A stretch of 64,000 bases of DNA, taken from Escherichia phage vB_Eco_F27. Shown here one piece after another: positions 1-64,000 of this stretch (position 1 is its first letter; every line of letters starts with the position of its first letter). The notes under the pieces were generated by a model. The model had not been told where the DNA came from, ran no database searches, and saw only the letters and a program-made list of their open reading frames with translations. The translations under genes and the position numbers were made by a program. The stretch lies in sequence record OP870146.1; one strand, written 5' to 3'.

Positions 1-2275
1 ATTCTTCACCTTCTTGAAGCATACGACGAATACATTCTTTAAGAGCTTTCTGTACTGCTTTAGGGGTCGAAGATTTCTGAGTTTCTAGACCCATGATTTT
101 GAGTTTAGGCTCGGCGTAACGAGTACCTTCCATATCCCACACGTTTAATGCATAACGTTTCTTACCAGTCCAGAATCCACCAATACCTTTAGAACCGAGC
201 GGAGGACCAGCGATAGCTTCTCGGTCCATGAACATTAAGTGTTGTTTATTGTTCATGTATTCACACATTTCACGGAAACCTCTATCAATAGCAGGTTCCA
301 TACGTTCACGTGCAAACTTATCTAAGAAGTCTACCCAATGGTTAGTATCGCGGAATTTAGATTCACCGACCTTATCGATAATTTTATCGGCGGATACGTA
401 AATAGAGTCTGTATCACCATAAAGAACGAAAGCTTCACCTTCTGTACCACAAACTTCATTCAGATATTCATTAACTTTACGTTCAATCCACTGTAAAGCC
501 ATTTGACCAAATGTTGTGATTGCAGTTGCATTACGCAAATCGTAATAACGGAACCAAACGTTTCCAAGTGCACCATAAAGCGAGTTGATAAGCAATTTAC
601 GGTTAATTTGTGCAGTCATACCTGCAACTTCAGTACGTTGAGCTCTAAACAACATTTCATTAAGAGATTTAGCAGACAACTTTTTAATCTTTTCTTTAAT
701 CTCATCACTGAAGTCGAAACGATAATCAACATCTAATGGTTCGTCAACAGAAAGATTAGGATTATGCAATGCCTCTTTAATTATTTCGCCATTACGTTGA
801 GCTGCAAGCATGTAACCTTTATGTTCTTTACGTTGATTAAAGACCTTAGTGATTTCAGTTGGAACTACACCATCACGGTCTTTATAATACATCATGCCGT
901 TAGGAGAGCAACTGTACACATCTGAAGGACGTTCAGCGATTGCGTTAATATAATCATGCAGTGGAGCTACTTTAAACGTTCCTGCTATTGTTTCAGGGCT
1001 AATATTCACTTGGCGAATAATACTTGGATACAGAGATGTAAGGTCGAAACTCATTACATATTTGTATCGATTTGGAATAGGTTCCTTAACAAAAGCGCCA
1101 GGATAAGGTTGAACCGGGTGAGAACGACCTTGTGGAATCACCTTGTTCTGCTCTTTAAGGCTATTAAAAATAATAGCATCCCATGTTTTAATTGGACTGA
1201 ACACAGATTGAATCTGAATTTTAGCATAATAACCCATGTCCAAACTCAAGTTGATGAACTGACGCTTAGCATCAATTTGCAATACACGATATACGTCGAT
1301 AATGTTATAAGAAATATATCGTTGGTGATTGCTTTCACGAAGTTTAGAAATAGGACCGTCGTATTTCAGTTTACCAACGTTCAATTCAAATTCTGAAATG
1401 TAATCCAGAGAATACGACGGTTGGTTCGTGAAAGAGAACTTTTTGTAAAGGTCAATGTAATCAAGAACAGAGATACCGAACAATGTAATGATTTCACGAG
1501 AACCATACATGTTTTCGATAACTTTAACACGAGTTTTACGATGTGGTGATAAACGTTTAGCGGTAGATTCGCCAAAAATATTCTTGATTCGGTTATACAC
1601 ATATGGAATATCAAATGACTCAACGTTCCATCCAGTCAAAATGACAGGAGTTTTCTGTTGCCAGAAATTGAGATATTCCATCAATAATTCTTTTTCATTA
1701 TCAAACGGCATATAAACAATTTTGTCGATAATTTCGGATGGAACTTCATCACCACCTTGTTCTTGAAGCTTAGCCGCAATTTCGATAGACCATTCTTCTA
1801 CATTACCATATGGAGAATTCAATAGATCAAATACGTAGAACCTGTCGTCAATTGAGTCATAATGGGTGATAGCATCAATCGGATGTTTTGCTTGTGACGG
1901 CTCAGGGAACCCGTCCGGAGATGTTACTTCGATGTCGAAGTTAGCCACACGAATTTTTGTATGGTCGTATTTGATTTCATAGTTATAAGTGTCAGACAAA
2001 TACGCCAATTTGAAATCGTCCATGCCAAGTGCTTCAAGTCCGATATCTTCCATGCGTTTAATCCATTGTGAGGCATCACGCATATTAGCGAACAACTTAC
2101 GAGTACACGGCTTACCATAGATATCGAAATATTTCGTAGCCTGACTTTCTGGACAATGAGCAAACAGTGATGGTTTATATTCTACTTCACGAGTACGTTC
2201 ACGGCCATTAGAATCGATGTAACGTTCAAAAATTGAATCACCGATCTGTTCAACCGTTAAGTAAAATTCTTTCAT
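1..2275 (-). CDS. 43: DNA polymerase gp43, N-terminal ~758 codons. The gene runs off the window start, so the ORF track does not list it.
   Basis: Minus-strand translation from ATG ~2275 gives MKEFYLTVEQIGDSIFERYIDSNGRERTREVEYKPSLFAHC... including SLYPSII, YGDTDS and KKRYAL motifs. This is a family-B polymerase matching RB69 gp43 as I recall it. Confidence 0.9.
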   Translation of the reverse strand, partial: MKEFYLTVEQIGDSIFERYIDSNGRERTREVEYKPSLFAHCPESQATKYFDIYGKPCTRKLFANMRDASQWIKRMEDIGLEALGMDDFKLAYLSDTYNYEIKYDHTKIRVANFDIEVTSPDGFPEPSQAKHPIDAITHYDSIDDRFYVFDLLNSPYGNVEEWSIEIAAKLQEQGGDEVPSEIIDKIVYMPFDNEKELLMEYLNFWQQKTPVILTGWNVESFDIPYVYNRIKNIFGESTAKRLSPHRKTRVKVIENMYGSREIITLFGISVLDYIDLYKKFSFTNQPSYSLDYISEFELNVGKLKYDGPISKLRESNHQRYISYNIIDVYRVLQIDAKRQFINLSLDMGYYAKIQIQSVFSPIKTWDAIIFNSLKEQNKVIPQGRSHPVQPYPGAFVKEPIPNRYKYVMSFDLTSLYPSIIRQVNISPETIAGTFKVAPLHDYINAIAERPSDVYSCSPNGMMYYKDRDGVVPTEITKVFNQRKEHKGYMLAAQRNGEIIKEALHNPNLSVDEPLDVDYRFDFSDEIKEKIKKLSAKSLNEMLFRAQRTEVAGMTAQINRKLLINSLYGALGNVWFRYYDLRNATAITTFGQMALQWIERKVNEYLNEVCGTEGEAFVLYGDTDSIYVSADKIIDKVGESKFRDTNHWVDFLDKFARERMEPAIDRGFREMCEYMNNKQHLMFMDREAIAGPPLGSKGIGGFWTGKKRYALNVWDMEGTRYAEPKLKIMGLETQKSSTPKAVQKALKECIRRMLQEGEE

Positions 2276-2337
2276 TTAATTTCCTTTAGACGAGTTATTG
2301 TCTTTTGTTTGTTGATGAACTTATTATACTCCAAATG

Positions 2338-2352
2338 GGACCGAAGTCCCAT
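2338..2352 (-). other. GGGAC-UUCG-GUCCC tetraloop hairpin in the regA-43 intergenic region, upstream of the gene 43 ribosome-binding site
   Basis: Plus-strand gggaccgaagtccc. On the minus strand this is a 5-bp GC stem with a UUCG loop. The same motif recurs at ~23729 and ~41390. Confidence 0.5.
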
Positions 2353-2356
2353 TGCT

Positions 2357-2734
2357 TTAATTACCAATTGTATATTTTGCTTTCAAAGTCCAGTCATCTT
2401 TCTGTTTAAAAGAGATAACTCGGAAGTTATTAGTCAGGCCAAACAGATCTTCACGAGCAGAGTCTTCAATAACAATCAATCCCCAGTCTTCAAGCAACTG
2501 AGCAATCGAATCACGTCGTTGGTAGTCTTCACCATCGATATCAACTTGACGTCCGTCCATACGCAGCATTTCTTTAAAGTGGACGATATAGTATTTACCT
2601 TGCTTTTGGAGGATATGACAAGACTGGTAAAGGACTTTATCCTTGTTATTAGCGATGCCCATACGGGTCAAAGTCTCTTTGACTTTCAGAAAATCTTCAG
2701 GGTTCTTCAATTTAATTTCAATCATTTTTACCAT
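2357..2734 (-). CDS. regA: RegA translational repressor
   Basis: 125 aa, ...[46 protein letters not shown]...[11 protein letters not shown]. Close to T4 RegA. Confidence 0.9.
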
Positions 2735-3291
2735 TCCAATGCTAATTTTTTAAATTGTTTTTGTTCTTTCACATTTTTTGTAACTTCTTTGAGAAACTCA
2801 TCAGTGACCATGGCCTTCAGTTCTTTAAGGACTATTGGCAACTTGTTATTTTTTTCAAGGAGCCGCTTATACACAGTAGCATCATTCATGTTGATTGTGT
2901 AATGTTTCATCAACAGTTTGATAACTAGTAACTCTGAAGTGTCTTCGACTAGTTTAGCCCATTTAGAGAATCGTCGGCCACGTGGAATTGCCGCCATCAT
3001 ATAGTTGAAGTGCGCTTCATCACTTAATTCAGAACCGACCAAGTTCATCATGTAAACTGCGGGCATACATTCTGGAAACTGGGACAATGAGTTTTCAACC
3101 ATAAATTTTGAGTAGTCAACCTGAGCAATTGACATCGATTTCTTTTCATTAATTGCGTTAATGATTTTAAAGAATTCGTTCTCAGGTTTTTCTTTAAACA
3201 TGTCAGCACATTTTTGAATCGCATCAGCGTCGTTAGACTTCCATGCGATTTGGTGCTCGTTAAGTTGGACGTCATCATCAAATAAGTTCAT
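2728..3291 (-). CDS. 62: clamp loader small subunit gp62
   Basis: 187 aa, same length as T4 gp62. Position between regA and 44. C-terminus ...[16 protein letters not shown]. Confidence 0.9.
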
Positions 3292-3292
3292 A

Positions 3293-4255
3293 TTATTTCC
3301 AAGTCAATTCACAAGTCAATTGAAGAAGCATATACATAACATGTAATTCAATATTACTAGCTAGTCCATGAAACTTATTATTTTCACCTGCAATTTCATA
3401 AAGCGAAATAATACTTTTACCTGGTGCGACTTTGTCATAACACTCAGAAACTAATTTATCGATGAACCATGAATAATCAGCGGCATATTTTGGAGCTAAT
3501 GCACGAAGCTGTTTGATATCTTTATTTTTCATTGCTTCTATGACATCATCTACCGTGCCACGATCATTGGTTACAATCGACAAAATACCTGCATCAAGAA
3601 CACCTTTAGACGAGTACTGGTCTAATTGACCAATTGTACGACGAAAGTCCGGGAAGTTCTTTTTAACCAGAGCTGCAACAACTTTCATGTCAGCGATTTC
3701 GATATTTTCGTTCTTACAGATTTCAACCATACGATGAATCATTTTCTTCATCATCGAGATTTTATCTTCTTCGGTTGGACGACCGAATTCGATAACTCGA
3801 CAACGACTACGTAACGGTTCGATAATTCCATCGATGTTGTTGGCAGTAATAATAATAGAACAGTTACTAGAGAATTCTTCCATGAATGTACGAAGGTGTC
3901 GTTGTGATTCAGCAAGGCCACTACGGTCAAATTCATCGATAACGATAACTTTAGGCTTGCCTTCCATTGAGACTGAACGAGCAAATGCAGTTAACGGACC
4001 GCGTACAAAATCAATTTTACAATCAGAACCGTTGACGAACATCATTTCAGCGTTGATATCGTTACATAATGCTTTTGCCACGGTTGTTTTACCGGTACCA
4101 GGAGAAGGAGAGTGTAAAATAATATGAGGAAGTTTTCCTTTAGATACTAAAGACTTGAATGTTTCATGGTCATACGCAGGCAGAATACATTCGTCAATGG
4201 AAGAAGGACGATATTTCTGTTCTAGAATGTGTTCTTTGGAATTGATAGTAATCAT
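3293..4255 (-). CDS. 44: clamp loader ATPase gp44
   Basis: 320 aa. Walker [11 protein letters not shown], Walker B VIVIDEFD and SRC motif. T4 gp44-like. Confidence 0.95.
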
Positions 4256-4330
4256 GTAATTTTCCTCATTATCATTAAACTGGAGGATTTCTCCTCCATA
4301 ATCGTACTACATTAAACGTAAAGCTTTGAC

Positions 4331-5017
4331 TTAGAAGTCGTGAGTAGAATCGGCTTCCATCGCAATAACATAACTTACTTGAGAGCTTTCAAACTTGGCT
4401 GCAACTTTATCACCAGCTCCCCACAACATTACTTTATAGTTACCTGGCTGGATTTTCATATTAGCCATATTGATTACGAAGTTAAAGTTGTTAGAACCAT
4501 CATAATCGGTAAGAGTCAAAGAATACTTAGGACGAGTTAGTCCGGAATCTTCAACTTTATTATAGCCATTGATAACAATTTTACCATCTTTATTTGTAAT
4601 AGCAATTGTATCAATCTGAAGTCCACGTGAAACTCGAAGCAATTGTTGAAGGTCTTCAGCTTTAATTTCAGTAATCACAGAAGCCACTGGGAATTGAATT
4701 GGCTTATTAGGAAAAACAATGGTGCTCTTGTCGGCAGCAGGCCAATAAACTGTGGAACGTGTATCTGCAATTTTAATATTGCCATCAGTATGCATTGAAA
4801 TTTCGGCATCATCAGACACTAGACTCAAAATGCTTAAGAAGCTATTCAAATCATAAAGTGCTACGTCAAAATCAATTTCATCAGAGATATTTGCTTCCGC
4901 ATAAGTGGTGCCATTAACTGCGCGAGTCATAATAAATTTACCTTGACTCAGCAGAATGCCAGAGTTAATAGAGGCAAAGTTTTTCAGAATAGCGATAGTA
5001 TCTTTAGACAGTTTCAT
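4331..5017 (-). CDS. 45: sliding clamp gp45
   Basis: The ORF track gives 4331..5032 with a TTG start. The internal ATG at 5017 (MKLSKD...) has a GGAAA SD and yields 228 aa, matching T4 gp45. Confidence 0.9.
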   Translation of the reverse strand: MKLSKDTIAILKNFASINSGILLSQGKFIMTRAVNGTTYAEANISDEIDFDVALYDLNSFLSILSLVSDDAEISMHTDGNIKIADTRSTVYWPAADKSTIVFPNKPIQFPVASVITEIKAEDLQQLLRVSRGLQIDTIAITNKDGKIVINGYNKVEDSGLTRPKYSLTLTDYDGSNNFNFVINMANMKIQPGNYKVMLWGAGDKVAAKFESSQVSYVIAMEADSTHDF

Positions 5018-5059
5018 TTTATTTCCTTTCAAGACAATTCAAAGTTTATAACAAATTTA

Positions 5060-5476
5060 TTACGCAGCAACCATCTGCTTTTTAATAGCTTCAGGCAGTG
5101 ATTCAATATATTCTGGAATTTTAGAAGCAACAATTTCGCCAGCTGCAATTAGTTGTTCGTCGGCATCAACACAGTAAAAATCTTCAAGGCGTTCAGAACC
5201 GTCTTTATCAAGAACGATTTTAGCACCTGCTTCGATAGAATCTTTATAGTGCTTACGCATCAAATGAATCCACATATCAGACACATCGTTATCAATAAAA
5301 CCATAAATCATAAAACGAGTTTCTTGTGGCAAAGATTGGAGTTTTTTAGCACTTGCGTCATCACAATGCAGGACCCATGCTTTACGAACACGATTATGGT
5401 TATGTGGGTTAGCGTCAGTACGGATAGAAGTAACTTTCAGATCAGCAGCAGTGAAACCTTTAGCAGTAGTAAACAT
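5060..5476 (-). CDS. rpbA: RNA polymerase-binding protein RpbA-like
   Basis: 138 aa ORF in the T4 rpbA position between 45 and 45.2. Confidence 0.55.
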   Translation of the reverse strand: MFTTAKGFTAADLKVTSIRTDANPHNHNRVRKAWVLHCDDASAKKLQSLPQETRFMIYGFIDNDVSDMWIHLMRKHYKDSIEAGAKIVLDKDGSERLEDFYCVDADEQLIAAGEIVASKIPEYIESLPEAIKKQMVAA

Positions 5477-5488
5477 ATTATTTCTCTC

Positions 5489-5689
5489 TTATTCGTAGAA
5501 GTCGGTAACTGTCCATGCGGAATTGCGATTAGACATTATTTTATTATACTCATCTTTAAAAGCAGATTTGAGCATTTGTTCAGTAACAATATGTTCTTCA
5601 CCTGAAAACGTATTGGTCAAAACATATTTTTTAATTTCAGGGACAACGAGAAGATGTTGTCCAGTTGAATACTCCATGTTGTTCTCCAT
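5489..5689 (-). CDS. conserved small protein (T4 45.2 position)
   Basis: 66 aa ORF; synteny. Confidence 0.45.
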   Translation of the reverse strand: MENNMEYSTGQHLLVVPEIKKYVLTNTFSGEEHIVTEQMLKSAFKDEYNKIMSNRNSAWTVTDFYE

Positions 5690-5731
5690 TTAATTTGATG
5701 TGGTCATTATAACCACATCGTGTTAAAGCGT

Positions 5732-7420
5732 TTATGAAACAGTCATTACAGTAAATCGTCCAACTTTGCTCATTTGCAAATGTTGTCCATAACGTTGAGG
5801 GTCATGGTCCCTATGAGAAATAATGAACACGTTAGTATTTTGTAAACTTCCAAGAATGGTATCTATAGCCTTAACAGCTTCAGAATCAACTGCCCCATCA
5901 AAAACCTCATCAAGAATCAGAGTGTTGATTTTAACACCAGAGACCTTTTCAGCAATATCTCGCCATGTAAACAACAACGCGATATCAATGCGTGCTTTTT
6001 CACCTTGACTAAATGAAGCATAACTAAAATCTTCACGACCACGTGATTTTATAGATTCATTGAATTCTTCATCAATAGAAAACACGTAATCAGCTTCCAT
6101 AATTTTAAGATAATGGTTAATCTGCTTGTTGAACAGAGGCACATATTTTTTAATGATAGCACCTTTAATACCAGAATCTTTTAACATATCTGTGATAATA
6201 CCACGATGGTATTTTTCAAGAACGGTATCCGATTTTGTTTTAATGATTTTATCAAGTTCTTTTTGAAGCAAAGCTATCTCATCGGCATGGTCGATAAATT
6301 CTGCTGAGGCTTGCTCTATTGCAGCTTTAACTTTCTTAGCTTTATCAATAGTGGCAATCATTGCTTGTTTCTTGGTACGAATATCAGATGCAAGGTCCTG
6401 CTTAGTCTTAACATTAGCTCTATATTCATCAACTAGGACACTCAGATTATCTCTGTGACAGGTAAGTTGCTCGAATGAGTGATTACATTCATGAAGCTTA
6501 TCGGTAATCTTAGAGACAATAGGGTCACCCTGGTGCAATTGTGATGCACAAGTAGGACATGTGCCACCGTCATGATACATCTTAATAACTTTGTTATATG
6601 AGTCAATTTTAGATTTAATCAAGAATGCTTCTTGTCCTATCTTATTGAATGCCTCAGTAGGGTCTTCATCAAGAACGATATTAAGTAGTCGCTCATTAGC
6701 TTCTTCGATTTCTGCTTTTAATGAACGAGCTTCTTTGGCTAGGTCGTCATACATATTCTGTAGACGCGCTACATTATCACCAGATAATTTCTTTTGACGT
6801 TCGATATTCTCATTATAAATCTTAATTTGTTGGATAACACCATCTTTCTTGGCATCGAGAACTTGCCCCTGGGAATTAAGTTCGCGAACTTGAGACTTAT
6901 TGATTTTATCCATTTCAGCGAGTGTGCCGACTTCTAAAAGGTCTTCGACAAGTTTTCTACGAGCAGGGGTGCTAAGAGCCATGAAAGGGGTATACCCTGC
7001 CGTCCCAAGCACAACGATCTGTTTAAAAGACGCGTATGACATTCCGATGCTACGTTCAAATTCTTCTTGGAAGTCACGACTGCTGGCAGATTCATCGAGA
7101 CGAACACCGTCAACGGAGATTTCGAAAATATTGGGCTTTTGGCCGCGTCTAATGAAGTATTTTTTATCATCGAATTCCATCCAAAGCTCAACTAAGAGCT
7201 CTTTCTTGTTCGTGCTATTAATGATTTGTCCTTTCTTAACATCACGAAATGGTTTACCGAAAAGTCCGAAAGTAATGGCTTCTAACATCGTAGATTTACC
7301 ACCGCCATTTTTACCAGTGATTAATGTCTTTTGGACTTTATCTAATTGGATATCAATAGGATTCCCACCTACCGACATGATGTTTTGATAACGAACACGA
7401 TTTAATTTAAATGATTTCAT
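5732..7420 (-). CDS. 46: recombination endonuclease subunit gp46 (Rad50/SbcC-like ATPase)
   Basis: 562 aa. Walker A GKNGGGKST, CPTC zinc hook, LILDEVFDG D-loop. T4 gp46-like. Confidence 0.95.
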   Translation of the reverse strand: MKSFKLNRVRYQNIMSVGGNPIDIQLDKVQKTLITGKNGGGKSTMLEAITFGLFGKPFRDVKKGQIINSTNKKELLVELWMEFDDKKYFIRRGQKPNIFEISVDGVRLDESASSRDFQEEFERSIGMSYASFKQIVVLGTAGYTPFMALSTPARRKLVEDLLEVGTLAEMDKINKSQVRELNSQGQVLDAKKDGVIQQIKIYNENIERQKKLSGDNVARLQNMYDDLAKEARSLKAEIEEANERLLNIVLDEDPTEAFNKIGQEAFLIKSKIDSYNKVIKMYHDGGTCPTCASQLHQGDPIVSKITDKLHECNHSFEQLTCHRDNLSVLVDEYRANVKTKQDLASDIRTKKQAMIATIDKAKKVKAAIEQASAEFIDHADEIALLQKELDKIIKTKSDTVLEKYHRGIITDMLKDSGIKGAIIKKYVPLFNKQINHYLKIMEADYVFSIDEEFNESIKSRGREDFSYASFSQGEKARIDIALLFTWRDIAEKVSGVKINTLILDEVFDGAVDSEAVKAIDTILGSLQNTNVFIISHRDHDPQRYGQHLQMSKVGRFTVMTVS

Positions 7421-7671
7421 ATGTATTCTCTTCGAATGAAGTCCTCTACATATTTTAACATGTCATCTCTATCAGCAAAATATTCATCTAGTTCTGCATA
7501 CATAACAACACCTGGTGCGTACTCACAGGTAACATACATTGTTCCAAAGAAACGAGGAGTTGATTCCTCGTAATTCTCAGTCCATTCAACGATACCAATA
7601 TAGCCGTCACCAATACTAAATTCATGACGATGGATTTCATAATCAGTCTTCGTCATTATACGCATCCTCAA
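7417..7671 (-). CDS. hypothetical (T4 46.1 position)
   Basis: 84 aa ORF with ATGA overlap onto gene 46. Confidence 0.45.
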   Translation of the reverse strand: MRMRIMTKTDYEIHRHEFSIGDGYIGIVEWTENYEESTPRFFGTMYVTCEYAPGVVMYAELDEYFADRDDMLKYVEDFIRREYI

Positions 7672-7900
7672 TACACGCTTCAGCCATTTTAATAATAGAG
7701 CCGGGAGTATCGTTGTCCATTATATTAAAGCTAAATTCAATAGCCCAGTCGGTGCAGACATGAACTGCTTTAACTTCATTGCCTTCAACGCGTAATGGCT
7801 CAATCCAATACTTGATGGTGTTCTCGAATCCATCATCATCTTTAACGTCTATTTCAACTTCAAGCCCGAGCCCAGCATTGTTAAATTCATCTAAAGTCAT
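7643..7900 (-). CDS. hypothetical (T4 46.2 position)
   Basis: 85 aa acidic ORF. Confidence 0.45.
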   Translation of the reverse strand: MTLDEFNNAGLGLEVEIDVKDDDGFENTIKYWIEPLRVEGNEVKAVHVCTDWAIEFSFNIMDNDTPGSIIKMAEACIEDAYNDED

Positions 7901-8916
7901 TGTGTTGCCTCAATATAAAGTTCGTTGGAATATTTGACCAGCGCTTCTCTGTCTTCGTCTGAGATATCTGGAATCGCGTCAATATATTCTTTAATGATAT
8001 CTTGAAGTGATTTAATCTCGATTTCCTGGTCGTCATCAGATTCAACACTGTTATCAACTTTAGAAACCATACGAAGAGAGTGAACTACTTTTTCAAGTTC
8101 AGATTCAAACTTAGTCAACTCTGAATCAATTTCTGATACTATAACACGTACGGCTAGATTAGTATAATCAGAATAATTAATTTTGCCTTTAAACGGATAA
8201 GTGATTCGTCGATGCCATGTTGTTTCATTAGGAATAAATTCCATACGTTCAACATCAGTGTCAAATACCCAGAATCCGCGTGGGTCGTTCTCATCGCCTG
8301 CAGTAAGGGTCCATGGTGTCCCAATATATTTGACGTTAGCAGCTTCAGAGATTGTGTGGAAGTGGCCGGACCAGACTTGTTTATAGGTCTTTAAGAAATC
8401 AGGTTCAAGCCCATGAGACTTCATTCCTTTATAGAAATAAAAGCCATTCAGTTCCCAGTGACCAACACAATACGCAGCAGAAGAAGTCTTGATGTGCTCT
8501 AATATTTCACCTGTATTTTCTTCACACATCCATGGAACGATATCAATCAGACATCCGTCAAAATCTACAGTAGTCGGATGCTCGTAAATAGTAAAGTTTT
8601 CAAATTGAGTTAACAATTCAGAAACAGTGTTAGGTGTTATTGTATTCTTAAACGCCATGTCATGGTTTCCTATCGTGACATGAACGTGAATGCCTGCTTT
8701 AGAAATCATATCAACGATTTCACGATTGAATTCCATTGTACGATGTGTTATTGCTTTACGGACGTCAAACCAATCACCGTACTGAATCCAAGTTTTAATC
8801 CCGTGTTTCTTAGAGTATTCAATTGCTTGATGAATACCATCACGTTGAATATCTTGAACCCATGGGTCGTCTTGTTTGACTCCGATATGGAAGTCGCCTA
8901 AGTGCAAAATTTTCAT
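7897..8916 (-). CDS. 47: recombination endonuclease subunit gp47 (Mre11/SbcD-like)
   Basis: 339 aa. Phosphoesterase motifs GDFHIG, GDWFD, GNHD, GHWEL, GHFH. T4 gp47-like. Confidence 0.95.
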   Translation of the reverse strand: MKILHLGDFHIGVKQDDPWVQDIQRDGIHQAIEYSKKHGIKTWIQYGDWFDVRKAITHRTMEFNREIVDMISKAGIHVHVTIGNHDMAFKNTITPNTVSELLTQFENFTIYEHPTTVDFDGCLIDIVPWMCEENTGEILEHIKTSSAAYCVGHWELNGFYFYKGMKSHGLEPDFLKTYKQVWSGHFHTISEAANVKYIGTPWTLTAGDENDPRGFWVFDTDVERMEFIPNETTWHRRITYPFKGKINYSDYTNLAVRVIVSEIDSELTKFESELEKVVHSLRMVSKVDNSVESDDDQEIEIKSLQDIIKEYIDAIPDISDEDREALVKYSNELYIEATQ

Positions 8917-8962
8917 ATTATTTCCTCATTAGTTAATTCATTCTATCATCCGTTTATAAAGC

Positions 8963-8987
8963 AAAAAAAGGAACTCCGAAGAGTTCC
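8963..8987 (-). terminator. rho-independent terminator (minus strand)
   Basis: ggaactc-cgaa-gagttcc hairpin (UUCG loop on the minus strand) followed by a U7 tract on the minus strand. It overlaps the stop codon of the upstream small ORF. Confidence 0.6.
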
Positions 8988-9160
8988 TATCCACATAGTA
9001 CACCATACAGAGGCTCATTTGAACTTTTAAATCGAATGGGCTTGTACGTAATAGTTCCTTCGGCTTTAGCTTTATCATAAGACTCTTTAAAACGTCTCAT
9101 TCTTTCTGCTTTGCCTTTACGGATTTTATCGAAATTTTCAGAAGTCGGGATGTTCGTCAT
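8987..9160 (-). CDS. small hypothetical protein (57 aa, below the ORF-track cutoff; T4 47.1 position)
   Basis: ATG at 9160 preceded by GAGAGG. Translation MTNIPTSENFDKIRKGKAERMRRFKESYDKAKAEGTITYKPIRFKSSNEPLYGVLCG. Confidence 0.4.
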   Translation of the reverse strand: MTNIPTSENFDKIRKGKAERMRRFKESYDKAKAEGTITYKPIRFKSSNEPLYGVLCG

Positions 9161-9199
9161 GCATAAGCACCTCTCAGAAAATACCTAAACCGATTTCTC

Positions 9200-9406
9200 T
9201 CATTGTTTCCACCATTTCTTAACTTGAAATGAATCAACCCACACGAGTTGTTTTGGGTCTGCCTTTACAATAGGCGGACAAATTTCTGTAATAGAACCGT
9301 CATGATATTCCTTTTCAGAAATTTTAACACAAAGAGGACCTCCCAATTTAAGGGTGAACCCTGCGTTCAGCTTCAGACGTTTAAACTTTGTTTGAACTAG
9401 CGCCAT
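9200..9406 (-). CDS. hypothetical (55.x region)
   Basis: The 73-aa ORF is trimmed to the internal ATG at 9406 (MALVQTKFKRL...), which has a GAGGA SD. Confidence 0.4.
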   Translation of the reverse strand: MALVQTKFKRLKLNAGFTLKLGGPLCVKISEKEYHDGSITEICPPIVKADPKQLVWVDSFQVKKWWKQ

Positions 9407-9704
9407 TAATGATGTCCTCAATAGCCTGACGAGTAGTAACCCACTGGATTTTAATTAACTTGTCATTATATGGTTGTCGTAGAATATCCCGAGATTTCTT
9501 AATAGCATATTCGTAAGCTTCGAAGTTGTTTTGAATTGCTGCTTCTTGAGCATGTGCATAAAGACGGTTTAGTTCAAAACGATTCTTTTTAAGAATCTTT
9601 TCGGATTTTTTACGTGCTTCAGCTTCATTTTTCTTTTGGATTTCTTGTAGCATTTTAGCTACTGCATCTTCTGCTTCTTTATTTTCAATAATCTCGGTAG
9701 TCAT
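9381..9704 (-). CDS. hypothetical Lys/Glu-rich helical protein
   Basis: 107 aa ORF. Confidence 0.45.
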   Translation of the reverse strand: MTTEIIENKEAEDAVAKMLQEIQKKNEAEARKKSEKILKKNRFELNRLYAHAQEAAIQNNFEAYEYAIKKSRDILRQPYNDKLIKIQWVTTRQAIEDIINGASSNKV

Positions 9705-9705
9705 A

Positions 9706-9921
9706 TTATCTCATTAAATTAAAATAAAAACGTCCGTCCTCTTCAATACAGAACTCGTACTCAACTGGAGTTCCATTTATCGAAAATGACACGTCATGTG
9801 GGTTCAAAGGGTCGATGTCAAAATTAATTTTAAATTCTCGACCCAACAGTTTTACCAAATAAGGGATTGCTTCGTCAAAAGGTTCTTCTAAGTAGTTAGA
9901 GATGTCAATTGTCATCCTCAT
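9706..9921 (-). CDS. hypothetical
   Basis: The 97-aa ORF overlaps the gene 55 3' end. The likely real start is the internal MRMTIDIS or MTIDIS. Confidence 0.4.
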
Positions 9922-10462
9922 ATAAAAAATCCAAACTAGGCGAATCGCTAACAACTTCCTTCTTTTCAGCCCCAGGAGCTTTATAAGCGGATTCTTCATA
10001 ATGCGTCATTTTATCGTAGATGTCTTGAATAAACGTTTCATCTACCAACGCTACCATATCATCGTCATGACTGTCGTAGACATTATGAACGAAGTAACTA
10101 TATTTCTTTGCAACTTCCTTACGTTCTTTTTTGATACGTTGGACAAAAGCATTAAAACAAGCTCGAGTTATGTATGCATGTGGGTTATTGTACTTAGTTT
10201 CGTCGAAATTATGAAGTCCCTTAATAGAGGCTTCAATCCCATCTGCAATCATCTCCTGCTTCCAAGACTGGGTATATCCTGAAAAGTTGAAACGTTTGGA
10301 CAGGCCTTCGGCGATAAGCATAATTGCTAAACCGATGGTATCATTCTGACGAATAATTTTGTTTGGGTCTTTATTATTTAAGAGCTCCTTTTTCCATTCG
10401 ATTATAGCGGCGAGAAGCTCTTTATTATTCACATAGTTATTTTTAGGTTTTTGTTCAGTCAT
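9905..10462 (-). CDS. 55: late-transcription sigma factor gp55
   Basis: The track gives 9905..10480. ATG at 10462 ([17 protein letters not shown]...) has an AGAGG SD and gives 185 aa. It is near-identical to T4 gp55 over [57 protein letters not shown]. Confidence 0.9.
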
Positions 10463-10617
10463 AAGTACCTCTTGGCTCAATTCATAGGTCTATTATATCA
10501 TAATATTTAGAGACCTATCTTAAAGCACGAGATACTATCAAAGATACGTAACTTTTATAAAGTTGTCGACTTAAAATTCACCAAACTTTTCTTCGGTTAT
10601 AGTGATTCGAGATAGTT

Positions 10618-10845
10618 TCATTCTATTTCCTTTGCTGCAAATAAGGCAGCATCCAACGAATCAAATTGGTCAACGAAATCAATATTCAACGCATCGTCAA
10701 CCGTAGCATATAACCACCATTGTTTGAATTCGTATTCTAGAATAAATCCAGGACCTTCAATCTGAGGAAGACCTAGGCTATTTGTACCAACTTCGTAACC
10801 AGCTAGACGCAAGTCATTAATCAAAGTTTCTGTTAATACGCTCAT
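10618..10845 (-). CDS. hypothetical
   Basis: 75 aa ORF. Confidence 0.45.
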   Translation of the reverse strand: MSVLTETLINDLRLAGYEVGTNSLGLPQIEGPGFILEYEFKQWWLYATVDDALNIDFVDQFDSLDAALFAAKEIE

Positions 10846-11174
10846 TTTACCGCCTTAACAATTTTCAAGTCAGCGAATTTTTTCTTACGTTGATTTTTCA
10901 TACGACGGATAGTCTTTTCAGAGATTTCATGTTTCTGATAAGCTTTAGATTCAACACCAAATGCAGCAACGTCAAATTCAGAAAGAATATATTGTACTAG
11001 AATTTCGCGAATAGAATTACGTCCAATTTTCTGGTCGTGTTTTTGCATGATTTCATAAAGACGGAATTCCCACGCATCAAGAACTTGAGGAGTAACAATA
11101 TTGCCGGATTCCAGAAGAGCAACAACTTTATCGAAAGCGAAAGAATTAACTACGTTTTTGATTTTAGTAGACAT
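10842..11174 (-). CDS. hypothetical
   Basis: The 123-aa ORF is trimmed to MSTKIKNVV... (ATG 11174, GAGGA SD), because the 11212..11240 promoter overlaps the annotated start. Confidence 0.45.
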   Translation of the reverse strand: MSTKIKNVVNSFAFDKVVALLESGNIVTPQVLDAWEFRLYEIMQKHDQKIGRNSIREILVQYILSEFDVAAFGVESKAYQKHEISEKTIRRMKNQRKKKFADLKIVKAVK

Positions 11175-11211
11175 ATTATTTTCCTCGGTTATTTTATTAT
11201 CCAATGAGAGC

Positions 11212-11240
11212 ATTATACTCTGCTCTCAAGAGTTTGTAAA
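11212..11240 (-). promoter_or_regulatory. early/sigma70-type promoter TTTACA-17-TATAAT (copy A of a ~50-bp duplicated element)
   Basis: Minus strand TTTACAaactcttgagagcagagTATAAT. The -10 is flanked by the inverted repeat gagagc/gctctc. Confidence 0.55.
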
Positions 11241-11243
11241 TCG

Positions 11244-11444
11244 TTATCCGAACTTTTTAGCGCCTTTCCAGCCTTCGTACATAACTGCGCAAGTCAATAG
11301 CACAGCGTGTTGGCATTCTTTGTATTTGTAAATCCAGAACCAGCGTAAGAAGTCTTCATCCTCAACGCCGTTGAGTTTCATATTGGCAAAGAATTCAGCT
11401 CGTTCTTCGCGAAGTTTTTGAGATAACATAGATTCAGGATTCAT
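11244..11444 (-). CDS. hypothetical
   Basis: 66 aa ORF. Confidence 0.4.
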   Translation of the reverse strand: MNPESMLSQKLREERAEFFANMKLNGVEDEDFLRWFWIYKYKECQHAVLLTCAVMYEGWKGAKKFG

Positions 11445-11575
11445 TTTATATTCCAGGCCCCATTTTCATCGATGAACTTAATCCAGTCATTTACAGACCA
11501 TTTAGTTGTATCACCCTTTGGATTAACATTTAAAGTATATAATCCCTGCTTAAAAAGCATTCGTTTGATATTCAT
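11441..11575 (-). CDS. hypothetical small protein
   Basis: The 75-aa ORF is trimmed to MNIKRMLFKQ... (ATG 11575, GAGGAAA SD), which removes the overlap with the next gene. Confidence 0.35.
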   Translation of the reverse strand: MNIKRMLFKQGLYTLNVNPKGDTTKWSVNDWIKFIDENGAWNIK

Positions 11576-11582
11576 AATTTCC

Positions 11583-11876
11583 TCAACTGTAACGATAACA
11601 TTCGTTAGCTTTACGTTTGGCTTCAGTATGAGAAGTATTATAATCATACTCTTCTTTACTGTAAACATCTTTTTTCAACTTACGAACTTCTTTGCGGAGT
11701 TGTCGATTCATTTCATTCTTGACTTCAGAATCAACGCCTTTCATACGTTTCCATTTATCTGAGCGGAAAATGTTTTCAACCATGTCTTTGTGGCTAACAC
11801 CGTCAGGAGCTTTACGCTTACCAAAATAGTCGTAATCACGAACTTTCAAATCTTTACGACGATATGTTTTACCCAT
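11583..11876 (-). CDS. hypothetical basic protein
   Basis: The 106-aa ORF is trimmed to MGKTYRRKDLK... (ATG 11876, GAGG SD). Confidence 0.4.
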   Translation of the reverse strand: MGKTYRRKDLKVRDYDYFGKRKAPDGVSHKDMVENIFRSDKWKRMKGVDSEVKNEMNRQLRKEVRKLKKDVYSKEEYDYNTSHTEAKRKANECYRYS

Positions 11877-11883
11877 AAGTACC

Positions 11884-12132
11884 TCAAAGGTTGATTGATA
11901 CAATGCGTTTGATAAAATTCACTTCACTTACTGAAAGGTCTTTAAGACCGATTGATTCTAAACGCTGAGTAAGCGTCAACATCGGGATATAATCCCAATG
12001 AGTTTTATTTGCTTGATAAGTACGAACGCCATTAGCAATTTCAACATACAAATCGGAAATGGTAACGAATACCGGTCGCTCGTCATTAACTTTAAGGGTT
12101 AGAACAACTTTCTTTGAATCTAAACTAATCAT
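11884..12132 (-). CDS. hypothetical
   Basis: 82 aa ORF. Confidence 0.45.
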   Translation of the reverse strand: MISLDSKKVVLTLKVNDERPVFVTISDLYVEIANGVRTYQANKTHWDYIPMLTLTQRLESIGLKDLSVSEVNFIKRIVSINL

Positions 12133-12311
12133 GGCTTAATTTCCTTCGCAATTGAACAGAAGATACCACGGTCACAAAGCATTTCACCAATTTCTGGATA
12201 TTTGATTGAACGGTACCAAACATCCAGGCTTGAAACTCTGGTTATCTGTACGGCATTACCATTGACAGAATAGTACTGGTCAACCTTAATTTCTTTATCT
12301 TCAATTGTCAT
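12129..12311 (-). CDS. hypothetical
   Basis: The 100-aa ORF is trimmed to MTIEDKEIKV... (ATG 12311, GAGGA SD). The early promoter GTTTAC-17-TAAGAT at ~12325..12368 lies inside the untrimmed ORF. Confidence 0.4.
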   Translation of the reverse strand: MTIEDKEIKVDQYYSVNGNAVQITRVSSLDVWYRSIKYPEIGEMLCDRGIFCSIAKEIKP

Positions 12312-12476
12312 TTTATTTTCCTCTATAGTAGATGGTTTAATCTTAACACATCTATTGAGGATGTAAACTGTTTTATGAAAATATTTTTGATTTGAGAGGG
12401 GCACAAGGAGATAGTGAAGTGAAGATTCCAATGGATTATATTAGAAATGAGATAAAGAAGACCAGGCGGCACCTGG

Positions 12477-12800
12477 TCAATCTTCTATGATATCAGAGTC
12501 ATATCCTAATGAAATCAAGGACTTTTTAAACTCTGCAATATTCTTTTGTTTCTTATCATTTAAAAATATGACAGGATAACGAATGTTAAGAGATGTGAAT
12601 CCTGCACGTTTAGCAAGAGATACGATTAAAGGACGGTCATATTCAATCTTACCATTATTAGTGAGGACTTTATAAAATGTATAAGGAGCATTGAGCTCCT
12701 TTAAAAGTTTTGTAACAGTATAACATCCTGGACAACGTCCTACTTCTTCAGGGATGCCATAGATTTCAATCTTGTTCTTTAAGTTCGAGTTTTGTTCCAC
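12477..12800 (-). CDS. nrdH: NrdH-like glutaredoxin
   Basis: CPGC redox motif (EVGRCPGCYTV). The 5' end is uncertain, possibly GTG near 12800 after an AAGGA SD. The ORF-track N-terminus overlaps a neighbouring ORF. Confidence 0.55.
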   Translation of the reverse strand: MEQNSNLKNKIEIYGIPEEVGRCPGCYTVTKLLKELNAPYTFYKVLTNNGKIEYDRPLIVSLAKRAGFTSLNIRYPVIFLNDKKQKNIAEFKKSLISLGYDSDIIED

Positions 12801-13083
12801 AAGAAATAATTCCTTGGTAAGCCCAATAAGGAGGATTAACAGGATCCTCGCCAGAGTTTTCTTCAGGAAAATAAACCTGGATAACGAAGCCGGATTCATC
12901 AAAGGTAAAATAAACCGTAGGCAGTTCACCTAACAAATCGGCACGAGCGTTGATTTCTTCGAGGTCTTGTTCACGTCCAGCCCAGAAGCTTGGGTTCAGA
13001 CTACATTCATAGAAATAATAGTCATTACCGAACATATCAAAACCATTCCAACTCTCTACTACATACCGCTCAAAACTAATCAT
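12766..13083 (-). CDS. hypothetical acidic protein
   Basis: 105 aa ORF. Confidence 0.4.
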   Translation of the reverse strand: MISFERYVVESWNGFDMFGNDYYFYECSLNPSFWAGREQDLEEINARADLLGELPTVYFTFDESGFVIQVYFPEENSGEDPVNPPYWAYQGIISCGTKLELKEQD

Positions 13084-13085
13084 AA

Positions 13086-13301
13086 TTAAGCCTTTTTATC
13101 AAGAACAGAATTCAGTTTATTAGTAATTTTGTCCAAACGTTCATTGAATTCGCTGGAGGATAAACCCTTTTCTGGAGAAATTAAACTAATCACGAAAAAT
13201 ACGCCAGTAAAAGGAATAAGAAAAATAGCTCCAACTGCCATAAACAAAAAGAACGTTACAGTTGTAAGAAAATCAGCTAAACCTTTACGAAATTTGTACA
13301 T
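13086..13301 (-). CDS. small membrane protein
   Basis: 71 aa with a hydrophobic core (FFLFMAVGAIFLIPFTGVFFVISL). Confidence 0.4.
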   Translation of the reverse strand: MYKFRKGLADFLTTVTFFLFMAVGAIFLIPFTGVFFVISLISPEKGLSSSEFNERLDKITNKLNSVLDKKA

Positions 13302-13411
13302 ATTTACCCTTAATTAACTAAGCATTGATAATCATTAAACTATATTGCGAATAAAATTCTGGACCAAAACGAAAAATCATATCATTTATAGTATCCATAA
13401 TGTAATTCAAT

Positions 13412-13882
13412 TTAATCATGTTTCCACACCCCATCGGTATTTGACCAAAGTCGCTGATTATCTGATCCTCGCCACAGCTTTTTAGTCGGAAGATTTTTCT
13501 CATACTTCCCATCAATAATAACATCAACATATTTAAGCATTTCTAGTTGTTTAATATCTTCAAACTTATATCCTGTCCACAACCAAATGCTTTTATTGGG
13601 ATAAAGATTTTTTACTGTTTGAACAATGCAATGAATAACATCTCGGTTATCAGGATAGAGAGGGTCACCTCCGGTTATAGTTAATCCTTCTATATAATCA
13701 TTATTCAAACATTCAATTAATTGTTCTAGTGTTTCACCAGTGAATGGAACACCATTTCTAGCATTCCATGTTGATTTATTATAACACCCTTCGCATTTAT
13801 GCAAACAACCCGTAACGAAAAGAACGACCCTGCATCCAGGGCCATTCACAAAATCGCAAGGATAAAATCTATCATAATTCAT
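13412..13882 (-). CDS. nrdG: anaerobic ribonucleotide reductase activase NrdG (radical SAM)
   Basis: 156 aa with CLHKCEGC (CxxxCxxC). Same length and near-identity to T4 NrdG. Confidence 0.9.
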   Translation of the reverse strand: MNYDRFYPCDFVNGPGCRVVLFVTGCLHKCEGCYNKSTWNARNGVPFTGETLEQLIECLNNDYIEGLTITGGDPLYPDNRDVIHCIVQTVKNLYPNKSIWLWTGYKFEDIKQLEMLKYVDVIIDGKYEKNLPTKKLWRGSDNQRLWSNTDGVWKHD

Positions 13883-15158
13883 TGGTGTTTAACCCTATGC
13901 ATGATTTCTTTATTTTTACCGAGATTAAATCCGCGTTCGTTCGGATTTCCCAAATAACCACATGTTCTTCTTATTGTGTTCATCTTTTTAGGATCAGTTT
14001 CTCCACAAATAGAACAAACAAATCCGTTTTCAGTAGGAGTCATTTCATGGGTACTTCCACATGTAAAACATTTATCTACTGGCATATTAACACCAAAATA
14101 ATCTAAATGTTGTGCAGCATAATCCCATACGGCCTCAAGGCCTTTCAAGTTATTTTTCATATCAGGAAGTTCAACATAAGAAATGTGACCACCTGTCGCA
14201 ATGAAATGATATGGCGCTTCACGAGAAATCTTTTCAAACGGAGTAATATTTTCTTCTACTGAAACATGGAAACTGTTAGTGTACCAACCTTTATCGGTAA
14301 CATCTTTTACGCTTCCATATTTTTCTGTATCAAGTTTACAGAAGCGGTAACAAAGGTTTTCAGCAGGAGTAGAATACAAACTAAAAGCAAATCCAGTTCT
14401 TTCGGACCACTGTTTAAGATGAGCATTCATTTTAGTTAAAATTTCTTGCCCAATATCACGACCGACAAGAATATTCAATTCGTGAATACCAATGTATCCT
14501 AAAGACACTGAACTTCTACCGTTTTTAAATAACTCAATTATGTCGTCATCAGGTTTAAGACGAACCCCGAATGCACCTTCTTGGTAAAGAATAGGAGCAA
14601 CAGTCGCTTTAACACCCTTTAAAGAACTAATTCTACACATCAAGGCTTCAAAACACAGATCCATTCGTTCATTAAACAATTCGATAAATTTCTGTTCATT
14701 GAACTGTGTTCCAATATAAGAATCTAATGCGATACGAGGAAGATTCAGTGTTACAACACCAAGATTATTACGTCCATCAAGAATTTCATTACCGGTTGAA
14801 TCTTTCCACACACTCAAAAAACTGCGGCAACCCATTGGAGAAACAGGAATAGATGAGCCGGTGATAGCTTTATTGTTCTTAGCTGAAATAATATCAGGAT
14901 ACATTCTTTTGCTTGCACATTCTAACGCAAGTTGTTTAATATCATAGTTCGGATCATCTTTATAAAGATTAACACCTTCTTCAACAAACATAACAAGTTT
15001 AGGAAAAATAGGAGTTATTCCATCACGACCAAGGCCTTTAATGCGGTTTTTAAGAATTGCCTTCTGAATCATTCGTTCAGTCCAGTCAGTTCCCGTACCA
15101 AATGTAATTGTTACAAAAGGCGTTTGACCGTTTGAACTGAAAAGTGTATTTACTTCAT
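13879..15158 (-). CDS. nrdD: anaerobic ribonucleotide reductase NrdD, exon 2
   Basis: Exon 2 begins AT GAA GTA AAT (..EVNTLFSS) at 15158, directly after a G. C-terminus is ...RRTCGYLGNPNERGFNLGKNKEIMHRVKHQ (glycyl-radical site). Joined with exon 1 it encodes 605 aa, the T4 NrdD length. Confidence 0.85.
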
Positions 15159-16202
15159 CATTATATTCAGCATGAGTCGCAAATTCATGCCCGTTTATAT
15201 GAAACAACAAAATTTGGATAGTCCATAGATATGCAACGTTCTTTTATAGTGCTAGGATGAAAATTTAGCGCTTTAGCTGCTTCTATATAAGACGTATACT
15301 TAATACCGTCAACAACCACATATTCAGGAACTTTATGAATAGTAGTCTTAATACTCAAAACAAGAGGATGAGTTTCGACTTCACTTTCAGTGCAATTTAA
15401 ATATTCCGCTGCTTTTTTAAAACTTCTAAAAGTTTTATTTTTAAGCTTTATCGATACTTGTTTTTTACTTTTTCGACTATTGATATTATTTTGCACATGT
15501 TCCTTAGATCTTCCGTTTTTAGCATAATATTCAGCTACAGAAGATTTTATATTGTTTTTATGAGATTCGGATAACACTTTACCCTTATGAGCATCTCTTA
15601 ATTTTTGAATATGTTCTTCAGTATCCGGATGCTTATAAAACTTTTTACCGCCTATGGATTTATTTAAACATTTTTTGCTATAAAAATATTTACGTATGAC
15701 CTCTTCTTCATGTTTTAATGCATCTTTATAACTATCAAATGTTTTTAAAATTATCCATTTAGTAGGTGTATCAGTTTTTAAGCGTTCATTTATATACTTA
15801 GATGACGTTGTGTAAGTTTTCCAGTTTGTGGGCTTGTTTTTAATTGTTCTAAATTTTTTATAACCGATATAAATGTCGCCATTAGAAAACTTAACTAAGT
15901 ATGTAAATGCGTCTTTATCTTTTATTTTAGTACAACGTCTTTTATCCATTTCATTGTTTCACCTCGTATTCATAAGATAATCTTATTTATACAAGATGAC
16001 TGCTGCATGTCGCCATGCAGATTAGACTATATCTTCATCTTTCGATGCCGGTCGTTTCGAATAGCATTAGCTTCTATTCTACACCGCTACATTCATCACG
16101 GTTAGTCGTTAGGCATTTAGTTCAAAAGAACATTTAGCACGGGATTGTCTACTAGAGAGGTTCCCCGTTTAGACCGGTTTTACATGAGCCTGAATTAAAT
16201 TA
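15159..16202 (-). mobile_element. group I self-splicing intron in nrdD (1044 nt)
   Basis: Exon 1 is readable to ..DAFQAYE then hits a stop. Exon 2 resumes in frame only if spliced after GAG-U (16203) to AU-GAA (15158), restoring the T4 sequence AFQAYEYEVNTLF. The 5' exon ends in U and the intron ends in G. The intron contains a free-standing endonuclease ORF. Confidence 0.8.
15185..15949 (-). CDS. intron-encoded GIY-YIG homing endonuclease
   Basis: 254 aa. N-terminus FTYLVKFSNGDIYIGYKK (GIY-10-YIG spacing), HEEEVIRKYF and CLNKS motifs as in I-TevI/Seg. NUMOD3-like repeats (TEEHIQKLRDAHKG, SESHKNNIKSSV) and C-terminal HTH-like segments (AAEYLNCTESEV, IEAAKALNFHPSTIKERC). GAGGTG SD before ATG 15949. 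Confidence 0.7.
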   Translation of the reverse strand: MDKRRCTKIKDKDAFTYLVKFSNGDIYIGYKKFRTIKNKPTNWKTYTTSSKYINERLKTDTPTKWIILKTFDSYKDALKHEEEVIRKYFYSKKCLNKSIGGKKFYKHPDTEEHIQKLRDAHKGKVLSESHKNNIKSSVAEYYAKNGRSKEHVQNNINSRKSKKQVSIKLKNKTFRSFKKAAEYLNCTESEVETHPLVLSIKTTIHKVPEYVVVDGIKYTSYIEAAKALNFHPSTIKERCISMDYPNFVVSYKRA

Positions 16203-16740
16203 ACTCATACGCCTGGAACGCGTCATAGACATCTTTTTCTGTTTTAGATTGAGCATAATTCAACGCATCAGCGATTTGCCATTTTTCTGCATCTTCAACA
16301 TGTTTAGCGTATGTGCGTTTAACATAAGGAGAAAGTACTTTATCGACATTCGCAAATGTAGTTCCGCCATACTGGTGTGAAGCAACTTGTGCAGTAATTT
16401 GTGCCATAATTGCAGTAGCAACGCCAATAGATTTAGGCGTTTCAATTTGAGCATTGCCTAATTTAAATCCATTCTCAAGCATCCCCTTTAAATCGACCAA
16501 ACAGCAATTAGTAAACGGAAGAGCAGGAGAATAATCAATATCATGCATGTGAATGATTCCGCTTTCATGCGCATTCATAATAAAAGACGGGACCATATTT
16601 TTGGCAATGTGCTTAGACACAATACCAGCCATAAGGTCCCGTTGAGTTGGAAAAACACGAGAATCTTTATTAGCATTCTCGTTCAAAAGATCTTTATTAG
16701 TTTTATGAATTAATCCTTCAATTTCTTTTTCAATTTTCAT
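16203..16740 (-). CDS. nrdD: NrdD exon 1
   Basis: MKIEKEIEGLIHKTNKDLLNENANKDSRVFPTQRDLMAGIVSKHIAKNMVPSFIM... is near-identical to the T4 NrdD N-terminus. The reading frame terminates at 16195 unless spliced. Confidence 0.85.
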
Positions 16741-17210
16741 TTTAAACTCTTTCTAAGCTGCTTTTTGAATGAAGCTATTAATTGTGTTTTAGTATCAGAT
16801 TCATTATATTCAAATCCTCTTTGAAGCATCTCGGCCATCATTTCCTCTTTACCTAGTCTTGAGAACTCTTTAGTTTTGTCTGGAACAAAATTAGGATGGA
16901 TATTATTAGCAGAATAATCTTGTTTCAAATAAGCAAGAAGAGCTTCAAGCCATTCGAGGTAGTCGACATCACGACCTTTAAGACCAGAACGGTTGAACTT
17001 ATGCTTCATTTGTCCTTCTGCTGCGTTGCACAGAGAACAGAGTAATCCACGAACTCTACCGGCTTTTGGCCCGTTTAATTCATGGTCGTGGTCAAGATGG
17101 TTACCTTGAACATCAGGGTCTAATTCACGGTGGCAAATAGGACACTTACCGTTCTGTGCATCATAAAATTTTTGTTTTTCTTCTTTATATTTTGCGCCTG
17201 ATAATAACAT
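16737..17210 (-). CDS. 49: endonuclease VII (Holliday junction resolvase) gp49
   Basis: 157 aa, CPIC...LCSLCN zinc site, C-terminus ...ESDTKTQLIASFKKQLRKSLK identical to the T4 EndoVII C-terminus. Confidence 0.9.
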   Translation of the reverse strand: MLLSGAKYKEEKQKFYDAQNGKCPICHRELDPDVQGNHLDHDHELNGPKAGRVRGLLCSLCNAAEGQMKHKFNRSGLKGRDVDYLEWLEALLAYLKQDYSANNIHPNFVPDKTKEFSRLGKEEMMAEMLQRGFEYNESDTKTQLIASFKKQLRKSLK

Positions 17211-17245
17211 GATAAACCCTTACCTTAAATAGATAAGGGTATTTA

Positions 17246-17671
17246 TTAACTTAAACGTCTTTCTAAATATTCAATGTATTCTGCGGCTGCTTGCATCAGG
17301 TTACCTTCATAGCCGTCGTTATTTTCTTGTCCGGCTAATTTAGCTAATGCATAAGAAATTCGTTCACCTTCGAATTCACCAAGTTTACTACCTAGCACAT
17401 CCGCAATATCAGCCGAATCAATTTCTTCGAGTTCATCTATTGAATGTGATTCCCAGAAGCACCAAAGAGAAGTATCACGGTCATAGATGCAAAGTTTCTC
17501 ACCAGTGTTCAACATCACTTCAATAATGCCATGGTCGCCATAACCATCTTCGGTAGTAGTACCAATTACCTTGATGATTGTATCTTTCTTTAATTCAGGA
17601 AACTTGACTTGTAGTTCTTCATCTTCTTTAACAATCTTGAACCATTTACCGCGAGTTTCAGAAATATTCAT
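17246..17671 (-). CDS. hypothetical acidic protein (pin/49.1 position)
   Basis: 141 aa ORF. Confidence 0.4.
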   Translation of the reverse strand: MNISETRGKWFKIVKEDEELQVKFPELKKDTIIKVIGTTTEDGYGDHGIIEVMLNTGEKLCIYDRDTSLWCFWESHSIDELEEIDSADIADVLGSKLGEFEGERISYALAKLAGQENNDGYEGNLMQAAAEYIEYLERRLS

Positions 17672-17672
17672 A

Positions 17673-17870
17673 TCAATATTCTCTATAAAAGTTATGATGA
17701 GAACGTTTAGCTTTGCGAAGCTGACGTTTAGTAGGACGAACTGTAAATGGTTGTCCGGAGAAAAAATTTGGTTCAGTTTTAATCAACACATACCAATCGT
17801 GTTCGCCACTTTTTAATAAACGGTATAACAATTTAACTTGCATAATAATCTCTTCCCATTTCCAAATCAA
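17673..17870 (-). CDS. hypothetical basic small protein
   Basis: 65 aa ORF. Confidence 0.35.
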   Translation of the reverse strand: MIWKWEEIIMQVKLLYRLLKSGEHDWYVLIKTEPNFFSGQPFTVRPTKRQLRKAKRSHHNFYREY

Positions 17871-17971
17871 TTATATCGTTTACTGTAGGTTCATTATAAC
17901 ACGTTTCTTCGTCGTTGTAAACTGTTTCGACGTCTGGCTCGACAGTTTCCCATCGAGCCGAATACCATGGT

Positions 17972-18328
17972 TTAGCCCCGGAGTTTATTGAGCTCTTCAT
18001 AATCAATCCAGGATTCTAGCCCTGACGGCAGGTCACATTCAATGTTCCACAGAAGCTCTTCAATGGCTTGCAGGCGATTATATTCTTCAACGGTAATGGT
18101 AACCATTGGTGCAACCGGTTCTGCCTTTTTAACCATCATATCGTTCATCAGGACGTAAAGGTCATCACGAACGTCAGTGTCGTTCCAACCCCATGATTTG
18201 GCTTCGTAAGCTAATGATGAAGTGAGCACATTTAAAACTTCAATAATAGTTGGAGCATCAGGACCAAGTTCATTGGCACAAACTTCGTATACATCTTGGA
18301 AATCTTTAAGATTTAATGAATATGTCAT
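17972..18328 (-). CDS. hypothetical
   Basis: 118 aa ORF. Confidence 0.45.
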   Translation of the reverse strand: MTYSLNLKDFQDVYEVCANELGPDAPTIIEVLNVLTSSLAYEAKSWGWNDTDVRDDLYVLMNDMMVKKAEPVAPMVTITVEEYNRLQAIEELLWNIECDLPSGLESWIDYEELNKLRG

Positions 18329-18588
18329 TTAAAATATTCTCGTAGTTGGTCAAAGCCACCGATCGAAGTTCCATCAGGAGCAAACACCTGAGGCATCGTC
18401 AATCCAACATGTGTTTCACGTCCAAGCTTAGCCAGAAGCTCAGCAATTTTTTCTTCATCGAATACACCTTTTTCTGGCATAACATTAATGAATTCGAACG
18501 GCTGTTTCTTAACAGTCAGCAATCGTTTCGCATTATCACAATAAATGCATTTATGAATAGTAGAGTCATACCCGTACACTTTAAACAT
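18325..18588 (-). CDS. nrdC: glutaredoxin/thioredoxin NrdC
   Basis: Trimmed to MFKVYGYDSTIHKCIYCDNAKRLL... (ATG 18588, AAGGAAA SD), 87 aa. Near-identical to T4 NrdC. Confidence 0.9.
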   Translation of the reverse strand: MFKVYGYDSTIHKCIYCDNAKRLLTVKKQPFEFINVMPEKGVFDEEKIAELLAKLGRETHVGLTMPQVFAPDGTSIGGFDQLREYFK

Positions 18589-18994
18589 TATTTTTCCTTT
18601 CATCGATTAAATATGCAATGCCAAATACAATACATGTAATAAAACCTGTGATACAGATAGAGACCAACAACACTGTACCAAAGAACCAAATCAAGTTATC
18701 TTTAGTAGTTTGTTTGATATCCATCTCACGAATTTCTATAGCTATCGTATCACCTTTATTCAGAAGCGTATAAAATGATGGAGATACACGCCTGTCAAAA
18801 ACTCGTCCTTGCTCATCTTTATAGACTGCAATAAATTCTAATTTAGAATATTTTCCTGTAGATTGGCCTGAGATTAATTCCACTACCTCCACAGGAATTA
18901 CTTTAGTTTCCATGTAAGTATTCTGACTGTTCCAAATGAATGGAATAATGGCAAAAACTAAAGCTGCGATAAAACAACGAAGACTATATCTCAT
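18581..18994 (-). CDS. membrane protein (N- and C-terminal TM helices)
   Basis: 137 aa; FIAALVFAIIPFIW and FFGTVLLVSICITGFITCIVFGIAYLI. Confidence 0.45.
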   Translation of the reverse strand: MRYSLRCFIAALVFAIIPFIWNSQNTYMETKVIPVEVVELISGQSTGKYSKLEFIAVYKDEQGRVFDRRVSPSFYTLLNKGDTIAIEIREMDIKQTTKDNLIWFFGTVLLVSICITGFITCIVFGIAYLIDERKNNV

Positions 18995-19299
18995 TATAAT
19001 GTTCTCTCAAATTTGTGGAAGCATTTACGGCATTTCAATTTCAAGTTATCAGTGGTCCAGTTAACCAGTTGGACTTGGATAGTTCCACATTCTGGGCATG
19101 GATGTTTTGCTGCCGATTTGGCAGCATTTTCACGTCGTTCAACCATTTTCATTATTTCGTTCCATGCCGGAGGAACGAACTCTTCTTCACCGTGGATTTT
19201 ATCTCGCTGAACAAATTCAATCTTTGAACTATCGCCAATAAACTTAACCAAGCGGTGATTAGTGTTCATATCAATATCCTCTAAAAGACGTAGTTTCAT
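18994..19299 (-). CDS. zinc-ribbon protein
   Basis: 101 aa with CPEC...CRKC. Confidence 0.45.
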   Translation of the reverse strand: MKLRLLEDIDMNTNHRLVKFIGDSSKIEFVQRDKIHGEEEFVPPAWNEIMKMVERRENAAKSAAKHPCPECGTIQVQLVNWTTDNLKLKCRKCFHKFERTL

Positions 19300-20249
19300 T
19301 ATAATACCTCAATGGCATTTCGTAAACCATCCGCTTTTGCATTCAGAGCTTTTAATGATTTAGTTTGTTCTGCAATTTGGGCTTCGACTTCTTTCAGACG
19401 AGATTTGAGATATTCGCGTTCTTCAGCCATGATATCGACCTTTTCTGCTTTAGGTTCTTTAATAAGCTTAGGTTTATACGTATTAGGGTTCTTCAGCTTA
19501 ATTCGGGTACGAGAACTGAATAACATTGAACCGTTATCTTCGGTTTCGTCGAACATTTCAACAACATCCATAGTCTCTAACAATGTAATAAGTTTATAAG
19601 ACAACGAACGAATAGTTTTGTTGTGCTTATTAATTTCTTCGGCTTTCATGGTACCGAGATTACGTGAGTAATAATAAGGAACCTGGATATCAATTGATAA
19701 TGATGCGTTACCATTACCGGTTGGTTTGAATACTGCAGTAACCCAATCTTTAACATGAACTTTATTTGTACGACCATCACCGCCTGTGAATAATTTACGA
19801 GAATGTTTAAAAAGCATATTCACTTGTTTATTGAATTCACAAGCAAATTTATCAGCAAATTTAGTTTCAGGAATGGTAGTTAACCAATCAGCCAAATGAG
19901 TCTTTTTAACATCGTTAATAATAGTGAATTCAACCAAATCGGTTTTAGACGTCACAGATTTAATAAAACTCGGCTTCATAAAGTTTTTAATGTTATCGCG
20001 AGCTACAGTAGAAGATAATAAACGAGAACGTTTGAACCATTGAAGCAACGTCCCTAACGAATGAGAATACGCATTTTGAGTATCTTTACAGATATGATTT
20101 TCTTGGCCTATGTATGTACCAAAATCGCGAAGAATACCACTTACCACATCTCGGTGTGGAACATCAAATCCTAGTGCACCAGAAGCGCGCTGAGCATGAA
20201 CGTTAGCGATAAGACCTGCAAAATAATCAATGTAATGTGAACGTGTCAT
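19299..20249 (-). CDS. hypothetical 316-aa protein with a C-terminal coiled coil
   Basis: No motif recognised. Tail ...EEREYLKSRLKEVEAQIAEQTKSLKALNAKADGLRNAIEVL. Confidence 0.5.
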   Translation of the reverse strand: MTRSHYIDYFAGLIANVHAQRASGALGFDVPHRDVVSGILRDFGTYIGQENHICKDTQNAYSHSLGTLLQWFKRSRLLSSTVARDNIKNFMKPSFIKSVTSKTDLVEFTIINDVKKTHLADWLTTIPETKFADKFACEFNKQVNMLFKHSRKLFTGGDGRTNKVHVKDWVTAVFKPTGNGNASLSIDIQVPYYYSRNLGTMKAEEINKHNKTIRSLSYKLITLLETMDVVEMFDETEDNGSMLFSSRTRIKLKNPNTYKPKLIKEPKAEKVDIMAEEREYLKSRLKEVEAQIAEQTKSLKALNAKADGLRNAIEVL

Positions 20250-20277
20250 AATATTTTCCTCTCGTTAAGATAGAAAG

Positions 20278-20306
20278 ATTATACTCCAACCATCCTTGGT
20301 TGTACA
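20278..20306 (-). promoter_or_regulatory. promoter TGTACA-17-TATAAT for the 316-aa gene
   Basis: Minus strand aTGTACAaccaaggatggttggagTATAAT, ~30 nt upstream of ATG 20249. Confidence 0.5.
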
Positions 20307-21302
20307 TCATTCCTTAAGAAGTTTTACTACTTGAATAAGATTAGCTCGTTCTGTTTTATTTTTACCGTTTAAGCCTGCTAATCGTGAGATTTCATCGTCA
20401 GTCTGTTGAATAGTTACATTAAGTTCGTTAATCAAAGCTTCAAAGTATTTGATTTGCTCAGCATGTTTTGATTCAAATTTCTGAACCGGAATAACGTCTT
20501 GATTCAGTTCATCAATAAGGTCTTTAAGAGCATCTTCTTGGTTGATATCATATTCAACTTCTTTTATTTCTTCAACGAGCTCGTCTTTATATCTAACGTC
20601 TTTTAGTCCTGGAGCTGGTCCTAAAATCTCTTCTTTAAGAGTACAAACATATCCAATACGATATCCAGTGCCGTCTCGCTTGATATCAACTTCGTCGATA
20701 AATCCACAATGTTTAAGACCAGAGCCGATTAGGTTAAAATATCCTTGACGTCGTCCTTCAAACGTTACGCGAACTACTAAGACAGTTTTACCTGCAACCT
20801 TTTGAAGCTCACATTTATAAAAGTCAGTTGAACCTGAATAACGTGGATGAGTTTTAAAGTTCATCTGACGATCTAGGCCCATTTGTAAACGTGCTGATAC
20901 GGCCAGAAAACGTGTTTGGTTCTCGTTAAGATGAGCAACAATCTGTTTCAAAGGCATTTTACCATGTTCACGACCGAACAAATCAGTACGTCCTAAATTA
21001 CGCAGGATATTGTTAGAGTTAATCATCGACAGAACGTTAAGTTTATTCAGCGCGCTGAAGATTCCATCAGCCATTGATTTTCCATAACCTTTACACGCTT
21101 TAATAAGTGCTCGCGGCAGATTAGTATAGATTTCAGACGGCATATGAAAATCAAATTTACTAACCAGTAATTGATGAACTTGGATAGAAATTTGTTCATA
21201 ATTAAGTGCTCTGCGATCATTATGGTCTTTAAACCACACTTTAATCTGTGAAGCACATAAACCATTAATTTCATGTTTTACCGCATCAGATGTAATGCTC
21301 AT
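20307..21302 (-). CDS. hypothetical 331-aa protein with a C-terminal coiled coil
   Basis: No motif recognised. C-terminal heptad-like segment. Confidence 0.5.
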   Translation of the reverse strand: MSITSDAVKHEINGLCASQIKVWFKDHNDRRALNYEQISIQVHQLLVSKFDFHMPSEIYTNLPRALIKACKGYGKSMADGIFSALNKLNVLSMINSNNILRNLGRTDLFGREHGKMPLKQIVAHLNENQTRFLAVSARLQMGLDRQMNFKTHPRYSGSTDFYKCELQKVAGKTVLVVRVTFEGRRQGYFNLIGSGLKHCGFIDEVDIKRDGTGYRIGYVCTLKEEILGPAPGLKDVRYKDELVEEIKEVEYDINQEDALKDLIDELNQDVIPVQKFESKHAEQIKYFEALINELNVTIQQTDDEISRLAGLNGKNKTERANLIQVVKLLKE

Positions 21303-21364
21303 AACTATTTCCTCAGATTGAATTGGAACTCAAAACCATTATAACCCGTCCTTGGGTAAAGCGT

Positions 21365-21889
21365 TTATGCGTGAACCGTCTTTAAACGTTCTTCAAATTT
21401 CCGAAGAAGTGCTTGGCGTTCTGCTCGTTGTTCCATATAAGTTTTAATACGACCTGAAGTGAGGGCGTATTGTTCGTTTACCGATTCCTTCATAAAATCA
21501 GGAATCTCACGACAAGTTTTGATTTCGTCGAACTTGTCAATAACTGCTTGTTGTTCTGCAATCAGATTATTGTAGTATTCGATATCTGATTTAATGTTTT
21601 GGATATCAGACTCAGTAGGCATGTTACGTGCTTTACGTTTTGCCTGATATTCTGCGTTTGTAGCACGACTCCAGTGAAGAGTACGTTTTTTGTTAGTGTT
21701 TTTGTAGACTTCCACAATTCCAACTGAATCGATGATAACAATCCAATTCCAGCGAGATTTGAAAATCTGACCTCCGTCCACGGTAATCTCGTTACCATAA
21801 GCAACATCATTAAAGAACTTGCTTTGTGCTTCAGATTTAAATTTACCGTCGTTATAATTTACCAGGTTGAAAATATCTTTAGCGTTCAT
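21365..21889 (-). CDS. hypothetical
   Basis: 174 aa ORF. Early-promoter-like element at 21903..21950 upstream. Confidence 0.45.
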   Translation of the reverse strand: MNAKDIFNLVNYNDGKFKSEAQSKFFNDVAYGNEITVDGGQIFKSRWNWIVIIDSVGIVEVYKNTNKKRTLHWSRATNAEYQAKRKARNMPTESDIQNIKSDIEYYNNLIAEQQAVIDKFDEIKTCREIPDFMKESVNEQYALTSGRIKTYMEQRAERQALLRKFEERLKTVHA

Positions 21890-21947
21890 GTTTTACCTCC
21901 AGTAGTTGATAGGTCTATAATAACATAACCGTAGACCTTGTAAACAA

Positions 21948-22235
21948 CTAAAAGAAACTTTTTTCGGTATTTTTTCCACTGAACCAAACAGACTTCGGTA
22001 TTTTCTGTAATTTTTCAGATTTAAGTTTCTCTTCCCGTTCTTTCTTATATACACCCTTGTCGTACTGGAGCATCTCTATGGCATTCTTTTGCAAACGATC
22101 TAAGGTAATTAAGGCTTTAGTTTTTCCTTTCAAGGAAGAGTCCTGGCGAACCTCCTCGCTATATTGCATTGTAGAACTAACCATATGATGAGCATAGAGT
22201 TCGACTGCGGCTTTAATTTTTTGCATAAAATCCAT
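21948..22235 (-). CDS. hypothetical
   Basis: 95 aa ORF. Confidence 0.4.
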   Translation of the reverse strand: MDFMQKIKAAVELYAHHMVSSTMQYSEEVRQDSSLKGKTKALITLDRLQKNAIEMLQYDKGVYKKEREEKLKSEKLQKIPKSVWFSGKNTEKSFF

Positions 22236-22373
22236 AACATATCCTCTTTGATTTGTACATCATTATTTTTAAATATTTCTATGCCCTAAGTAGGTTCCTG
22301 GTGTCCTTCTTTGAGGTAAGCCATATGATTATTCATCTTTATGGCTTTTGTTACCTCAGAACTTCCTATAAGC

Positions 22374-23375
22374 TTATTTCAGTAAAGTTACTTCAGAGAT
22401 TTCCTCCCAACCATCTTTATCAGTTGAAATAAAATCTGCTACATAAAGAGCCGTACGTAATGATACATTGCGAAGACGAGATACGTTAGCCTTCATCCAG
22501 GACAATGCTTTATACGTTTCTGCATCCGTCAGACCACGTTTCTGCATCATGTCAGTAGATAATATTACATCTTCAACTCGAACCATAATCTCTTCATTAG
22601 AGTGTACTCCAAGGTCGAGATACACTGAACGAGATACTAAAGCTTGAAGGTGCGGAGCAAGTTTCGAACCGCGTTCTAACTCTTTATCGATATCAACGTT
22701 TGTAATGAAAACGATAGTACCTTCAAACTCAAATTCTTTATCAATACCCTTATCATCGAGATAAGATGACGCAGTGCTCCAACAAACTTTGCGTTTATCT
22801 CCGGTATCTAATGCTGCTTTAAGAAGGTTCAAGATGTCCATATCTGAGAATACATCAACGTCGTCGATTAAGAGAACGCTGTCTGCATCACGGTTGAGCC
22901 AAAGTTGTTCGTAAAGGCCAATACCAGAGATTTTACCATTAATGCTTTTGTATTTGATGAAACCATTATCATTAGCATTATTAAGTGCTTTATCCAGAGA
23001 ATACGTCTTACCAATACCGGCTGCACCTGAAATAATGAGTGAACGAATTTTGCCATCGATAATGCCATTCGTCATCATGTTCATTACTTTAAAGCGTTTG
23101 TTGATACGAGTTTTCATATCTTCAGTGCTTTCAACAACTGCAACTGGTGGTGTCTCAACTCCTTCCATTACGATGTCTGATTTGAAGACCCATACTCCAC
23201 GTTCAGAACCATCAATCATAACGAAAATTTTACCATCACCTAAGTGGGAACATTCAGGATTAAGCTTTGCCGGGAACCATGTCTTTGTGGCAACATAAGA
23301 ACCAGAGATTTCGTTATTACGATAGATACCTTTTTTGATTTGAACGTTGAACATTTTATTCTCCAATTTACTCAT
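22374..23375 (-). CDS. AAA+/P-loop ATPase of unknown function
   Basis: 333 aa. Walker A GAAGIGKT and Walker B VLLIDDVD in the central region, with a ~110-aa N-terminal extra domain. Confidence 0.65.
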   Translation of the reverse strand: MSKLENKMFNVQIKKGIYRNNEISGSYVATKTWFPAKLNPECSHLGDGKIFVMIDGSERGVWVFKSDIVMEGVETPPVAVVESTEDMKTRINKRFKVMNMMTNGIIDGKIRSLIISGAAGIGKTYSLDKALNNANDNGFIKYKSINGKISGIGLYEQLWLNRDADSVLLIDDVDVFSDMDILNLLKAALDTGDKRKVCWSTASSYLDDKGIDKEFEFEGTIVFITNVDIDKELERGSKLAPHLQALVSRSVYLDLGVHSNEEIMVRVEDVILSTDMMQKRGLTDAETYKALSWMKANVSRLRNVSLRTALYVADFISTDKDGWEEISEVTLLK

Positions 23376-23423
23376 TTCGTTTCGATAGGTCTATAATAAC
23401 ATGTTTAAAGCAAAAGTAAACAA

Positions 23424-23642
23424 TTATTTGCGACGAGATTTTTTGGTAAGAGGTTGAAAGAACACTGCTTTACCTGCTGGGGATAAGGTGACTCGTAATG
23501 CATTACCGATTCCTAAGGATGCTTTAACTAAACCTTTAGCTTTCAGTTCACCAAATGCTTGACGTTGGTCTGCATCACGAGTGTTAACCATAAGACCTTT
23601 ATCACCTGCTTCACGAATCATTTCTAACATTTTGGTTTTCAT
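23424..23642 (-). CDS. hypothetical small basic protein
   Basis: The 91-aa ORF is trimmed to MKTKMLEMIREAG... (ATG 23642, GAGGAGAAC SD). The upstream promoter element is tgataggtctataataacat. Confidence 0.4.
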   Translation of the reverse strand: MKTKMLEMIREAGDKGLMVNTRDADQRQAFGELKAKGLVKASLGIGNALRVTLSPAGKAVFFQPLTKKSRRK

Positions 23643-23728
23643 TTTGTTCTCCTCTTGTTTTGATAGGTCTATAATAACATATCCTAAAAGCATGTACACT
23701 ACTTTTTAAAAATATTTTAACCCCCTAA

Positions 23729-23745
23729 AGGGACCCGAAGGTCCC
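23729..23745 (-). other. GGGACC-UUCG-GGUCCC hairpin at the 3' end of the NTase/TM operon
   Basis: Plus gggacccgaaggtcccc. On the minus strand this is a GC stem with a UUCG loop followed by UUU. Possible weak terminator or processing-stability element. Confidence 0.45.
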
Positions 23746-23750
23746 CACAT

Positions 23751-24032
23751 TTACTTATCGCACTTAGCAACATAATTAGGCATATCACAGAATACGGAGC
23801 GAGTAACTACTCGGCCCTTTGACCATGCTTCAGTTGCTTGTCCGGCCGTGCTATTAATATAGCTTGATTTGATATTCTCAATACCCTGAGAATGTGATGC
23901 ATTTACCGAACCATTAGAAGGCCCAGAAGACTGGTTACCACCAGCTCCTGCACTACCGCTAGCTGCACCTGTGGTAGCGCCAACAGAGAATGCCATCATT
24001 ACTGCGAATAAACCAATTACTAATTTTTTCAT
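23751..24032 (-). CDS. small secreted Gly/Ser-rich protein
   Basis: Signal peptide MKKLVIGLFAVMMAFSVGA, then a low-complexity region. Confidence 0.5.
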   Translation of the reverse strand: MKKLVIGLFAVMMAFSVGATTGAASGSAGAGGNQSSGPSNGSVNASHSQGIENIKSSYINSTAGQATEAWSKGRVVTRSVFCDMPNYVAKCDK

Positions 24033-24063
24033 ATTTACCTCAAGTTAAGGGTTATTTATCTAC

Positions 24064-25053
24064 TTATTTATAGTAAGAATTATGATTTTCGAGATAGACT
24101 TGTTCAAGGAAGTCATCCCAGAAACTCATATCTACTTTTTGTTGCATACCGTTCTTAGTGGCTTGTTCCGATGCTTGTTCAACTTGGTCAACGATATCTT
24201 CTAGGAATTCTTGTACAGTTTTAAACGTATGTTTACCAAGCTTAACATCGAGAATAAATGGAGCATCCTGAAGTGGGTAAACCAGGTCGCCGGTTTTGTA
24301 AATTTCCAATAGTTGAAGTCCACCACGACATGCATGACTCAATGCTTTCCAGTCAATACCTTCGTTGGCTTCTGCCTTACGAGCACGTTCACCATAGTTC
24401 TCTTCCAGTTTAACCAGGATGGCATTGAACTCTTTATTGGTTAACGTGTCTTGGAATTTACGGTCTAACAGATTATAGAATGTTTGCTTACCTGTTTTCT
24501 CGTTTTCGGTTTCAACCCACGAAGCAAATTCACCTACAGGCAGAACATTCTTCATATGTGATAAACGAATTACTGCACCATTATCAAAGTATTGTCCCCA
24601 TTCATTAGAACGTTTAAGGGCTTGACGAAGAACAGCCAGTCGAGAACCCTTGACACCGTATTTAGAAGCTTGCTTACGGACATACCCTAAATAAGATTTC
24701 ATGTTAGTAGTATAGAAACGAGACCTGTTGTCTTGAATATACTTCCACACGTCAGGCAAATCAGATTTAACTACTAGACTTGGTGGAGTGTGAAGCATAT
24801 CTAATGCGACGGTTTCACCATCCGCAGCTAGTTTAAAGAAATATTTGAGACTATACAACTCATGGTCCACGTCGTCTTTTGTGTTCTTAGAAGATGTGTT
24901 ATTCGTGTTCTTGCTCATGTGTTCTTTAACGTTACCGGTCAAGATATCACGAGCATGAGGGACATAAATTTCTTTAAAATCGACGTCAGATTCAGGAGTA
25001 GACGTTCCATAAAGGTGGCTACCAAAGTAGCCTTTCATAATTGTTTTCATCAT
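24064..25053 (-). CDS. Pol-beta superfamily nucleotidyltransferase with an alpha-helical C-terminal domain
   Basis: 329 aa. N-terminal YFGSHLYGTSTPESDVDF (GS-x9-[DE]h[DE]h), a later VALDML acidic motif, and a ~200-aa helical C-domain. The start ATGATGA overlaps the stop of the upstream TM protein. Confidence 0.6.
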   Translation of the reverse strand: MMKTIMKGYFGSHLYGTSTPESDVDFKEIYVPHARDILTGNVKEHMSKNTNNTSSKNTKDDVDHELYSLKYFFKLAADGETVALDMLHTPPSLVVKSDLPDVWKYIQDNRSRFYTTNMKSYLGYVRKQASKYGVKGSRLAVLRQALKRSNEWGQYFDNGAVIRLSHMKNVLPVGEFASWVETENEKTGKQTFYNLLDRKFQDTLTNKEFNAILVKLEENYGERARKAEANEGIDWKALSHACRGGLQLLEIYKTGDLVYPLQDAPFILDVKLGKHTFKTVQEFLEDIVDQVEQASEQATKNGMQQKVDMSFWDDFLEQVYLENHNSYYK

Positions 25054-25523
25054 TTAGCCTTATATTCAAGAGTAGGACAGACTTTTTCTTTACGAGCTTT
25101 AAGGTATTCGCCTATTAATGATTTCTTACGTTCAATAGGCTCAAGTCCATTTTTAATTCGTTCTTGGTTTTGTGCAATGAGCTCAATTTCTTTATAATAT
25201 TTTCTGTCGTTATATTTGTCTAACAACCAAGACGGACCAATTACCAACCCGGTAGCAATAAAAGCCATGACTGCTACAATTAAAACGCCTACACCAATTG
25301 AGGCTGGAACTAATGTCCATAGACTGCTAAAAACAAAGAATTTAGTTAAAATTTCCTGGCCAATGATTGTGACTGCTGCTAAAATCGCAAATCCAATAAT
25401 TGAAACAGCTAATACCGGGATTAGCGTTTTCCAAAAATAAGCACACAACGTTTTCGGACGATTCCATGTACTATTGAACGCGGCATAAATTTTAAAGTGC
25501 CAAGAGTTTTCATTGATAATCAT
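25050..25523 (-). CDS. multi-pass membrane protein, translationally coupled to the nucleotidyltransferase
   Basis: 157 aa. TM segments LIPVLAVSIIGFAILAAVTIIG, FVFSSLWTLVPASIGVGVLIVAVMAFIATGLVIG, then a charged cytoplasmic tail. Confidence 0.55.
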   Translation of the reverse strand: MIINENSWHFKIYAAFNSTWNRPKTLCAYFWKTLIPVLAVSIIGFAILAAVTIIGQEILTKFFVFSSLWTLVPASIGVGVLIVAVMAFIATGLVIGPSWLLDKYNDRKYYKEIELIAQNQERIKNGLEPIERKKSLIGEYLKARKEKVCPTLEYKAK

Positions 25524-25532
25524 AATAATTCC

Positions 25533-26075
25533 TTATTTCAAAGTTGGGATAATAGAATCGAGATAAGCTTTAAGAGCAACTGCTTCATCTTTGTCTAATG
25601 TAATGATATGTTGACGAAGGTCATCAATTTGGCGAATAACTACGACATCACCGTCTTCATAAGAAGGATTAACGCCTAGGACTGTTGTATAGTCAGGGCG
25701 GTCCTGATTTGTAATAAAAGCATTACGGCATTTAGCCCATTGAAGTTTGGCCTTTTTGGCTGTTTCAGATTCCATTAATTCTTTCACCTTAGTGACGAAT
25801 GTTTTCCAATTATTGATAGAAAGGCATTCATCTTCTGTTTCGATATTAACCCCACTATAAAGACCGTGATAAAAACGAACTTGAAGGTCTTCATCAATGT
25901 TAATTACAGATGCATGGCCGGGCGGATTGAGTTTCAAAATCTTGTCCAGTTCCATAGGAAGAATAGTAACAGCATCATCTTCTTGTGTCAGAACGTAAGC
26001 ATAACCACGTTTTTCGATACATAAATCACCAAACAACTCAGTCGTTTCAATTACAGTTTTCATATTATTCACCAA
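25533..26075 (-). CDS. hypothetical (first gene of the same operon)
   Basis: 180 aa ORF ending 10 nt before the TM gene start. Confidence 0.45.
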   Translation of the reverse strand: MVNNMKTVIETTELFGDLCIEKRGYAYVLTQEDDAVTILPMELDKILKLNPPGHASVINIDEDLQVRFYHGLYSGVNIETEDECLSINNWKTFVTKVKELMESETAKKAKLQWAKCRNAFITNQDRPDYTTVLGVNPSYEDGDVVVIRQIDDLRQHIITLDKDEAVALKAYLDSIIPTLK

Positions 26076-26343
26076 TTAAAGTTTCAACAAAATTCACTAA
26101 AGCATTCTGGCAAGCATCAACCTGATTTCTATAAAAATTAAATAAGATCCATCAATTTATTAGCTTGTTCACGAGTCATTTTACCATGCTCGCTTCAATA
26201 AGATTCATTACACCATTTACCATGTTATAGGTAAACATCGGATAATTGTATTGTACTACAACATAAGCGATAAGCAAAAGTTTCATTTTGTTCTCCATTT
26301 GTTTTGGTAGGACTACTATAACATAGTCCTACCAAGTTGTAAA

Positions 26344-26577
26344 CTACCGATTGTGTTTTAAATGTTGATAAAGCTCTTCAACTTGTTTAGGGTCCAAAAC
26401 AATTAAGTCATTTTCTTGACGAAGATAAATCCATCCCTTATCCCCAGGACCATTTTTACAAAACATCACCACCATATCATCATCTTCAGCGCTTTCAGGT
26501 AAAAGTTCAAGTACACCGTCTTCAGATTTTCCAGTATAATCGTAAAGCATAATATCCTCACATAATCTCGTTAACAT
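26344..26577 (-). CDS. hypothetical acidic small protein
   Basis: 77 aa ORF. Confidence 0.4.
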   Translation of the reverse strand: MLTRLCEDIMLYDYTGKSEDGVLELLPESAEDDDMVVMFCKNGPGDKGWIYLRQENDLIVLDPKQVEELYQHLKHNR

Positions 26578-26737
26578 ACATTTGCAATTCGGTGTGGGCG
26601 TCAGCCATCTTTTTCATAGCTCTGTTAATGTCGATGTCTCCATCTTCGCAACCATGAGCATTTTCCCAATCAGATACCGCATTAGCGTACTCTTCAATCA
26701 AAAACATTAACTTAGAAATTTTTTCTTTACGTGACAT
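26558..26737 (-). CDS. hypothetical
   Basis: The 82-aa ORF is trimmed to MSRKEKISKL... (ATG 26737, GAGGAG SD). The promoter at 26765..26793 lies inside the untrimmed ORF. Confidence 0.4.
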   Translation of the reverse strand: MSRKEKISKLMFLIEEYANAVSDWENAHGCEDGDIDINRAMKKMADAHTELQMYVNEIM

Positions 26738-26764
26738 AACGTTCTCCTCTAGTAAGTAAGGTTT

Positions 26765-26793
26765 ACTATAACACAACCTGAGGAGAAGTAAAC
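26765..26793 (-). promoter_or_regulatory. T4-type early promoter GTTTAC-17-TATAGT
   Basis: Minus strand GTTTACttctcctcaggttgtgtTATAGT. Confidence 0.5.
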
Positions 26794-26803
26794 TGATAGA
26801 TGC

Positions 26804-26832
26804 CAAAAAGCCCCAACCTTTCGGAAGGGGCT
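26804..26832 (-). terminator. rho-independent terminator after rI (identical copy at 42083..42111)
   Basis: Minus strand AGCCCCuuccgaaaggUUGGGGCU then U6. Confidence 0.65.
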
Positions 26833-26838
26833 AGTAAA

Positions 26839-27141
26839 TTAGATAGATGTAGGCTCTAATTTTATTTTCATGAACTCGGCAAATTGTCTGGCAGTTTTTA
26901 TGCCTTGTTCATGACATTCAAATGCATCATCACAGGGGCTATTTTTGTAATGCTTTGCCATATACTTATAGAATTTTTCAGAATTCTCGACATTTTGAAT
27001 TTCAAACAAAGTATATACGTTTTTAATCCCTGATTCCATAAAGTTATCAAAATATGGGTCGATATATGCAGTACCAACGATAGGAGTTGTTGCTGCAAAA
27101 AACCCCAGCATCGCCATGACAGCTATCGCTCTTAAGGCCAT
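26839..27141 (-). CDS. rI: lysis-inhibition regulator RI
   Basis: 100 aa, N-terminal membrane anchor, DPYFDNFMESGIKNVYTLFE...CDDAFECHEQG. T4 RI-like. Confidence 0.85.
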   Translation of the reverse strand: MALRAIAVMAMLGFFAATTPIVGTAYIDPYFDNFMESGIKNVYTLFEIQNVENSEKFYKYMAKHYKNSPCDDAFECHEQGIKTARQFAEFMKIKLEPTSI

Positions 27142-27153
27142 ATAGGCCTCCTG

Positions 27154-27366
27154 TTAATTTTGGCCAGTATTTATTTTTCGCCTTTGGACGGCCTTAACAT
27201 CTGTGAGGTATTTTTCCAGCTTGCGCTTGCGTGTATAATCAGCTTTAGAACCAGTTTGACGGATATCCTCGTTTAAATGAGAAATAGAATGTCCTAATTC
27301 TCTTCGGATTTCATCCAATTTGGTTACAGTAAGATTACGAAGTTGTCTTTCGTTTAATTGCTGCAT
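27154..27366 (-). CDS. hypothetical (rI.1 position)
   Basis: 70 aa ORF. Confidence 0.45.
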
Positions 27367-27393
27367 ATATACCTCTTGGTTAGATATTAGTAT

Positions 27394-27975
27394 TTATAAC
27401 AACCCTGTCAAATCGTTCCAATGCTTCCGGCATAATGACACATATCTATCGGTATCACCAATTTCAATTTGACTGCCATCTGTAATTGGAAGTCCGTCTT
27501 CCGTGACTCTAGCTACCATTGTGGCCTTTTTACCGCAATGACAGACACCTTTAAGTTCAACAAGCTTATCGGCAATAGCCATTAATGCTTGAGAACCTTC
27601 AAATAGATTACCTTTAAAATCTGTTCGTAGTCCATATGCCATTACCGGCACATTGTATACGTCAACAATACGACTAAGTTGATACACCTTTTCAGTAGTT
27701 AAGAACTGAGCTTCGTCAACAAATACGCAGTGAATATCCTTTTGTGCTGCAGCCCATTTATAGAATTCAAAGATATCCATGTCTTTTGTAATTATATTGG
27801 CGTCCTGGCGAATACCAATACGAGAGACTATTTCACCTTTTGAATCGCGAGTATCAATAGCCGGTTTAAGAACTAATACACCCATGCCACGTTCTTTATA
27901 GTTATGTGCGGCAGTAAGTAATGAAGCAGACTTACCAGCGTTCATAGCGGCATAGGTAAAAATTAAACTAGCCAT
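27394..27975 (-). CDS. tk: thymidine kinase
   Basis: 193 aa, P-loop AAMNAGKSASLL. T4 Tk-like. Confidence 0.95.
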   Translation of the reverse strand: MASLIFTYAAMNAGKSASLLTAAHNYKERGMGVLVLKPAIDTRDSKGEIVSRIGIRQDANIITKDMDIFEFYKWAAAQKDIHCVFVDEAQFLTTEKVYQLSRIVDVYNVPVMAYGLRTDFKGNLFEGSQALMAIADKLVELKGVCHCGKKATMVARVTEDGLPITDGSQIEIGDTDRYVSLCRKHWNDLTGLL

Positions 27976-27984
27976 AAGAGTCCC

Positions 27985-28167
27985 TTATAGTGAATTCACG
28001 TAGTCAATGAGTTCTTGTTCTTTCCTGTCAAATGATTCCAACAATGCTTGATATTCTTCGTCCGTCAAAGGAGCATATTCATCATACGCATTGGTGGCTG
28101 CTTGCTCATCCAATAGGTCATGGATAAGTTCAAACAGTTTAGTTTTCTCTTCTTTAGTCAATTTCAT
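27985..28167 (-). CDS. hypothetical (tk.1 position)
   Basis: 60 aa acidic ORF. Confidence 0.4.
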   Translation of the reverse strand: MKLTKEEKTKLFELIHDLLDEQAATNAYDEYAPLTDEEYQALLESFDRKEQELIDYVNSL

Positions 28168-28391
28168 TTAGGTTCACCTTCTTTAACGAAATCTGGGTAA
28201 GGGTAAAATCCTGAGTAAAACCCTTCACCTTTATGATTGCTACAACCTTTGTTCGAACAGTAACACCAATAATCAAAATCACAAGCCATTTCGTCATTGC
28301 ATAAAGCAAAAACTACAGGCCATTCGCATTTTTCGCATTTAGCACCTGTAAGAATTTTTGTTTGACTCATAGCCATGTCACCTTTAAGCAA
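28164..28391 (-). CDS. Cys-rich small protein (tk.2 position)
   Basis: 75 aa with CEKCEW...C..C...CYCSNKGCSNH. Confidence 0.4.
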   Translation of the reverse strand: MLKGDMAMSQTKILTGAKCEKCEWPVVFALCNDEMACDFDYWCYCSNKGCSNHKGEGFYSGFYPYPDFVKEGEPK

Positions 28392-28594
28392 TATTCTTCT
28401 ACATGTTGTTTACGGCCTTTCTTATCAATAAAGGTATATTCAACGAATGTTCCGATGTAGTCTTTATCTACATCATGTGGACTATTAATTGGACATTTAG
28501 TACGACAAATGCGTTCCCATTGACGAATAATTACTGCCTTATTCTTTGGATCATATGGATGTGGATAATGTATATTCATAATAACGGTTCCCAA
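28367..28594 (-). CDS. hypothetical (tk.3 position)
   Basis: 75 aa ORF. Confidence 0.4.
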   Translation of the reverse strand: MGTVIMNIHYPHPYDPKNKAVIIRQWERICRTKCPINSPHDVDKDYIGTFVEYTFIDKKGRKQHVEEYCLKVTWL

Positions 28595-29073
28595 TCAACA
28601 ATCACAATTTCTAGTTTAGTGGAATACGTATCTAAAATCTCTTCGATGACATCCCAGTTTCCACCACCAATACCTGCACCAATTCTTGGCATATAAATTA
28701 CAGGCTTTGTTATCTTATTCTTTCCGAATTCATTTAATTCTATTATACAATTCATTAAAGCAGAGTACTCAAAATTAGGTCCCGGCTCAAACTGTGTATA
28801 AAGATTAAAGCAATAAGCTTTATGGGTCTTAAAATATTTTTCATAAACCGAATAAGTCCAGAGTTTAGACTTGTCTCCGAATTCGGTTTGAAGTTTATCG
28901 GCTTCCAGAATTTTTGGATAAGCCTTTGCTAATTGCCCTGCCACACCAGCGCCCATTGTATGAAAACAATTACACCCATGAGCAATATTATTACCTTTAG
29001 AAAACAGGGCGACAATATCGCCCTTGATATAGTTTTTAATCACTTGCTGCAAGTCCTCTATTATAAGAGTCAA
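28576..29073 (-). CDS. macro-domain (ADP-ribose binding/processing) protein, tk.4 position
   Basis: 165 aa with NIAHGCNCFHTMGAGVAGQLAKAYP, which matches the macrodomain N-x6-G-G-G-V pocket pattern. Confidence 0.65.
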   Translation of the reverse strand: MTLIIEDLQQVIKNYIKGDIVALFSKGNNIAHGCNCFHTMGAGVAGQLAKAYPKILEADKLQTEFGDKSKLWTYSVYEKYFKTHKAYCFNLYTQFEPGPNFEYSALMNCIIELNEFGKNKITKPVIYMPRIGAGIGGGNWDVIEEILDTYSTKLEIVIVDWEPLL

Positions 29074-29383
29074 CTAAACGGTCCACCATAGAATTGCATG
29101 CTGCCTTATCTTTAGGTTCCGCCACCGAGCATTCTAATATTTGCCATTTTTTATAGTATCTTTTAATTAAGGTAGACGCCTTGAACCTACTAGACGCCCC
29201 ATCTTTTTCTCCGTCTTTATAAGCGTATAACAATTTTTGTGAAAAATCTACTTTACACTCTTGACTTTTACCACAATAATCAGACGCCGTTCTGTTTGTA
29301 TACTCCGTTACATCAGTATATGTAGTATTAGCAAGAGCGTTAAATGAAACCAAGCCAACTATTAAAGCCAACATTTTGGTCAT
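29036..29383 (-). CDS. secreted small protein (vs position)
   Basis: 115 aa, signal peptide MTKMLALIVGLVSFNALA. Confidence 0.45.
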   Translation of the reverse strand: MTKMLALIVGLVSFNALANTTYTDVTEYTNRTASDYCGKSQECKVDFSQKLLYAYKDGEKDGASSRFKASTLIKRYYKKWQILECSVAEPKDKAACNSMVDRLVDSYNRGLAASD

Positions 29384-29922
29384 TCTTTTATTTCCAGTAG
29401 TTTATTTGATTTAAGGTAATTAGCCTTTTCTAGGACTTCAGAAGCATATTTACTTCCAGCACTTGTCTTCCATCCCGCATTATATGAGGATATAGCTTTT
29501 CTTATATCCCCGTTATGTATATTTAACCAATAAGAAAATTCGATATAAGCCCATCTGGTTGAATTAGACCGCTTAGATAGCATTTTCTTAATTTGGGCAT
29601 CAGTCATATTATAACCAAGCTGGTTAATTCTTGCCCTCATTGTTGGTAGATAATTTTGGAACATTCCATACGCATGGTGACCTTTCTTATCTTTAAGATT
29701 AATACCGGCAGATGATTCCTGCCATAGTATTGCGGCCATTATGTATCCAAGTCCTTTCTTATGCATATTTTCATGCGTTTTAAATTTTCCATCCTTAGAA
29801 AACTGTTCCCCAAACTGATAAGCATAATTCAAGTTATCGAGTTGGACATTACTAAAAGTATGCTCGGAGCTATGTGCTGATAACGAAAGAGCAAATAGAC
29901 CAGCGAGTAGTGCTTTTCTCAT
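29380..29922 (-). CDS. secreted lytic-transglycosylase-like protein (vs.1 position)
   Basis: 180 aa, signal peptide, ES...GMFQ...Y motif consistent with SLT-domain catalysis (E in WQESSAG). Confidence 0.5.
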   Translation of the reverse strand: MRKALLAGLFALSLSAHSSEHTFSNVQLDNLNYAYQFGEQFSKDGKFKTHENMHKKGLGYIMAAILWQESSAGINLKDKKGHHAYGMFQNYLPTMRARINQLGYNMTDAQIKKMLSKRSNSTRWAYIEFSYWLNIHNGDIRKAISSYNAGWKTSAGSKYASEVLEKANYLKSNKLLEIKE

Positions 29923-29930
29923 GTTTACCT

Positions 29931-30389
29931 CTAGATTTTAATCACTGCTTTAGAAGCTTTTCCTGGTAGTCGTTTACTGTTAATAATAGCCATTCTGCAT
30001 TGAAGAGTCTTCATTTTGAATGCTGGATTTTCGCGACAAACTGTAAGTCCTAACCAAAGATTTCCGTCAGTTATTTCTAAACGGCCTGGACGATACTCGA
30101 CACCTTCGACAAAATCTTCATCAACATCTGGACGGGCCGGCATTGATAAAAATTCTGCAACTTCTTTAACATGATTTTTTACTTTATGAAATAATTCAAA
30201 AACGTAATTCTCATCTATTTCTCTCTGGATGGCACGATCTAAGAGATGTTGAGAATACTTGATATGAAAGCCTGGTAGTCCAAGAGACTTTGCAGCATCT
30301 TTTATACTGGCATTTATTTTGCGGAACTCCGTTTCAAAGATTCGACGGAGTTTATTACGGCGGATAAAAACGTCTGAATTGATAGTCAT
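29931..30389 (-). CDS. regB: RegB site-specific endoribonuclease
   Basis: 152 aa, MTINSDVFIRRNKLRR...YSQHLLDRAIQREIDE...CRMAIINSKRLPGKASKAVIKI. Near-identical to T4 RegB. Confidence 0.9.
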   Translation of the reverse strand: MTINSDVFIRRNKLRRIFETEFRKINASIKDAAKSLGLPGFHIKYSQHLLDRAIQREIDENYVFELFHKVKNHVKEVAEFLSMPARPDVDEDFVEGVEYRPGRLEITDGNLWLGLTVCRENPAFKMKTLQCRMAIINSKRLPGKASKAVIKI

Positions 30390-30417
30390 TTTGATTTCTC
30401 CTCTAGTTGACAGGTCT

Positions 30418-30446
30418 ATAGTAACACAACTAGAGGAGAAGTAAAC
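30418..30446 (-). promoter_or_regulatory. T4-type early promoter GTTTAC-17-TACTAT upstream of regB
   Basis: The -10 is embedded between the 9-bp inverted repeats ctctagttg/caactagag. Confidence 0.5.
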
Positions 30447-30449
30447 TGC

Positions 30450-30701
30450 TTATTCTTGGAATGGTGTGAGTTTTCCAGCTATCGAACAAATTTCTACCAT
30501 TGCAGGATAAAACTCTTTCACTTGTTCAAGGCGCTGGACAGCGTACCGCATTTCGCCTTCTTCAAGACAAGCCACCTGGTCATCGAGCAAATATTTGTGG
30601 TAACCAGTACAGGCTTCACTAATGATACGTTGGAATTCTTGCAAACTTTCAATTTTCACTAGTATTTTTCCTCGGGTCGAAATACTGCACGACATGCCCA
30701 C
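30450..30701 (-). CDS. hypothetical
   Basis: 83 aa ORF. Confidence 0.4.
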   Translation of the reverse strand: MGMSCSISTRGKILVKIESLQEFQRIISEACTGYHKYLLDDQVACLEEGEMRYAVQRLEQVKEFYPAMVEICSIAGKLTPFQE

Positions 30702-30925
30702 ATGCTGGCTTCTTTTAGATGTTGCTTAGCATACTTAAGAGCCTGTACTGCATCCATATCTTCTTTGGTTTGTTGCTCTGTTTCATTTTCTTTCAAGATA
30801 TATGCTTCTTCAATCAGAGCATCAAACAACAATCCAAGACGGACTTCTGCATCTTTAATAGCGTTCACTTTACCGATTTTATCGTCGGTATGTGGCTTGT
30901 AGCCTTTAATATCTTCAATCGACAT
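30659..30925 (-). CDS. hypothetical
   Basis: The 144-aa ORF is trimmed to MSIEDIKGYKPHTDDKIG... (ATG 30925, GAGGAAA SD). This ATG overlaps the stop of the upstream 74-aa gene (tATGtcgatTGA). Confidence 0.4.
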   Translation of the reverse strand: MSIEDIKGYKPHTDDKIGKVNAIKDAEVRLGLLFDALIEEAYILKENETEQQTKEDMDAVQALKYAKQHLKEASMWACRAVFRPEEKY

Positions 30926-31139
30926 AAGGAATTTCCTCATCGGTGGCAAGGTCATATTCGACCAATTGGATAGGCTCATTAATACCATATCCACGTACAG
31001 TGATATCAGTTGCCGGATAGTTTCCAGTAATATCACCCATTCTAAATGCTTCAGTGAATGATTGCTCGCCTGAGCAACTAAACCAGGCGGCAAAACATTT
31101 TAAAACATCTTCAGACCCTTCTATAATCAATTTAGCCAT
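30915..31139 (-). CDS. hypothetical acidic protein
   Basis: 74 aa ORF. Confidence 0.4.
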   Translation of the reverse strand: MAKLIIEGSEDVLKCFAAWFSCSGEQSFTEAFRMGDITGNYPATDITVRGYGINEPIQLVEYDLATDEEIPYVD

Positions 31140-31501
31140 TATAGACTCTCAGTAAAGGTACGAGCGATAACGTCGCGCTGCTGTTCCGGAGTCAGAGAGT
31201 TAAAGCGAACTGCATAACCGGATACACGGATGGTCAGCTGCGGATATTTTTCCGGATGCTTAACTGCATCTTCCAGAGTTTCGCGACGCAGAACGTTAAC
31301 GTTCAGGTGTTGACCACCTTCAATTTTAACTTTAGGTTGATGTTCAATTTCAATTTCACGGGCATGCAAACCGTAGAAAATTTCCGGGTCTACAATAGAG
31401 TCTTCTTTAAAAGTCTTAGAGACGATAATCCGGGCTTGAGTACCGTCTTCAAAATAAATAGTGCCTTTATGTGTACCTTCAAGAATTTGATATGCTTTCA
31501 T
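31139..31501 (-). CDS. grcA: autonomous glycyl-radical cofactor GrcA/YfiD-like protein
   Basis: 120 aa. The C-terminal ~60 aa, [61 protein letters not shown], is a glycyl-radical motif (RVSGYAV) and, as I recall it, essentially identical to E. coli GrcA. Confidence 0.85.
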
Positions 31502-31507
31502 ATAACC

Positions 31508-31816
31508 TCAATTAGAAAATAAATTTATCCAAGATTTTTCTTTAATCAAAAATGGGTCGGAATTAAACGCCATTAAACTTTGAGTGATTAATCCCTTAAA
31601 TGGCCCATCAATAAATTCCATTTTGAAATGTGGAATACTAGTCATCAACCGTGCATTAGGAGCAGTACAAAGAACATGCTGCCCTGCGAACGGACCTTTA
31701 GTTAAACGATATCGTTTAGGTTTAAAATGGTAAATCTCGTAATTTTCTACAAGAGCCCTTTTATTGCATACTGGGCTGTTATAACAATACTCAAAAACTT
31801 CAATAGTGGTCATCAT
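31508..31816 (-). CDS. hypothetical
   Basis: 102 aa ORF. Confidence 0.4.
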   Translation of the reverse strand: MMTTIEVFEYCYNSPVCNKRALVENYEIYHFKPKRYRLTKGPFAGQHVLCTAPNARLMTSIPHFKMEFIDGPFKGLITQSLMAFNSDPFLIKEKSWINLFSN

Positions 31817-32352
31817 TGCATTCCAATCACAAAAAATTGAGGACGAGCATTACCGCCGATGCAATATTTGCTTTTGCAGCAGTGCTGTACTGTTTTAATG
31901 TGGACATTGTAAATCTTATCCATATCAGGAGCTTTAATAGGCTCGTCAATTATATACAGAATACGAGAAAGCGTTAATCCACGGAATTTAGAACCTTCAT
32001 TGCCAATAAAACTACGAACAGAATCAGTAAATAAACGGAATCGAATATCATCGCTAGAATAACGAGAAAATTCTTTTTTAATGTTGCCAGCAGAAATTTT
32101 AGCATAAGCTGAAGTATTAGAAAGAACAATAACTGTTCCACCATCATATAGCCAATTAACAGCAAAATTAGTTACTGCGGACGATTTACCTGATTGTCTG
32201 CCGCCGTCTAAACGAAGTGTACAGTACTGCTTGAGTACGTCTTCAAATGGTGGGGCATAACCGTTCTTACAAATTTCTTCTACTCTAGCATCAGAATGGT
32301 GTGTAAAAGCATTCATCAGGGATAGATAAGGTCCAGTTAAAAATGTTCTCAT
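31813..32352 (-). CDS. P-loop protein of unknown function
   Basis: 179 aa with GGRQSGKSSAV. Confidence 0.45.
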   Translation of the reverse strand: MRTFLTGPYLSLMNAFTHHSDARVEEICKNGYAPPFEDVLKQYCTLRLDGGRQSGKSSAVTNFAVNWLYDGGTVIVLSNTSAYAKISAGNIKKEFSRYSSDDIRFRLFTDSVRSFIGNEGSKFRGLTLSRILYIIDEPIKAPDMDKIYNVHIKTVQHCCKSKYCIGGNARPQFFVIGMQ

Positions 32353-32462
32353 TTAGTTTCTCTTTTAGGTTGGGCCATTCCGTGGCGCATGAATTGTCCA
32401 TTTCTGTATTTACCCCTCCAAGTAATTATGAATATACTATCACAATTCTAGGAGATGTAAAC

Positions 32463-32861
32463 TTATTTGTAGGTTTTCATCCAATTCTTGAACAAAGCCG
32501 CGACGTCTTTCTCTTTAACGTTCAGTTTAATGTCCAACATTTTACCGCCCGCTGCTCTCGTTTGACGAATCTTAGCAGTACCGGTTTCACCATTCCACTC
32601 AACATAATATTGCCCAGTGTTCATAGCGATACCGTTGCCAAAGTCTTCGTTATTAGAAGTAGTGAATGCCAACTTCATGGTCTTAGAGACACGGGCCGGC
32701 ATGCCTGTCTGAAGGGCATTACGAACGCGAATAACCTGAGGAGTGGCCTGGGTCAGGTTCTCATTCAGTTCTTCGGTGAACTCTTCAGATTCAAACATCG
32801 CCAAAAGTTCTTTAGATGCAGGAATTACATTCTCTGCGATAAATTCTTTATATGTTTTCAT
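32463..32861 (-). CDS. capsid internal protein (CTS-bearing, IPIII/IPII-like)
   Basis: N-terminus MKTYKEFIAE, a T4 capsid-targeting sequence. 132 aa. Confidence 0.6.
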   Translation of the reverse strand: MKTYKEFIAENVIPASKELLAMFESEEFTEELNENLTQATPQVIRVRNALQTGMPARVSKTMKLAFTTSNNEDFGNGIAMNTGQYYVEWNGETGTAKIRQTRAAGGKMLDIKLNVKEKDVAALFKNWMKTYK

Positions 32862-32925
32862 TTTTTGTTTCCTTGTTTGTTTTGATAGAGTAATTATACC
32901 ATATTAATACTTAAGCGTAAACCGT

Positions 32926-33186
32926 TTAAGCTTTACCGCCAGAAATAATTCCGAAGTTGTTAAAATCGTATCCAATATCGTCAACATCTACTTTAGGACT
33001 TACTACAACATAAGCAATTTCACTACGTTTTGCATAGGTGTTTATTTCTTTACCATCACCACCTAAGAAAGAATACCCATTACGTTTTAATGAGCCAAAG
33101 TCTTCCGCATCACCAATGAAAGCTTTAACTTTAAATTTAGGACCTTTGGCATCTGCTTCAACGATAAATTCTTGATACATTTTCAT
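32926..33186 (-). CDS. capsid internal protein (CTS-bearing)
   Basis: N-terminus MKMYQEFIVEA. 86 aa. Confidence 0.55.
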   Translation of the reverse strand: MKMYQEFIVEADAKGPKFKVKAFIGDAEDFGSLKRNGYSFLGGDGKEINTYAKRSEIAYVVVSPKVDVDDIGYDFNNFGIISGGKA

Positions 33187-33192
33187 TTTTCC

Positions 33193-33296
33193 TTAGTAAA
33201 TTGATTTACCATAGTATTTGTACCAAGTCGGACGTTGAGCAATTTTTTCATCTAAGCGTGCTTGATTTATCGCAATGGACGCTTCGGACGGGTCAT
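33193..33296 (-). pseudogene. denV: denV (endonuclease V, pyrimidine-dimer glycosylase) remnant
   Basis: An intact promoter element, GGAGG SD and ATG ACC CGT (MTR, the T4 DenV start) are followed by a stop after 9 codons. A different frame encodes ..[34 protein letters not shown], matching the T4 DenV C-terminus. The track's 65-aa ORF 33193..33390 is an artifact that runs through the promoter. Confidence 0.55.
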
Positions 33297-33355
33297 AATT
33301 TCCTCCAAGTAGTTGATGAATGTATAGTATCAAAACCCTTGGAGGAAGTAAACAA

Positions 33356-33637
33356 CTATTTTTCTGAAGCGCCTGAAATATATTTTTCAAGACGTTGTTT
33401 CATTAAAGAGCCGTTCTTAGCGATTTCTTCCGGTTTATCGCACATACGCAACAAGGCTTCGAGCTTAACGATATCGCTGGTACGTTCAAATTTGCGAGTA
33501 TCTATCTTACTAGCAAGTTCAGAAATACGTGCTAATAGACTTTCGGCTTCAACCAAAGCTGCACCTAGCTTAGTTGCAAATGTGTCAGTAGCTTCGTTAA
33601 GAATAGATTCTGATAAAAATTCACTATATGTTTTCAT
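33356..33637 (-). CDS. capsid internal protein (CTS-bearing)
   Basis: Trimmed to [15 protein letters not shown]... (ATG ~33637). Confidence 0.5.
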
Positions 33638-34122
33638 ATATACGCTTTCCAAGTTCCTGTTTTAAATGTTGAGATTACGCGTTTCGCGCGATTAGGTGTC
33701 TGACGATACCATTTAGATTGGGCTAGATTTACTGCCGCTTCGTCCCAACGTTTCTGTTGAAGCATACGAAGAGAATTAGTAAAACCGGCAACGCCTGCTA
33801 CGCCCATTTGGAAGACCATATTGACCAATGCACATCGACGAACAGCATCTAAAGAATCATATACCGGTTTAAGTTTAGCATTACCCAAGATTCCGCGAAC
33901 GGCTTTATCAACGTCTTCATTAAATAGCTTTTCAGCCTCATCAAGGGTAATTGTACCGTTGCATTTACGACCGATCATTCTGTCAAGTTCAGCTTTAGCT
34001 ACGGCTAAAGAAGGGTTCTTTGTTACTAAATGGCCTATGCCAATCGTCCAAAAGCCTTCAGTGTCTTTGTATAAAGTCAGTCTAAGACCTTCGTCATTAC
34101 GAAGCATTTCAAATATATTCAT
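33634..34122 (-). CDS. e: endolysin (T4 lysozyme, gene e)
   Basis: Trimmed to [32 protein letters not shown]... (ATG 34122, GGAGG SD), 162 aa. Near-identical to T4 lysozyme. Confidence 0.95.
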
Positions 34123-34156
34123 AATACCTCCCACGTTTATAGGAGGTATTTATTAC

Positions 34157-34615
34157 TTATAGGAGGGTAGTGAGCACCTTATATAATGATTTGCCCATTA
34201 CATATTCCCATTGAGAAGGTTTAATTAAAGCGAATGCATCAAATTCAGGAATCTGACGTCCGTCTGGGAATGTATGATAGGAATTACAAACACTGTTTCT
34301 GAATTGCTCGTGCTCTACAGGGATGGTATATAGGAACAGATGAATATTCTTATTGTCTGAGTAATGATGTTCACCTAGGTCTTTCAGGAAGGCAGGGTCA
34401 TATTGTGTAAACCCAGTTTCTTCTTCGCATTCACGAATAGCGGCTTCAATAGGAGATTCGCCAGGTTCGACACGGCCTTTAGGAATATCCCACCGATGAG
34501 CTAATGCACCTTTAGGACGAGAACCAGTTACACGGCCCATGAATAATTCTTTATCTTTTGTCATGAAGATAATACCAGCGGACAACTCTTTCACTTTATT
34601 TTTCTTACTCATCAT
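34157..34615 (-). CDS. nudE: Nudix hydrolase NudE
   Basis: 152 aa, Nudix box GRVEPGESPIEAAIRECEEETG. Confidence 0.8.
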   Translation of the reverse strand: MMSKKNKVKELSAGIIFMTKDKELFMGRVTGSRPKGALAHRWDIPKGRVEPGESPIEAAIRECEEETGFTQYDPAFLKDLGEHHYSDNKNIHLFLYTIPVEHEQFRNSVCNSYHTFPDGRQIPEFDAFALIKPSQWEYVMGKSLYKVLTTLL

Positions 34616-34856
34616 CTCGGTCCCATGATTTGGCCATTAATTCGGACATAAATTCTTCAATGCGCGTTTCTTTAGATGGACTTTCACTATTAGAGACCGC
34701 AAGTTTGTAATCTGCAATAGGACAGAACATATCAAGGTCCATATTAAGGTCGTCTTTGATTTTTTCTTCTGACACATCTTTATCGTATGTGTACAGATAA
34801 CTATCACATGATTCTGATTTAATGTAAATTGCTATACTCATCTCAAATTCCTGCAT
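34605..34856 (-). CDS. hypothetical acidic protein
   Basis: 83 aa ORF. Confidence 0.4.
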   Translation of the reverse strand: MQEFEMSIAIYIKSESCDSYLYTYDKDVSEEKIKDDLNMDLDMFCPIADYKLAVSNSESPSKETRIEEFMSELMAKSWDRDDE

Positions 34857-35335
34857 TCGGTAATAAAACGTTCAACTTCATTATTCTTGGCCTTTATCTT
34901 GTCTTTACGTTCCTGTAAACTACTTTTAACAAGATTAATAATGATGCCTACAGTACCTCCACCAATAATACCACCAATAATACTTACAATAGTAGATGCT
35001 AATAAGATAGCGATAATATCTAGTACAGCAAAGGCACTTACTTTAGTACTAAAAAACCATACCGACGGTACAAATATAATCCATCCTGTTATCCATTGGC
35101 ACTTATTGAAAAACTTTTCAAGCTCAGCTTGAGTTGTTCGTATTACTTCATCGATAGGTTGATATCCATTAATGTATCTGTTCACAATAATACCTGCTGG
35201 CTGGTCGATTTTAAATTCTTGGCAAATATGTTTCACTAAGTAGGATGGACATCCTGTCCAATCTACCGAATAATACGAAATACCTTCGTTGCCATCGTCT
35301 ATATTAGACCAATATGTTTTGTTAATCATTACCAA
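34838..35335 (-). CDS. membrane protein
   Basis: 165 aa with TM helices (WIIFVPSVWFF..., VLDIIAILLASTIVSIIGGIIGGGTVGIIINLV). Confidence 0.45.
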   Translation of the reverse strand: MVMINKTYWSNIDDGNEGISYYSVDWTGCPSYLVKHICQEFKIDQPAGIIVNRYINGYQPIDEVIRTTQAELEKFFNKCQWITGWIIFVPSVWFFSTKVSAFAVLDIIAILLASTIVSIIGGIIGGGTVGIIINLVKSSLQERKDKIKAKNNEVERFITECRNLR

Positions 35336-36015
35336 CCTTCCATAGGGAATTCCAGATAAACTTGGGCATTGACACGAATTTCATTGGTAATCTTTTTAAC
35401 TCGGTCTGTATTACGAGATACACGTCCGAACCAACGCCATCCATTACTAATTGCACGAGAACCAGTGTGCCATGTTTGCCAATCAAACTGAAGAAGAGTA
35501 CGATCTGGAGCTTCCCATTTCTCTAGTTCACCTTTTTCAATTTTTTCGAGGACTTCTTTGTGCCACTGGCGATAGATAAGTTCGCCATCAGGAATCTGAC
35601 TGAACTCTGCAGTTCCTGTTGCAAAATGAGTAGGACACACATCAGCGTTAACAAGACCAAGAATATGTTCAGACAAATAGCGAGGATTGTCATAATCAGG
35701 TTGTCCTGCAGTAATAAAATGTTGTCCTGTTGGAATATCTGGGCGTGGTACGTCATCATGGTGATATCCAGGAATAGCAGGGTACCAACCAGGCATCAAC
35801 ATGTGGACTCGTGAATCAAATACTACATCCGAGTCTTTCCAATCGTCAGGGAGATTTTGAATAAAGCTACGAGTAATTGGGCCGCCATTATCAAAAGCAA
35901 AATTCAAATCGCAGTTAAAGAACATAGGCTCGTTTTTAATCTGGTCGTTTTTAATCGCATGAGCAAAACCACCTACTGCACGAGCTTGACTATTAAACAC
36001 TTTAGAACTATTCAT
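35329..36015 (-). CDS. hypothetical 228-aa protein
   Basis: Trp/His-rich, no motif recognised. Confidence 0.45.
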   Translation of the reverse strand: MNSSKVFNSQARAVGGFAHAIKNDQIKNEPMFFNCDLNFAFDNGGPITRSFIQNLPDDWKDSDVVFDSRVHMLMPGWYPAIPGYHHDDVPRPDIPTGQHFITAGQPDYDNPRYLSEHILGLVNADVCPTHFATGTAEFSQIPDGELIYRQWHKEVLEKIEKGELEKWEAPDRTLLQFDWQTWHTGSRAISNGWRWFGRVSRNTDRVKKITNEIRVNAQVYLEFPMEGW

Positions 36016-36016
36016 A

Positions 36017-36322
36017 TTATTTTCCTCGACATTCTTTAATGAAATTTTCTAGATTGGTAGATTCAATAGCTTTTTTACGAGCTTCAACATGTTCTTCTTC
36101 AGACAATTTACATTTATAATTGACCCAGACATTATGGTCGAAACTAGTCGTGGCATATAATAACAAAGCTCCGACGAATAATAAAAACGGTGATAAGAAT
36201 ATACAACCAGGCACACCATCCATACTGTAAGCCTTTTGTAATACTGCAACAGAAAGAGTTGCGTAAAAAAGTGATGCAAATATTGTTAAAAGACCAATTC
36301 GGTTGGTTTCGCCTAATTTCAT
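36017..36322 (-). CDS. small membrane protein
   Basis: 101 aa, two TM segments. Confidence 0.45.
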   Translation of the reverse strand: MKLGETNRIGLLTIFASLFYATLSVAVLQKAYSMDGVPGCIFLSPFLLFVGALLLYATTSFDHNVWVNYKCKLSEEEHVEARKKAIESTNLENFIKECRGK

Positions 36323-36351
36323 AATATTCTCCTCATGTTTTAATAGGACTA

Positions 36352-36382
36352 CTATAACATAGTCCTATAATTGTGTAAACAG
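36352..36382 (-). promoter_or_regulatory. T4-type early promoter GTTTAC-18-TATAGT
   Basis: Minus strand TGTTTACAcaattATAGGACTAtgtTATAGTAGTCCTAT. The -10 lies inside a perfect 9-bp inverted repeat. Confidence 0.55.
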
Positions 36383-36392
36383 TTTTGCGAAA

Positions 36393-37349
36393 TTATTTGA
36401 AAGGTTTTACCATATGGAAATTTTGTTTGAAACGTTTGACGTAATCGTCATGTCCTAAGCTTTGGTACATACTTACTACTTTGCTGTAGTTTTCCCAGGC
36501 GTATTCACGGAACCAACCGGAGGTGATGCTTGTGCAGACTTTTTCTAATGCCATCATGAAACTGGCTTCAGGGTTAATTTTAAAGTCATTAGGAATCTGA
36601 GAACGTTCTAATGCTAGTACACATGATTCTTCATATACACCGGCCAATTTGACCATTTCTGGTAACGATTCGAACTTCTCGCGTGAGGTCATGACTTCAG
36701 AACCGTCTTTCATATAAAATGTATAAGCCGGACGGTCTGTTAGTGCAATGGCTTCATGAATAGTATCATGGTCATATGTATAGATGTCATCTTTAAAGAA
36801 CGCACTTTTAGAAGTGTCAAGAACCGGGTGAGCATAGTTCAAGGTTTCTTTCTGGCGTTTCAGCATAATTTCAGTAAGTTCATCGTTCAGTGTAACACCT
36901 TTACCACGAAGATACTGAATATGGTTCATAGTCTTTAAAAAGAATGGATTATTTTTCTTGAAACGATGAGACATCTTAATTGCAAGACATATCTCAGGAG
37001 TTGCCCAGTAAAACCCGTTCAAACGGTCTTTAGTCAAATTTTTCTTGGCGTATTTTAAAAGGTCATAAGAAGACGTGAAATCTTCAGGAGTGAGTTCACC
37101 GACTAATTCACGGACATTAGTGATTGCCGGAACAATATATGCTTCAAAATGAGTTTCGCGTCCATTATGGAAGCATTTGAAAACTTGGACATCAGGGTTA
37201 TCTTGGTGAACATATACACCCATCATTTGATTTTTGAATGCATTCCAAGAACCTTGGTCCGCAATAAAGTCCCAATCGCTATTTTTGATAGCGCTAGAAT
37301 CAATAAGACCATGATAGTGAAGTGCACGAGAACCAATAACTAACATCAT
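36393..37349 (-). CDS. hypothetical 318-aa protein
   Basis: No motif recognised. Confidence 0.45.
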   Translation of the reverse strand: MMLVIGSRALHYHGLIDSSAIKNSDWDFIADQGSWNAFKNQMMGVYVHQDNPDVQVFKCFHNGRETHFEAYIVPAITNVRELVGELTPEDFTSSYDLLKYAKKNLTKDRLNGFYWATPEICLAIKMSHRFKKNNPFFLKTMNHIQYLRGKGVTLNDELTEIMLKRQKETLNYAHPVLDTSKSAFFKDDIYTYDHDTIHEAIALTDRPAYTFYMKDGSEVMTSREKFESLPEMVKLAGVYEESCVLALERSQIPNDFKINPEASFMMALEKVCTSITSGWFREYAWENYSKVVSMYQSLGHDDYVKRFKQNFHMVKPFK

Positions 37350-37377
37350 AATATTTTCCTCGGATTAATTCATTAAC

Positions 37378-37629
37378 TTAAATTTCACGACATGCGATAT
37401 TATATTCGTCCCAGAGGTCATCGTGTGAAGCCTCTACCAATGGAACGATTGTACCGTTTATGTCTTCATTATAAGGGCAAATTGTACAGTGCGCATCTTC
37501 GAATCGGATGCCTTTGTGTTCAGATTTTTTATAACGCATATCGAATATCTTTGCAAACTTTTCACGAGTAATGGTTTTAGCAACCACTTTGGTTCCGATA
37601 CTTTCGTAATAAATCATTGTGGACTCCAT
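37378..37629 (-). CDS. Cys-containing small protein
   Basis: 83 aa with CTICPYNED...C. Confidence 0.4.
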   Translation of the reverse strand: MESTMIYYESIGTKVVAKTITREKFAKIFDMRYKKSEHKGIRFEDAHCTICPYNEDINGTIVPLVEASHDDLWDEYNIACREI

Positions 37630-37645
37630 TTAATTTGATAGGACT

Positions 37646-37675
37646 ACTATAACATAGCCCTATCTTGTTGTAAAC
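37646..37675 (-). promoter_or_regulatory. T4-type early promoter GTTTAC-18-TATAGT
   Basis: Plus text gataggactactataacatagccctatcttgttgtaaac. Confidence 0.5.
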
Positions 37676-37679
37676 TGTT

Positions 37680-37877
37680 TTAGCAAGAATAACTAGATGA
37701 TACCCAGCCTTGAACAGTGATACTATTATGGGATAATGAGATCGCGTCCTGGAGATTCAGACCTGCGTTATCTTCAATCCATAATGTAACTTCTTCGCGT
37801 TCTTCTGTTGCAATTTGGAACAGGTTTTCCAGAGCAGCTACTGCCGTACGTACAGCACAATCTAATTCACGAGACAT
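37680..37877 (-). CDS. paralog 1 of the GxWVxSSxxC-terminus family
   Basis: 65 aa ending ...VQGWVSSSYSC. Confidence 0.5.
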   Translation of the reverse strand: MSRELDCAVRTAVAALENLFQIATEEREEVTLWIEDNAGLNLQDAISLSHNSITVQGWVSSSYSC

Positions 37878-37886
37878 ATTGTTTCC

Positions 37887-38159
37887 TTAGCAAGTGTGAG
37901 AAGATGCGACCCAACCACCAGTTTCGAGGCTCAGGTTGTAGTCGTATTGGTAAACGTCAGCCCATTCAGCATAGCCGTTTTTTGTACAACGTTCAAGATC
38001 GGCTTTAAGATGTCCGGGTGAATGATAGGTTCCACCCATACCATAAGCTGGATACAAGTCGAATGTTGTGTTTTGTTTATCAGCAATTTCTTTGGCAGCC
38101 TCAATAGCTGCATAGATTTTTGCTACAGCTTCAGCCAGTTCGGTTTGTTCTTTAGACAT
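37887..38159 (-). CDS. paralog 2 of the GxWVxSSxxC-terminus family
   Basis: 90 aa ending ...TGGWVASSHTC. Confidence 0.5.
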   Translation of the reverse strand: MSKEQTELAEAVAKIYAAIEAAKEIADKQNTTFDLYPAYGMGGTYHSPGHLKADLERCTKNGYAEWADVYQYDYNLSLETGGWVASSHTC

Positions 38160-38168
38160 AATGATTCC

Positions 38169-38474
38169 TTAGCACAACGCAGAAGACGAAACCCAAGCAC
38201 CTTCAGTAATAACGTAACCATTACCTTCACGCTTAACATCGCCACCATTATTTTCAATTTCATCTTTCATCCACTGGGATACGATTTCACCCTTAGGATA
38301 ATAAGTACGACCACTACCATAATCACCTACAGAAAATGATACGGCATATTGGTCTGCGATCTTTGTTGCTTCTTCTTCGATACGTTCAGCTTGATTCAGA
38401 AGTTTATAAATTGCATCTGAAGCGGATTTGGCATCATTAAACTCTGGTACTTTAATTTCAATAATCTTACTCAT
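38169..38474 (-). CDS. paralog 3 of the GxWVxSSxxC-terminus family
   Basis: 101 aa ending ...EGAWVSSSALC. Confidence 0.5.
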   Translation of the reverse strand: MSKIIEIKVPEFNDAKSASDAIYKLLNQAERIEEEATKIADQYAVSFSVGDYGSGRTYYPKGEIVSQWMKDEIENNGGDVKREGNGYVITEGAWVSSSALC

Positions 38475-38830
38475 TTTCTACATTCCTTAATAAAGTTTTC
38501 GATTGTTTCATTTTCACGTCTAGCTAGGAGTTCATTATAACTAATCGTTTGAGAAGCGTAAACCTTTTTATTTTTCTTGTTGTGGTTTATAAAATCGTAG
38601 TAAAAATAGACTACAGTACAAAATGATGCGATGGATGCAAAGGCTTGGGTATACCGTAAGTCCTGCCATTGGTCTGTGAATCCACCAGTGTTCCCTATAA
38701 ATCCTAACACAACGCCGTCAATAAGAAATCCAACTAATCCAAAGGCAAATCCCATGCCAATACTCATAATAAAAATTAGAATGTTCTCACCAAGAGAAGG
38801 CCATACGGTTAAGAGTTGAGGCTTTTGCAT
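38471..38830 (-). CDS. membrane protein
   Basis: 119 aa, two or three TM segments. Confidence 0.45.
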   Translation of the reverse strand: MQKPQLLTVWPSLGENILIFIMSIGMGFAFGLVGFLIDGVVLGFIGNTGGFTDQWQDLRYTQAFASIASFCTVVYFYYDFINHNKKNKKVYASQTISYNELLARRENETIENFIKECRK

Positions 38831-39234
38831 CTTATTTCCTTAACGAATTCCATAGCTTCTTCATATTCATACTTTTTAACAGCTTCATCATACTGAGCTT
38901 GGGCTTTTGCGCACTGAACTTTCCATTCGCGTACTCGAGCTCTATAATGACGGCCTTGGTGCCAATATCCTGCCCAATTAATAGGCATTAATAAAAATGG
39001 CACAATAAACGGCCCGGCTATAATAAGTAAAAACACTGCATCAGACGATATAACTTCACTAGAATCTAAAACAGCTCCTATAATCATAAAGATTAAAAAT
39101 GCTAAAGCTAAAATAGGGCCAAATAGTACTTCATTTGGGATTAATTTACGTTTGTATTCGTATGCCCAGGGCTTAATTGGCATGTACAGGGTTGGCTTTG
39201 ACATATTCTCTACATTCCATAATAAATTGCTCAA
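38809..39234 (-). CDS. membrane protein
   Basis: 141 aa, TM hairpin then a basic helical tail. Confidence 0.45.
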   Translation of the reverse strand: MSNLLWNVENMSKPTLYMPIKPWAYEYKRKLIPNEVLFGPILALAFLIFMIIGAVLDSSEVISSDAVFLLIIAGPFIVPFLLMPINWAGYWHQGRHYRARVREWKVQCAKAQAQYDEAVKKYEYEEAMEFVKEIRCKSLNS

Positions 39235-39796
39235 GGATTAAATTGTTAGTGAAATTAGGACTAACAACCATAGTTTCATAAAGCGCATCAATAGCACTTA
39301 AAGCATCAACTCTTTTAAGCAAAGGCTTGCCTTCATACATAGTTTCAGAATCGATGATTAACGTAAAGTAATATTTTTTATTATCGACTAGAACTTCCGT
39401 ATCGATATAAAACATATTAGACCTCAGAAGCTTATCTCTAAAACCATAATAATCTTCAGAGCGTTCGCTGATATATTCCCATTCAGTGTTTAAACAACAA
39501 ACAGACCATGTAGGAGCAACGAAATCGGTGAATCTAATATCATGGTCTGCAACTAGTTTAGCAATAGCTCCGATATCATGAATCATAATACCTGGGGCTA
39601 ATAAAGATTTTCTGCTATGGCTAGCCGTTTTCTCAGTAGTCTCATAAGAAGACGACCAGTACCATTTACGTCCAGTTGCAACATATCGTAATGAATCAAC
39701 TAAAGATGTAGGTGGATTTACCTTATCTCGGAACTCTTCGAACATTGAGTCAATATCATTATTTTGGTTTCGCATGTTAACTCCTTTATTATCCAA
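39173..39796 (-). CDS. hypothetical 207-aa protein
   Basis: No motif recognised. Confidence 0.45.
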   Translation of the reverse strand: MDNKGVNMRNQNNDIDSMFEEFRDKVNPPTSLVDSLRYVATGRKWYWSSSYETTEKTASHSRKSLLAPGIMIHDIGAIAKLVADHDIRFTDFVAPTWSVCCLNTEWEYISERSEDYYGFRDKLLRSNMFYIDTEVLVDNKKYYFTLIIDSETMYEGKPLLKRVDALSAIDALYETMVVSPNFTNNLILEQFIMECREYVKANPVHAN

Positions 39797-39824
39797 AAGG
39801 AGGACCGGAGTCCTCCGTATTATT

Positions 39825-40418
39825 TTATTTCAAAGAGTTAATATATTCTTGTACATCAGCAGAAGTGGTTTCGACGCCGGCTGGAGTGCCATTGAACGTT
39901 TCAACACGAGTCAGAGTGTCTTCGATATCAACCTTAGTCAGTGCAGCGATTTCAATTACATCATCGGCCGTAGAGATACCAAGGGCATTGGCTGCTCGAG
40001 TTTCACGAATGTATTCGAGTTTGATTGCCAGGTTCTGACGAGCATCGTCAAGTTCAACCACCTTACGAGCAATTTCAATTCGCATAGCGGCATACCCGTC
40101 AGCTTTTGTATTAAGTTGTTCGGCAGTTCGACGATACAGAAGACCAAGCTTAGCATGCATGGTAACATCTTGTCCTTCAGCCAGGAGCTTACGAATTTCA
40201 CGTTCCTTAGAAGCGGCTTGCTTGTTCTTTTCATTAACAAGTTCGCGAATACGTTTTTCTTCATTAATAGATTTAACAGAAGCCGTTTTTAGTTCTTTGA
40301 TTTGGGTAATCAACTTATCTGCAGCTGCGTTATACTGTTCTTCGACAGTCAGATTTTTAGCCATAGCAGTACCAAGTTTAGTGCGGATGAATTCAACAAG
40401 TTTCTTCAGTGTGTTCAT
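39825..40418 (-). CDS. coiled-coil protein, possibly PspA/IM30-like
   Basis: Trimmed to [10 protein letters not shown]... (ATG 40418, AAAGG SD), 197 aa. All-helical heptad sequence with stretches resembling PspA (e.g. [34 protein letters not shown]). The similarity is weak. Confidence 0.4.
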
Positions 40419-40459
40419 ATTATTACCTTTCAATTGGTGGTTTATTATCCAACGAGAGC

Positions 40460-40488
40460 ATTATACTCTGCTCTCAAGAGATTGTAAA
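40460..40488 (-). promoter_or_regulatory. promoter TTTACA-17-TATAAT (copy B of the duplicated ~50-bp element)
   Basis: 47/49 identical to 11195..11245. Confidence 0.55.
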
Positions 40489-40716
40489 TTATTTTTTAAT
40501 CAAATTGACATAAAACTCGGCGTCTTCCGGGTGCATGCCTTCGCAGTATTCTTCAACCATGAACTTCTTAACAGCTTCATAAGGACCGCTCAGATTAAGC
40601 TCAGTTGTCCAGAACTTGGAATCTTGGACCGAATCGATACGAACTTCAGGGTGACGGTTGCGAATAACTTCTTCAGTGTATTCATAATCAACGACATCAA
40701 TACTAACTGTAGCCAT
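40489..40716 (-). CDS. hypothetical acidic protein
   Basis: 75 aa ORF. Confidence 0.4.
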   Translation of the reverse strand: MATVSIDVVDYEYTEEVIRNRHPEVRIDSVQDSKFWTTELNLSGPYEAVKKFMVEEYCEGMHPEDAEFYVNLIKK

Positions 40717-40769
40717 TTTGTTTCTCCTCTTGATTTGATGTGATTACTATAACATAAACGTACTTAGAT

Positions 40770-40928
40770 GTAAATTATTTCAACGTCACCTTTAGCGGCT
40801 TTATAACCTTCAGCCCAAGATACAACAGAGTTTTTATCCGAGGATTCAAATTCAGGCATTGGACTTTCACCAATATTCACACAGTATGTTTCTTCATTTT
40901 CATCGAACCAAATAATTAAAGTAGTCAT
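40770..40928 (-). CDS. small hypothetical protein (52 aa, below the track cutoff)
   Basis: ATG 40928 (MTTLIIWFDENEETYCV...) preceded by GGAG. Confidence 0.3.
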
Positions 40929-40996
40929 TTTGTTTACTCCTCTGTAGTTGATAAGTCTATAGTATCACCATCCTTGGTGCTTGTACATCATTATTT

Positions 40997-41302
40997 TTAA
41001 TTTTTCCAACTTAACAACTTGTAGTGTCCTTCATTCATACGTGGTTTATCCCAAGAAATACTAATATATGATTCGCTGTCAATAGAAGTCGCCGGGTTTT
41101 TCTCTACCGTAAGACCTTCACTTTCCAGCCATTCAATAGTATTTGCGCATAAATCAGAAGAACACCTAATCGGAAACCGGCAAGATTTTTCACCTTTAGC
41201 TGCAGTGTTATACATCTTTTCTAAAATACGCTTTTGCACGTTTTTAAAAATAGTTTCAGCAGATTCTTCAGATTTTTTATTCAGTTCAGTGTAAAGACTC
41301 AT
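40997..41302 (-). CDS. hypothetical
   Basis: 101 aa ORF, GAGGAGAAT SD. Confidence 0.45.
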   Translation of the reverse strand: MSLYTELNKKSEESAETIFKNVQKRILEKMYNTAAKGEKSCRFPIRCSSDLCANTIEWLESEGLTVEKNPATSIDSESYISISWDKPRMNEGHYKLLSWKN

Positions 41303-41329
41303 AATATTCTCCTCATGTTTTGATAGGTC

Positions 41330-41358
41330 TATAGTAACACATCTAGGGAAGAAGTAAA
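41330..41358 (-). promoter_or_regulatory. T4-type early promoter GTTTAC-17-TACTAT
   Basis: Plus text tgataggtctatagtaacacatctagggaagaagtaaac. Confidence 0.5.
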
Positions 41359-41389
41359 CAACTTTTTCAGTAAGTTATAAACCCCCTAA

Positions 41390-41405
41390 TGGGGACCGAA
41401 GTCCC
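41390..41405 (-). other. GGGGAC-UUCG-GUCCCC hairpin 3' of the 208-aa internal-protein gene
   Basis: Same motif family as 2338 and 23729. No U-tract follows on the minus strand, so likely an RNA-stability or processing hairpin. Confidence 0.45.
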
Positions 41406-41411
41406 CATTCT

Positions 41412-42038
41412 TTACTTACGAGTTTTTGCATATTGAGCAGCGTCAGCAGCCAAACGACCTGCCTGACGAAGTTTTTCTTTAATCGCATCGTGAAGTGGTT
41501 GAGTGTACTTCAAACCTTCGATAGTCAAATAAAGACGATAAAGGTCCGGGGTATCAAGGTTGTTGATATGTTGGCCATTACGAAGAATATTGAATTCACG
41601 AACGAGTGAAGATGTATCGGATTCAATATCACGAACAAGCGAAGATAGTTGTTTATATTTTTTTTCCAGACTAGAAGTATCAAACTTAAGAGCAGGAGCT
41701 TTAGGAGTTGCTTTTACTTCAGGCTTAGGCTCAGGTTTTGCTATTGCTTTAGGGGTCGCAGGTTTAGGAATGGAAGGAGTAGGTTTTACTTTAGGCGAAC
41801 CCGATTTAGCAGAAACACCACCACTAACAATATCTTTGAATGCTTTAGAAGCTCTGTAATATTCTTTTTGGCTGGAAGTGTCGATACCGTACATGGCTTG
41901 AACGTTTTTGAAAAACTCTGTACTAGTTTTTGTACCAGAAATAGCATCGTAAGCAGCTTGCCATTTCTCTTTTGTCATACGTACACCGGCTTCGGTGATT
42001 ACTTCCGTTTCGGCTAAAAATTCATTAAAAGTATACAT
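41412..42038 (-). CDS. capsid internal protein (CTS-bearing) with a Pro/Lys-rich repeat region
   Basis: N-terminus MYTFNEFLAETEV, a CTS variant. Central SGSPKVKPTPSIPKPATPKAIAKPEPKPEVKATPKAPALK. 208 aa. Confidence 0.5.
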   Translation of the reverse strand: MYTFNEFLAETEVITEAGVRMTKEKWQAAYDAISGTKTSTEFFKNVQAMYGIDTSSQKEYYRASKAFKDIVSGGVSAKSGSPKVKPTPSIPKPATPKAIAKPEPKPEVKATPKAPALKFDTSSLEKKYKQLSSLVRDIESDTSSLVREFNILRNGQHINNLDTPDLYRLYLTIEGLKYTQPLHDAIKEKLRQAGRLAADAAQYAKTRK

Positions 42039-42082
42039 CGATGGTCCTTAGAAAGTAGGTTTATTGTTTACTATATTTATAC

Positions 42083-42111
42083 AAAAAAGCCCCAACCTTT
42101 CGGAAGGGGCT
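42083..42111 (-). terminator. rho-independent terminator ending the tRNA/stable-RNA transcript
   Basis: Identical to the 26804..26832 hairpin, followed by U6 on the minus strand. Confidence 0.65.
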
Positions 42112-42119
42112 ATATACCT

Positions 42120-42414
42120 TGTCGGGGTTTCCACCTACTAAGGCAAGTGTTTGTACGAAACGCCGGGATTCGAACCCGGTTATTGAGTAGTTGACGCTAC
42201 TCAATATTTTTAAAAGGCCATATCTCGACCATATCCGAACGTTCCGTCAAAAACGCTACTCGGCTTACGGCAAAGATATTTCCTCGAATCGATAATTCGG
42301 TGCGCCGTTTCTGCTGTGATGTAAGGGGATATTAACAAATCGTAAAGATTTATTAAGACCAGTCCTTACTCAGGGAACATCAGTCCGACGACTTACCGGT
42401 AGCGACCCGGCTTC
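42120..42414 (-). ncRNA. candidate small stable RNA(s) / tRNA-like remnant (T4 species 1/2 RNA position)
   Basis: No ORF. Minus strand carries a perfect T-arm CCGGG-TTCGAAT-CCCGG (42161..42180) with a matching acceptor-like pairing CGGAACG/CGTTTCG. The 26 nt preceding it form a perfect 10-bp hairpin instead of an anticodon arm. Confidence 0.3.
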
Positions 42415-42759
42415 TTATTTTGGCATATCATCAATTTGCTCTCGACGCCGACGCCATAGATTAATCGCTTCATAAACACATTCTGCGTTTGGTATATGAC
42501 GGCAATAATATAATGATTCGCGTTTCTGGAATCGATGTTGCAATGGGATTTCGTTTAAAAGGTCTTTACGGTCAAAGTATTCAAAACTAGTTAACCCGGA
42601 ACGGTTTTTAATGAACTTCCAATGACCAAATTCATTTTGAACATAGATGTAATCTGCATGTTGGTATAACAAATTAATCAATCGGTCTGAAATAACTGTA
42701 TCATGTTCGTTAAAATAAAACGTTAAATCATGAACTACTAAGTAAACATTACCTTTCAT
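42415..42759 (-). CDS. hypothetical 114-aa protein immediately 3' of tRNA-Arg
   Basis: The track ORF 42415..42807 overlaps tRNA-Arg. It is trimmed to MKGNVYLVVHDL... (ATG 42759, GAGGAAA SD). Confidence 0.45.
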   Translation of the reverse strand: MKGNVYLVVHDLTFYFNEHDTVISDRLINLLYQHADYIYVQNEFGHWKFIKNRSGLTSFEYFDRKDLLNEIPLQHRFQKRESLYYCRHIPNAECVYEAINLWRRRREQIDDMPK

Positions 42760-42777
42760 ATTTTCCTCACTTAAAAT

Positions 42778-42854
<77 letters not shown>

Positions 42855-42954
42855 ATGATGCGGCTTTGGGTGTTTCAGTGTTACTCGTTTGTAGGTTCTA
42901 CTTTTAACCCTTATTCGAACAACTTACCTACCTAAGAGCGTACTCACCGCGAAT

Positions 42955-43029
42955 TGGTGGCCCTGGCTGGTTTCGATCCAGCTACCTATCAGTTATGAGC
43001 TGACAGCTCTCCCATTGAGCTACAGGGCC
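42955..43029 (-). tRNA. tRNA with CAU anticodon (Met, or Ile2 if lysidine-modified as in T4), CCA encoded
   Basis: Hand-folded. Acceptor GGCCCTG/CAGGGCC, D-stem GCTC/GAGC, anticodon stem GTCAG/CTGAT with loop CUCAUAA, T-arm GCTGG-ATCGAAA-CCAGC, discriminator A, then CCA. Confidence 0.8.
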
Positions 43030-43091
43030 TAAATAAATTTCTATTATGAAAGGCCCTTGAGGGAGCACCTTTGGTAATAGAGGGTAGATTA

Positions 43092-43118
43092 ATAATAACA
43101 CATAATTCTTAAAGCAAA
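43092..43118 (-). promoter_or_regulatory. candidate MotA-dependent middle promoter for the tRNA transcript
   Basis: Minus strand tTTGCTTtA (MotA box), 12 nt, then TATTAT, about 60 nt upstream of the first tRNA. Confidence 0.4.
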
Positions 43119-43125
43119 TTACGTT

Positions 43126-43416
43126 TTACCGTACCATATTAATGTAGTTATATTCAATGCAACGTAATTTCAAAGGGTTCTTGAAAATATCATATTCAAG
43201 AGGGCCTTTTTCTGTTTCAATAAAGAAATCAAAGTTAACTGTGTTAAATTTAACGTCTTCACAGAGTAATTTAACTTGTGAAGATGAACGGTCGATATAA
43301 ACCTTTTCAACCTCAAAGATAGTCAGAATACCGTAGTCATTAACCAGTGCTTTAGCTGCACGTTGGTCGCTTTCATATCCGTTCTCAATGGACGATACTT
43401 TAGCATAAAGAATCAT
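43126..43416 (-). CDS. hypothetical
   Basis: 96 aa ORF. Confidence 0.4.
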   Translation of the reverse strand: MILYAKVSSIENGYESDQRAAKALVNDYGILTIFEVEKVYIDRSSSQVKLLCEDVKFNTVNFDFFIETEKGPLEYDIFKNPLKLRCIEYNYINMVR

Positions 43417-43793
43417 GAATGTTCCACCATTTCAAAGGTATGAGCATCAACAATATGATACCAGTCAAAATTTTCTTCCGCGTTTTTATAAATTTCGCGA
43501 AGAGCTTCAACAGTTTTTCCTGTAGCAACAAGATCGTCAATACCACCAAGAGGATAACAGTAATAACCAGCAAACAGAAGGAAATTAATAGTTTCTGTAG
43601 GTTCTGGATGCAGAACACCGTTATCGTCTACCACTTCAAAGAAAGTGTAAGAAGGAGTACAAGTTTTAATCCAAGCCCATGCTTGAGCTGCTGAATCAAA
43701 TGGTCTGCGTATCAAACGACAATCAGGGTCTTTAGAAGGATTTGCTTCAAAATCCGCATATACGTGATATTTCATTTTACTCACCTTTTGCAA
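43413..43793 (-). CDS. hypothetical
   Basis: 126 aa ORF with ATGA coupling to the downstream gene. Confidence 0.45.
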   Translation of the reverse strand: MQKVSKMKYHVYADFEANPSKDPDCRLIRRPFDSAAQAWAWIKTCTPSYTFFEVVDDNGVLHPEPTETINFLLFAGYYCYPLGGIDDLVATGKTVEALREIYKNAEENFDWYHIVDAHTFEMVEHS

Positions 43794-43983
43794 TTTTATC
43801 CATAACGATAGCGATTAAGCCGATTAGAAATGCTACTACCAATGAGATAGAGTTTTCAGTTGTTGTCAGTAGTCCACAAATGAATCCTACAAACATCGAA
43901 AAACTAAAAGCCATTGAAGCAATTACTACAGCAACATTACGAATCAGTTCAGCGCGTTTCATTTTATTTCTCCATTTACTCAT
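43777..43983 (-). CDS. small membrane protein
   Basis: 68 aa, two TM helices. Confidence 0.4.
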   Translation of the reverse strand: MSKWRNKMKRAELIRNVAVVIASMAFSFSMFVGFICGLLTTTENSISLVVAFLIGLIAIVMDKIAKGE

Positions 43984-43999
43984 TTGTTTTGATAGGACT

Positions 44000-44029
44000 A
44001 CTATAACATATCCCTATAGGCTTGTATAC
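44000..44029 (-). promoter_or_regulatory. early promoter GTATAC-18-TATAGT
   Basis: Plus text gataggactactataacatatccctataggcttgtatac. Confidence 0.45.
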
Positions 44030-44031
44030 CT

Positions 44032-44295
44032 TTATTTCAAATATATTGCGTATTTTTTATAGCCACCAGGCTCGTGTCGAAGACCTTTATCATTCGCAAA
44101 ACGTTGAATGTTATTGAACTGATTTTCATCAAGTTCGGATGTGTCAAATATGAAAAAGTTTCGTTTGTTGCCAAGCGTGATATGCGGAGTTAAGTCAATG
44201 TTATACAAATTAAGAATATCAGCAATAACCTGATTGACCGCTTTGTTAATTTTCACACCAGACGATTCTGAGATGAATTCGTTGAAAGTTTTCAT
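44032..44295 (-). CDS. capsid internal protein (CTS-bearing)
   Basis: Trimmed to MKTFNEFISESSGV... (ATG ~44295). Confidence 0.5.
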   Translation of the reverse strand: MKTFNEFISESSGVKINKAVNQVIADILNLYNIDLTPHITLGNKRNFFIFDTSELDENQFNNIQRFANDKGLRHEPGGYKKYAIYLK

Positions 44296-44326
44296 TTTAG
44301 GTTCCATTTGGTTGTTTTGATAGGAC

Positions 44327-44358
44327 TACTATAACATAATCCTATCGTGTTGTAAATT
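44327..44358 (-). promoter_or_regulatory. early promoter ATTTAC-20-TATAGT
   Basis: Plus text gataggactactataacataatcctatcgtgttgtaaat. Confidence 0.45.
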
Positions 44359-44668
44359 ATTTTATGCCTTTAGAAGAAATGGTGTTTTGGCGTTTGGTCC
44401 CTGTTTGTGAAAAATCGTGGTTATCGATTTGGTCGACTCGCATAACACCAAATGCAGATTTAATTTTAGCCTTTGAACCTTTTTTGATACTAATTATCAT
44501 ATAAGTATCATTTTTCTTATATTCGAAATTTGTTACTTCAACGCCTTGATTAGAAATTGACTTAATAATAGCATTAGCGTATTCATCATCTAACGGACCG
44601 GTGGTGTTAATAATAAAATTTTTATCGGCTTTAGTAGCTTCAGCGATAAACTCTTGATAAGTTTTCAT
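44357..44668 (-). CDS. capsid internal protein (CTS-bearing, IPI position)
   Basis: Trimmed to MKTYQEFIAEATKADKNF... (ATG 44668), the canonical T4 CTS. Confidence 0.55.
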   Translation of the reverse strand: MKTYQEFIAEATKADKNFIINTTGPLDDEYANAIIKSISNQGVEVTNFEYKKNDTYMIISIKKGSKAKIKSAFGVMRVDQIDNHDFSQTGTKRQNTISSKGIK

Positions 44669-44705
44669 TTGTTTTTTCCGTTTGGTTTGAGATTTGATAG
44701 GATGA

Positions 44706-44734
44706 TAGTAACACACCATCATCCTTATGTAAAC
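44706..44734 (-). promoter_or_regulatory. T4-type early promoter GTTTAC-17-TACTAT
   Basis: Plus text gataggatgatagtaacacaccatcatccttatgtaaac. The -10 is flanked by aggatgat/atcatcct. Confidence 0.5.
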
Positions 44735-44747
44735 TGTTTTGTGAAAA

Positions 44748-45433
<686 letters not shown>

Positions 45434-45437
45434 TTTA

Positions 45438-46172
45438 TTACCTTAAGATTGTTTCAATTTTAGAATAAAGCTCTTCTAAAGAGCCGTCGTTTGTAATAAC
45501 TAAATCGCCTTCTTCAATAGGCAACCCAGCTTCTGTAATATGTTTATCAGTGGATTCCGTACCAGAGCGAACCACATGAATAACTGTAGCACCCATCGCT
45601 CTAGCGGTTTCCATTTCATGGACTTGGCGTGTATCGGTTACAACATAGTAATCGAAATCACTTCCAATATAATCCATATAGTTTAATGCAAAAAGCTTAA
45701 CCCAATACATACGGTCAAATAAATTAACGACAACATCCGTACCGAGGGCTTGCATAAGACGGCGGATTGACCATGTGTCGTTGATATTATTTATAGCTTC
45801 ACGCAGGGCTTCATATGGTTTAATATCTAGATATGAATACCCACCTTCTAATGATGATAATACTTTAACATTATTAATTGGTAAATATTGACTTTGTAAA
45901 TAAATTAGCGCTTCTTCCAATAATTCAATAACATCCAACTTATTGATATTTAATGGTGTTTCACGGTCATATCCGACACCTTCAAAGTATTCGTATTTCA
46001 ACTCTGTGAATACATCAGGATCTTCAGCATGTTTACGTCCCCAGGCTATTGCTAGAGCGTCTTTAATCGGATATGCCAATTGGTATTTTACGGATTTAAA
46101 GTTTGAATTGATGTAATCAGCAGTAGTGTCTTTACCACTACGTTTGATGCCGCTTAAAAAGATTAGCTCCAT
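45438..46172 (-). CDS. 1: deoxynucleoside monophosphate kinase gp1
   Basis: 244 aa, P-loop GIKRSGKDTTAD. C-terminus ...ATVIHVVRSGTESTDKHITEAGLPIEEGDLVITNDGSLEELYSKIE is T4 gp1-like. Confidence 0.9.
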   Translation of the reverse strand: MELIFLSGIKRSGKDTTADYINSNFKSVKYQLAYPIKDALAIAWGRKHAEDPDVFTELKYEYFEGVGYDRETPLNINKLDVIELLEEALIYLQSQYLPINNVKVLSSLEGGYSYLDIKPYEALREAINNINDTWSIRRLMQALGTDVVVNLFDRMYWVKLFALNYMDYIGSDFDYYVVTDTRQVHEMETARAMGATVIHVVRSGTESTDKHITEAGLPIEEGDLVITNDGSLEELYSKIETILR

Positions 46173-46225
46173 AGGTTTTCCTCATATAATTTATGAGTGA
46201 TTATAACATACGGAGCTAGAAGCGA

Positions 46226-46816
46226 TTAACGCAAAGAAGGGTGTCTAGAAATGGATTTAGATTCGGCTGCCTGACGTGGTTGTTGAGATACAATGACTTC
46301 ACCATCTTTTTCTATCGTCATATACGCATAGTGAATAGTTGCTACGCACGTAACAGCAGGGTCAGAGTCTTCAGTGTAACTAAATTCAATTTCACTCAAA
46401 TCAGAAATCCATGGTTTATAGAAATTTGCCGTCAAAACGACTTCAGTCTTATTGTTGTTTAAAATGTGCAAAGTAACAAACTCAGGACCATCGGAGTGGG
46501 CTGTATTATGTCCGGTTATATAGTTATTAGTGCTGAGCATCCATTTATACATGTTCATCCAGGACGTCATGTCTTCATCAACTATAAATCGTACAACAAA
46601 AGGGTCATATTCAAATGTGGTGCCTGCACGCATTGCACGCCCTAACCCCATTGTGCCTGTCACAGTTTCAACAACAGGAATTCTCACACCTGGCAATGGT
46701 GCCGTTTGGGCATTGAGCACAAAACCTGAAGTTCGTGTACTATCCGGGATATCCACAACAAAGTTTGTTATATTTGTTTGGTTAAAAATCTGTCTCGTTG
46801 GACGAGTCATAAGCAC
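46226..46816 (-). CDS. 3: tail completion / sheath stabilizer gp3
   Basis: 196 aa ORF. Synteny 1-3-2-4. Confidence 0.6.
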   Translation of the reverse strand: MLMTRPTRQIFNQTNITNFVVDIPDSTRTSGFVLNAQTAPLPGVRIPVVETVTGTMGLGRAMRAGTTFEYDPFVVRFIVDEDMTSWMNMYKWMLSTNNYITGHNTAHSDGPEFVTLHILNNNKTEVVLTANFYKPWISDLSEIEFSYTEDSDPAVTCVATIHYAYMTIEKDGEVIVSQQPRQAAESKSISRHPSLR

Positions 46817-46912
46817 CTCAAAAACGCTTTAATAAAAATGCAGTATAATGGTTTTAGGTCTCTTCCATTAATCTGGTTCAACAGAATATCAGAAGAACGG
46901 AAGAGAATAGAA

Positions 46913-47734
46913 TTAAGATTTCCAAACAGTATTCGCAGAGAAACGTTTTCCTTTTGACATAAACTGCTGAGTAGGTAACATGATTATGTTAGCCCAGTCT
47001 TTAGGAGCTATTTCTGTTATTGTTCCTCTAATGTGGCCTGGCAGGTATGCTTTAATCATTTTGTCAGCACCTTGAAATCCTTTCACCTTGCTCCAGTCTA
47101 TCTTCAACTTTGTGTTATTAGTAATAGTAGTTGTGCTAGCGTATTGCTTCAGCAATTCTTCAAGAAACTGTTGACGTGCTTTAGGTGGGATATAGTGCAA
47201 GTTTAACCCGTACATCAAATTATGTTTACCTAATCCCAAATAAATAATTAAAGGATATCGGTCCCAGTATGGCAGAGTATCTTTATGTTTAGCATCATAC
47301 ATGTAAGTATAAATTTTGCCTGGCGTAGGCTTGACTACTTTATGACCCTTTACACTTTTCTTAATTGTTTCAGCAAACCACTTAGATGATTTGTTGTTTA
47401 CTGCTGCGCCTTCATTTCTAATCTTTTCTCGTATTGAACTGCGAAACGAGTTTATCATCAGAAGTTGACGTTCTTGCTTATTGAGTTTATTTTTAGGTTT
47501 AGATTCAAGCGTTTCAATTTTCTGTGCAGTCTTAATAGATGATGCATATCTAGACATTGCGGATGTAAACGACGAGTATTTTATTCCTTTTGATTCTGCA
47601 AATGCTTTTGCAGTGATTCCTTTCTCTTTAGCTTTCTTGTATTCTAATCCTATCTCAATCCATTTTCTTTCATTCATAGACTGAGCAATCTTAGGGGCTT
47701 GTACGCCTTCAGATATAATTTGGAATATGCTCAT
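46913..47734 (-). CDS. 2: DNA end-protector gp2
   Basis: 273 aa. T4 gp2 is ~274 aa. Synteny. Confidence 0.8.
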
Positions 47735-47736
47735 AA

Positions 47737-48186
47737 TTACCCCTTGTATCCGAGTTTTCTAAGACCATCTTCGGTTAGAACTCGAAATTTTATATTTCTC
47801 TTTTCAGCAACAGCTGAGGCAGCTTTCCATTTGTCACAGTTCACAGACCACGTGTAGATTTCATTCATATAACGTTTCTTTGCTGCAGTCGTAAGATTTG
47901 CAGGCTTAATAGGTGGTTGAGTTTCTTTCTTTGGTTTTATTTCTACAAAGAACTCTTGACCTGATGCATCTTTCATCCATATGTCCATATAGTATCGACG
48001 TTTCTTACCTTCAGCATTACAAAAATATGGAATTACTGCTGTTTCACTACCCCATGCAATAATTTCTGGATTTTTATCTAACCATTCGAAAAAGAATTTT
48101 TCCCAGTTTGAACGATACGTTATTTTGGTATGGTCTCCACGGTATTTTTTTAAATTTTTTGGGACCCATTTACCAGAGTAGGCCAT
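47737..48186 (-). CDS. 4: head completion protein gp4
   Basis: Trimmed to [18 protein letters not shown]... (ATG 48186, AAGGAGG SD), 149 aa. Near-identical to T4 gp4. Confidence 0.85.
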
Positions 48187-48197
48187 GTTGTCCTCCT

Positions 48198-48205
48198 TAT
48201 AAATA
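48198..48205 (+). promoter_or_regulatory. late promoter TATAAATA for gene 53
   Basis: Exact T4 late -10 consensus, ~43 nt before the gene 53 start. Confidence 0.6.
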
Positions 48206-48212
48206 GTATTAT

Positions 48213-48220
48213 TATTTATA
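48213..48220 (-). promoter_or_regulatory. late promoter TATAAATA (minus strand) for genes 4-2-3
   Basis: Plus tatttata, 27 nt upstream of ATG 48186. Divergent with the gene 53 late promoter. Confidence 0.55.
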
Positions 48221-48247
48221 CCAATTTCATATTGGAAGGAGACTATC

Positions 48248-48823
48248 TTGTTATTTACATTCTTCGACCCAATAGGATATAGTGCTAAAACAGTTAATAA
48301 GAATGCACCTACTATTCCTATGACAGACATATTTCGTAATTATAAAGAGTACTTTAAGCGTGTGGCTGCCAATTATAGATTACGTTCTTATTATATTAAA
48401 GGCTCTCCACGTCCTGAAGAACTAGCGAATATCATTTATGGCAACCCGCAATTATACTGGGTTCTTTTGATGTGTAATGATAACTATGATCCGTATTATG
48501 GTTGGATTACATCTCAGGAAGCAGCGTATCAAGCTTCTATTCAGAAATATGCTAATGCCGGCGGCGACCAAATTCTTTATCATATTAACGAGAACCGTGA
48601 GAAATTTTACAATTTAGTTTCATATCCTGACGAGCCTTTAGTGTGGTACGATAAAGGTGATGAAGCTCGTAAGTATCCGCAATATAAAGGACCTTTAGCT
48701 GCAGTAGATATTTATGAAGCGGCTGTATTAGATAACGAAAAACTTCGTAAAATAAAAATTGTTGCAAAAGAAGATATAAACTCGTTTATTACTGATTTGA
48801 TTCGTGAGATGGAGATTGCATAA
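48248..48823 (+). CDS. 53: baseplate wedge protein gp53
   Basis: 191 aa, MLFTFFDPIGYSAKTVNKNAPTIPMTDIFRNYKEYFKR... Near-identical to T4 gp53. Apparent TTG start after AAGGAG. Confidence 0.9.
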   Translation: MLFTFFDPIGYSAKTVNKNAPTIPMTDIFRNYKEYFKRVAANYRLRSYYIKGSPRPEELANIIYGNPQLYWVLLMCNDNYDPYYGWITSQEAAYQASIQKYANAGGDQILYHINENREKFYNLVSYPDEPLVWYDKGDEARKYPQYKGPLAAVDIYEAAVLDNEKLRKIKIVAKEDINSFITDLIREMEIA

Positions 48824-50556
48824 TGGAAATGATTAGCAGTAGCCTTAATTGGTTCGTGGGTGTTGTCGAGGACAGAATGGACCCATTAAAACAAGGGCGA
48901 GTTCGAGTTCGAGTCGTTGGTCTTCATCCAGCACAGAGAGCACAAGGTGATGTACAAGGTATTCCTACAGAAAAACTTCCATGGATGACTGTTATTCAAC
49001 CTATTACGTCTGCATCAATGTCAGGTATTGGTGGTTCTGTTACAGGTCCTGTTGAAGGAACTCGAGTATATGGTCATTTCTTAGACAAATGGAAAACAAA
49101 CGGGATTGTACTTGGTACATACGGCGGAATCGTACGTGAAAAGCCTAATAGACTTGAAGGTTTTTCAGACCCGACAGGCCAATATCCGCGACGTTTAGGT
49201 AATGATACGAACGTATTAAACCAAGGTGGTGAAGCTGGTTATTATTCGAACTCTAACGTAATTCAAGATAACAACTTGGATTATGGTATAAACCCAGACG
49301 ATACAGATTTAGCAAATATTCCAGAAGATGATGACCCTAATTTTACAATAACAGAAATGTTACGTCGTGACGAAGGTCTTCGTGATAAAGTGTATTGGGA
49401 CCATCTCGGATATCCTACCGTAGGTATTGGACACCTTATCGTAATGGAAAAGACCAGAGATATGTCTCGAATTAATAAATTGTTATCCGATCAAGTAGGG
49501 CGTGAAGTAACAGGAAATCCGGGAACTATTACATTAGAAGAAGCAACAGCGTTATTTGAGAAAGACCTTGCTAAGATGCAGAAAGACATTCGTTCTAATT
49601 CTAAAGTAGGTCCTGTTTATGCTAAAATGAACAGGTCTCGTCAAATGGCATTAGAAAACATGTGTTTCCAAATGGGCGTTGGTGGTGTAGCAAAATTCAA
49701 TACTATGCTTAAAGCAATGGCCACAGGCGATTGGAAAACTGCATACAAATCTGGACGCGATTCATTATGGTTCCAACAGACTAAAGGACGCGCTTCACGT
49801 GTAACAACAATTATTTTAACCGGTAACATGGAATCATACGGTGTTCCTGTTAAAACTCCGCCTTCACCAGGAGTTGGTGCCGATTTAGTTACTAGAAATA
49901 CCGATCCAGAAGACCCGGCCGGTCCTCCTGTTCCATTAGATTCACGTATCCTTTTTAAAGAACCAGAATCAAGTTATCGTGGTGAGTATCCATACGTTCA
50001 TGCTATGGAAACAGAAAGTGGTCATATCCAAGAATTTGACGATACTCCAGGTAATGAACGTTATCGCTTAGTTCATCCAACAGGGTCATATGAGGAAGTT
50101 TCTCCATCCGGCCGTCGTACTCGTAAAACTGTAGAAGACCTTTTTGACATCACTAATGGCGATGGGAACTTTTTGATTTCTGGCGATAAGCTTGTTAACG
50201 TTGGTGCTAATGAAATATATTATAACATGGCAGACCGCCTCCATCAAATAGACGGCAATGACACAATCTTTATTCGTGGTAACCAATCTAAAACTGTTGA
50301 AGGCGATGGAACTCTTTACGTTAAGGGTAATATCAAAATAGTTGTTGACGGAAATGCAGATATTCTTGTTAAAGGTGATGCTAAAACTCAGGTCGAAGGG
50401 AATCATGATTACACCGTCAACGGAAACGTTAAATGGACTGTTAATGGTAATGTTGATATGACTGTTGCCGGGGATTGGGCAGAAACAATGTCTACAATGA
50501 GCTCAGTAGCTTCAGGACAATACACCGTTGACGGATCTCGTATTGATATTGGGTAA
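48823..50556 (+). CDS. 5: baseplate hub / tail lysozyme gp5
   Basis: 577 aa. OB domain, lysozyme domain (TEMLRRDEGLRDKVYWDHLGYPTVGIGHL), C-terminal VxGxxxxx beta-helix repeats. Confidence 0.95.
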   Translation: MEMISSSLNWFVGVVEDRMDPLKQGRVRVRVVGLHPAQRAQGDVQGIPTEKLPWMTVIQPITSASMSGIGGSVTGPVEGTRVYGHFLDKWKTNGIVLGTYGGIVREKPNRLEGFSDPTGQYPRRLGNDTNVLNQGGEAGYYSNSNVIQDNNLDYGINPDDTDLANIPEDDDPNFTITEMLRRDEGLRDKVYWDHLGYPTVGIGHLIVMEKTRDMSRINKLLSDQVGREVTGNPGTITLEEATALFEKDLAKMQKDIRSNSKVGPVYAKMNRSRQMALENMCFQMGVGGVAKFNTMLKAMATGDWKTAYKSGRDSLWFQQTKGRASRVTTIILTGNMESYGVPVKTPPSPGVGADLVTRNTDPEDPAGPPVPLDSRILFKEPESSYRGEYPYVHAMETESGHIQEFDDTPGNERYRLVHPTGSYEEVSPSGRRTRKTVEDLFDITNGDGNFLISGDKLVNVGANEIYYNMADRLHQIDGNDTIFIRGNQSKTVEGDGTLYVKGNIKIVVDGNADILVKGDAKTQVEGNHDYTVNGNVKWTVNGNVDMTVAGDWAETMSTMSSVASGQYTVDGSRIDIG

Positions 50557-50559
50557 TAT

Positions 50560-51075
50560 ATGGCACAAATACTTCCTTTAAATACCGACTTAGGAGAAGA
50601 CATGGAAGGGGCGTCTATTGACGTCCTTTTTACTCCACAGTTAGAAACAACCGAAACTTTAGTGTCAATAAATATAACAGATTATGAACCGACACAAGGC
50701 ATTACGGTAGATGGTAATCGTTTATATGGAACATATGAAAGTGTGTTTAGCTTTTCTTCGGACGCATTGAAATACCGATTAAATGATGATTTTGAAACTG
50801 CATCTTCATGGGATGATTTACCAAAAGATGAGTCTACACAGTTATATTTGTGGAGAGCTCCTCAGAATCTTCGTAAAGTGTTTAGTTATACGGTTGAAAT
50901 GATTTATAACTACCAAGAAGAAAGTTCATCAGGCGGTTCTAGAAGTGACTCTGGTACAGAACCTCCACCGGCTCCAGTACAAAAAACTCTTACTAAGGTT
51001 TATACAAAAACTATAGTAGGAAATTGGAGCAAATGGGCTCATCAATTACGAAACTATGTTTATGTGAGGCCGTGA
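50560..51075 (+). CDS. 5.1: conserved protein (5.1 position)
   Basis: 171 aa ORF. Synteny. Confidence 0.55.
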
Positions 51076-51077
51076 AA

Positions 51078-51371
51078 ATGTCTGGCTTAAGTTACGACAA
51101 GTGCGTTACAACAGGTCATAAAGCATGGCCTCCTACTGTAATAAATGCTTCCCAATCTAAAGTGTTCACCGGCGGTATTCCTGTTCTTGTGGCAGGAGAC
51201 CAAATAACACCTCATACAGAAATTAAAAAACCATACGAGACTCATGGAGGTGTTACTGAACCTCGTACATCTAAAGTATACGTCACCGGTAAAAAGGCCG
51301 TTCAAATGGCTGACCCAATTTCATGCGGGGATACTGTTTCTCAGGCCTCGTCAAAAGTCTTTATAAAATAG
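51078..51371 (+). CDS. 5.4: PAAR-repeat spike tip protein gp5.4
   Basis: Trimmed to [14 protein letters not shown]... (ATG 51078, GAGG SD), 97 aa. T4 gp5.4 is 97 aa. Confidence 0.8.
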
Positions 51372-51379
51372 GAATTAAA

Positions 51380-53353
51380 ATGGCAAACACTCCTGTAAAT
51401 TATCAATTAACACGAACAGCGAATGCTATTCCCGAGATTTTTATCGGGGGCACATTTGCCGAAATCAAACAGAACATTATCGAATGGCTCAATGGACAGA
51501 ATGAATTTCTTGATTATGATTTTGAAGGTTCACGCTTAAACGTATTGTGCGACCTTTTAGCATATAACACTCTTTACATCCAACAGTTCAGTAATAGTGC
51601 AGTGTATGAAAGTTTTATGCGTACTGCAAACTTGCGTAGTTCTGTTGTACAAGCGGCTCAAGATAACGGATATCTGCCTTCATCTAAATCAGCAGCACAA
51701 ACAGAAATTATGCTCACATGTACAGATGCATTAAATAGAAACTATATCACCATTCCACGTGGCACTCGTTTCTTAGCATACGCTAAAGATACTTCTGTTA
51801 ACCCGTATAACTTTGTTTCTACTGAAGATGTCATTGTAGTTAAAGACAAAAATAACCAATATTTTCCACGTCTTCGATTAGCTCAAGGACGTATTGTTCG
51901 CACTGAATTAACATTTGATAGATTAAAACCTATCATTATTCGTGATAAGAATATTGACCGTAATTTGGTTAAGTTGTATGTTGACGGAGCAGAATGGATT
52001 AACTGGACTCGTAAGTCGATGGTTCACGCTGGTTCTACGTCAACAATCTATTATATGCGTGAAACAGTTGATGGGAACACCGAATTTTATTTTGGTGAAG
52101 GCGAAATCTCTATTAACACATCAGAAGGTGCGTTAACATCTAACTATATTGGTGGCCTTAAACCTGTTCAGGGTTCTAAAATCGTAATTGAGTATATTTC
52201 TACTAATGGCGCAGATGCTAACGGTGCTGTAGGATTTTCTTATGCTGATACATTAGCTAATATCACGGTAATCGATATTAACGAGAACCCTAGCAATAAC
52301 CCAGACTTTGTCGGGGCCATCGGCGGCGGTGACCCTGAAGATATTGAACGTATCCGCGAATTAGGCACAATTAAACGCGAAACTCAACAACGTTGTGTAA
52401 CCGCTTCCGACTATGACACATTCGTCTCTGAGCGGTTTGGTTCTATTATTCAAGCGGTTCAAACATTCACAGATTCATCTAAACCAGGGTACGCATATAT
52501 TGCTGCTAAGCCTAAATCTGGATTGTATTTGACTTCTGTCCAACGCGATGATATCAAAAACTATTTGAATGATTATAACTTAGGGACTATTACACCTGTT
52601 GTTATTTCGCCTGATTATTTGTTTATCAAAATGAATATCAAAGTTACATACGCGTTGAATAAACTCCAAGAATCAGAACAATATCTTGAAGGGCAGATTA
52701 TTAATAAAATAGACCGTTATTATATTGAAGATGTAGAAATTTTTAACTCATCGTTTGCAAAATCTAAAATGCTAACTTATGTCGATGATGCAGATATTTC
52801 TATTATTGGTTCTTCAGCTACTATTCAAATGGTTCGCGAAGTACAAAACTTCTATAAAACGCCTGAGGCCGGTATTAAATACAATAATCAGATTAAAGAT
52901 AGATCGATGGAATCTAATATATTCTCGTTTGATTCGCACAGACCTAATCCAGAAAATGTAAATGAAACTATTAAATACGGTGTTCGCATAGTATCTTCTG
53001 ACCGTAATGATCGTGGCATAGGTCAAGTTATTATTGGTCCATTTGCAGACGGTGATGTTGTTGAAAACGAAAATATACAACCTTATACAGGTAATGATTT
53101 TAATAAACTTACTGTTACTGACGGACGAAACAAATACTATTCAATTGGTGAAGTGAATTATCCTGCCGATTCGATTTATTGGAACATTGCTAAAATTGAC
53201 CTCACTTCAGACCGTTTTGAAGTTCAAACAATTGAACTTTATTCCGACCCTGCAGATGATATTATTTTTACAAAGGATGGTTCTTTAATCGTATTCGAAA
53301 ATGACTTACGTCCTCAGTACTTAACTATAGATTTGGAGCCTATTTCACAATGA
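51380..53353 (+). CDS. 6: baseplate wedge protein gp6
   Basis: Trimmed to MANTPVNYQLTRTANAIPEIF... (ATG 51380). T4 gp6-like. Confidence 0.9.
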   Translation: MANTPVNYQLTRTANAIPEIFIGGTFAEIKQNIIEWLNGQNEFLDYDFEGSRLNVLCDLLAYNTLYIQQFSNSAVYESFMRTANLRSSVVQAAQDNGYLPSSKSAAQTEIMLTCTDALNRNYITIPRGTRFLAYAKDTSVNPYNFVSTEDVIVVKDKNNQYFPRLRLAQGRIVRTELTFDRLKPIIIRDKNIDRNLVKLYVDGAEWINWTRKSMVHAGSTSTIYYMRETVDGNTEFYFGEGEISINTSEGALTSNYIGGLKPVQGSKIVIEYISTNGADANGAVGFSYADTLANITVIDINENPSNNPDFVGAIGGGDPEDIERIRELGTIKRETQQRCVTASDYDTFVSERFGSIIQAVQTFTDSSKPGYAYIAAKPKSGLYLTSVQRDDIKNYLNDYNLGTITPVVISPDYLFIKMNIKVTYALNKLQESEQYLEGQIINKIDRYYIEDVEIFNSSFAKSKMLTYVDDADISIIGSSATIQMVREVQNFYKTPEAGIKYNNQIKDRSMESNIFSFDSHRPNPENVNETIKYGVRIVSSDRNDRGIGQVIIGPFADGDVVENENIQPYTGNDFNKLTVTDGRNKYYSIGEVNYPADSIYWNIAKIDLTSDRFEVQTIELYSDPADDIIFTKDGSLIVFENDLRPQYLTIDLEPISQ

Positions 53354-56300
53354 CAGTAAAAGCGCCAGCAGTCACAAGTCTCAGAATATCCAAGTTGTCC
53401 GCTAACCAAGTTCAAATACGCTGGGATGACGTTGGTGCTAATTTCTACTATTTTGTAGAAATCGCTGAGACTAAAACGGCAGACGGGGAAATAATTCCCA
53501 CTGCCAGCTACAGATGGATAAATTTAGGATATACTCCTAATAGCAACTGGTTCGAAAGTAGCTTAGACCCATTAACTTCTTATATTATTCGTGTATCAAC
53601 TGCCGCCGAAGGCTTCGAGAGATCTGATTGGGTATATACCGAAATATTTGAATCATTTCAGACTAACGCGTATACATTTCAACATATGATTGAAATGCAA
53701 TTGGCTAACACTTTTATTAGAGAAAAATTTACAAATAACAACATGGCTTATGTCGATTTTAATACCGACACTATAATGGCAGCTCTAATGAATGAATCGT
53801 TCCAATTTAGCCCTGCTTATGCGGATATTTCATCTATTAAAAATTTCATTATTGGCGAAAATGAGTATCATGAAATTCAAGGTTCGATTCAACAGGTGTG
53901 TCATGATATAAACCGTGTTTATTTGATGGAATCCGAAGGAATTCTTTATTTGTTTGAACGGTATCAGCCTGTGGTTAAAGTCTCTAATGATAAGGGACAA
54001 ACCTGGAAATCGGTTAAATTGTTTAATGACCGTGTAGGGTACCCTGTATCAAGAACAGTGTATTACCAGACAGATTATACCACGTATGTTCTTGGGTACG
54101 ATAAATTATTTTACGGTCGTAAATCAACTGACGTTCGTTGGTCTGCTGATGATGTGAGATTTAGTTCTCAAGATATAACATTTGCTAAAATTGGTGACCA
54201 GTTAAATTTAGGATTTGATGTAGAAATATTTGGTAACTATGCATCATTACCTGCTAACGTATCACGTATTGCAGAAGCTATCGTTTGCAATGACGATTAT
54301 GTATACGTTGCTGCTCGAGATAAAGTTCGTTTTATTAAAACTAGTAATGCCCCTATTGATTCAGACCCGTTATCTCCGACATATTCCGAACGTTTGTTTG
54401 AACAAGAAACATTTAACATCACAGGTAACCCTAAGGCAGTTTGCTATAAAATGGATTCTGTCGGTGGTAAGATATTTGCACTGATTATCGGTGAAGTTGT
54501 TAATCTTAACGATGACCCGAGGACTACTCCTATTGTTGATTCTTCTGATAAGGGTATTTACGTTCTAGACCATGACGCTGGCACATTTAAACGTGTGTTT
54601 GGTAATACTGAAGAAGAACGTCGCCGTATTGAACCAGGGTACACCAGTATGTCTACTGATGGTGTTGAGTTATCTATTTCATCTAGTAATTTTAAATTTC
54701 TAGAATCAGATATTGTTGATGACCCAAAAACACAAGTCAAGTACGGTTTAATCGGTGCTGTTAAATATGAGTATCCTCGTGAATGGCTGGCTGATAAACA
54801 TTACCATATGATGGCATTTATTTCAACTGAAGACTCTCAATGGGAATCGTTCACTCCCCAACCGATGGAATACTATGCCGAGCCGTTCTTTAGTTATTCT
54901 AGAAAGTCTGGTACTCGTTGTTGGATTAATAACTCAGACAAGGCCGTTGTAATTTATTCTGATTTACTTTACACTAAGGTTATTGAGAATCATCCACTTA
55001 GTTCTTCAGACCGTGAAGTTCATGAATATTGGAAGGACGGTGACTGTACAATAGTGATGCCTAACGTAGATTTCACCGGATTTAAAAAATATGCATCCGG
55101 CATGATTTTCTATAAATCATCAGGTGAGATTATTTCTTATTATGATTTTAGTTATCGTGTTAGAGATAATGTTTCTATAATTTGGAAGCCTACTAATATA
55201 TTCTTAACAGCATCATTACAAAACCAAGAAAAAGATACCACATGGACTCCTGTGGAAGAGAATGGTATTGCGGACCCAGATTTACGACCATTGCTCACTA
55301 CAATGATGCCGGAGTCTTATCTTTTAGATAATACAAACTTCGAAGCATTCTGCGAGGCTTATATTCAGTATCTTTCTGACGGTTATGGGACCCATTATAA
55401 CAACCTTTTGAATCTTATTAAAAATCAATATCCGCGCGAAGAACATGCGTGGGAATACTTATGGTCTGAGATTTATAAACGAAACATTTACTTAAACGCC
55501 GAAAAACGCGATTTAGTGTCTCGTTTCTTTGAATCAAGAAGTTATGACTTCTATTCAACTAAAGGAACTGAAGCATCGTATAAATTCTTGTTTAAAGTGC
55601 TTTATAACGAAGATGTTGAAATTGAAATTGAATCTAGTTCCGGGACCGAATATGATATCATCATTGAATCTGATTCGCTGACAGAAGATTTGGTCGGACA
55701 AACCATATACACCGCGACAGGACGTTGTAATGTGACGTATATCGAGAGAAGTTACTCTAAAGGTAAATTACAATGGACTGTAACAATTCACAACCTCTTA
55801 GGTCGTTTAATCCAAGGACAGGAAGTTAAAGCTGAAAGACTCCCTGGTTTTGAAGGTGAAATTGTTCGTGGTATTAAAGGTAAAGAGCTTTCTCAGAACA
55901 ACATCGATTACATAAATCGTGGTAGAGCATACTACGTAATGAAGATTAAATCTAAACTTCCATCATCTCGTTGGAAATCAGACGTATTACGTTTTGTTCA
56001 TCCGGTTGGATTTGGATTTATCGCAATTACACTTCTCACAATGTTTATTAACACCGGTTTAACACTTAAACATGTTGAAACCATTATTAATAAATACAAA
56101 AACTATAAGTGGGATTCTGGATTACCGACTAAATATGCAGACCGAGTGGCTAAATTAGACCCACAAGGAAATGTTGAGTTTGACCCTATTACAGGTAAAG
56201 CGATATATGAAATAGGCCCTATGGCTGGTCAAGATTATCCATTACCTGAAGATTATAACGCTGAAAACAATAACTCCATATTTCAAGGTCAACTTCCATC

Positions 56301-56448
56301 GGAACGACGTAAACTGATGAGCCCATTATTTGATGCGTCCGGAACAACATTCTCTAGATTTAGAGATTTGGTTGAACAACGGTTAATCGATAATGTAGGA
56401 AATCCAAGAGACCCCGTGAATCCACCACAGGTTAAATTAGATGAATGA
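53350..56448 (+). CDS. 7: baseplate wedge protein gp7
   Basis: 1032 aa, same length as T4 gp7. ATGA overlap with gene 6. Confidence 0.9.
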   Translation: MTVKAPAVTSLRISKLSANQVQIRWDDVGANFYYFVEIAETKTADGEIIPTASYRWINLGYTPNSNWFESSLDPLTSYIIRVSTAAEGFERSDWVYTEIFESFQTNAYTFQHMIEMQLANTFIREKFTNNNMAYVDFNTDTIMAALMNESFQFSPAYADISSIKNFIIGENEYHEIQGSIQQVCHDINRVYLMESEGILYLFERYQPVVKVSNDKGQTWKSVKLFNDRVGYPVSRTVYYQTDYTTYVLGYDKLFYGRKSTDVRWSADDVRFSSQDITFAKIGDQLNLGFDVEIFGNYASLPANVSRIAEAIVCNDDYVYVAARDKVRFIKTSNAPIDSDPLSPTYSERLFEQETFNITGNPKAVCYKMDSVGGKIFALIIGEVVNLNDDPRTTPIVDSSDKGIYVLDHDAGTFKRVFGNTEEERRRIEPGYTSMSTDGVELSISSSNFKFLESDIVDDPKTQVKYGLIGAVKYEYPREWLADKHYHMMAFISTEDSQWESFTPQPMEYYAEPFFSYSRKSGTRCWINNSDKAVVIYSDLLYTKVIENHPLSSSDREVHEYWKDGDCTIVMPNVDFTGFKKYASGMIFYKSSGEIISYYDFSYRVRDNVSIIWKPTNIFLTASLQNQEKDTTWTPVEENGIADPDLRPLLTTMMPESYLLDNTNFEAFCEAYIQYLSDGYGTHYNNLLNLIKNQYPREEHAWEYLWSEIYKRNIYLNAEKRDLVSRFFESRSYDFYSTKGTEASYKFLFKVLYNEDVEIEIESSSGTEYDIIIESDSLTEDLVGQTIYTATGRCNVTYIERSYSKGKLQWTVTIHNLLGRLIQGQEVKAERLPGFEGEIVRGIKGKELSQNNIDYINRGRAYYVMKIKSKLPSSRWKSDVLRFVHPVGFGFIAITLLTMFINTGLTLKHVETIINKYKNYKWDSGLPTKYADRVAKLDPQGNVEFDPITGKAIYEIGPMAGQDYPLPEDYNAENNNSIFQGQLPSERRKLMSPLFDASGTTFSRFRDLVEQRLIDNVGNPRDPVNPPQVKLDE

Positions 56449-57445
56449 TTCAAGTGTTATCTATCGTGCAATAGTTACATCAAAATTTAGAACAGAAAAA
56501 ATGCTGAATTTTTATAATTCAGTTGGGGATGGAGATGATAAGAACTCCATTTATATTACGTTTGGACGTTCAGAGCCTTGGGCGTCAAATGAAAATGAGG
56601 TGGGCTTCGCCCCACCTTATCCTACAGATTCTGTTCTTGGTGTTACTGATATGTGGACCCATATGATGGGTACCGTTAAAGTTTTACCTTCAATGTTAGA
56701 TTCTGTTATTCCTAGACGTGATTGGGGAGATGTGCGATATCCAGACCCTTACACGTTTAGAATTAATGATATAGTCGCATGTAATACTGCTCCGTACAAC
56801 GCGACAGAAGTTGGAGCCGGTTGGTTAATTTACCGTTGTTTAGATGTCCCTGACGTAGGGCTCTGTTCAATAGAATCTTTAGATAATAAAGATGAATGTC
56901 TTAAATTGGGTGGTAAATGGACTCCGTCTGTTCGTTCTATGTCTCCTCCTGAAGGCAGAGGCGATGCTAATGGGGTTATCGAAACCGGTGATGGATATAT
57001 TTGGGAATATCTTTACGAGATTCCTGCCGATGTGTCAATTAACCGTTGCACTAATGAATATCTTGTAGTTCCGTGGCCGGAAGAAATTAAAGAAGACCCC
57101 ACCCGTTGGGGATATGAAAATAACTTAACTTGGCAACAAGACGACTACGGCTTGATTTACCGTGTTAAAGCTAATACGATGCGGTTTAAAGCATATTTTG
57201 ATTCTGTTTATTTCCCTGAGGCAGCTTTGCCTGGTAACAAGGGTTTTAGACAGATATCAATTATCGCAAACCCGTTAGAAGCTAAGAAAAATCCAAATGA
57301 CCCTAATGTTAAAGCAGAAAAGGATTATTATGACCCTAGAGACCTGCAACGTCATTCTGGTGAAATGATTTATATGGAAAACCGACCACCTGTTATTATG
57401 GCAATGGACCAAACAGAAGAAATTAACATTTTGTTTATGTTTTAA
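56441..57445 (+). CDS. 8: baseplate wedge protein gp8
   Basis: 334 aa, same length as T4 gp8. Confidence 0.9.
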   Translation: MNDSSVIYRAIVTSKFRTEKMLNFYNSVGDGDDKNSIYITFGRSEPWASNENEVGFAPPYPTDSVLGVTDMWTHMMGTVKVLPSMLDSVIPRRDWGDVRYPDPYTFRINDIVACNTAPYNATEVGAGWLIYRCLDVPDVGLCSIESLDNKDECLKLGGKWTPSVRSMSPPEGRGDANGVIETGDGYIWEYLYEIPADVSINRCTNEYLVVPWPEEIKEDPTRWGYENNLTWQQDDYGLIYRVKANTMRFKAYFDSVYFPEAALPGNKGFRQISIIANPLEAKKNPNDPNVKAEKDYYDPRDLQRHSGEMIYMENRPPVIMAMDQTEEINILFMF

Positions 57446-57447
57446 TT

Positions 57448-57472
57448 AGGGAGCCTTCGGGCTCCCATTTTT
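57448..57472 (+). terminator. rho-independent terminator after gene 8
   Basis: GGGAGCC-UUCG-GGCUCCC then AUUUUUG. Confidence 0.65.
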
Positions 57473-57476
57473 GTAT

Positions 57477-57484
57477 CTATAAAT
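57477..57484 (+). promoter_or_regulatory. late promoter TATAAATA for gene 9
   Basis: Exact late consensus, 34 nt before ATG 57518. Confidence 0.6.
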
Positions 57485-57517
57485 AGAATATAATATCGGA
57501 CAACAAAAGGCAGAATT

Positions 57518-58390
57518 ATGGCATTTTTTAAGCAAACTCCTAAACAATTAATCGATACCGGCGAAATTGGTAATGCCTCAACAGGTGATATCTTATTCGA
57601 CGGTGGTAATAAAATAAATGACGATATCAACGCTATTTACAATGCATTTGGCGATCAACGTAAAATGGCCGTGGCAGATGGAACCGGACCTACAGGTCAA
57701 ACTATTCATGCCACAGGTTATTATCAAAAAGGAAAGGCGGTCGATTATCAAACTCCTATTAAACCAGGCACTATGCATGATATTGATGCTTCTGATGGTG
57801 GTGTGATTGTTATTATTGACCGTCCTGAATTAGGTGACTCTGTAGAATTCATAAACTCTAATGGGTCTATTTCTGTTAACAATCCTTTAAGTATCCAAGT
57901 AACCGATGGTTCGATTAAAGGTGTTCTTAATAATCTTGTTATTTCCACCCCTTATACCCATGTTGTTCTTCGTTGTGTTGAAATTAATGGGCCAACTTCA
58001 GTATGGAATTATTCTACTGATAGCATGTTTGGGCAGAAAGAATCTCCTGTTGATGGGACTTGGAGTCTTACAGGAAACTCAGTTTCTATTCCTCTGTTTT
58101 ATCGCACAGATTATAACATGGCTAAATTGCTTGTTACATGCCAATCCGCCGACGGTAGAAAAATAAAAACATGTGAAATAAATATTCTAATAGATACAAT
58201 TAACTCAGAAGTTCTTTCTACCGAATTTGCAGTAATGCGAGTTGGTAATGTAGATGAAACCGACGAGATTGCTAATATTAGCTTTAGTATTATTAACAAC
58301 TTTGCTACTATGACGATTACATCCGATATTATTGGATTACGTTCAGCAGTTAAAATTATCTCAACTCAGAAAATTGGGGTCGCTCAATAA
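57518..58390 (+). CDS. 9: baseplate protein gp9 (long tail fiber socket)
   Basis: 290 aa. T4 gp9 is 288 aa. Confidence 0.9.
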   Translation: MAFFKQTPKQLIDTGEIGNASTGDILFDGGNKINDDINAIYNAFGDQRKMAVADGTGPTGQTIHATGYYQKGKAVDYQTPIKPGTMHDIDASDGGVIVIIDRPELGDSVEFINSNGSISVNNPLSIQVTDGSIKGVLNNLVISTPYTHVVLRCVEINGPTSVWNYSTDSMFGQKESPVDGTWSLTGNSVSIPLFYRTDYNMAKLLVTCQSADGRKIKTCEINILIDTINSEVLSTEFAVMRVGNVDETDEIANISFSIINNFATMTITSDIIGLRSAVKIISTQKIGVAQ

Positions 58391-60195
58391 TGAAACAAAA
58401 TATTAAAATTGGTAACGTCGTTGATGACGGACAAGGCGATTACCTTCGTCGAGGTGGTGAAAAAATAAATGAGAACTTTGACGAAATCTATTATGAATTA
58501 GGTGATGGTGAAGTTCCTTATGCCGCTGGTGCATGGAAGACTTATGATGCGGCTGATGGTCTTAATCTTAAGGCTGCTTGGGGTAAATCTTATGCAATTA
58601 ATACTACTTCTGGGCGAGTTTCGGTAAATCTTCCTAAAGGGACAATTGCAGACTATAATAAAGTTATTCGTGCTCGTGACGTATTTGCAACTTGGAACAT
58701 TAACCCTGTTACTTTAATTCCGGCAAACGGAGACACGATTAAAGGTTCTTCATCTCCGGTAGAAATTAACGTTCAGTTCTCTGATTTAGAATTAGTTTAT
58801 TGTGCTCCTGGACGTTGGGAATACATCAAGAACAAACAAATTGACAAAATAGTTAGCTCTGACATTAGTAACGTTGCTCGTAGAGAATATCTGGTTGAAA
58901 CCCAAGGTCAGACCGATTTCATGGATGTTTTTAACGGGACCTCTTATAACGTTAACAACATTCGCGTAAAACATCGTGGCAACGAATTGTACTATGGTGA
59001 TGTATTCAGTGATAACAGTGATTTTGGTTCTCCAGGCGCTAATCCTGGTGAACTGGTTGCACTTGATGGATTTAATATTAGATTACGCCAACCATGTAAT
59101 GTTGGAGACACTGTACAAATTGAGACATTCCTAGATGGTGTTTCTCAGTGGCGTAGTTCATATACTCGTCGCCAAGTTCGCATTTTAGATAGTAAATTGA
59201 CTGCTAAAAAGTCTATTGACGGAAGTATTTACGTCACCGATTTGAGTACTTTCCGGTCTATTCCATTTACAGCATTTGGTATTAATCCTACGGAACCACC
59301 TAACCCAAATTCATTAGAAGTTCGCTTCAATGGTATTCTCCAAGAATTAGCTGGTACTGTTGGAACTCCTATTTTCCGTTGTGAAGGTGTGGATGCTGAT
59401 TCTGAAGAGTCATGCGCTAATCTCGGTGGGACATGGACCCAATCATATACAGATTATGCGATTGAATATACTGATAATATCCCTAGCGCAATTCTGTTTG
59501 ACCGTCAATTTGAAGACCAAGACATTATTACCATCACATGGTTTAATAACGATTTAGGAACTCTTCTTGAAATGGAAGAAATCCTTGATGTCGCTGATGA
59601 GAAATATGTTTCTCAAGGGTCTAACATTGAAATTACTGGTGACGTTGCATTAACCGATTTCGATAAAATTGGATGGCCTAATGTAGAACCTGTTCCTAAG
59701 TATGAACGTGAATTCTCGACTATCTCAGCAATATTTGACACAATTTATCCTGTCGGGACTATTTACGAAAATGCGGTTAACCCTAATAATCCGGCCACTT
59801 ATTTAGGTTTTGGTTCGTGGAAAATTTGGGGACAAGGCAAAGTATTAGCAGGTTGGAATGACGACGCGGCGGATCCTAATTTTGCATTAAATAATAATGA
59901 CCTTGACGTCAATGGTAACCCTACTCATACCGCAGGTGGTACTGTTGGTGTAACAACTATCACATTAGAAAATGCTGATTTACCAGCTACACAAACCGAT
60001 GAAAAGGTTCTTATTTCTGATGATAATGGTACGGTAATTATAGGCGGTTGCCAATATGACCCGGATGCAGAAGGTCCTATTTACACTAAATATCGTGAAG
60101 ACCATGCAAAGACTAATGGATCTCATGTTCCAGCGCGTTCTATAACTAATATTCAGCCATCTATAACTGTATACCGTTGGGTAAGGATTGCATAA
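58390..60195 (+). CDS. 10: baseplate wedge / short-fiber attachment protein gp10
   Basis: 601 aa. T4 gp10 is 602 aa. Confidence 0.9.
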
Positions 60196-60854
60196 TGACT
60201 GTACTTAATACAAAGGCTGGAGTTATTTCCCGTCATGCTGATTTTTTGAATTACAGAAAAAATCCAGCTCAAATTGATGTTTTAAACAACCAAGCTGTAG
60301 GTTCCGTGACTATTTCTCAGTTAGCTCGCGGTTTTTATGATGCTAACGTAGAATCTGCAATAAATGATGTCCATAATATGGCACGAGCTGATATTGGTAC
60401 TGTTGTCACAAACACTTCAGGCATATCGCCTGAAGGTACAGCACAAGTTGATTATTGGACTTTTTCTGGTGATGTTCTCGACGATACTTTGGCCCCTGGA
60501 ACGCCGGTCGTTATTAACGTATTTGGACTTGCTGTTAAAGCAACAATCGGTATGACTGATAACGAATTAACGGCACAAGTTCGTATAGCTTTACAAGAAG
60601 CCATTGCTAATCAAATCGCTATTTCTTCTTATAAAGACCATCCGTCTGAAGGTAATAAACTTCAGGTGACATATTTAGATAACCAACGTCATGTGTTGCC
60701 AACATATGCTTCGTTTGGTGTAACAATTTCGCAAGAAATTTTGTCTGAAGCAAAATCCGGATACGGAACATGGAATTTATTGGGTGCCCAAACGGTTACT
60801 CTTGATAACCATGATACTCCTACCGTTTTCTACCACTTTGTGAGAGCCTCATGA
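60195..60854 (+). CDS. 11: baseplate wedge protein gp11
   Basis: Trimmed to [18 protein letters not shown]... (ATG 60195, overlapping the gene 10 stop), 219 aa, same length as T4 gp11. Confidence 0.9.
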
Positions 60855-62434
60855 GTAATAACAATACATACCAACACGTTTCAAACGAATCCATTTACGT
60901 TGAATTCGACCCTACGGGGTCGAATTTTCCAGATACAGTCACTAATGTCCAAGCCGCATTAGCTGCTATTTCTCCTTCAGGTGTTAATGGCGTACCAGAA
61001 GCAACAACTACCACACCTGGAATTATTCAAATAGCTACTCCACAAGAAGTTATTGATGGATTAGATAATAGTAAAGCTGTTACTCCGGCAACACTGAATG
61101 CTCGTCTACAATATCCTAATGCAACCGAAACTCAATATGGCTTAACTCGTTATGCTACTGAAGATGAAGCAGTAACAGGAACTATTGACGATGCATCAAT
61201 TACTCCGCTTAAATTGAATCAAAAAATAGACGATGTATTTCAGACAAAAGTGTCAACAGAAGCAACAAATGGTGTAATTAAAATTTCAACTTCTGCTGCG
61301 GCATTAGCTGGTTCTGATGATACAACGGCAATGACCCCGTTAAAAACACAACAATTAGCAATTAAACTTATTTCACAAATTGCTCCAAATAATAGTGACG
61401 CCACCGAATCTATTACCGGTGTTGTTCGTTTAGCTACAGTTGCACAAGCACAACAAGGCACCCTGCGTGAAGGCTATGCAATTTCACCTTATACCTTTAT
61501 GAATTCAGTAGCATCAGAAACTAATAAAGGTGTCGTTAAACTAGGGACCCAGACTGAAGTAAATAGTAACAACTCTTCAGTTGTAGTGACCGGCGCAACA
61601 TTAAACGGGCGTGGGGCTACAACTTCTTTACGTGGAGTTGTTCGTTTAACTACACAAGCGGGTAACCAATCAGGTGGTGATGGTTCTTCTGCCCTTGCTT
61701 GGAATGCTGATGTTATCCACCAACGAGGCGGACAAACTATTAATGGCACGCTTCGCGTTAATAATACGTTGACGGTTGGTTCTGGCGGTGCTAATATAAC
61801 GGGTAATGTCAATATGACTGGTGGTTATATTCAAGGCAATCGTATTGTGACTCAAAACGAATTAGACCGAATTCTTCCAGTTGGCGCTATTACAATGTGG
61901 GCTGCAGATAGTTTACCAAGTTCTGATTGGCGCTTCTGCCACGGTGGGACCGTTTCTGCTTCAGAATGTCCGGTATATGCTTCCAGAATTGGGACACGAT
62001 ATGGTGGTAGTTCTTCTAACCCAGGCTTGCCTGATATGCGTGGATTATTTGTTCGCGGCTCAGGTCGTGGTAACCATTTAACTAACCCTAATGTTAATGG
62101 TAATGACCAATTCGGTAAGCCTCGACTGGCAGTAGGTTGTACTGGTGGATATGTCGGTGAAGTGCAAAAACAACAGATGTCGTATCATAAGCATGCTGGT
62201 GGTTTTGGCGAACATGACGATTCCGGTGCATTTGGTAATACTCGTCGTTCAAACTTTGTTGGTACTCGTAAAGGACTTGACTGGGATAACCGTTCATATT
62301 TTACTAACGAAGGATATGAAATTGATCCAGCGTCTCAGCGTAACTCTAAATATACCATGAATCGTCCAGAATTAATTGGAAATGAAACTCGTCCATGGAA
62401 TATTTCTTTAAACTATATCATTAAGGTAAAATAA
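60851..62434 (+). CDS. 12: short tail fiber gp12
   Basis: 527 aa, same length as T4 gp12. Confidence 0.9.
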
Positions 62435-63882
62435 TGGCTGATATAACTCTGGTAGATTTACCATATGTTGACGGCCCGCCAGACGCGGGTCAGAGTCGTA
62501 TTGAATGGATTAAAAACGATGAAGAAATAACAGGTGCTGACACAAAATACGGTTCTGAAGGTGTAATGAACCGTCCTATTGTTGAAGTTCAACGTAACGT
62601 AGAAGCGTTAGATGTTAATATTAAAACTATAGCATCTTCTTTGAATACGGCCAATGAAGATATCAAAGTTATTCAAGGTATTTTAGATGTTTCTGGGGAT
62701 GTTGATGCTCTTGCACAGATAGGCCAGAACACCCAAGATATCGATGTCATTAAAGTCACAGTTCAAACCCATGCCAGTGAATTGAATGATTTGAATGAAC
62801 ATATTGATGCGAATACTGATGATATTGGTGTTTATAATCAGGAAACAGATTCAGTTTATAGAACGGTTCGTAACGACCTGCTTTGGATTAAAAATGAATT
62901 AGGACAATATACTGGTCAAGATATTAATGGGGTTCCTACTCCAGGAAATGATAGCACTGGTATGAAACGCCGTATTATGTCTAATAGCTCCGTAATTGTT
63001 GACCATGGTGTTCGATTAACTGATTTAGAAACTAAATTTGCTGATTCTGATGTTGGCTCTTTAACTACTGAAGTCGAACACTTGCGTGAAGAAATGGGAC
63101 CTCGCACTTCTTTCACTACTCCAGTGTTTAGTCGTCTTTCTAGTATTGATTTAACTTTGTCGCGTCAAAATGCTGACTTGGATGGCATTAAACAGTCTAT
63201 TGGGTATCCTAATATGACTTCTATTATTACTACCACTAATGCAAATAGTTCAGCAATAAATGACATTAATCTTGAGCTCAATCAATCCGGTGGTATTAAA
63301 CCTCGTTTGACTACAGTAGAAACTGCCATTGGCGCCGATGATTTGCCTACTACAATCCAAGGACGTATTAAACTAAATACTGATGCTATCGGAGCATTGA
63401 ACACTGTTGTCGGCTCTGATTCTTCTTCAGGATTGCGTTTTAATGTGTCATGGTTAAATAACGTAGTTGGTGTTGACGCTTCAGGTGGGAAACCGGAACC
63501 AGACGGCTCTTTGCTTTATCGTACTCGAGAGCTTGAAGGAACTATCAGTGGGATGAGTAATGACATCCAGAACATTCAAACTGATGTTGGGACTAATTCC
63601 ACAGGAATTAAGGGTTCTGTAAACACATTAAATACTCTTATAAACGGCACCCACCCAAATGGTTCGACTGTTGAAGAACGCGGTATATTGCCTACAGTTA
63701 AAAGTCATGATACGACAATTAATGGTTTAACTTCTAGAATTGCTACTCTTGAAACTGATTTGGCCGCTGCAGAAGCTGAAATCCAAACTCTTAAGGACGC
63801 TGGATATATTGAAGATGCTCCTTCAGACGGTAAATTCTATGTTCGCAAAGATGGTGCATGGGTTGAACTTCCTACAGCTTAA
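62434..63882 (+). CDS. wac: fibritin (whisker antigen control)
   Basis: 482 aa coiled-coil. C-terminal foldon-like ...GYIEDAPSDGKFYVRKDGAWVELPTA. Confidence 0.9.
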   Translation: MADITLVDLPYVDGPPDAGQSRIEWIKNDEEITGADTKYGSEGVMNRPIVEVQRNVEALDVNIKTIASSLNTANEDIKVIQGILDVSGDVDALAQIGQNTQDIDVIKVTVQTHASELNDLNEHIDANTDDIGVYNQETDSVYRTVRNDLLWIKNELGQYTGQDINGVPTPGNDSTGMKRRIMSNSSVIVDHGVRLTDLETKFADSDVGSLTTEVEHLREEMGPRTSFTTPVFSRLSSIDLTLSRQNADLDGIKQSIGYPNMTSIITTTNANSSAINDINLELNQSGGIKPRLTTVETAIGADDLPTTIQGRIKLNTDAIGALNTVVGSDSSSGLRFNVSWLNNVVGVDASGGKPEPDGSLLYRTRELEGTISGMSNDIQNIQTDVGTNSTGIKGSVNTLNTLINGTHPNGSTVEERGILPTVKSHDTTINGLTSRIATLETDLAAAEAEIQTLKDAGYIEDAPSDGKFYVRKDGAWVELPTA

Positions 63883-63888
63883 TGAAAA

Positions 63889-63903
63889 GGGCCTTCGGGC
63901 CCT
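63889..63903 (+). terminator. GGGCC-UUCG-GGCCC hairpin after wac (weak or partial terminator)
   Basis: GC hairpin with UUCG loop. Only a short U-stretch follows, 13 nt before the gene 13 ATG. Confidence 0.45.
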
Positions 63904-63905
63904 AA

Positions 63906-64000
<95 letters not shown>

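Follow-up and report, generated by a model that had tools for sequence, protein, structure and literature searches.

The internal proteins (IPs) of the T-even phages were described by Rao and Black (2010) as highly diverse defence proteins that have only the capsid-targeting sequence (CTS) in common, and the CTS alone suffices for encapsidation of foreign proteins (PMC3012670). In T4, the IPs are packed inside the head and pass into the cell with the DNA, where they counter host restriction. Silas et al. (2025) found that each of Ip1, Ip2, and Ip3 inhibits its own, separate GmrSD type IV nuclease (PMC12373910). IPIII is required on ECOR17, and it is active without its CTS when made by the host (PMC9391042). 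The IP genes have been held to be confined to two loci (PMC2839356). P22 gp7, gp16, and gp20, the T7 core proteins, and the SPN3US ejection proteins also travel in the head and reach the cell together with the DNA. They are large, conserved proteins of the conduit or core, mostly essential, and they lack this tag, whereas the genes considered here are short and exchangeable and can very probably be lost. Repoila, in 1994, reportedly identified many diverse CTS-tagged T-even IPs by their signal sequence, and Comeau, in 2007, is said to have described more than 30 IP variants.

The DNA analyzed here, called the window, is a 64-kb stretch of Escherichia phage vB_Eco_F27 (OP870146.1). The phage is an RB69-like Mosigvirus, a T4-type coliphage. 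The window is 98% identical to phage G2469, and the product of gene 1 of the window is 95% identical to RB69 gp159. The modification of RB69 DNA has been described as arabinosylated 5-hydroxycytosine (PMC13326640) and, following that report, Mosigvirus DNA probably carries it as well. The gene for the prohead protease, gp21, is absent from the 64-kb window.

According to the original prediction, six ORFs of the window begin with a CTS. Their ends and N-termini are as claimed, and all six, here termed A to F, are on the minus strand. A six-frame search of the whole window with the pattern M-[KY]-[TM]-[YF]-x-E-F-[IL]-x-E finds exactly six ORFs; strict and looser patterns return the same six and no others, and no match is found in 100 shuffles of the window. 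Only these roughly 10 residues are common to the six and to T4 IPII and IPIII. The tag that had been quoted for T4 is correct for IPII and IPIII but not for T4 IPI, which begins MKTFKEFTSTTTPVSTITE. The consensus of the class is MKT[YF]xEF[IL]xE, from which gene D departs at residues 2–3 (MYTF, with YT rather than KT). In 6/6 proteins, the tag closes at residues 8–10 with [IL]-x-E, which is the form of the T4 prohead protease (gp21) site. The mean pairwise nucleotide identity among the six genes is 0.74 in codons 1–10, but for codons 11–30 and for the 30 nt that precede the start it is 0.29–0.35. Within the CTS, different codons are used in 26 of 100 codon comparisons at identical residues, so that the CTS is conserved as a peptide. 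The longest ORF begins upstream of the CTS start for genes C (TTG 33652), E (ATG 44307), and F (ATG 44722), and the CTS starts of these three genes agree with the gene lengths annotated in relatives.

Genes A, B, and C are located between vs.8 and e. Gene A (bp 32463–32861; 132 aa, MKTYKEFIAE) is a member of the JS98 orf114 family, phrog_15461, of unknown function, and is a candidate CTS-tagged IP. A tblastn search finds it in 49 phage records, mostly of Dhakavirus and Klebsiella Marfa-like phages; among the matches listed, all are called "hypothetical protein". The CTS is unchanged across 12 homologues of 77–94% identity. AlphaFold2, run with 12 close homologues, gave no confident fold for the gene A product (mean pLDDT 38.6). 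The C-terminus of this protein, ...WMKTYK, was considered as the scar of a recently recombined CTS, an idea that was rejected because the C-terminus is conserved family-wide. Gene B (bp 32926–33186; 86 aa, MKMYQEFIVE) belongs to phrog_2667 and is 97% identical to RB69p125, an "internal head protein". Gene C (bp 33356–33637; 93 aa) belongs to the internal head protein family phrog_3499, and phage mogra has it annotated as "putative internal head protein". It comes directly after the lysozyme gene e (bp 33634–34134), with its ATG overlapping the e stop codon. Upstream of A is a promoter-like site of the T4-early type (bp 32893–32921, minus strand; TTTACG-17-TG-TATAAT), at which no significant hairpin was found. 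A further early-type promoter-like element, with a hairpin over the -10 (bp 33296–33352, minus strand; MFE -10.2 kcal/mol, z -5.2), originally served denV; a denV remnant, and then gene B, are now downstream of it.

Genes E and F lie between trna.4 and 57B. Gene E (bp 44032–44295; 87 aa, MKTFNEFISE) stands in place of RB69 ipI and belongs to the internal head protein family phrog_7673, "Ip9" in mogra. Gene F (bp 44357–44668; 103 aa, MKTYQEFIAE), of phrog_2667 and named "internal head protein 7", has a tag identical over 11 residues to that of T4 IPII and IPIII. The early-type promoter-like site upstream of E (bp 44328–44356, minus strand; TTTACA-17-TG-TATAGT) is accompanied by the shared leader TCCTATCAAAAC, and its hairpin is weak. 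The site upstream of F (bp 44705–44733, minus strand; TTTACA-17-TG-TACTAT), which is downstream of the ATG at 44722, has a hairpin over the -10 (z -2.5), and the element is organized like that upstream of T4 ipI. Thus promoter-like sites precede A, E, F, and the denV remnant before B, with significant hairpins only at the denV remnant and at F; gene D has a late-type motif instead.

An early-type promoter with a hairpin over the -10, significant here at the denV remnant and at F, is likewise found at T4 ipI, ipII, and ipIII, and these T4 genes occupy the same neighbourhoods, beside e/denV and beside 57B. The T4 proteins are also like the six in tag, [IL]-x-E, small size, and pI. The predicted mature sizes of 8–22 kDa and pI values of 6.3–9.7 overlap the T4 ranges; the mature pI is basic (8.9–9.7) for four of the proteins and near-neutral (6.3–6.4) for B and C. 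Beyond the tag, the mature parts make up five unrelated families, B and F being distant paralogues. No similarity to T4 IPI, IPII, or IPIII was detected outside the tag, and, from sequence, none of the six is orthologous to any of these three. No Pfam family is matched by any of the six. When PDB sequences were searched with B, E, F, and the D profile, all matches were at chance level (E >= 0.06), and no internal protein was among them. For four of the six, B, C, E, and F, the PHROG family bears the label "internal head protein", and relatives annotate them as Ip7, Ip9, or internal head protein. These four are already annotated, and they share the hyperplastic loci and the shuffling of the wider T-even IPs. 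The families of A and D differ, being labelled "unknown function" or "hypothetical" among the records listed. In the literature on RB69-like and JS98-like phages, we found no usable virion proteomics, and no reports of cleavage or phenotype for the six.

Gene D (bp 41412–42038; 208 aa, MYTFNEFLAE; phrog_2280) adjoins rnaC, 2 kb from the ipI locus, and is outside the two classical IP loci. Its predicted build is a CTS, a helical N-domain (residues ~18–73), a disordered Pro/Lys/Ala linker (74–113/117), and a three-helix C-domain (120–208), with the helical domains confident in the AlphaFold2 model. The PKP-rich tract noted in the original prediction is indeed present, at about residues 74–117, and is absent from the T4 IPs. 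The linker is Lys/Pro-rich, with a pI of 10.3, and in its repeated KP, PK, and AKP it is like the proline-rich spacer of TonB and lysine-rich DNA-binding tails in composition. A TonB match (NCBIfam, E 0.0045, 16.9 bits against a cut-off of 315 bits) was rejected, as it comes from the low-complexity linker alone and does not indicate homology. A second [IL]-x-E ends at residue 16. The family has 138 records in several genera, and among those listed all are "hypothetical", unannotated, or unnamed; the homologues mostly begin MKTYNEFLNES, and C-domains have been swapped within the family (P0038, P0041). A profile search of 1.84 billion representative proteins gave 14 matches at E <= 0.001; a CTS-like start is retained in those of phage type among the matches shown, and the search provided no new functional link. 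Foldseek found no match for the D model in the PDB at E < 1 and two in BFVD at E <= 0.001, both unnamed or uncharacterized, one of them the family member of Yersinia phage fHe-Yen9-01.

The T4 late-promoter motif TATAAATA is found 43 nt upstream of the D start codon (bp 42074–42081, minus strand). Between it and rnaC there is a terminator-like GC-rich hairpin with a T-run, AGCCCCTTCCGAAAGGTTGGGGCTTTTTT (bp 42083–42111, minus strand), which forms the right edge of the D cassette; it was found by direct reading of the sequence and is absent from the output of the terminator scan, and a terminator is annotated there in G2469. The left edge is a GC-rich hairpin just downstream of D, GGGGACTTCGGTCCCC (bp 41388–41409, minus strand; MFE -9.5 kcal/mol, z -4.6). 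The motif by itself was rejected as proof of late D transcription, since the window has 8 copies where about 12 are expected and thus shows no enrichment. The argument for late transcription comes instead from where the motif stands, a position conserved across five D-family genes, as the same order of hairpin and then motif precedes the D-family genes of G2469, mar005P1, JS98, and HMD-9.

The repertoire differs even among near-identical relatives, in which a given position can be occupied by different CTS genes, and 13 mature-domain families occur among eight phages in the region compared. There are three hyperplastic spots: vs.8-e, the rnaC-adjacent locus, and trna.4-57B. Five of the genes, A, B, C, E, and F, belong to the two classical IP loci, one beside e/denV and the other beside ipI/57B. 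On the rnaC side, mogra has a CTS protein of 154 aa, RB69 has one of 146 aa, and HMD-9 has two, whereas T4 has no CTS gene between e.8 and rnaC. Gene A stands where G2469 has IpII-like and IpIII-like genes, with breakpoints at 32468 and 32833; gene E has a breakpoint at 44269, and gene F, compared with mar005P1, has one at 44646. The breakpoints 32833, 44269, and 44646 are within the first 23–29 nt of A, E, and F. Thus, three of the four swap junctions mapped are inside CTS codons, and one, that of the D cassette (bp 41366–42115 relative to mogra), is at flanking hairpins. The cassettes bounded by promoter/stem-loop elements (PeSL; Arbiol 2010; Comeau 2014) are similar in that a promoter plus hairpin flanks most genes here and in that D is likewise bounded by GC-rich hairpins with T-runs. 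They differ in that most junctions here are inside CTS codons rather than at the promoter or hairpin, and in that A and E are preceded by a weak hairpin or by none. The set had been called expanded, which is so relative to the three genes of T4; relatives, in contrast, carry five to eight in the same region, so that six is ordinary for the phage group and T4 is at the low end. An arms race fits both the sequence and the published model, but the genes occupy three separate places, not one locus.

We consider it quite likely that the products of the six genes are internal head proteins of the T4 type that are targeted by the tag, injected, in some cases active against defence, and renewed by recombination. 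This reading of the original prediction is supported by the sequence evidence and the published model, and the idea of CTS-tagged IPs is not new but matches the published view. By analogy with T4, the CTS would target each protein to the prohead's scaffolding core, and gp21 would remove the tag after Glu10 and, in D, possibly also after Glu16. Once mature, the proteins would stay with the DNA in the filled head and be injected along with it. At least some may then block first-line defences, by analogy with Ip1–3 GmrSD-like type IV nucleases, and recombination at the shared CTS codons and at the promoter and hairpin flanks would renew the repertoire. Because there is no likeness to T4 IPs or to solved structures beyond the tag, the anti-restriction role is assigned by analogy only.

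A less probable reading is that the proteins are packaged but serve mainly as bulk IPs, that is, as counter-ions or aids to packaging and ejection, rather than as specific effectors. A T4 head holds about 1000 IP molecules whose lysines contact DNA phosphates (PMC3012670), and both the basic pI of four of the mature proteins and that of the D linker would suit such a role. Bulk function, however, leaves unexplained the five unrelated folds, the rapid turnover of cassettes between near-identical phages, and the near-neutral B and C, and all three T4 IPs have specific nuclease targets. The bulk role is compatible with the main explanation and could hold for some members. The N-terminus might instead be kept as a DNA or RNA signal, either a recombination site or a translation-initiation region, of early cytoplasmic proteins that are not packaged. 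Junctions within CTS codons and the early-type promoters at A, E, and F are in line with this, but we regard it as very improbable: synonymous codons are used at identical residues, the peptide motif persists where the DNA of relatives has diverged, and it always closes in the protease-site form. Moreover, early-type promoters of this kind also precede the T4 ip genes, whose products are nonetheless packaged.

Gene D raises a question of its own, as its product could be a tagged accessory of the core or scaffold, made late for the structure or assembly of the head, and not an injected effector. Such a role would agree with the late-promoter motif and terminator-like hairpin conserved in five D-family genes, with a distribution wider than that of typical IP cassettes, with the elongated, all-helical model of two domains and a spacer, and with a location outside the classical loci. 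The rnaC-adjacent locus is polymorphic, however, which suggests that D is dispensable and exchangeable like other IPs, and C-domains are swapped within the family; we therefore think the structural role unlikely. It is tempting to propose, as a tentative possibility, that the D family marks a third, unrecognized, late-only IP locus of modular injected proteins, and that the Mosigvirus set includes inhibitors of defences directed at arabinosylated 5-hydroxycytosine, with targets unlike those of T4 Ip1–3. The modules envisaged are the tag, a helical domain, a Lys/Pro-rich spacer, and an exchangeable helical C-domain. The three GmrSD targets of Ip1–3 act on glucosyl-hmC DNA and may not apply to Mosigvirus, because its DNA is probably modified with arabinosylated 5-hydroxycytosine.

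The concept of CTS-tagged IPs is established, and the value of the present analysis is a list of candidates, not new biology. What is modestly new are the families of A and D, the third locus and late motif of D, and the three swaps that break within CTS codons. Among the proteins of a phage, the IPs are the earliest to reach the host cytoplasm. The phage group is in therapeutic use, and its DNA modification is unlike that of T4. Since all three T4 IPs are specific inhibitors of type IV restriction, each uncharacterized family could yield an anti-defence protein and serve to probe for a host nuclease. This value would be greatest for A and D, neither of which is called an internal protein in any listed record.

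All six ORFs of the original prediction are present, each on the minus strand: A (32463..32861, 132 aa), B (32926..33186, 86 aa), C (33356..33637, 93 aa), D (41412..42038, 208 aa), E (44032..44295, 87 aa), and F (44357..44668, 103 aa). A six-frame scan of the 64 kb with the pattern M[KY][TM][YF]xEF[IL]xE and a looser variant matched these genes alone, and the same patterns found nothing in 100 shuffles of the window. Pairwise BLAST confines the similarity among the six products, and to T4 IPI, IPII, and IPIII, to about the first 10 residues. The motif is closed by [IL]-x-E, the form of the T4 prohead-protease site, in 6/6 genes. Codons 1–10 have a mean pairwise nucleotide identity of 0.74 across the six genes, against 0.29–0.35 immediately upstream and downstream. 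Since different codons are used in 26/100 comparisons of identical residues, the tag is under selection at the peptide level. The longest ORFs at C, E, and F extend beyond the start of the capsid-targeting sequence (CTS), the start used in annotated relatives; at F, the alternative ATG is upstream of a promoter-like site.

The region resembles, almost end to end, that of Mosigvirus (RB69-like) coliphages, the best match being phage vB_EcoM_G2469 (98.3% identity, with 95% of 13.5 kb covered). The gene 1 product shares 95% identity with the RB69 kinase and 62% with T4 gp1. The gene order is T4-like, as follows: vs.8, internal-protein genes, e, nudE, the e.x cluster, rnaC/rnaD, tRNAs, trna.2-4, internal-protein genes, 57B, 57A, and gene 1. 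From vs.8 to gene 1, the window has 6 CTS genes, G2469 and mogra have 7 each, mar005P1 and RB69 have 6 each, HMD-9 has 8, JS98 has 5, and T4 has 3. Thus, the set is expanded, as had been proposed, relative to T4 but not relative to the other phages compared, which carry 5–8 each. In this region, the eight phages together hold 13 families of mature domains, the parts that follow the tag. A rough count over at least 120 IMG/VR stretches and the compared loci gave at least 180 distinct CTS ORFs in at least 81 single-linkage families, although the degenerate CTS pattern used for the IMG/VR scan may have admitted a few chance ORFs. In the RefSeq record of JS98 (NC_010105), an unannotated 97-aa ORF on the minus strand at 16261-16554, in the trna.4-57B gap, starts MKTYQEFIKES and looks like a missed internal-protein gene.

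The mature products have little in common. A Pfam search returned no family for any of genes A–F. In PHROGs, the label is "internal head protein" for B, C, E, and F, and "unknown function" for A (phrog_15461) and D (phrog_2280). The match is phrog_2667 for B as well as for F, two distant paralogues with 25% identity. Records of relatives name E Ip9 and F internal head protein 7, with B and C both given as internal head proteins. The predicted mature products span 8–22 kDa and pI 6.3–9.7, overlapping the T4 proteins (8–20 kDa, pI 9.0–9.7). The RB69 homologue of C, RB69p127 (NC_004928, 6923-7204; 92% identical), starts MKTYMNFYQNLS; this broken tag points to decay of the CTS, or to a frameshift or sequencing error carried by the old RB69 record.

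Comparison with close relatives places the exchange of these domains at the tag. The homology between the A region and G2469 ends at the A stop codon (32468) and restarts at 32833, 29 nt into the A coding sequence, where the CTS ends. These breaks indicate a crossover in the tag codons by which an IpIII-like mature part and a whole IpII-like gene gave way to the mature part of A. The swap junctions of E against RB69 ipI (44269) and of F against mar005P1 (44646) are likewise inside tag codons. With breakpoints from three different close relatives within the first 23–29 nt of A, E, and F, the tag codons appear to be crossover sites for internal-protein cargo domains.

Gene A is absent from the Mosigvirus relatives examined. 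In tblastn, it was found in 49 phage records, mostly of Dhakavirus (JS98 orf114, 93% identity) and Klebsiella Marfa-like phages, with an invariant tag in its homologues and the product "hypothetical protein" among all matches listed. Most of the A-B-C stretch is covered by only one record, that of HMD-9, a Tequatrovirus. AlphaFold2 gave no usable model of the A product. Protein A ends in ...NWMKTYK (window 32463-32480), mimicking the start of a CTS. A recent recombination scar was considered for this ending and rejected, because MK(T/S/I/V)(Y/H)K is conserved across the gene A family.

A T4-early-type promoter-like site (TTTAC-17-TG-TAnnnT) is found at each of A, E, and F, and the start codon of C lies on the stop codon of e. 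Two of the upstream elements, those of F and of the denV remnant ahead of B, have a significant hairpin across the -10 region, resembling the T4 ipI upstream element; E has a weak hairpin and A none. This layout is compatible with IP-associated elements as described in the literature, where they are early promoters whose stem-loops are weak and AT-rich (PMC2839356). The denV (endonuclease V) sequence at 33196-33352, minus strand, is a dead remnant: relative to G2469, RB69, and T4, it lacks about 297 bp, deleted at an ACGGG microhomology. All that is left is the C-terminal 36 codons, 92% identical to G2469 DenV and in a different frame from the original start; from that start, the sequence now encodes MTRPKRPLR-stop.

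Gene D is located directly downstream of a homologue of T4 rnaC, away from the two loci that a published account gives as the sole sites of IP genes (PMC2839356). The rnaC homologue (42154-42292) is 98.6% identical to that of T4 over 139 nt, and the rnaD homologue (42299-42418) is 87.6% identical; both are on the minus strand, as are tRNA-Arg(tct) (42778-42854) and tRNA-Met(cat) (42955-43029). An Rfam search of this region at the gathering threshold reported just the two tRNAs and neither rnaC nor rnaD. The two-tRNA set is the reduced one found in Mosigvirus relatives, whereas T4 has eight. The TTG start of the longest ORF at 42415-42807 is probably spurious, because the ORF overlaps tRNA-Arg. 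The rnaC-adjacent site is polymorphic, with a 154-aa CTS protein in mogra, a 146-aa CTS protein in RB69, and two in HMD-9; the T4 e.8-rnaC interval has no annotated gene and gave no match in the CTS scan. The swap relative to mogra covers 41366-42115, with GC-rich hairpins at both bounds. The end of rnaC is about 40 nt upstream of a terminator-like hairpin preceding D, right after which a TATAAATA motif stands 43 nt upstream of the gene. Hairpin and motif are placed likewise ahead of the D-family genes of G2469, mar005P1, JS98, and HMD-9. As the motif is not enriched across the window, the evidence for late-type control of D is its conserved position.

The D family, found in 138 phage records of several genera, is hypothetical or without annotation throughout the matches listed. 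It is narrow, with 14 representatives at E<=0.001 among 1.84 billion proteins. Most homologues begin with the canonical MKTYNEFLNES; the distant phage-type representatives retrieved that reach the N-terminus start with MLKFKDILTES, MITFNEFLNES, MLKFNEFLAEG, MNFKEFLKEE, or MISFNEFVDG. Structure prediction, proposed originally for each mature domain, yielded an AlphaFold2 model of D with two predicted helical domains, an N-domain (about residues 18–73, pLDDT ~85) and a three-helix C-domain (120–208, pLDDT >90), joined by a putatively disordered Pro/Lys/Ala linker (74–113). Foldseek found no match for the model in the PDB at E<1 and two in BFVD at E<=0.001, both unnamed or uncharacterised. Two family representatives keep the N-domain and linker and have different C-domains.

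Two further groups of minus-strand genes share C-terminal motifs. Three small genes in tandem (37680-37877, 65 aa; 37887-38159, 90 aa; 38169-38474, 101 aa) share C-termini of the form G/A-W-V-x-S-S-x-x-C-stop, and 2/3 of their mogra counterparts are assigned to the same pVOG, VOG2413. Five genes of the e.2-e.5 cluster (34838-35335, 36017-36322, 38471-38830, 38809-39234, and 39173-39796) have a near-C-terminal (F/V)(I/V)xE(C/I)R. This motif may partly reflect a conserved translational-coupling junction, since, at several junctions, a GGA-type ribosome-binding site and the following gene's ATG fall within the nucleotides that encode it.

The reading of A–F as CTS-type internal proteins is supported by a conserved tag of protease-site form, unrelated cargo domains, and cassette turnover via tag crossovers. 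The six genes are a real finding, yet such sets are already well established for T-even phages. What is added is modest: two families that lack an internal-protein label, a third locus that has predicted late-type control and encodes a modular protein, and crossovers mapped to tag codons. By analogy with T4, the products would be loaded into the head and act in defence. The CTS suffices for the encapsidation of foreign proteins, and IPs have been described as diverse defence proteins with the CTS alone in common (PMC3012670); IPIII needs no tag for its activity in the cytoplasm (PMC9391042). Because the DNA of RB69 and other Mosigvirus phages carries arabinosylated 5-hydroxycytosine, not glucosyl-hmC (PMC13326640), it is tempting to speculate that the likely targets would be nucleases or sensors recognising arabinosylated 5-hydroxycytosine, or other early defences.

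Follow-up and report, generated by a model that had tools for sequence, protein, structure and literature searches.

In Escherichia phage vB_Eco_F27, the endonuclease V gene denV of T4-like phages (encoding a pyrimidine-dimer DNA glycosylase/AP lyase) survives only as a dead copy. Very probably, it became a pseudogene when the segment bounded by a 13-bp direct repeat was deleted, the dead allele then having been spread by recombination across two genera, Mosigvirus and Tequatrovirus. All positions given here refer to the 64,000-nucleotide stretch of this genome that was analysed (record OP870146.1), which we call the window.

The window belongs to a Mosigvirus (RB69-like) genome and shows approximately 96–97% identity to JS09, mar005P1 and JK42 over 24 kb. 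The genes that surround the locus are the following:

34157-34615, minus strand: nudE
33634-34122, minus strand: the lysozyme gene e
33356-33637, minus strand: internal-head-protein-like gene, homologue of RB69ORF127c and upstream neighbour of the denV remnant (annotation of relatives)
32926-33186, minus strand: 86-aa internal-head-protein-like gene, homologue of RB69ORF125c and downstream neighbour of the remnant (annotation of relatives)
32463-32861, minus strand: 132-aa internal-head-protein-like gene

The order nudE, e, ORF127c-like gene, denV locus and ORF125c-like gene is the annotated order in RB69, Shf125875 and JK42, where denV occupies the position flanked by this pair of internal-protein genes. 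The flanks of the locus are 95–100% identical, and the 86-aa gene starts 6 nt past the denV stop. With neighbours, promoter motif and Shine-Dalgarno sequence all matching, the locus is orthologous by position to the denV gene of RB69-like phages. Within it, the following elements can be recognised:

33353-33324, minus strand: T4-type early-promoter motif GTTTAC-N18-TACTAT upstream of the denV start (pattern search)
33306-33302, minus strand: Shine-Dalgarno sequence GGAGG of denV, identical in 20 of 20 aligned alleles
33300-33288, minus strand: deletion junction, the lone surviving copy of the 13-bp repeat AATTATGACCCGT (comparison with intact JK42)
33267-33296, minus strand: residual denV start, an ATG and eight further codons (MTRPKRPLR) followed by TAA (translation)
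33193-33297, minus strand: C-terminal denV remnant of 34 codons and a stop, with no start codon of its own (residues 104-137 of T4 endonuclease V)
33193-33390, minus strand: 65-aa open reading frame with a TTG start, a mechanical reading and not a gene (open reading frame list; no Pfam family)

A preliminary description of this DNA had reported an early-promoter element, GGAGG and ATG ACC CGT, with a stop after nine codons, and all of these were found on the minus strand at the positions listed. The ATG (33296-33294) is separated from the TAA (33269-33267) by a reading of ATG ACC CGT CCG AAG CGT CCA TTG CGA TAA, that is, nine codons before the stop, and only the M-T-R of MTRPKRPLR comes from DenV, the remainder being C-terminal DNA read out of frame. 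The same description had recognised the last ~34 residues of DenV in another frame, and this similarity is not spurious: the 34-residue frame (33297-33196, with its TAA at 33195-33193), which differs from that of the ATG, encodes a peptide that aligns with residues 104-137 of T4 endonuclease V (PDB 2END/1VAS) with an E-value of 1.8e-15. Identity over these last 34 codons is ~88% to T4 and 97% to RB69. Intact DenV of JK42 (137 aa) aligns with T4 endonuclease V from end to end (E 1e-79), and when used as a tblastn query against the window it matched through residues 102-137 only, at 33303-33196 (E 6e-19). The Pfam domain Pyr_excise (PF03013) covers residues 1-87 of the intact JK42 protein, with 52.5 bits against a cut-off of 23, and a Pfam scan of the remnant open reading frame returned no family, Pyr_excise included. 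Instead of a continuous reading frame of ~137 aa, the locus thus retains only residues 1-3 and 104-137, in different frames. The catalytic roles in the T4 enzyme fall to the N-terminal amine of Thr2 and to Glu23; the Thr2 codon is kept, and codon 23 lies inside the deleted segment. Taken together, the locus reads as a pseudogene of denV.

The extent of the loss was delimited by pairwise alignment. Relative to RB69, JK42 and six more intact alleles, in an alignment that also included 11 other deleted alleles, the window differs by one clean 310-bp gap between copies of the 13-bp repeat and nothing else. The preliminary description had proposed a frame-breaking internal deletion with the middle ~100 codons gone, which agrees with the exactly 310 bp that are missing. 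Since 310 is not a multiple of three (3 x 103 + 1), the deletion breaks the denV frame, leaving the downstream codons out of frame with the start; it takes out 310 of 414 bp, including all of the Pyr_excise domain. In the intact alleles of JK42 and NicPhage, the perfect direct repeat AATTATGACCCGT occurs twice, 310 bp apart, the first copy running from the last bases of the Shine-Dalgarno spacer through codons 1-3 (aatt ATG ACC CGT) and the second spanning codons 102-106 (AAT TAT GAC CCG Tcc). The deletion therefore corresponds to one copy of the repeat plus the 297 bp between the copies, and the junction in the window combines the upstream context of the first copy with the downstream context of the second. 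One copy is retained in all carriers that were aligned, so that repeats are found at both parental ends and exactly one at the junction, as direct-repeat mediated deletion requires.

The repeat is not equally good in all intact alleles. Imperfect copies, AATTATGACTCGT and AATTATGTCCCGT, are present in RB69, Shf125875 and HMD-9; the two copies agree at 13 of 13 positions in JK42, 12 of 13 in SA79RD and 11 of 13 in RB69. The GAC-type downstream copy is needed for a perfect stretch of 9 bp or more, and also for a second seeded megablast piece in the search with the 65-nt junction. Of ~198 intact records, only eight gave such a two-piece match and thus have this type (JK42, NicPhage, KAW3E185, JK45 in two records, SA79RD, SA35RD and AV111). 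It is present in all deleted alleles but one, and the deletion therefore arose within the minority allele type possessing the longest and best repeat. In T4, deletions and amplifications readily form between microhomologies of 6-10 bp, as described for experimentally evolved T4 (PMC9391042).

The sequence of events can be reconstructed as follows. The parent would have been a JK42/NicPhage-like allele with AATTATGACCCGT at the start codon and again at codons 102-106, in which replication slippage or short-homology recombination between the copies would have removed one copy together with the intervening segment, that is, the whole catalytic domain. Of these two molecular routes either may have operated, the repeat junction being the signature of a short-repeat deletion. 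Ribosomes loading at the retained Shine-Dalgarno sequence and ATG would then produce only MTRPKRPLR, with the last 34 DenV codons out of frame. The dead allele has persisted, and homologous recombination has moved a block of approximately 0.9 kb containing it onto Mosigvirus and Tequatrovirus genomes. Of this account, the sequences show the homology, the boundaries of the deletion, the repeat in alleles of the parental type, the junction common to relatives, the mosaic backbones and the lack of a second denV; the molecular route, the UV-sensitive phenotype and the ongoing use of the promoter by the downstream gene are inferred.

Comparison with other RB69-like genomes at this locus revealed intact denV in the RB69 and JK42 types and the same deletion in 13 phages besides that of the window. 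Of 213 phage records, 15 matched the 65-mer spanning the junction over its full length as a single piece, and these represent G8, G4498, BF15, Phaginator, 235Ecol030PP, vB_Eco-B1.1, JM17, FL18, JM10, FL12, FL23, FL44 and Shinka. These phages were recovered in four countries (Germany, Poland, Denmark and the USA) from pig farms, pig faeces, manure or sewage, and the deletion allele is thereby found in ~7% of sequenced genomes with the denV locus. A 30-mer of the junction matched a single contig in IMG/VR, which is G8, and had no match among JGI metagenome contigs, including when the query was relaxed to admit the Shinka variant, so the prevalence figure applies to isolate genomes.

NCBI assigns the carriers to two genera, Mosigvirus and Tequatrovirus, and the split is borne out by their sequences. 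Across nudE and the greater part of e, a Mosigvirus haplotype is found in the window, JM17, FL18 and JM10, and a Tequatrovirus haplotype in G8, G4498, BF15, Phaginator, 235Ecol030PP, Shinka, FL23 and B1.1; in nudE/e the window is only 58-86% identical to G8. Next to these genes lies a block shared between the two backbones:

32838-33713, minus strand: ~0.9-kb block with the 3' end of e, an internal-protein gene, the deleted denV and an internal-protein gene (sliding identity, haplotype table)

This block is 93-100% identical between carriers with Mosigvirus and Tequatrovirus backbones. In JM10 (Mosigvirus) and FL23 (Tequatrovirus), the remnant has the same 1-bp deletion and the gene after it the same 2-bp insertion, and the sharing of these extra indels on different backbones shows that the allele has moved between backbones by recombination. 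The insertion (AA, equivalent to window ~33090) shortens the RB69ORF125c-like gene to 59 aa, so that in these two phages the recombining block carries a second pseudogene from one genus to the other. Intact alleles of the block also cross genera, as in HMD-9, and the ~0.9-kb block is therefore generally mobile and its exchange routine. The preliminary description had called the deletion a recent scar and not an ancestral absence. The second half of this statement stands, as a deletion is what is found; the first holds only in a relative sense, with the identical scar in 13 other phages. Being common to 13 phages on two genera, and having accumulated further substitutions and frameshifts, the scar is an established polymorphism, neither private nor especially recent.

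The control region of denV has been conserved along with the deletion. The early-promoter motif is kept in both the intact and the deleted alleles of the 20-allele alignment. The pattern GTTTAC-N18-TANNNT has ten matches in the window (between 11637 and 44734), all on the minus strand and the denV site among them, compared with 0.83 expected. A generic sigma-70 promoter scan did not report the denV promoter, in contrast to the T4-specific early motif search, which did report the site. Searching for the late-promoter motif TATAAATA gave none in the denV locus and none between 27398 and 42074, and neither a sigma-70-like site nor a late TATAAATA lies between the retained denV motif and the 86-aa gene. 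Apart from the retained early motif, no promoter motif can be recognised ahead of the 86-aa gene (32926-33186), which, judging from the spacing and from this lack of an alternative, is probably co-transcribed from the retained one. Because it is the only one, the early motif may be retained through selection for the 86-aa gene rather than through the youth of the deletion, and an intact promoter motif and Shine-Dalgarno sequence are not a clock for the age of the deletion. Another match to GTTTAC-N18-TANNNT is located at 32922-32893, just upstream of the 132-aa internal-protein-like gene. In addition, an extra T at window position 33348, within TAGTTGTTTAC and directly 5' of the -35 element GTTTAC, occurs in nine of the 12 carriers, whereas all eight aligned intact alleles lack it; it is linked to the denV deletion.

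Several other explanations of the short locus have to be weighed against this reading. A bare length difference, and nothing more, would equally be seen if the short form were ancestral and the full-length gene had arisen by insertion in relatives, or if the gap were an assembly or sequencing artefact. Both are almost certainly wrong: DenV of ~137 aa is conserved in T4 itself and, at 38-96% identity, in 80 or more contigs of T4-like and other viruses, the two halves of the remnant stand in different frames, and the 13 isolates with the same junction come from four countries and were sequenced independently. A different proposal is that the short open reading frame is a conserved independent small gene, kept because the C-terminal peptide of DenV has a function of its own; vB_Eco-B1.1, JM17 and FL18 have it as an annotated frame (some records call it a 46-aa 'endonuclease'), and conservation of the remnant among carriers is 96-99%. 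We consider this highly improbable. The remnant is no more conserved than the flanking DNA, it has no Pfam match, and the curated RefSeq records of G8 and G4498 give it no annotation. The C-terminal frame has no ATG, GTG or TTG past the junction, and the only possible starts, the TTG codons of the 46-aa and 65-aa open reading frames, lie in the promoter -10 region or inside the upstream gene and have no Shine-Dalgarno sequence. The preliminary description had dismissed the 65-aa open reading frame as an artefact that reads through the promoter, and rightly so, given that it begins at a TTG in the 3' end of the upstream gene, passes through the promoter motif and the Shine-Dalgarno sequence, and encodes no Pfam family. 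Neither a plausible start with a ribosome-binding site nor a frame conserved in all carriers is thus found. The alignment shows the frame broken by the 1-bp deletion of JM10 and FL23, and FL12 and FL44, whose junction match is the same 98.5% as that of JM10 and FL23, probably share this frameshift. Related phages do carry the remnant, a circumstance that the preliminary description had named as unfavourable to its own reading if the short frame were conserved as a gene, but in broken form in JM10 and FL23, and probably also in FL12 and FL44, and without RefSeq annotation. Such secondary disabling mutations in related copies are what a pseudogene is expected to show. The changes specific to carriers are S12N, A21D, Y30F, one frameshift and one synonymous substitution, so that three of four carrier-specific substitutions are non-synonymous; those specific to intact alleles are I9V, T25S and five synonymous ones. 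The resulting ratios of non-synonymous or frameshift to synonymous changes, 4:1 in carriers and 2:5 in intact alleles, come from few sites and do not differ significantly (one-sided Fisher p ~0.12), although their direction fits relaxed constraint.

Whether the deletion occurred once or several times is a separate question. The repeat could be a recurrent hotspot at which the deletion arose independently several times, as opposed to one allele spread by recombination. This is mechanistically plausible given the repeat (PMC9391042), and the carriers do occupy two genus backbones. In Shinka, moreover, the junction (equivalent to window 33293) reads ATGTCC and not ATGACC, a one-base difference, and the resulting AATTATGTCCCGT is the exact product of a deletion through the 7-bp core AATTATG of an RB69-type allele. 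We nevertheless regard recurrence as rather unlikely, in view of derived states common to carriers that none of the examined intact alleles of Mosigvirus type has: S12N (AGT>AAT) in nine of 12 carriers and Y30F (TAT>TTT) in 11 of 12, each absent from the ten such alleles, as well as the extra T upstream of the -35 element, in nine of 12. Of these states, S12N and the extra T are found in the window, which is the only carrier with the ancestral TAT at Y30; Y30F is also found in distant intact DenVs. Shinka itself has both Y30F and the extra T, and its junction could possibly represent either an independent RB69-type deletion or a later conversion or point change, the two being equally possible. 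The two further indels shared by JM10 and FL23 on different backbones fit only allele transfer, and intact block alleles cross genera too, as in HMD-9. Because the carriers share derived states not seen in the Mosigvirus-type intact alleles examined, the evidence favours one apparent origin followed by recombination.

With one origin and later exchange as the preferred reading, it could still be asked whether the allele has been favoured by selection. That the denV-null allele is advantageous in some niches, and is not merely drifting, seems very unlikely to us. If it were, the advantage might lie in dark habitats such as gut, manure and sewage, where UV repair would be useless, or alternatively DenV or its DNA-nicking activity might be a liability against some host defence; such an advantage would explain both the spread onto both genera and the ~7% frequency.

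The remnant locus is predicted to yield no DenV activity. To look for a second gene, a DenV profile built from 48 diverse homologues was compared with the six frames of the 64-kb window and of the complete JM17 genome (168,588 bp), and no second denV was found in either; the profile matched the remnant only, through profile positions 95-137, with E-values of 1.6e-13 in the window and 6.5e-13 in JM17. Related loci from IMG/VR, mostly distant DenVs with few Mosigvirus alleles among them, served for the profile and were unsuited to haplotype counts. From the window and this related carrier, we infer that this phage has no second copy elsewhere. With no further denV in the window or in JM17, there are good grounds to predict that the phage is without pyrimidine-dimer excision and more UV-sensitive than its denV+ relatives. 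Host UvrABC or photolyase could mask this UV phenotype. The next profile match, at a non-significant E-value of 0.013, falls in an open reading frame at 16740-17219 on the minus strand (profile positions 47-92), whose counterpart is labelled 'endonuclease' in JM17 (27401-27874) and endonuclease VII in G8. Intact DenV also has a weak match to the Pfam family Endonuc-dimeris, which is echoed by this open reading frame, and the likeness is probably a compositional or coiled-helix similarity.

When compared with denV of T4 and RB69 (RB69p126), the locus has the same position, between e with an internal-protein gene and a second internal-protein gene as in RB69, and the same promoter motif, Shine-Dalgarno sequence and first three codons; it differs in that the remnant is without the Pfam domain and the Glu23 region and is split into two pieces in different frames. 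Classic T4 rII deletions occurred between direct repeats. T2 and T4 differ naturally in their sensitivity to UV, a difference classically attributed to the v/u gene. Laboratory T4 v- (denV-) mutants likewise have lost denV function in a viable T-even phage, with increased UV sensitivity expected, but in the present case the phenotype is predicted and the lesion is a defined repeat deletion common to two genera. As in the microhomology deletions of T4 (PMC9391042), direct repeats in the parent bound the deletion and one copy remains at the junction. In contrast to those laboratory events, the denV deletion is a natural allele of field isolates, is small (310 bp) and confined to one gene, and involves a repeat of 13 bp compared with the typical 6-10 bp. 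A literature search for denV loss in Mosigvirus, Tequatrovirus or phage T2 found no paper describing such an allele. Both the gene and the mutational mechanism are very well known, and the locus is an ordinary natural loss-of-function variant and no new system. What is new beyond the preliminary description is the repeat mechanism, the distribution across the population and across genera, the secondary decay and the caveat on the word 'recent'.

These results have practical consequences for annotation and for the use of these phages. In GenBank records, the remnant is either mis-annotated as a small 'endonuclease' or left blank; it should be annotated as a denV pseudogene and not as a 46-65-aa 'endonuclease' or hypothetical protein. 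The carriers are predicted natural denV knock-outs, which bears on comparisons of UV stability among RB69-like phages intended for phage therapy or biocontrol, and JK42-type phages and carriers would offer ready isogenic-like pairs for the study of DenV. For T-even phages, the locus is also a clean example from the field of deletion between short repeats, with the deletion-prone parental allele still segregating, and it illustrates the exchange of a small block between phage genera.

The internal-protein cluster of T-even genomes is a region known for shuffling, and the cluster beside denV is a hypervariable cassette. Below ~32838, the identity of the window to G8, JM17, SA79RD and JK42 drops to 0-40%, and the 132-aa gene, which is common to the window and HMD-9, is replaced by unrelated DNA in these four phages. 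The three tandem genes of the cluster (33356-33637, 32926-33186 and 32463-32861, all on the minus strand) share the N-terminus MK(T/M)Y(S/Q/K)EF..E, which resembles the capsid-targeting sequence of T4 internal proteins.

Follow-up and report, generated by a model that had tools for sequence, protein, structure and literature searches.

A C-terminal tag on small phage proteins accompanies a predicted MenT-like nucleotidyltransferase gene across phage lineages

We analyzed a 64,000-nucleotide stretch of the genome of Escherichia phage vB_Eco_F27 (OP870146.1), hereafter called the window, in which three tandem small genes end in G-x-W-V-(S/A)-S-S-x-x-C followed by a stop codon (Table 1). From position 36300 to 40500, the window is 98% identical to RB69 and to phage mogra, and it belongs to the RB69-like Mosigvirus group. 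The three open reading frames (ORFs) of 65, 90, and 101 aa that the initial annotation had described, along with their tails, were recovered exactly, all on the minus strand. The 65- and 90-aa genes correspond to RB69ORF136c and RB69ORF137c, respectively, and the 101-aa gene corresponds to RB69ORF139c plus RB69ORF138c, which are split in the RB69 reference by a 1-nt insertion. The 101-aa protein is acidic (pI 4.6), and its sole cysteine is the C-terminal residue.

Table 1. Positions of the tailed genes, the enzyme gene, and neighboring features in the window
Feature	Position	Strand	Remark
Promoter match (sigma-70-like), TTTACG-17-TATAAT, 10/12	38534..38562	minus	inside e.3 3' end; consensus match
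101-aa tailed protein of the main family (phrog_899)	38169..38474	minus	ends ...GAWVSSSALC
Tail codons W-V-S-S-S-A-L-C of 101-aa gene	38172..38195	minus	
90-aa tailed protein of the main family (phrog_899)	37887..38159	minus	ends ...GGWVASSHTC
Tail codons W-V-A-S-S-H-T-C of 90-aa gene	37890..37913	minus	
65-aa tailed protein (phrog_4882)	37680..37877	minus	ends ...QGWVSSSYSC
Tail codons W-V-S-S-S-Y-S-C of 65-aa gene	37683..37706	minus	
Promoter match (sigma-70-like), TTTACA-17-TATAGT, with TG	37646..37674	minus	between trio and ORF135c/enzyme
ORF of 83 aa, RB69ORF135c, phrog_3723	37378..37629	minus	between trio and enzyme
Partner enzyme, 318 aa, RB69ORF134c	36393..37349	minus	DUF7277 N-terminal and DUF7275 domains

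Within the trio, the genes are separated by 9-nt spacers (TGC-TAA-GGAAnnAnT-ATG), with the ribosome-binding site of the next gene directly after each Cys-stop, and the start of the 101-aa gene overlaps the stop codon of e.3 (ATGA). Judging from these spacers and the overlap, the three genes look translationally coupled. The trio had also been credited with its own early promoter. The basis for this claim is a 10/12 match to the sigma-70 consensus about 60 nt upstream. No minus-strand terminator-like site was found between the trio and the enzyme gene, and the late-promoter motif TATAAATA was not found between 27.4 and 42.0 kb. By consensus matching, early or middle expression of the trio and the enzyme fits these features.

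A shared Cys ending by chance is excluded, because among the 361 ORFs of the window that reach 40 aa, a terminal Cys occurs in only 5, of which the trio supplies 3. The Ser codons of the tails vary, being TCG-TCT-TCT in the 65-aa gene, GCA-TCT-TCT in the 90-aa gene, and TCA-TCT-AGT in the 101-aa gene. The tail is therefore conserved as a peptide and not as a DNA repeat, and the synonymous differences among the three copies rule out a DNA-level repeat or gene conversion as its origin.

The description of the three genes as paralogs holds for two of them. The 90- and 101-aa proteins have homologous bodies (BLASTP E = 3e-6; 30% identity over 73 aa), match the phrog_899 profile (E = 3.5e-19 and 1.3e-22, respectively), and have in common the succession helix...IAD, sF, YGxGGTY/YGxGxTYY, a central W, and G-x-W-x-S-S-x-x-C. 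The 65-aa protein matches the phrog_4882 profile (E = 7.7e-37), and its similarity to the other two is confined to the tail (E about 1e-3); once the tails were trimmed, hhalign gave a probability of 0.6% for its subfamily against the main family. The same division is seen among trimmed bodies from other phages: 184 of 279 fell into one BLAST cluster, several further clusters were homologous to it (hhalign, 73 to 95%), and the 65-aa type and at least three other body clusters showed no homology to it (hhalign, 0.1 to 17%). Between RB69-like and JS10-like phages, the bodies are 54 to 63% identical, compared with 75% for the enzyme encoded nearby. As the bodies diverge faster than the adjoining enzyme, calling the genes a tandem, diversifying family was fair.

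To place the tail in a wider family, we ran an exhaustive HMM search against 1.84 billion representatives, which yielded 579 clusters (50% identity) at an E value of ≤1e-3; tail statistics were drawn from the top 146 representatives. These proteins are 67 to 175 aa long, and the end of the profile is the end of the protein. The ending W-x-S-S-x-x-x-C was present in 136 of the 146, and 8 had one additional residue beyond the Cys. In the tail logo, W(-7) and S(-4) are conserved in 100% and S(-3) in 98% of the sequences, accompanied by S/A/P(-5), G(-8/-9), and, in 136/146, C(0). The terminal Cys, which had been called strictly conserved, is thus kept in these 136, and the exceptions include the 8 proteins that are one residue longer and one Acinetobacter phage lineage with Ser. 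Homologs without the motif were rare, and none of the top 146 was multidomain. Although the phrog_899 profile spans 221 positions, no member among these 146 exceeds 175 aa, which speaks against the proteins being fragments of a larger one or of a longer known domain.

Across all loci, the spacing of the W-x-x-S-S core was fixed in 259 of 279 unique tailed ORFs, while the spacer between the Ser pair and the Cys was 0 (n = 53), 1 (n = 1), 2 (n = 193), or 3 (n = 12) residues long. From this variable spacer it follows that the Cys keeps to the end of the chain and not to the Ser pair, and the tail can be written as a core, W-x-[S/A/P]-S-S, with a Cys 0 to 3 residues beyond it at the chain end. A subfamily of ∼74 aa has an extra internal W-x-x-S-S-C. 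The 146 representatives are acidic (median pI, 4.55; net charge, -7.5), and the terminal Cys is the sole Cys in 90 of them. Homologs of the 101-, 90-, and 65-aa proteins were found by tblastn in 391, 280, and 251 phage records, respectively. The tail is a widespread and portable tag, carried also by bodies without detectable mutual homology. The earlier proposal of a functional C-terminal tag is borne out by the 98 to 100% conservation of W/S/S, by the 136/146 terminal Cys residues, and by the presence of the tail on bodies without detectable homology.

The host-interaction or anti-defense role raised in the initial annotation gained no support from database searches: the small proteins had no PADLOC, Pfam, or NCBIfam match. 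They also showed no similarity to MenA, MazE, or AbiEi. Signal peptides and membrane segments were absent, and the AF2 model predicts, with confidence, a soluble fold composed of a helix and a beta-meander, in which the Trp and the first tail residues belong to the last beta-strand. No match to HEPN (the RxxxxH RNase) was detected in Pfam, in PDB sequences, or at the structural level, and this lack of a HEPN match sets the proteins apart from the MNT/HEPN type VII toxin-antitoxin (TA) systems. The structural search with the small protein likewise gave no beta-grasp match, and its terminus is S-S-x-x-C and not Gly-Gly.

The partner enzyme encoded downstream of the trio matches Pfam DUF7277 and DUF7275 with 97.1 and 265.1 bits, respectively (cutoff, 27 each). 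Its predicted layout is a Pol-beta-type nucleotidyltransferase (NTase) domain followed by the all-helical DUF7275, which is rich in invariant His, Asp, Glu, and Cys residues. The Pol-beta signature (G6-S7, D25-x-D27, and E69) is invariant across 40 diverse homologs, and GS and DxD are retained by even the most distant ones. In the helical C-terminal domain, K125, H128, H194-D195, H198, E240, E241, C243, E248, R249, and C272 are kept in the 40 homologs, so that this lobe has an invariant Lys (K125) as well as several invariant acidic residues. The AF2 model (pLDDT, 90.4) had 5uvd and MenT1 as its top Foldseek matches (probability, 1.0; TM, 0.3 to 0.48); two methods support the alpha/beta fold of the NTase, with MenT1, MenT3, and MenT4 as the nearest structures. 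A PDB sequence-profile search returned nothing, and DUF1814/AbiEii was not matched in Pfam even at an E value of ≤1 or in PADLOC or NCBIfam. Going by its signature and the structural model, the enzyme appears to be a catalytically intact, MenT-like protein of the NTase fold. Of about 50,700 phage records, 733 contain the enzyme, and its homologs make up 2,212 protein clusters.

We then looked at which genes accompany this enzyme. Among 80 IMG/VR loci selected by the enzyme, 76 had one to six tailed genes just upstream on the same strand (0, 1, 2, 3, 4, 5, and 6 copies in 4, 11, 24, 15, 7, 18, and 1 loci, respectively). Three is not the full size of the family, as relatives hold up to six copies. 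Of the 1,029 ORFs on the enzyme's strand that end no more than 3 kb upstream of it, 221 (21.5%) carried the tail; elsewhere, the frequency of the tail was 0.7%, 0.1%, and 0.2%. In the opposite direction, loci selected by the small proteins had the enzyme directly downstream in 41 of 44 cases, and since the other 3 contigs extend at most about 900 bp downstream from the small genes, the informative proportion is 41/41. Individual phages illustrate the range: Aeromonas phage 25 has two and Pseudomonas phage PsgM04F three tandem tailed genes with an enzyme homolog directly after them, and JS10 and Potts1 have five each, with the enzyme gene about 1 to 1.5 kb downstream. Tailed genes also adjoin the enzyme in phiPsa347 (Otagovirus; four genes), DE16 (Phapecoctavirus; three), Moby (Menderavirus; two), and the jumbo phage SE_PL (one). 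The same combination was seen in Straboviridae, Otagovirus, Phapecoctavirus, Menderavirus, jumbo Salmonella phages, and unclassified metagenomic phages; same-strand adjacency of the tailed genes and the enzyme is thus near obligate in no fewer than six phage lineages. From cellular genomes the pairing is virtually absent: in 185,579 bacterial and archaeal species, the enzyme was found on five contigs, all of them from metagenome-assembled genomes (MAGs), with tailed genes upstream in each. The initial annotation had overlooked the linkage to the enzyme, which we regard as the decisive context of the trio. In other phages, the module is located close to RNA ligase and polynucleotide kinase genes.

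No other gene of the window accompanied the enzyme into distant lineages in the 80 loci, and e.3/e.4, ORF132c, ORF133c, ORF135c, nudE, e.2, e.5, and e.6 were rejected as core parts on this ground. ORF135c, situated between the trio and the enzyme, was present in 12 of the 80 loci, which were confined to close T4-like relatives, and is probably not core to the module. The location of the trio within a block of small membrane proteins (e.3/e.4) is a T4-like peculiarity and is not shared by the family at large. In T4 itself, neither tailed genes nor the enzyme was found, and T4 NrdC.11 (labeled a nucleotidyltransferase) and NrdC.3 can be dismissed as enzyme orthologs, given that the enzyme HMM had no match in T4 at an E value of ≤10.

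Some enzyme-bearing lineages lack tails. R129, R165, Y172, H174, C272, S277, and R281 are invariant in the tail-associated enzymes and are all replaced in the homologs of tail-less Streptomyces, Gordonia, and Vibrio phages. This correlation is only suggestive, as the tail-less homologs are also the most divergent in sequence and their N-domain is shortened. The missing tails are not cleanly explained by a lost NTase domain: the actinophage and Vibrio homologs keep GS and DxD in their shortened N-domains, and at three tail-less loci (L036, L055, and L083), the enzyme is full length.

Acinetobacter phage Henu6 was seemingly tail-less, yet its enzyme keeps all of the tail-associated residues. A whole-genome scan revealed an unannotated 62-aa member of the family (HMM E = 6e-14) about 1.4 kb upstream of the enzyme, and therefore the linkage holds in this phage too. 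The protein ends in W-S-A-S-S-E-N-S, with a terminal Ser (AGT) in place of the Cys, and the product of the following gene ends in ...TWYASND. The tail Cys can therefore be exchanged for Ser, and the combination of such a tail with an intact enzyme is compatible with a role of the Cys as a nucleophile or in hydrogen bonding.

MenT toxins attach nucleotides to the 3′ ends of tRNAs, under the control of partners encoded upstream; MenA1 (68 aa) binds MenT1 and induces auto-phosphorylation of its active site (PMC7450476, PMC11375011). MenT3 relies on the toxin-specific catalytic residues K189 and D211 and has C-terminal motifs III/IV (PMC7450476). The phage module resembles MenT1-MenA1 in that an enzyme with a Pol-beta NTase N-lobe and a helical C-lobe is encoded directly downstream of one or more small partners. 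It differs from MenT/AbiEii in that the enzyme lacks DUF1814 sequence membership and has in addition the larger, His/Asp/Glu/Cys-rich DUF7275, and in that the module is restricted to phages, with one to six partners per enzyme that are united by a C-terminal tag and not by a fold. In MntA-HepT, a Pol-beta-type NTase nucleotidylylates a Tyr hydroxyl of its partner protein, and Pol-beta NTases typically nucleotidylylate hydroxyl groups, including that of protein Tyr (PMC7641770). To that extent, MntA-HepT is a precedent for an NTase that covalently adds nucleotides to a side-chain hydroxyl of the protein encoded with it. The acceptor in HepT, however, is a Tyr in a HEPN RNase, whereas the putative acceptor in the phage proteins is the Ser pair of the tail, and the phage partners are multiple and contain neither HEPN nor another known domain.

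Nucleotidylylation of side-chain hydroxyls is also the means by which GlnE/GlnD and DrrA, all with an NTase fold, switch their target proteins, and in GlnD the NTase is coupled to a second metal-dependent domain. These enzymes belong to other domain families and modify Tyr in single conserved host targets that have no terminal tag. In ribosomally synthesized peptides (RiPPs), one enzyme serves many precursors, and the co-encoded substrates vary except for a short recognition element. The phage proteins are similar in that several putative substrates have one short element in common and vary in the remainder, but they are folded proteins of 65 to 175 aa and not peptides. Serine combined with a Cys at the end of the chain recurs as a chemical handle, used in lanthionine and AviCys rings (LanD), and the C-terminal PRIC of HypE provides a carrier thiol. 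No LanB/LanM/LanD, YcaO, radical-SAM, or HypF-type genes were present among the eight neighboring proteins (Pfam), and a Cys that can be penultimate or replaced by Ser argues against a chemistry that needs a free Cys carboxylate or thiol. A lanthipeptide or AviCys pathway was rejected on these grounds, with no dehydratase, cyclase, or LanD nearby and a Cys that is not strictly terminal (8/146; Ser in Henu6). Activation of the ubiquitin-like or ThiS-MoaD kind was likewise rejected, as there is no Gly-Gly or beta-grasp and the partner fold is that of a Pol-beta NTase and not of an E1; the residue beyond the Cys in some members disfavors both E1-like activation and AviCys decarboxylation. A role in the DNA hypermodification of RB69 was set aside, since the 2026 NAR paper deals with other genes.

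Our best reading is that the tag is a docking and acceptor handle for the enzyme, with its Ser pair probably nucleotidylylated, a chemistry that we infer. In this phage-specific two-component module, one to six small, acidic, cytoplasmic tailed proteins would be paired with one MenT-like Pol-beta NTase, which would recognize them by the tag. The Trp and the last beta-strand may dock on the enzyme such that the protruding end, Ser-Ser...Cys, extends to the active site, where, speculatively, a nucleotidyl (or phosphoryl) group could be transferred from an NTP onto the Ser pair, the terminal Cys or Ser acting as a second determinant or as the nucleophile. The small proteins would then form a repertoire of clients, or effectors, that are armed or switched by a single modifying enzyme early in infection. 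Many bodies with one tag and one enzyme are the pattern expected of multiple clients. The idea is further favored because Pol-beta NTases act on hydroxyls (with MntA-HepT as a protein precedent), because no element of the tail is more invariant than the Ser pair, and because the Cys/Ser interchange fits a nucleophile or a polar contact. Taken as a whole, with many bodies, one tag, and one enzyme transferring nucleotidyl or phosphoryl groups to the Ser pair, it is tentative, and we would put it slightly short of an even chance. We consider it rather unlikely, although worth stating, that the NTase runs a dedicated tag-directed pathway and covalently couples nucleotides, phosphate, or a short oligonucleotide to the Ser/Cys tails of a changeable set of small acidic effectors; such a pathway would arm these proteins with nucleotides for use against host targets at an early stage of infection.

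As the main alternative, the enzyme may be a MenT-like NTase of tRNA or other RNA, involved, for example, in the shut-off or repair of host tRNA, and the tailed proteins may inhibit or activate it, with the tail plugging or repositioning the active site much as MenA1 acts on MenT1. MenT1, MenT3, and MenT4 are the closest structures to the enzyme, MenT1 lies downstream of its 68-aa partner in a gene order like the one here (small genes and then the enzyme), the strongly acidic small proteins (median pI, 4.55) could stand in for nucleic acid at a surface that binds RNA, and RNA ligase and polynucleotide kinase genes lie near the module in other phages. Two to six partners per enzyme with divergent or nonhomologous bodies are, however, unlike a dedicated inhibitor pair, the enzyme has no Pfam DUF1814 match, the module is found only in phages and not in cellular TA contexts, and the small proteins do not resemble MenA, MazE, or AbiEi. 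On balance, we judge this regulatory role to be unlikely while giving it real weight.

The tail could also be read by a host factor or another phage factor, such as a protease, an adaptor, a receptor for secretion or packaging, or a host enzyme that targets a C-terminal Cys, with the NTase being just a syntenic neighbor. C-terminal peptides are common recognition signals, tails are missing from some enzyme-bearing lineages, and in the window a promoter-like site and an extra ORF lie between the trio and the enzyme. Against this stands the two-way adjacency (76/80 and 41/41) in lineages with no other neighbor gene in common, which in such mosaic genomes is hard to explain without functional coupling, as well as the soluble fold of the confident model and the lack of signal peptides or membrane segments; we regard a separate reader as improbable. 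Least probable is a purely structural tail that stabilizes the fold, bridges subunits, or caps the last strand, or the metal or disulfide anchoring that the initial annotation had listed: the AF2 model does place the Trp and the first tail residues in the last beta-strand, and the two W-x-x-S-S-C units of one subfamily could pair, but the cytoplasm is reducing, most members (90/146) have a single Cys, Henu6 has Ser instead, bodies without detectable homology to one another carry the same tail, and a Cys held at the chain end despite a spacer of 0 to 3 residues is unexpected for such an element. Both a separate reader and a structural tail match the data less well than modification or regulation by way of the enzyme.

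PHROGs 899 and 4882 and Pfam DUF7275 and DUF7277 are all listed as being of unknown function, and no description of these families (under their PHROG, DUF, or RB69 ORF names) or of the pairing of tail and NTase was found in papers and preprints. The pairing points to a previously undescribed two-part phage system of the kind in which an NTase has small co-encoded partners. The module is common in phages of Escherichia, Klebsiella, Enterobacter, Aeromonas, Pseudomonas, Stenotrophomonas, Acinetobacter, and Salmonella, including types in therapeutic use, and as T4 is without it, it was missed by sixty years of T4 genetics. The near-obligate pairing of one enzyme with a varying set of proteins that have an 8-residue tag in common offers a testable hypothesis on a new mechanism of protein modification or regulation. 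Tag-directed nucleotidylylation of proteins, if true, would be a pathway without a described counterpart, and a tag that is a portable handle for the enzyme could find use as a tool. Should the small proteins prove to be effectors aimed at the host, the variation in their copy number (one to six) would be a new axis of phage adaptation to the host.

The number of tailed genes differs among lineages: five in JS10-like and Klebsiella phages versus three in RB69-like phages. Members of a subfamily of ∼74 aa, found in JS10 with equivalents in about 30 loci, carry the motif twice, internally (...DWLNSSC-YGEE...) and at the terminus (...IWYPSSC); this subfamily is absent from the window. The tail itself also varies. 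In Acinetobacter phage Henu6, an unannotated 62-aa member of the family has Ser in place of Cys at the end of its tail (...GEWSASSENS), and the adjoining annotated gp134 terminates in ...TWYASND. The 101-aa gene is intact in the window and in about 126 other phages. In the RB69 reference, codon 68 is followed by a 1-nt insertion that divides the gene into RB69ORF139c and 138c, which reflects either a sequencing error or a laboratory-strain pseudogene; with the frame restored, the RB69 tail reads WVSSPALC, with a Ser-to-Pro change.

Coordinates of the tailed genes, neighboring genes, and other matches discussed in the text
Feature	Position	Database record	Strand	Remark
62-aa tailed-family member	L009 (Henu6) 3372-3560	MK240351 97599-97787	minus	unannotated
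Counterpart of 101-aa gene	L001 (RB69 reference) 4869-5175	AY303349 69734-70040		equivalent to window 38169-38474
∼74-aa tailed subfamily	L003 (JS10) 3512-3736			
RB69ORF135c	window 37378-37629			83 aa; phrog_3723; between trio and enzyme
e.2	window 34838-35335			F-I-x-E-C-R; predicted membrane protein
ORF133c	window 36017-36322			F-I-x-E-C-R; predicted membrane protein
e.3	window 38471-38830			F-I-x-E-C-R; predicted membrane protein
e.4	window 38809-39234			variant form of F-I-x-E-C-R
e.5	window 39173-39796			F-I-x-E-C-R; predicted membrane protein
72-aa hydrophobic ORF	window 43400-43618		minus	end ...WWNIHDSLC
tk.1		T4 NC_000866 60346-60534		

Neither component of the module (tailed genes and enzyme) is present in T4, where the single match to the profile of tailed small proteins, Tk.1, is marginal (E value of 0.002; 14.6 bits) and lacks the tail. 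Within the window, the 72-aa hydrophobic ORF, which recurs in the related locus L120, fits the loose tail pattern by chance; it is distant from the module and has no S-S pair. Database entries for Shigella sonnei and Escherichia coli assemblies include identical or near-identical copies of the phage proteins (records P0012, P0013, and P0023), carried on contigs of 59 to 168 kb; these look like T4-like phage genomes within bacterial assemblies.

We considered the surroundings of the module in six related phage loci (L010, L011, L012, L014, L006, and L008). RNA repair or NAD salvage genes occur nearby in other lineages, with RNA ligase and polynucleotide kinase in SE_PL and BillNye, NAMPT/NMNAT in Moby and K412, and DprA-like and metallophosphoesterase genes in PsgM04F, DE16, and Moby. 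No consistent third partner was evident among these six loci. RB69ORF135c, which contains a C-x-x-C motif (HCTIC) and ends in ...WDEYNIACREI, occurs in only 12 of the 80 related loci, all of them close T4-like relatives.

A second C-terminal motif, F-I-x-E-C-R, is common to several predicted membrane proteins in this block of the window, with endings such as ...NFIKECRK, ...RFITECRNLR, ...NFIKECRGK, and ...QFIMECREY... Across the 80 related loci, it was found in 57 ORFs, every one on the gene strand and confined to 23 T4-like loci. The F-I-x-E-C-R proteins are a paralogous family separate from the tailed genes, with a conserved near-terminal Cys of their own.
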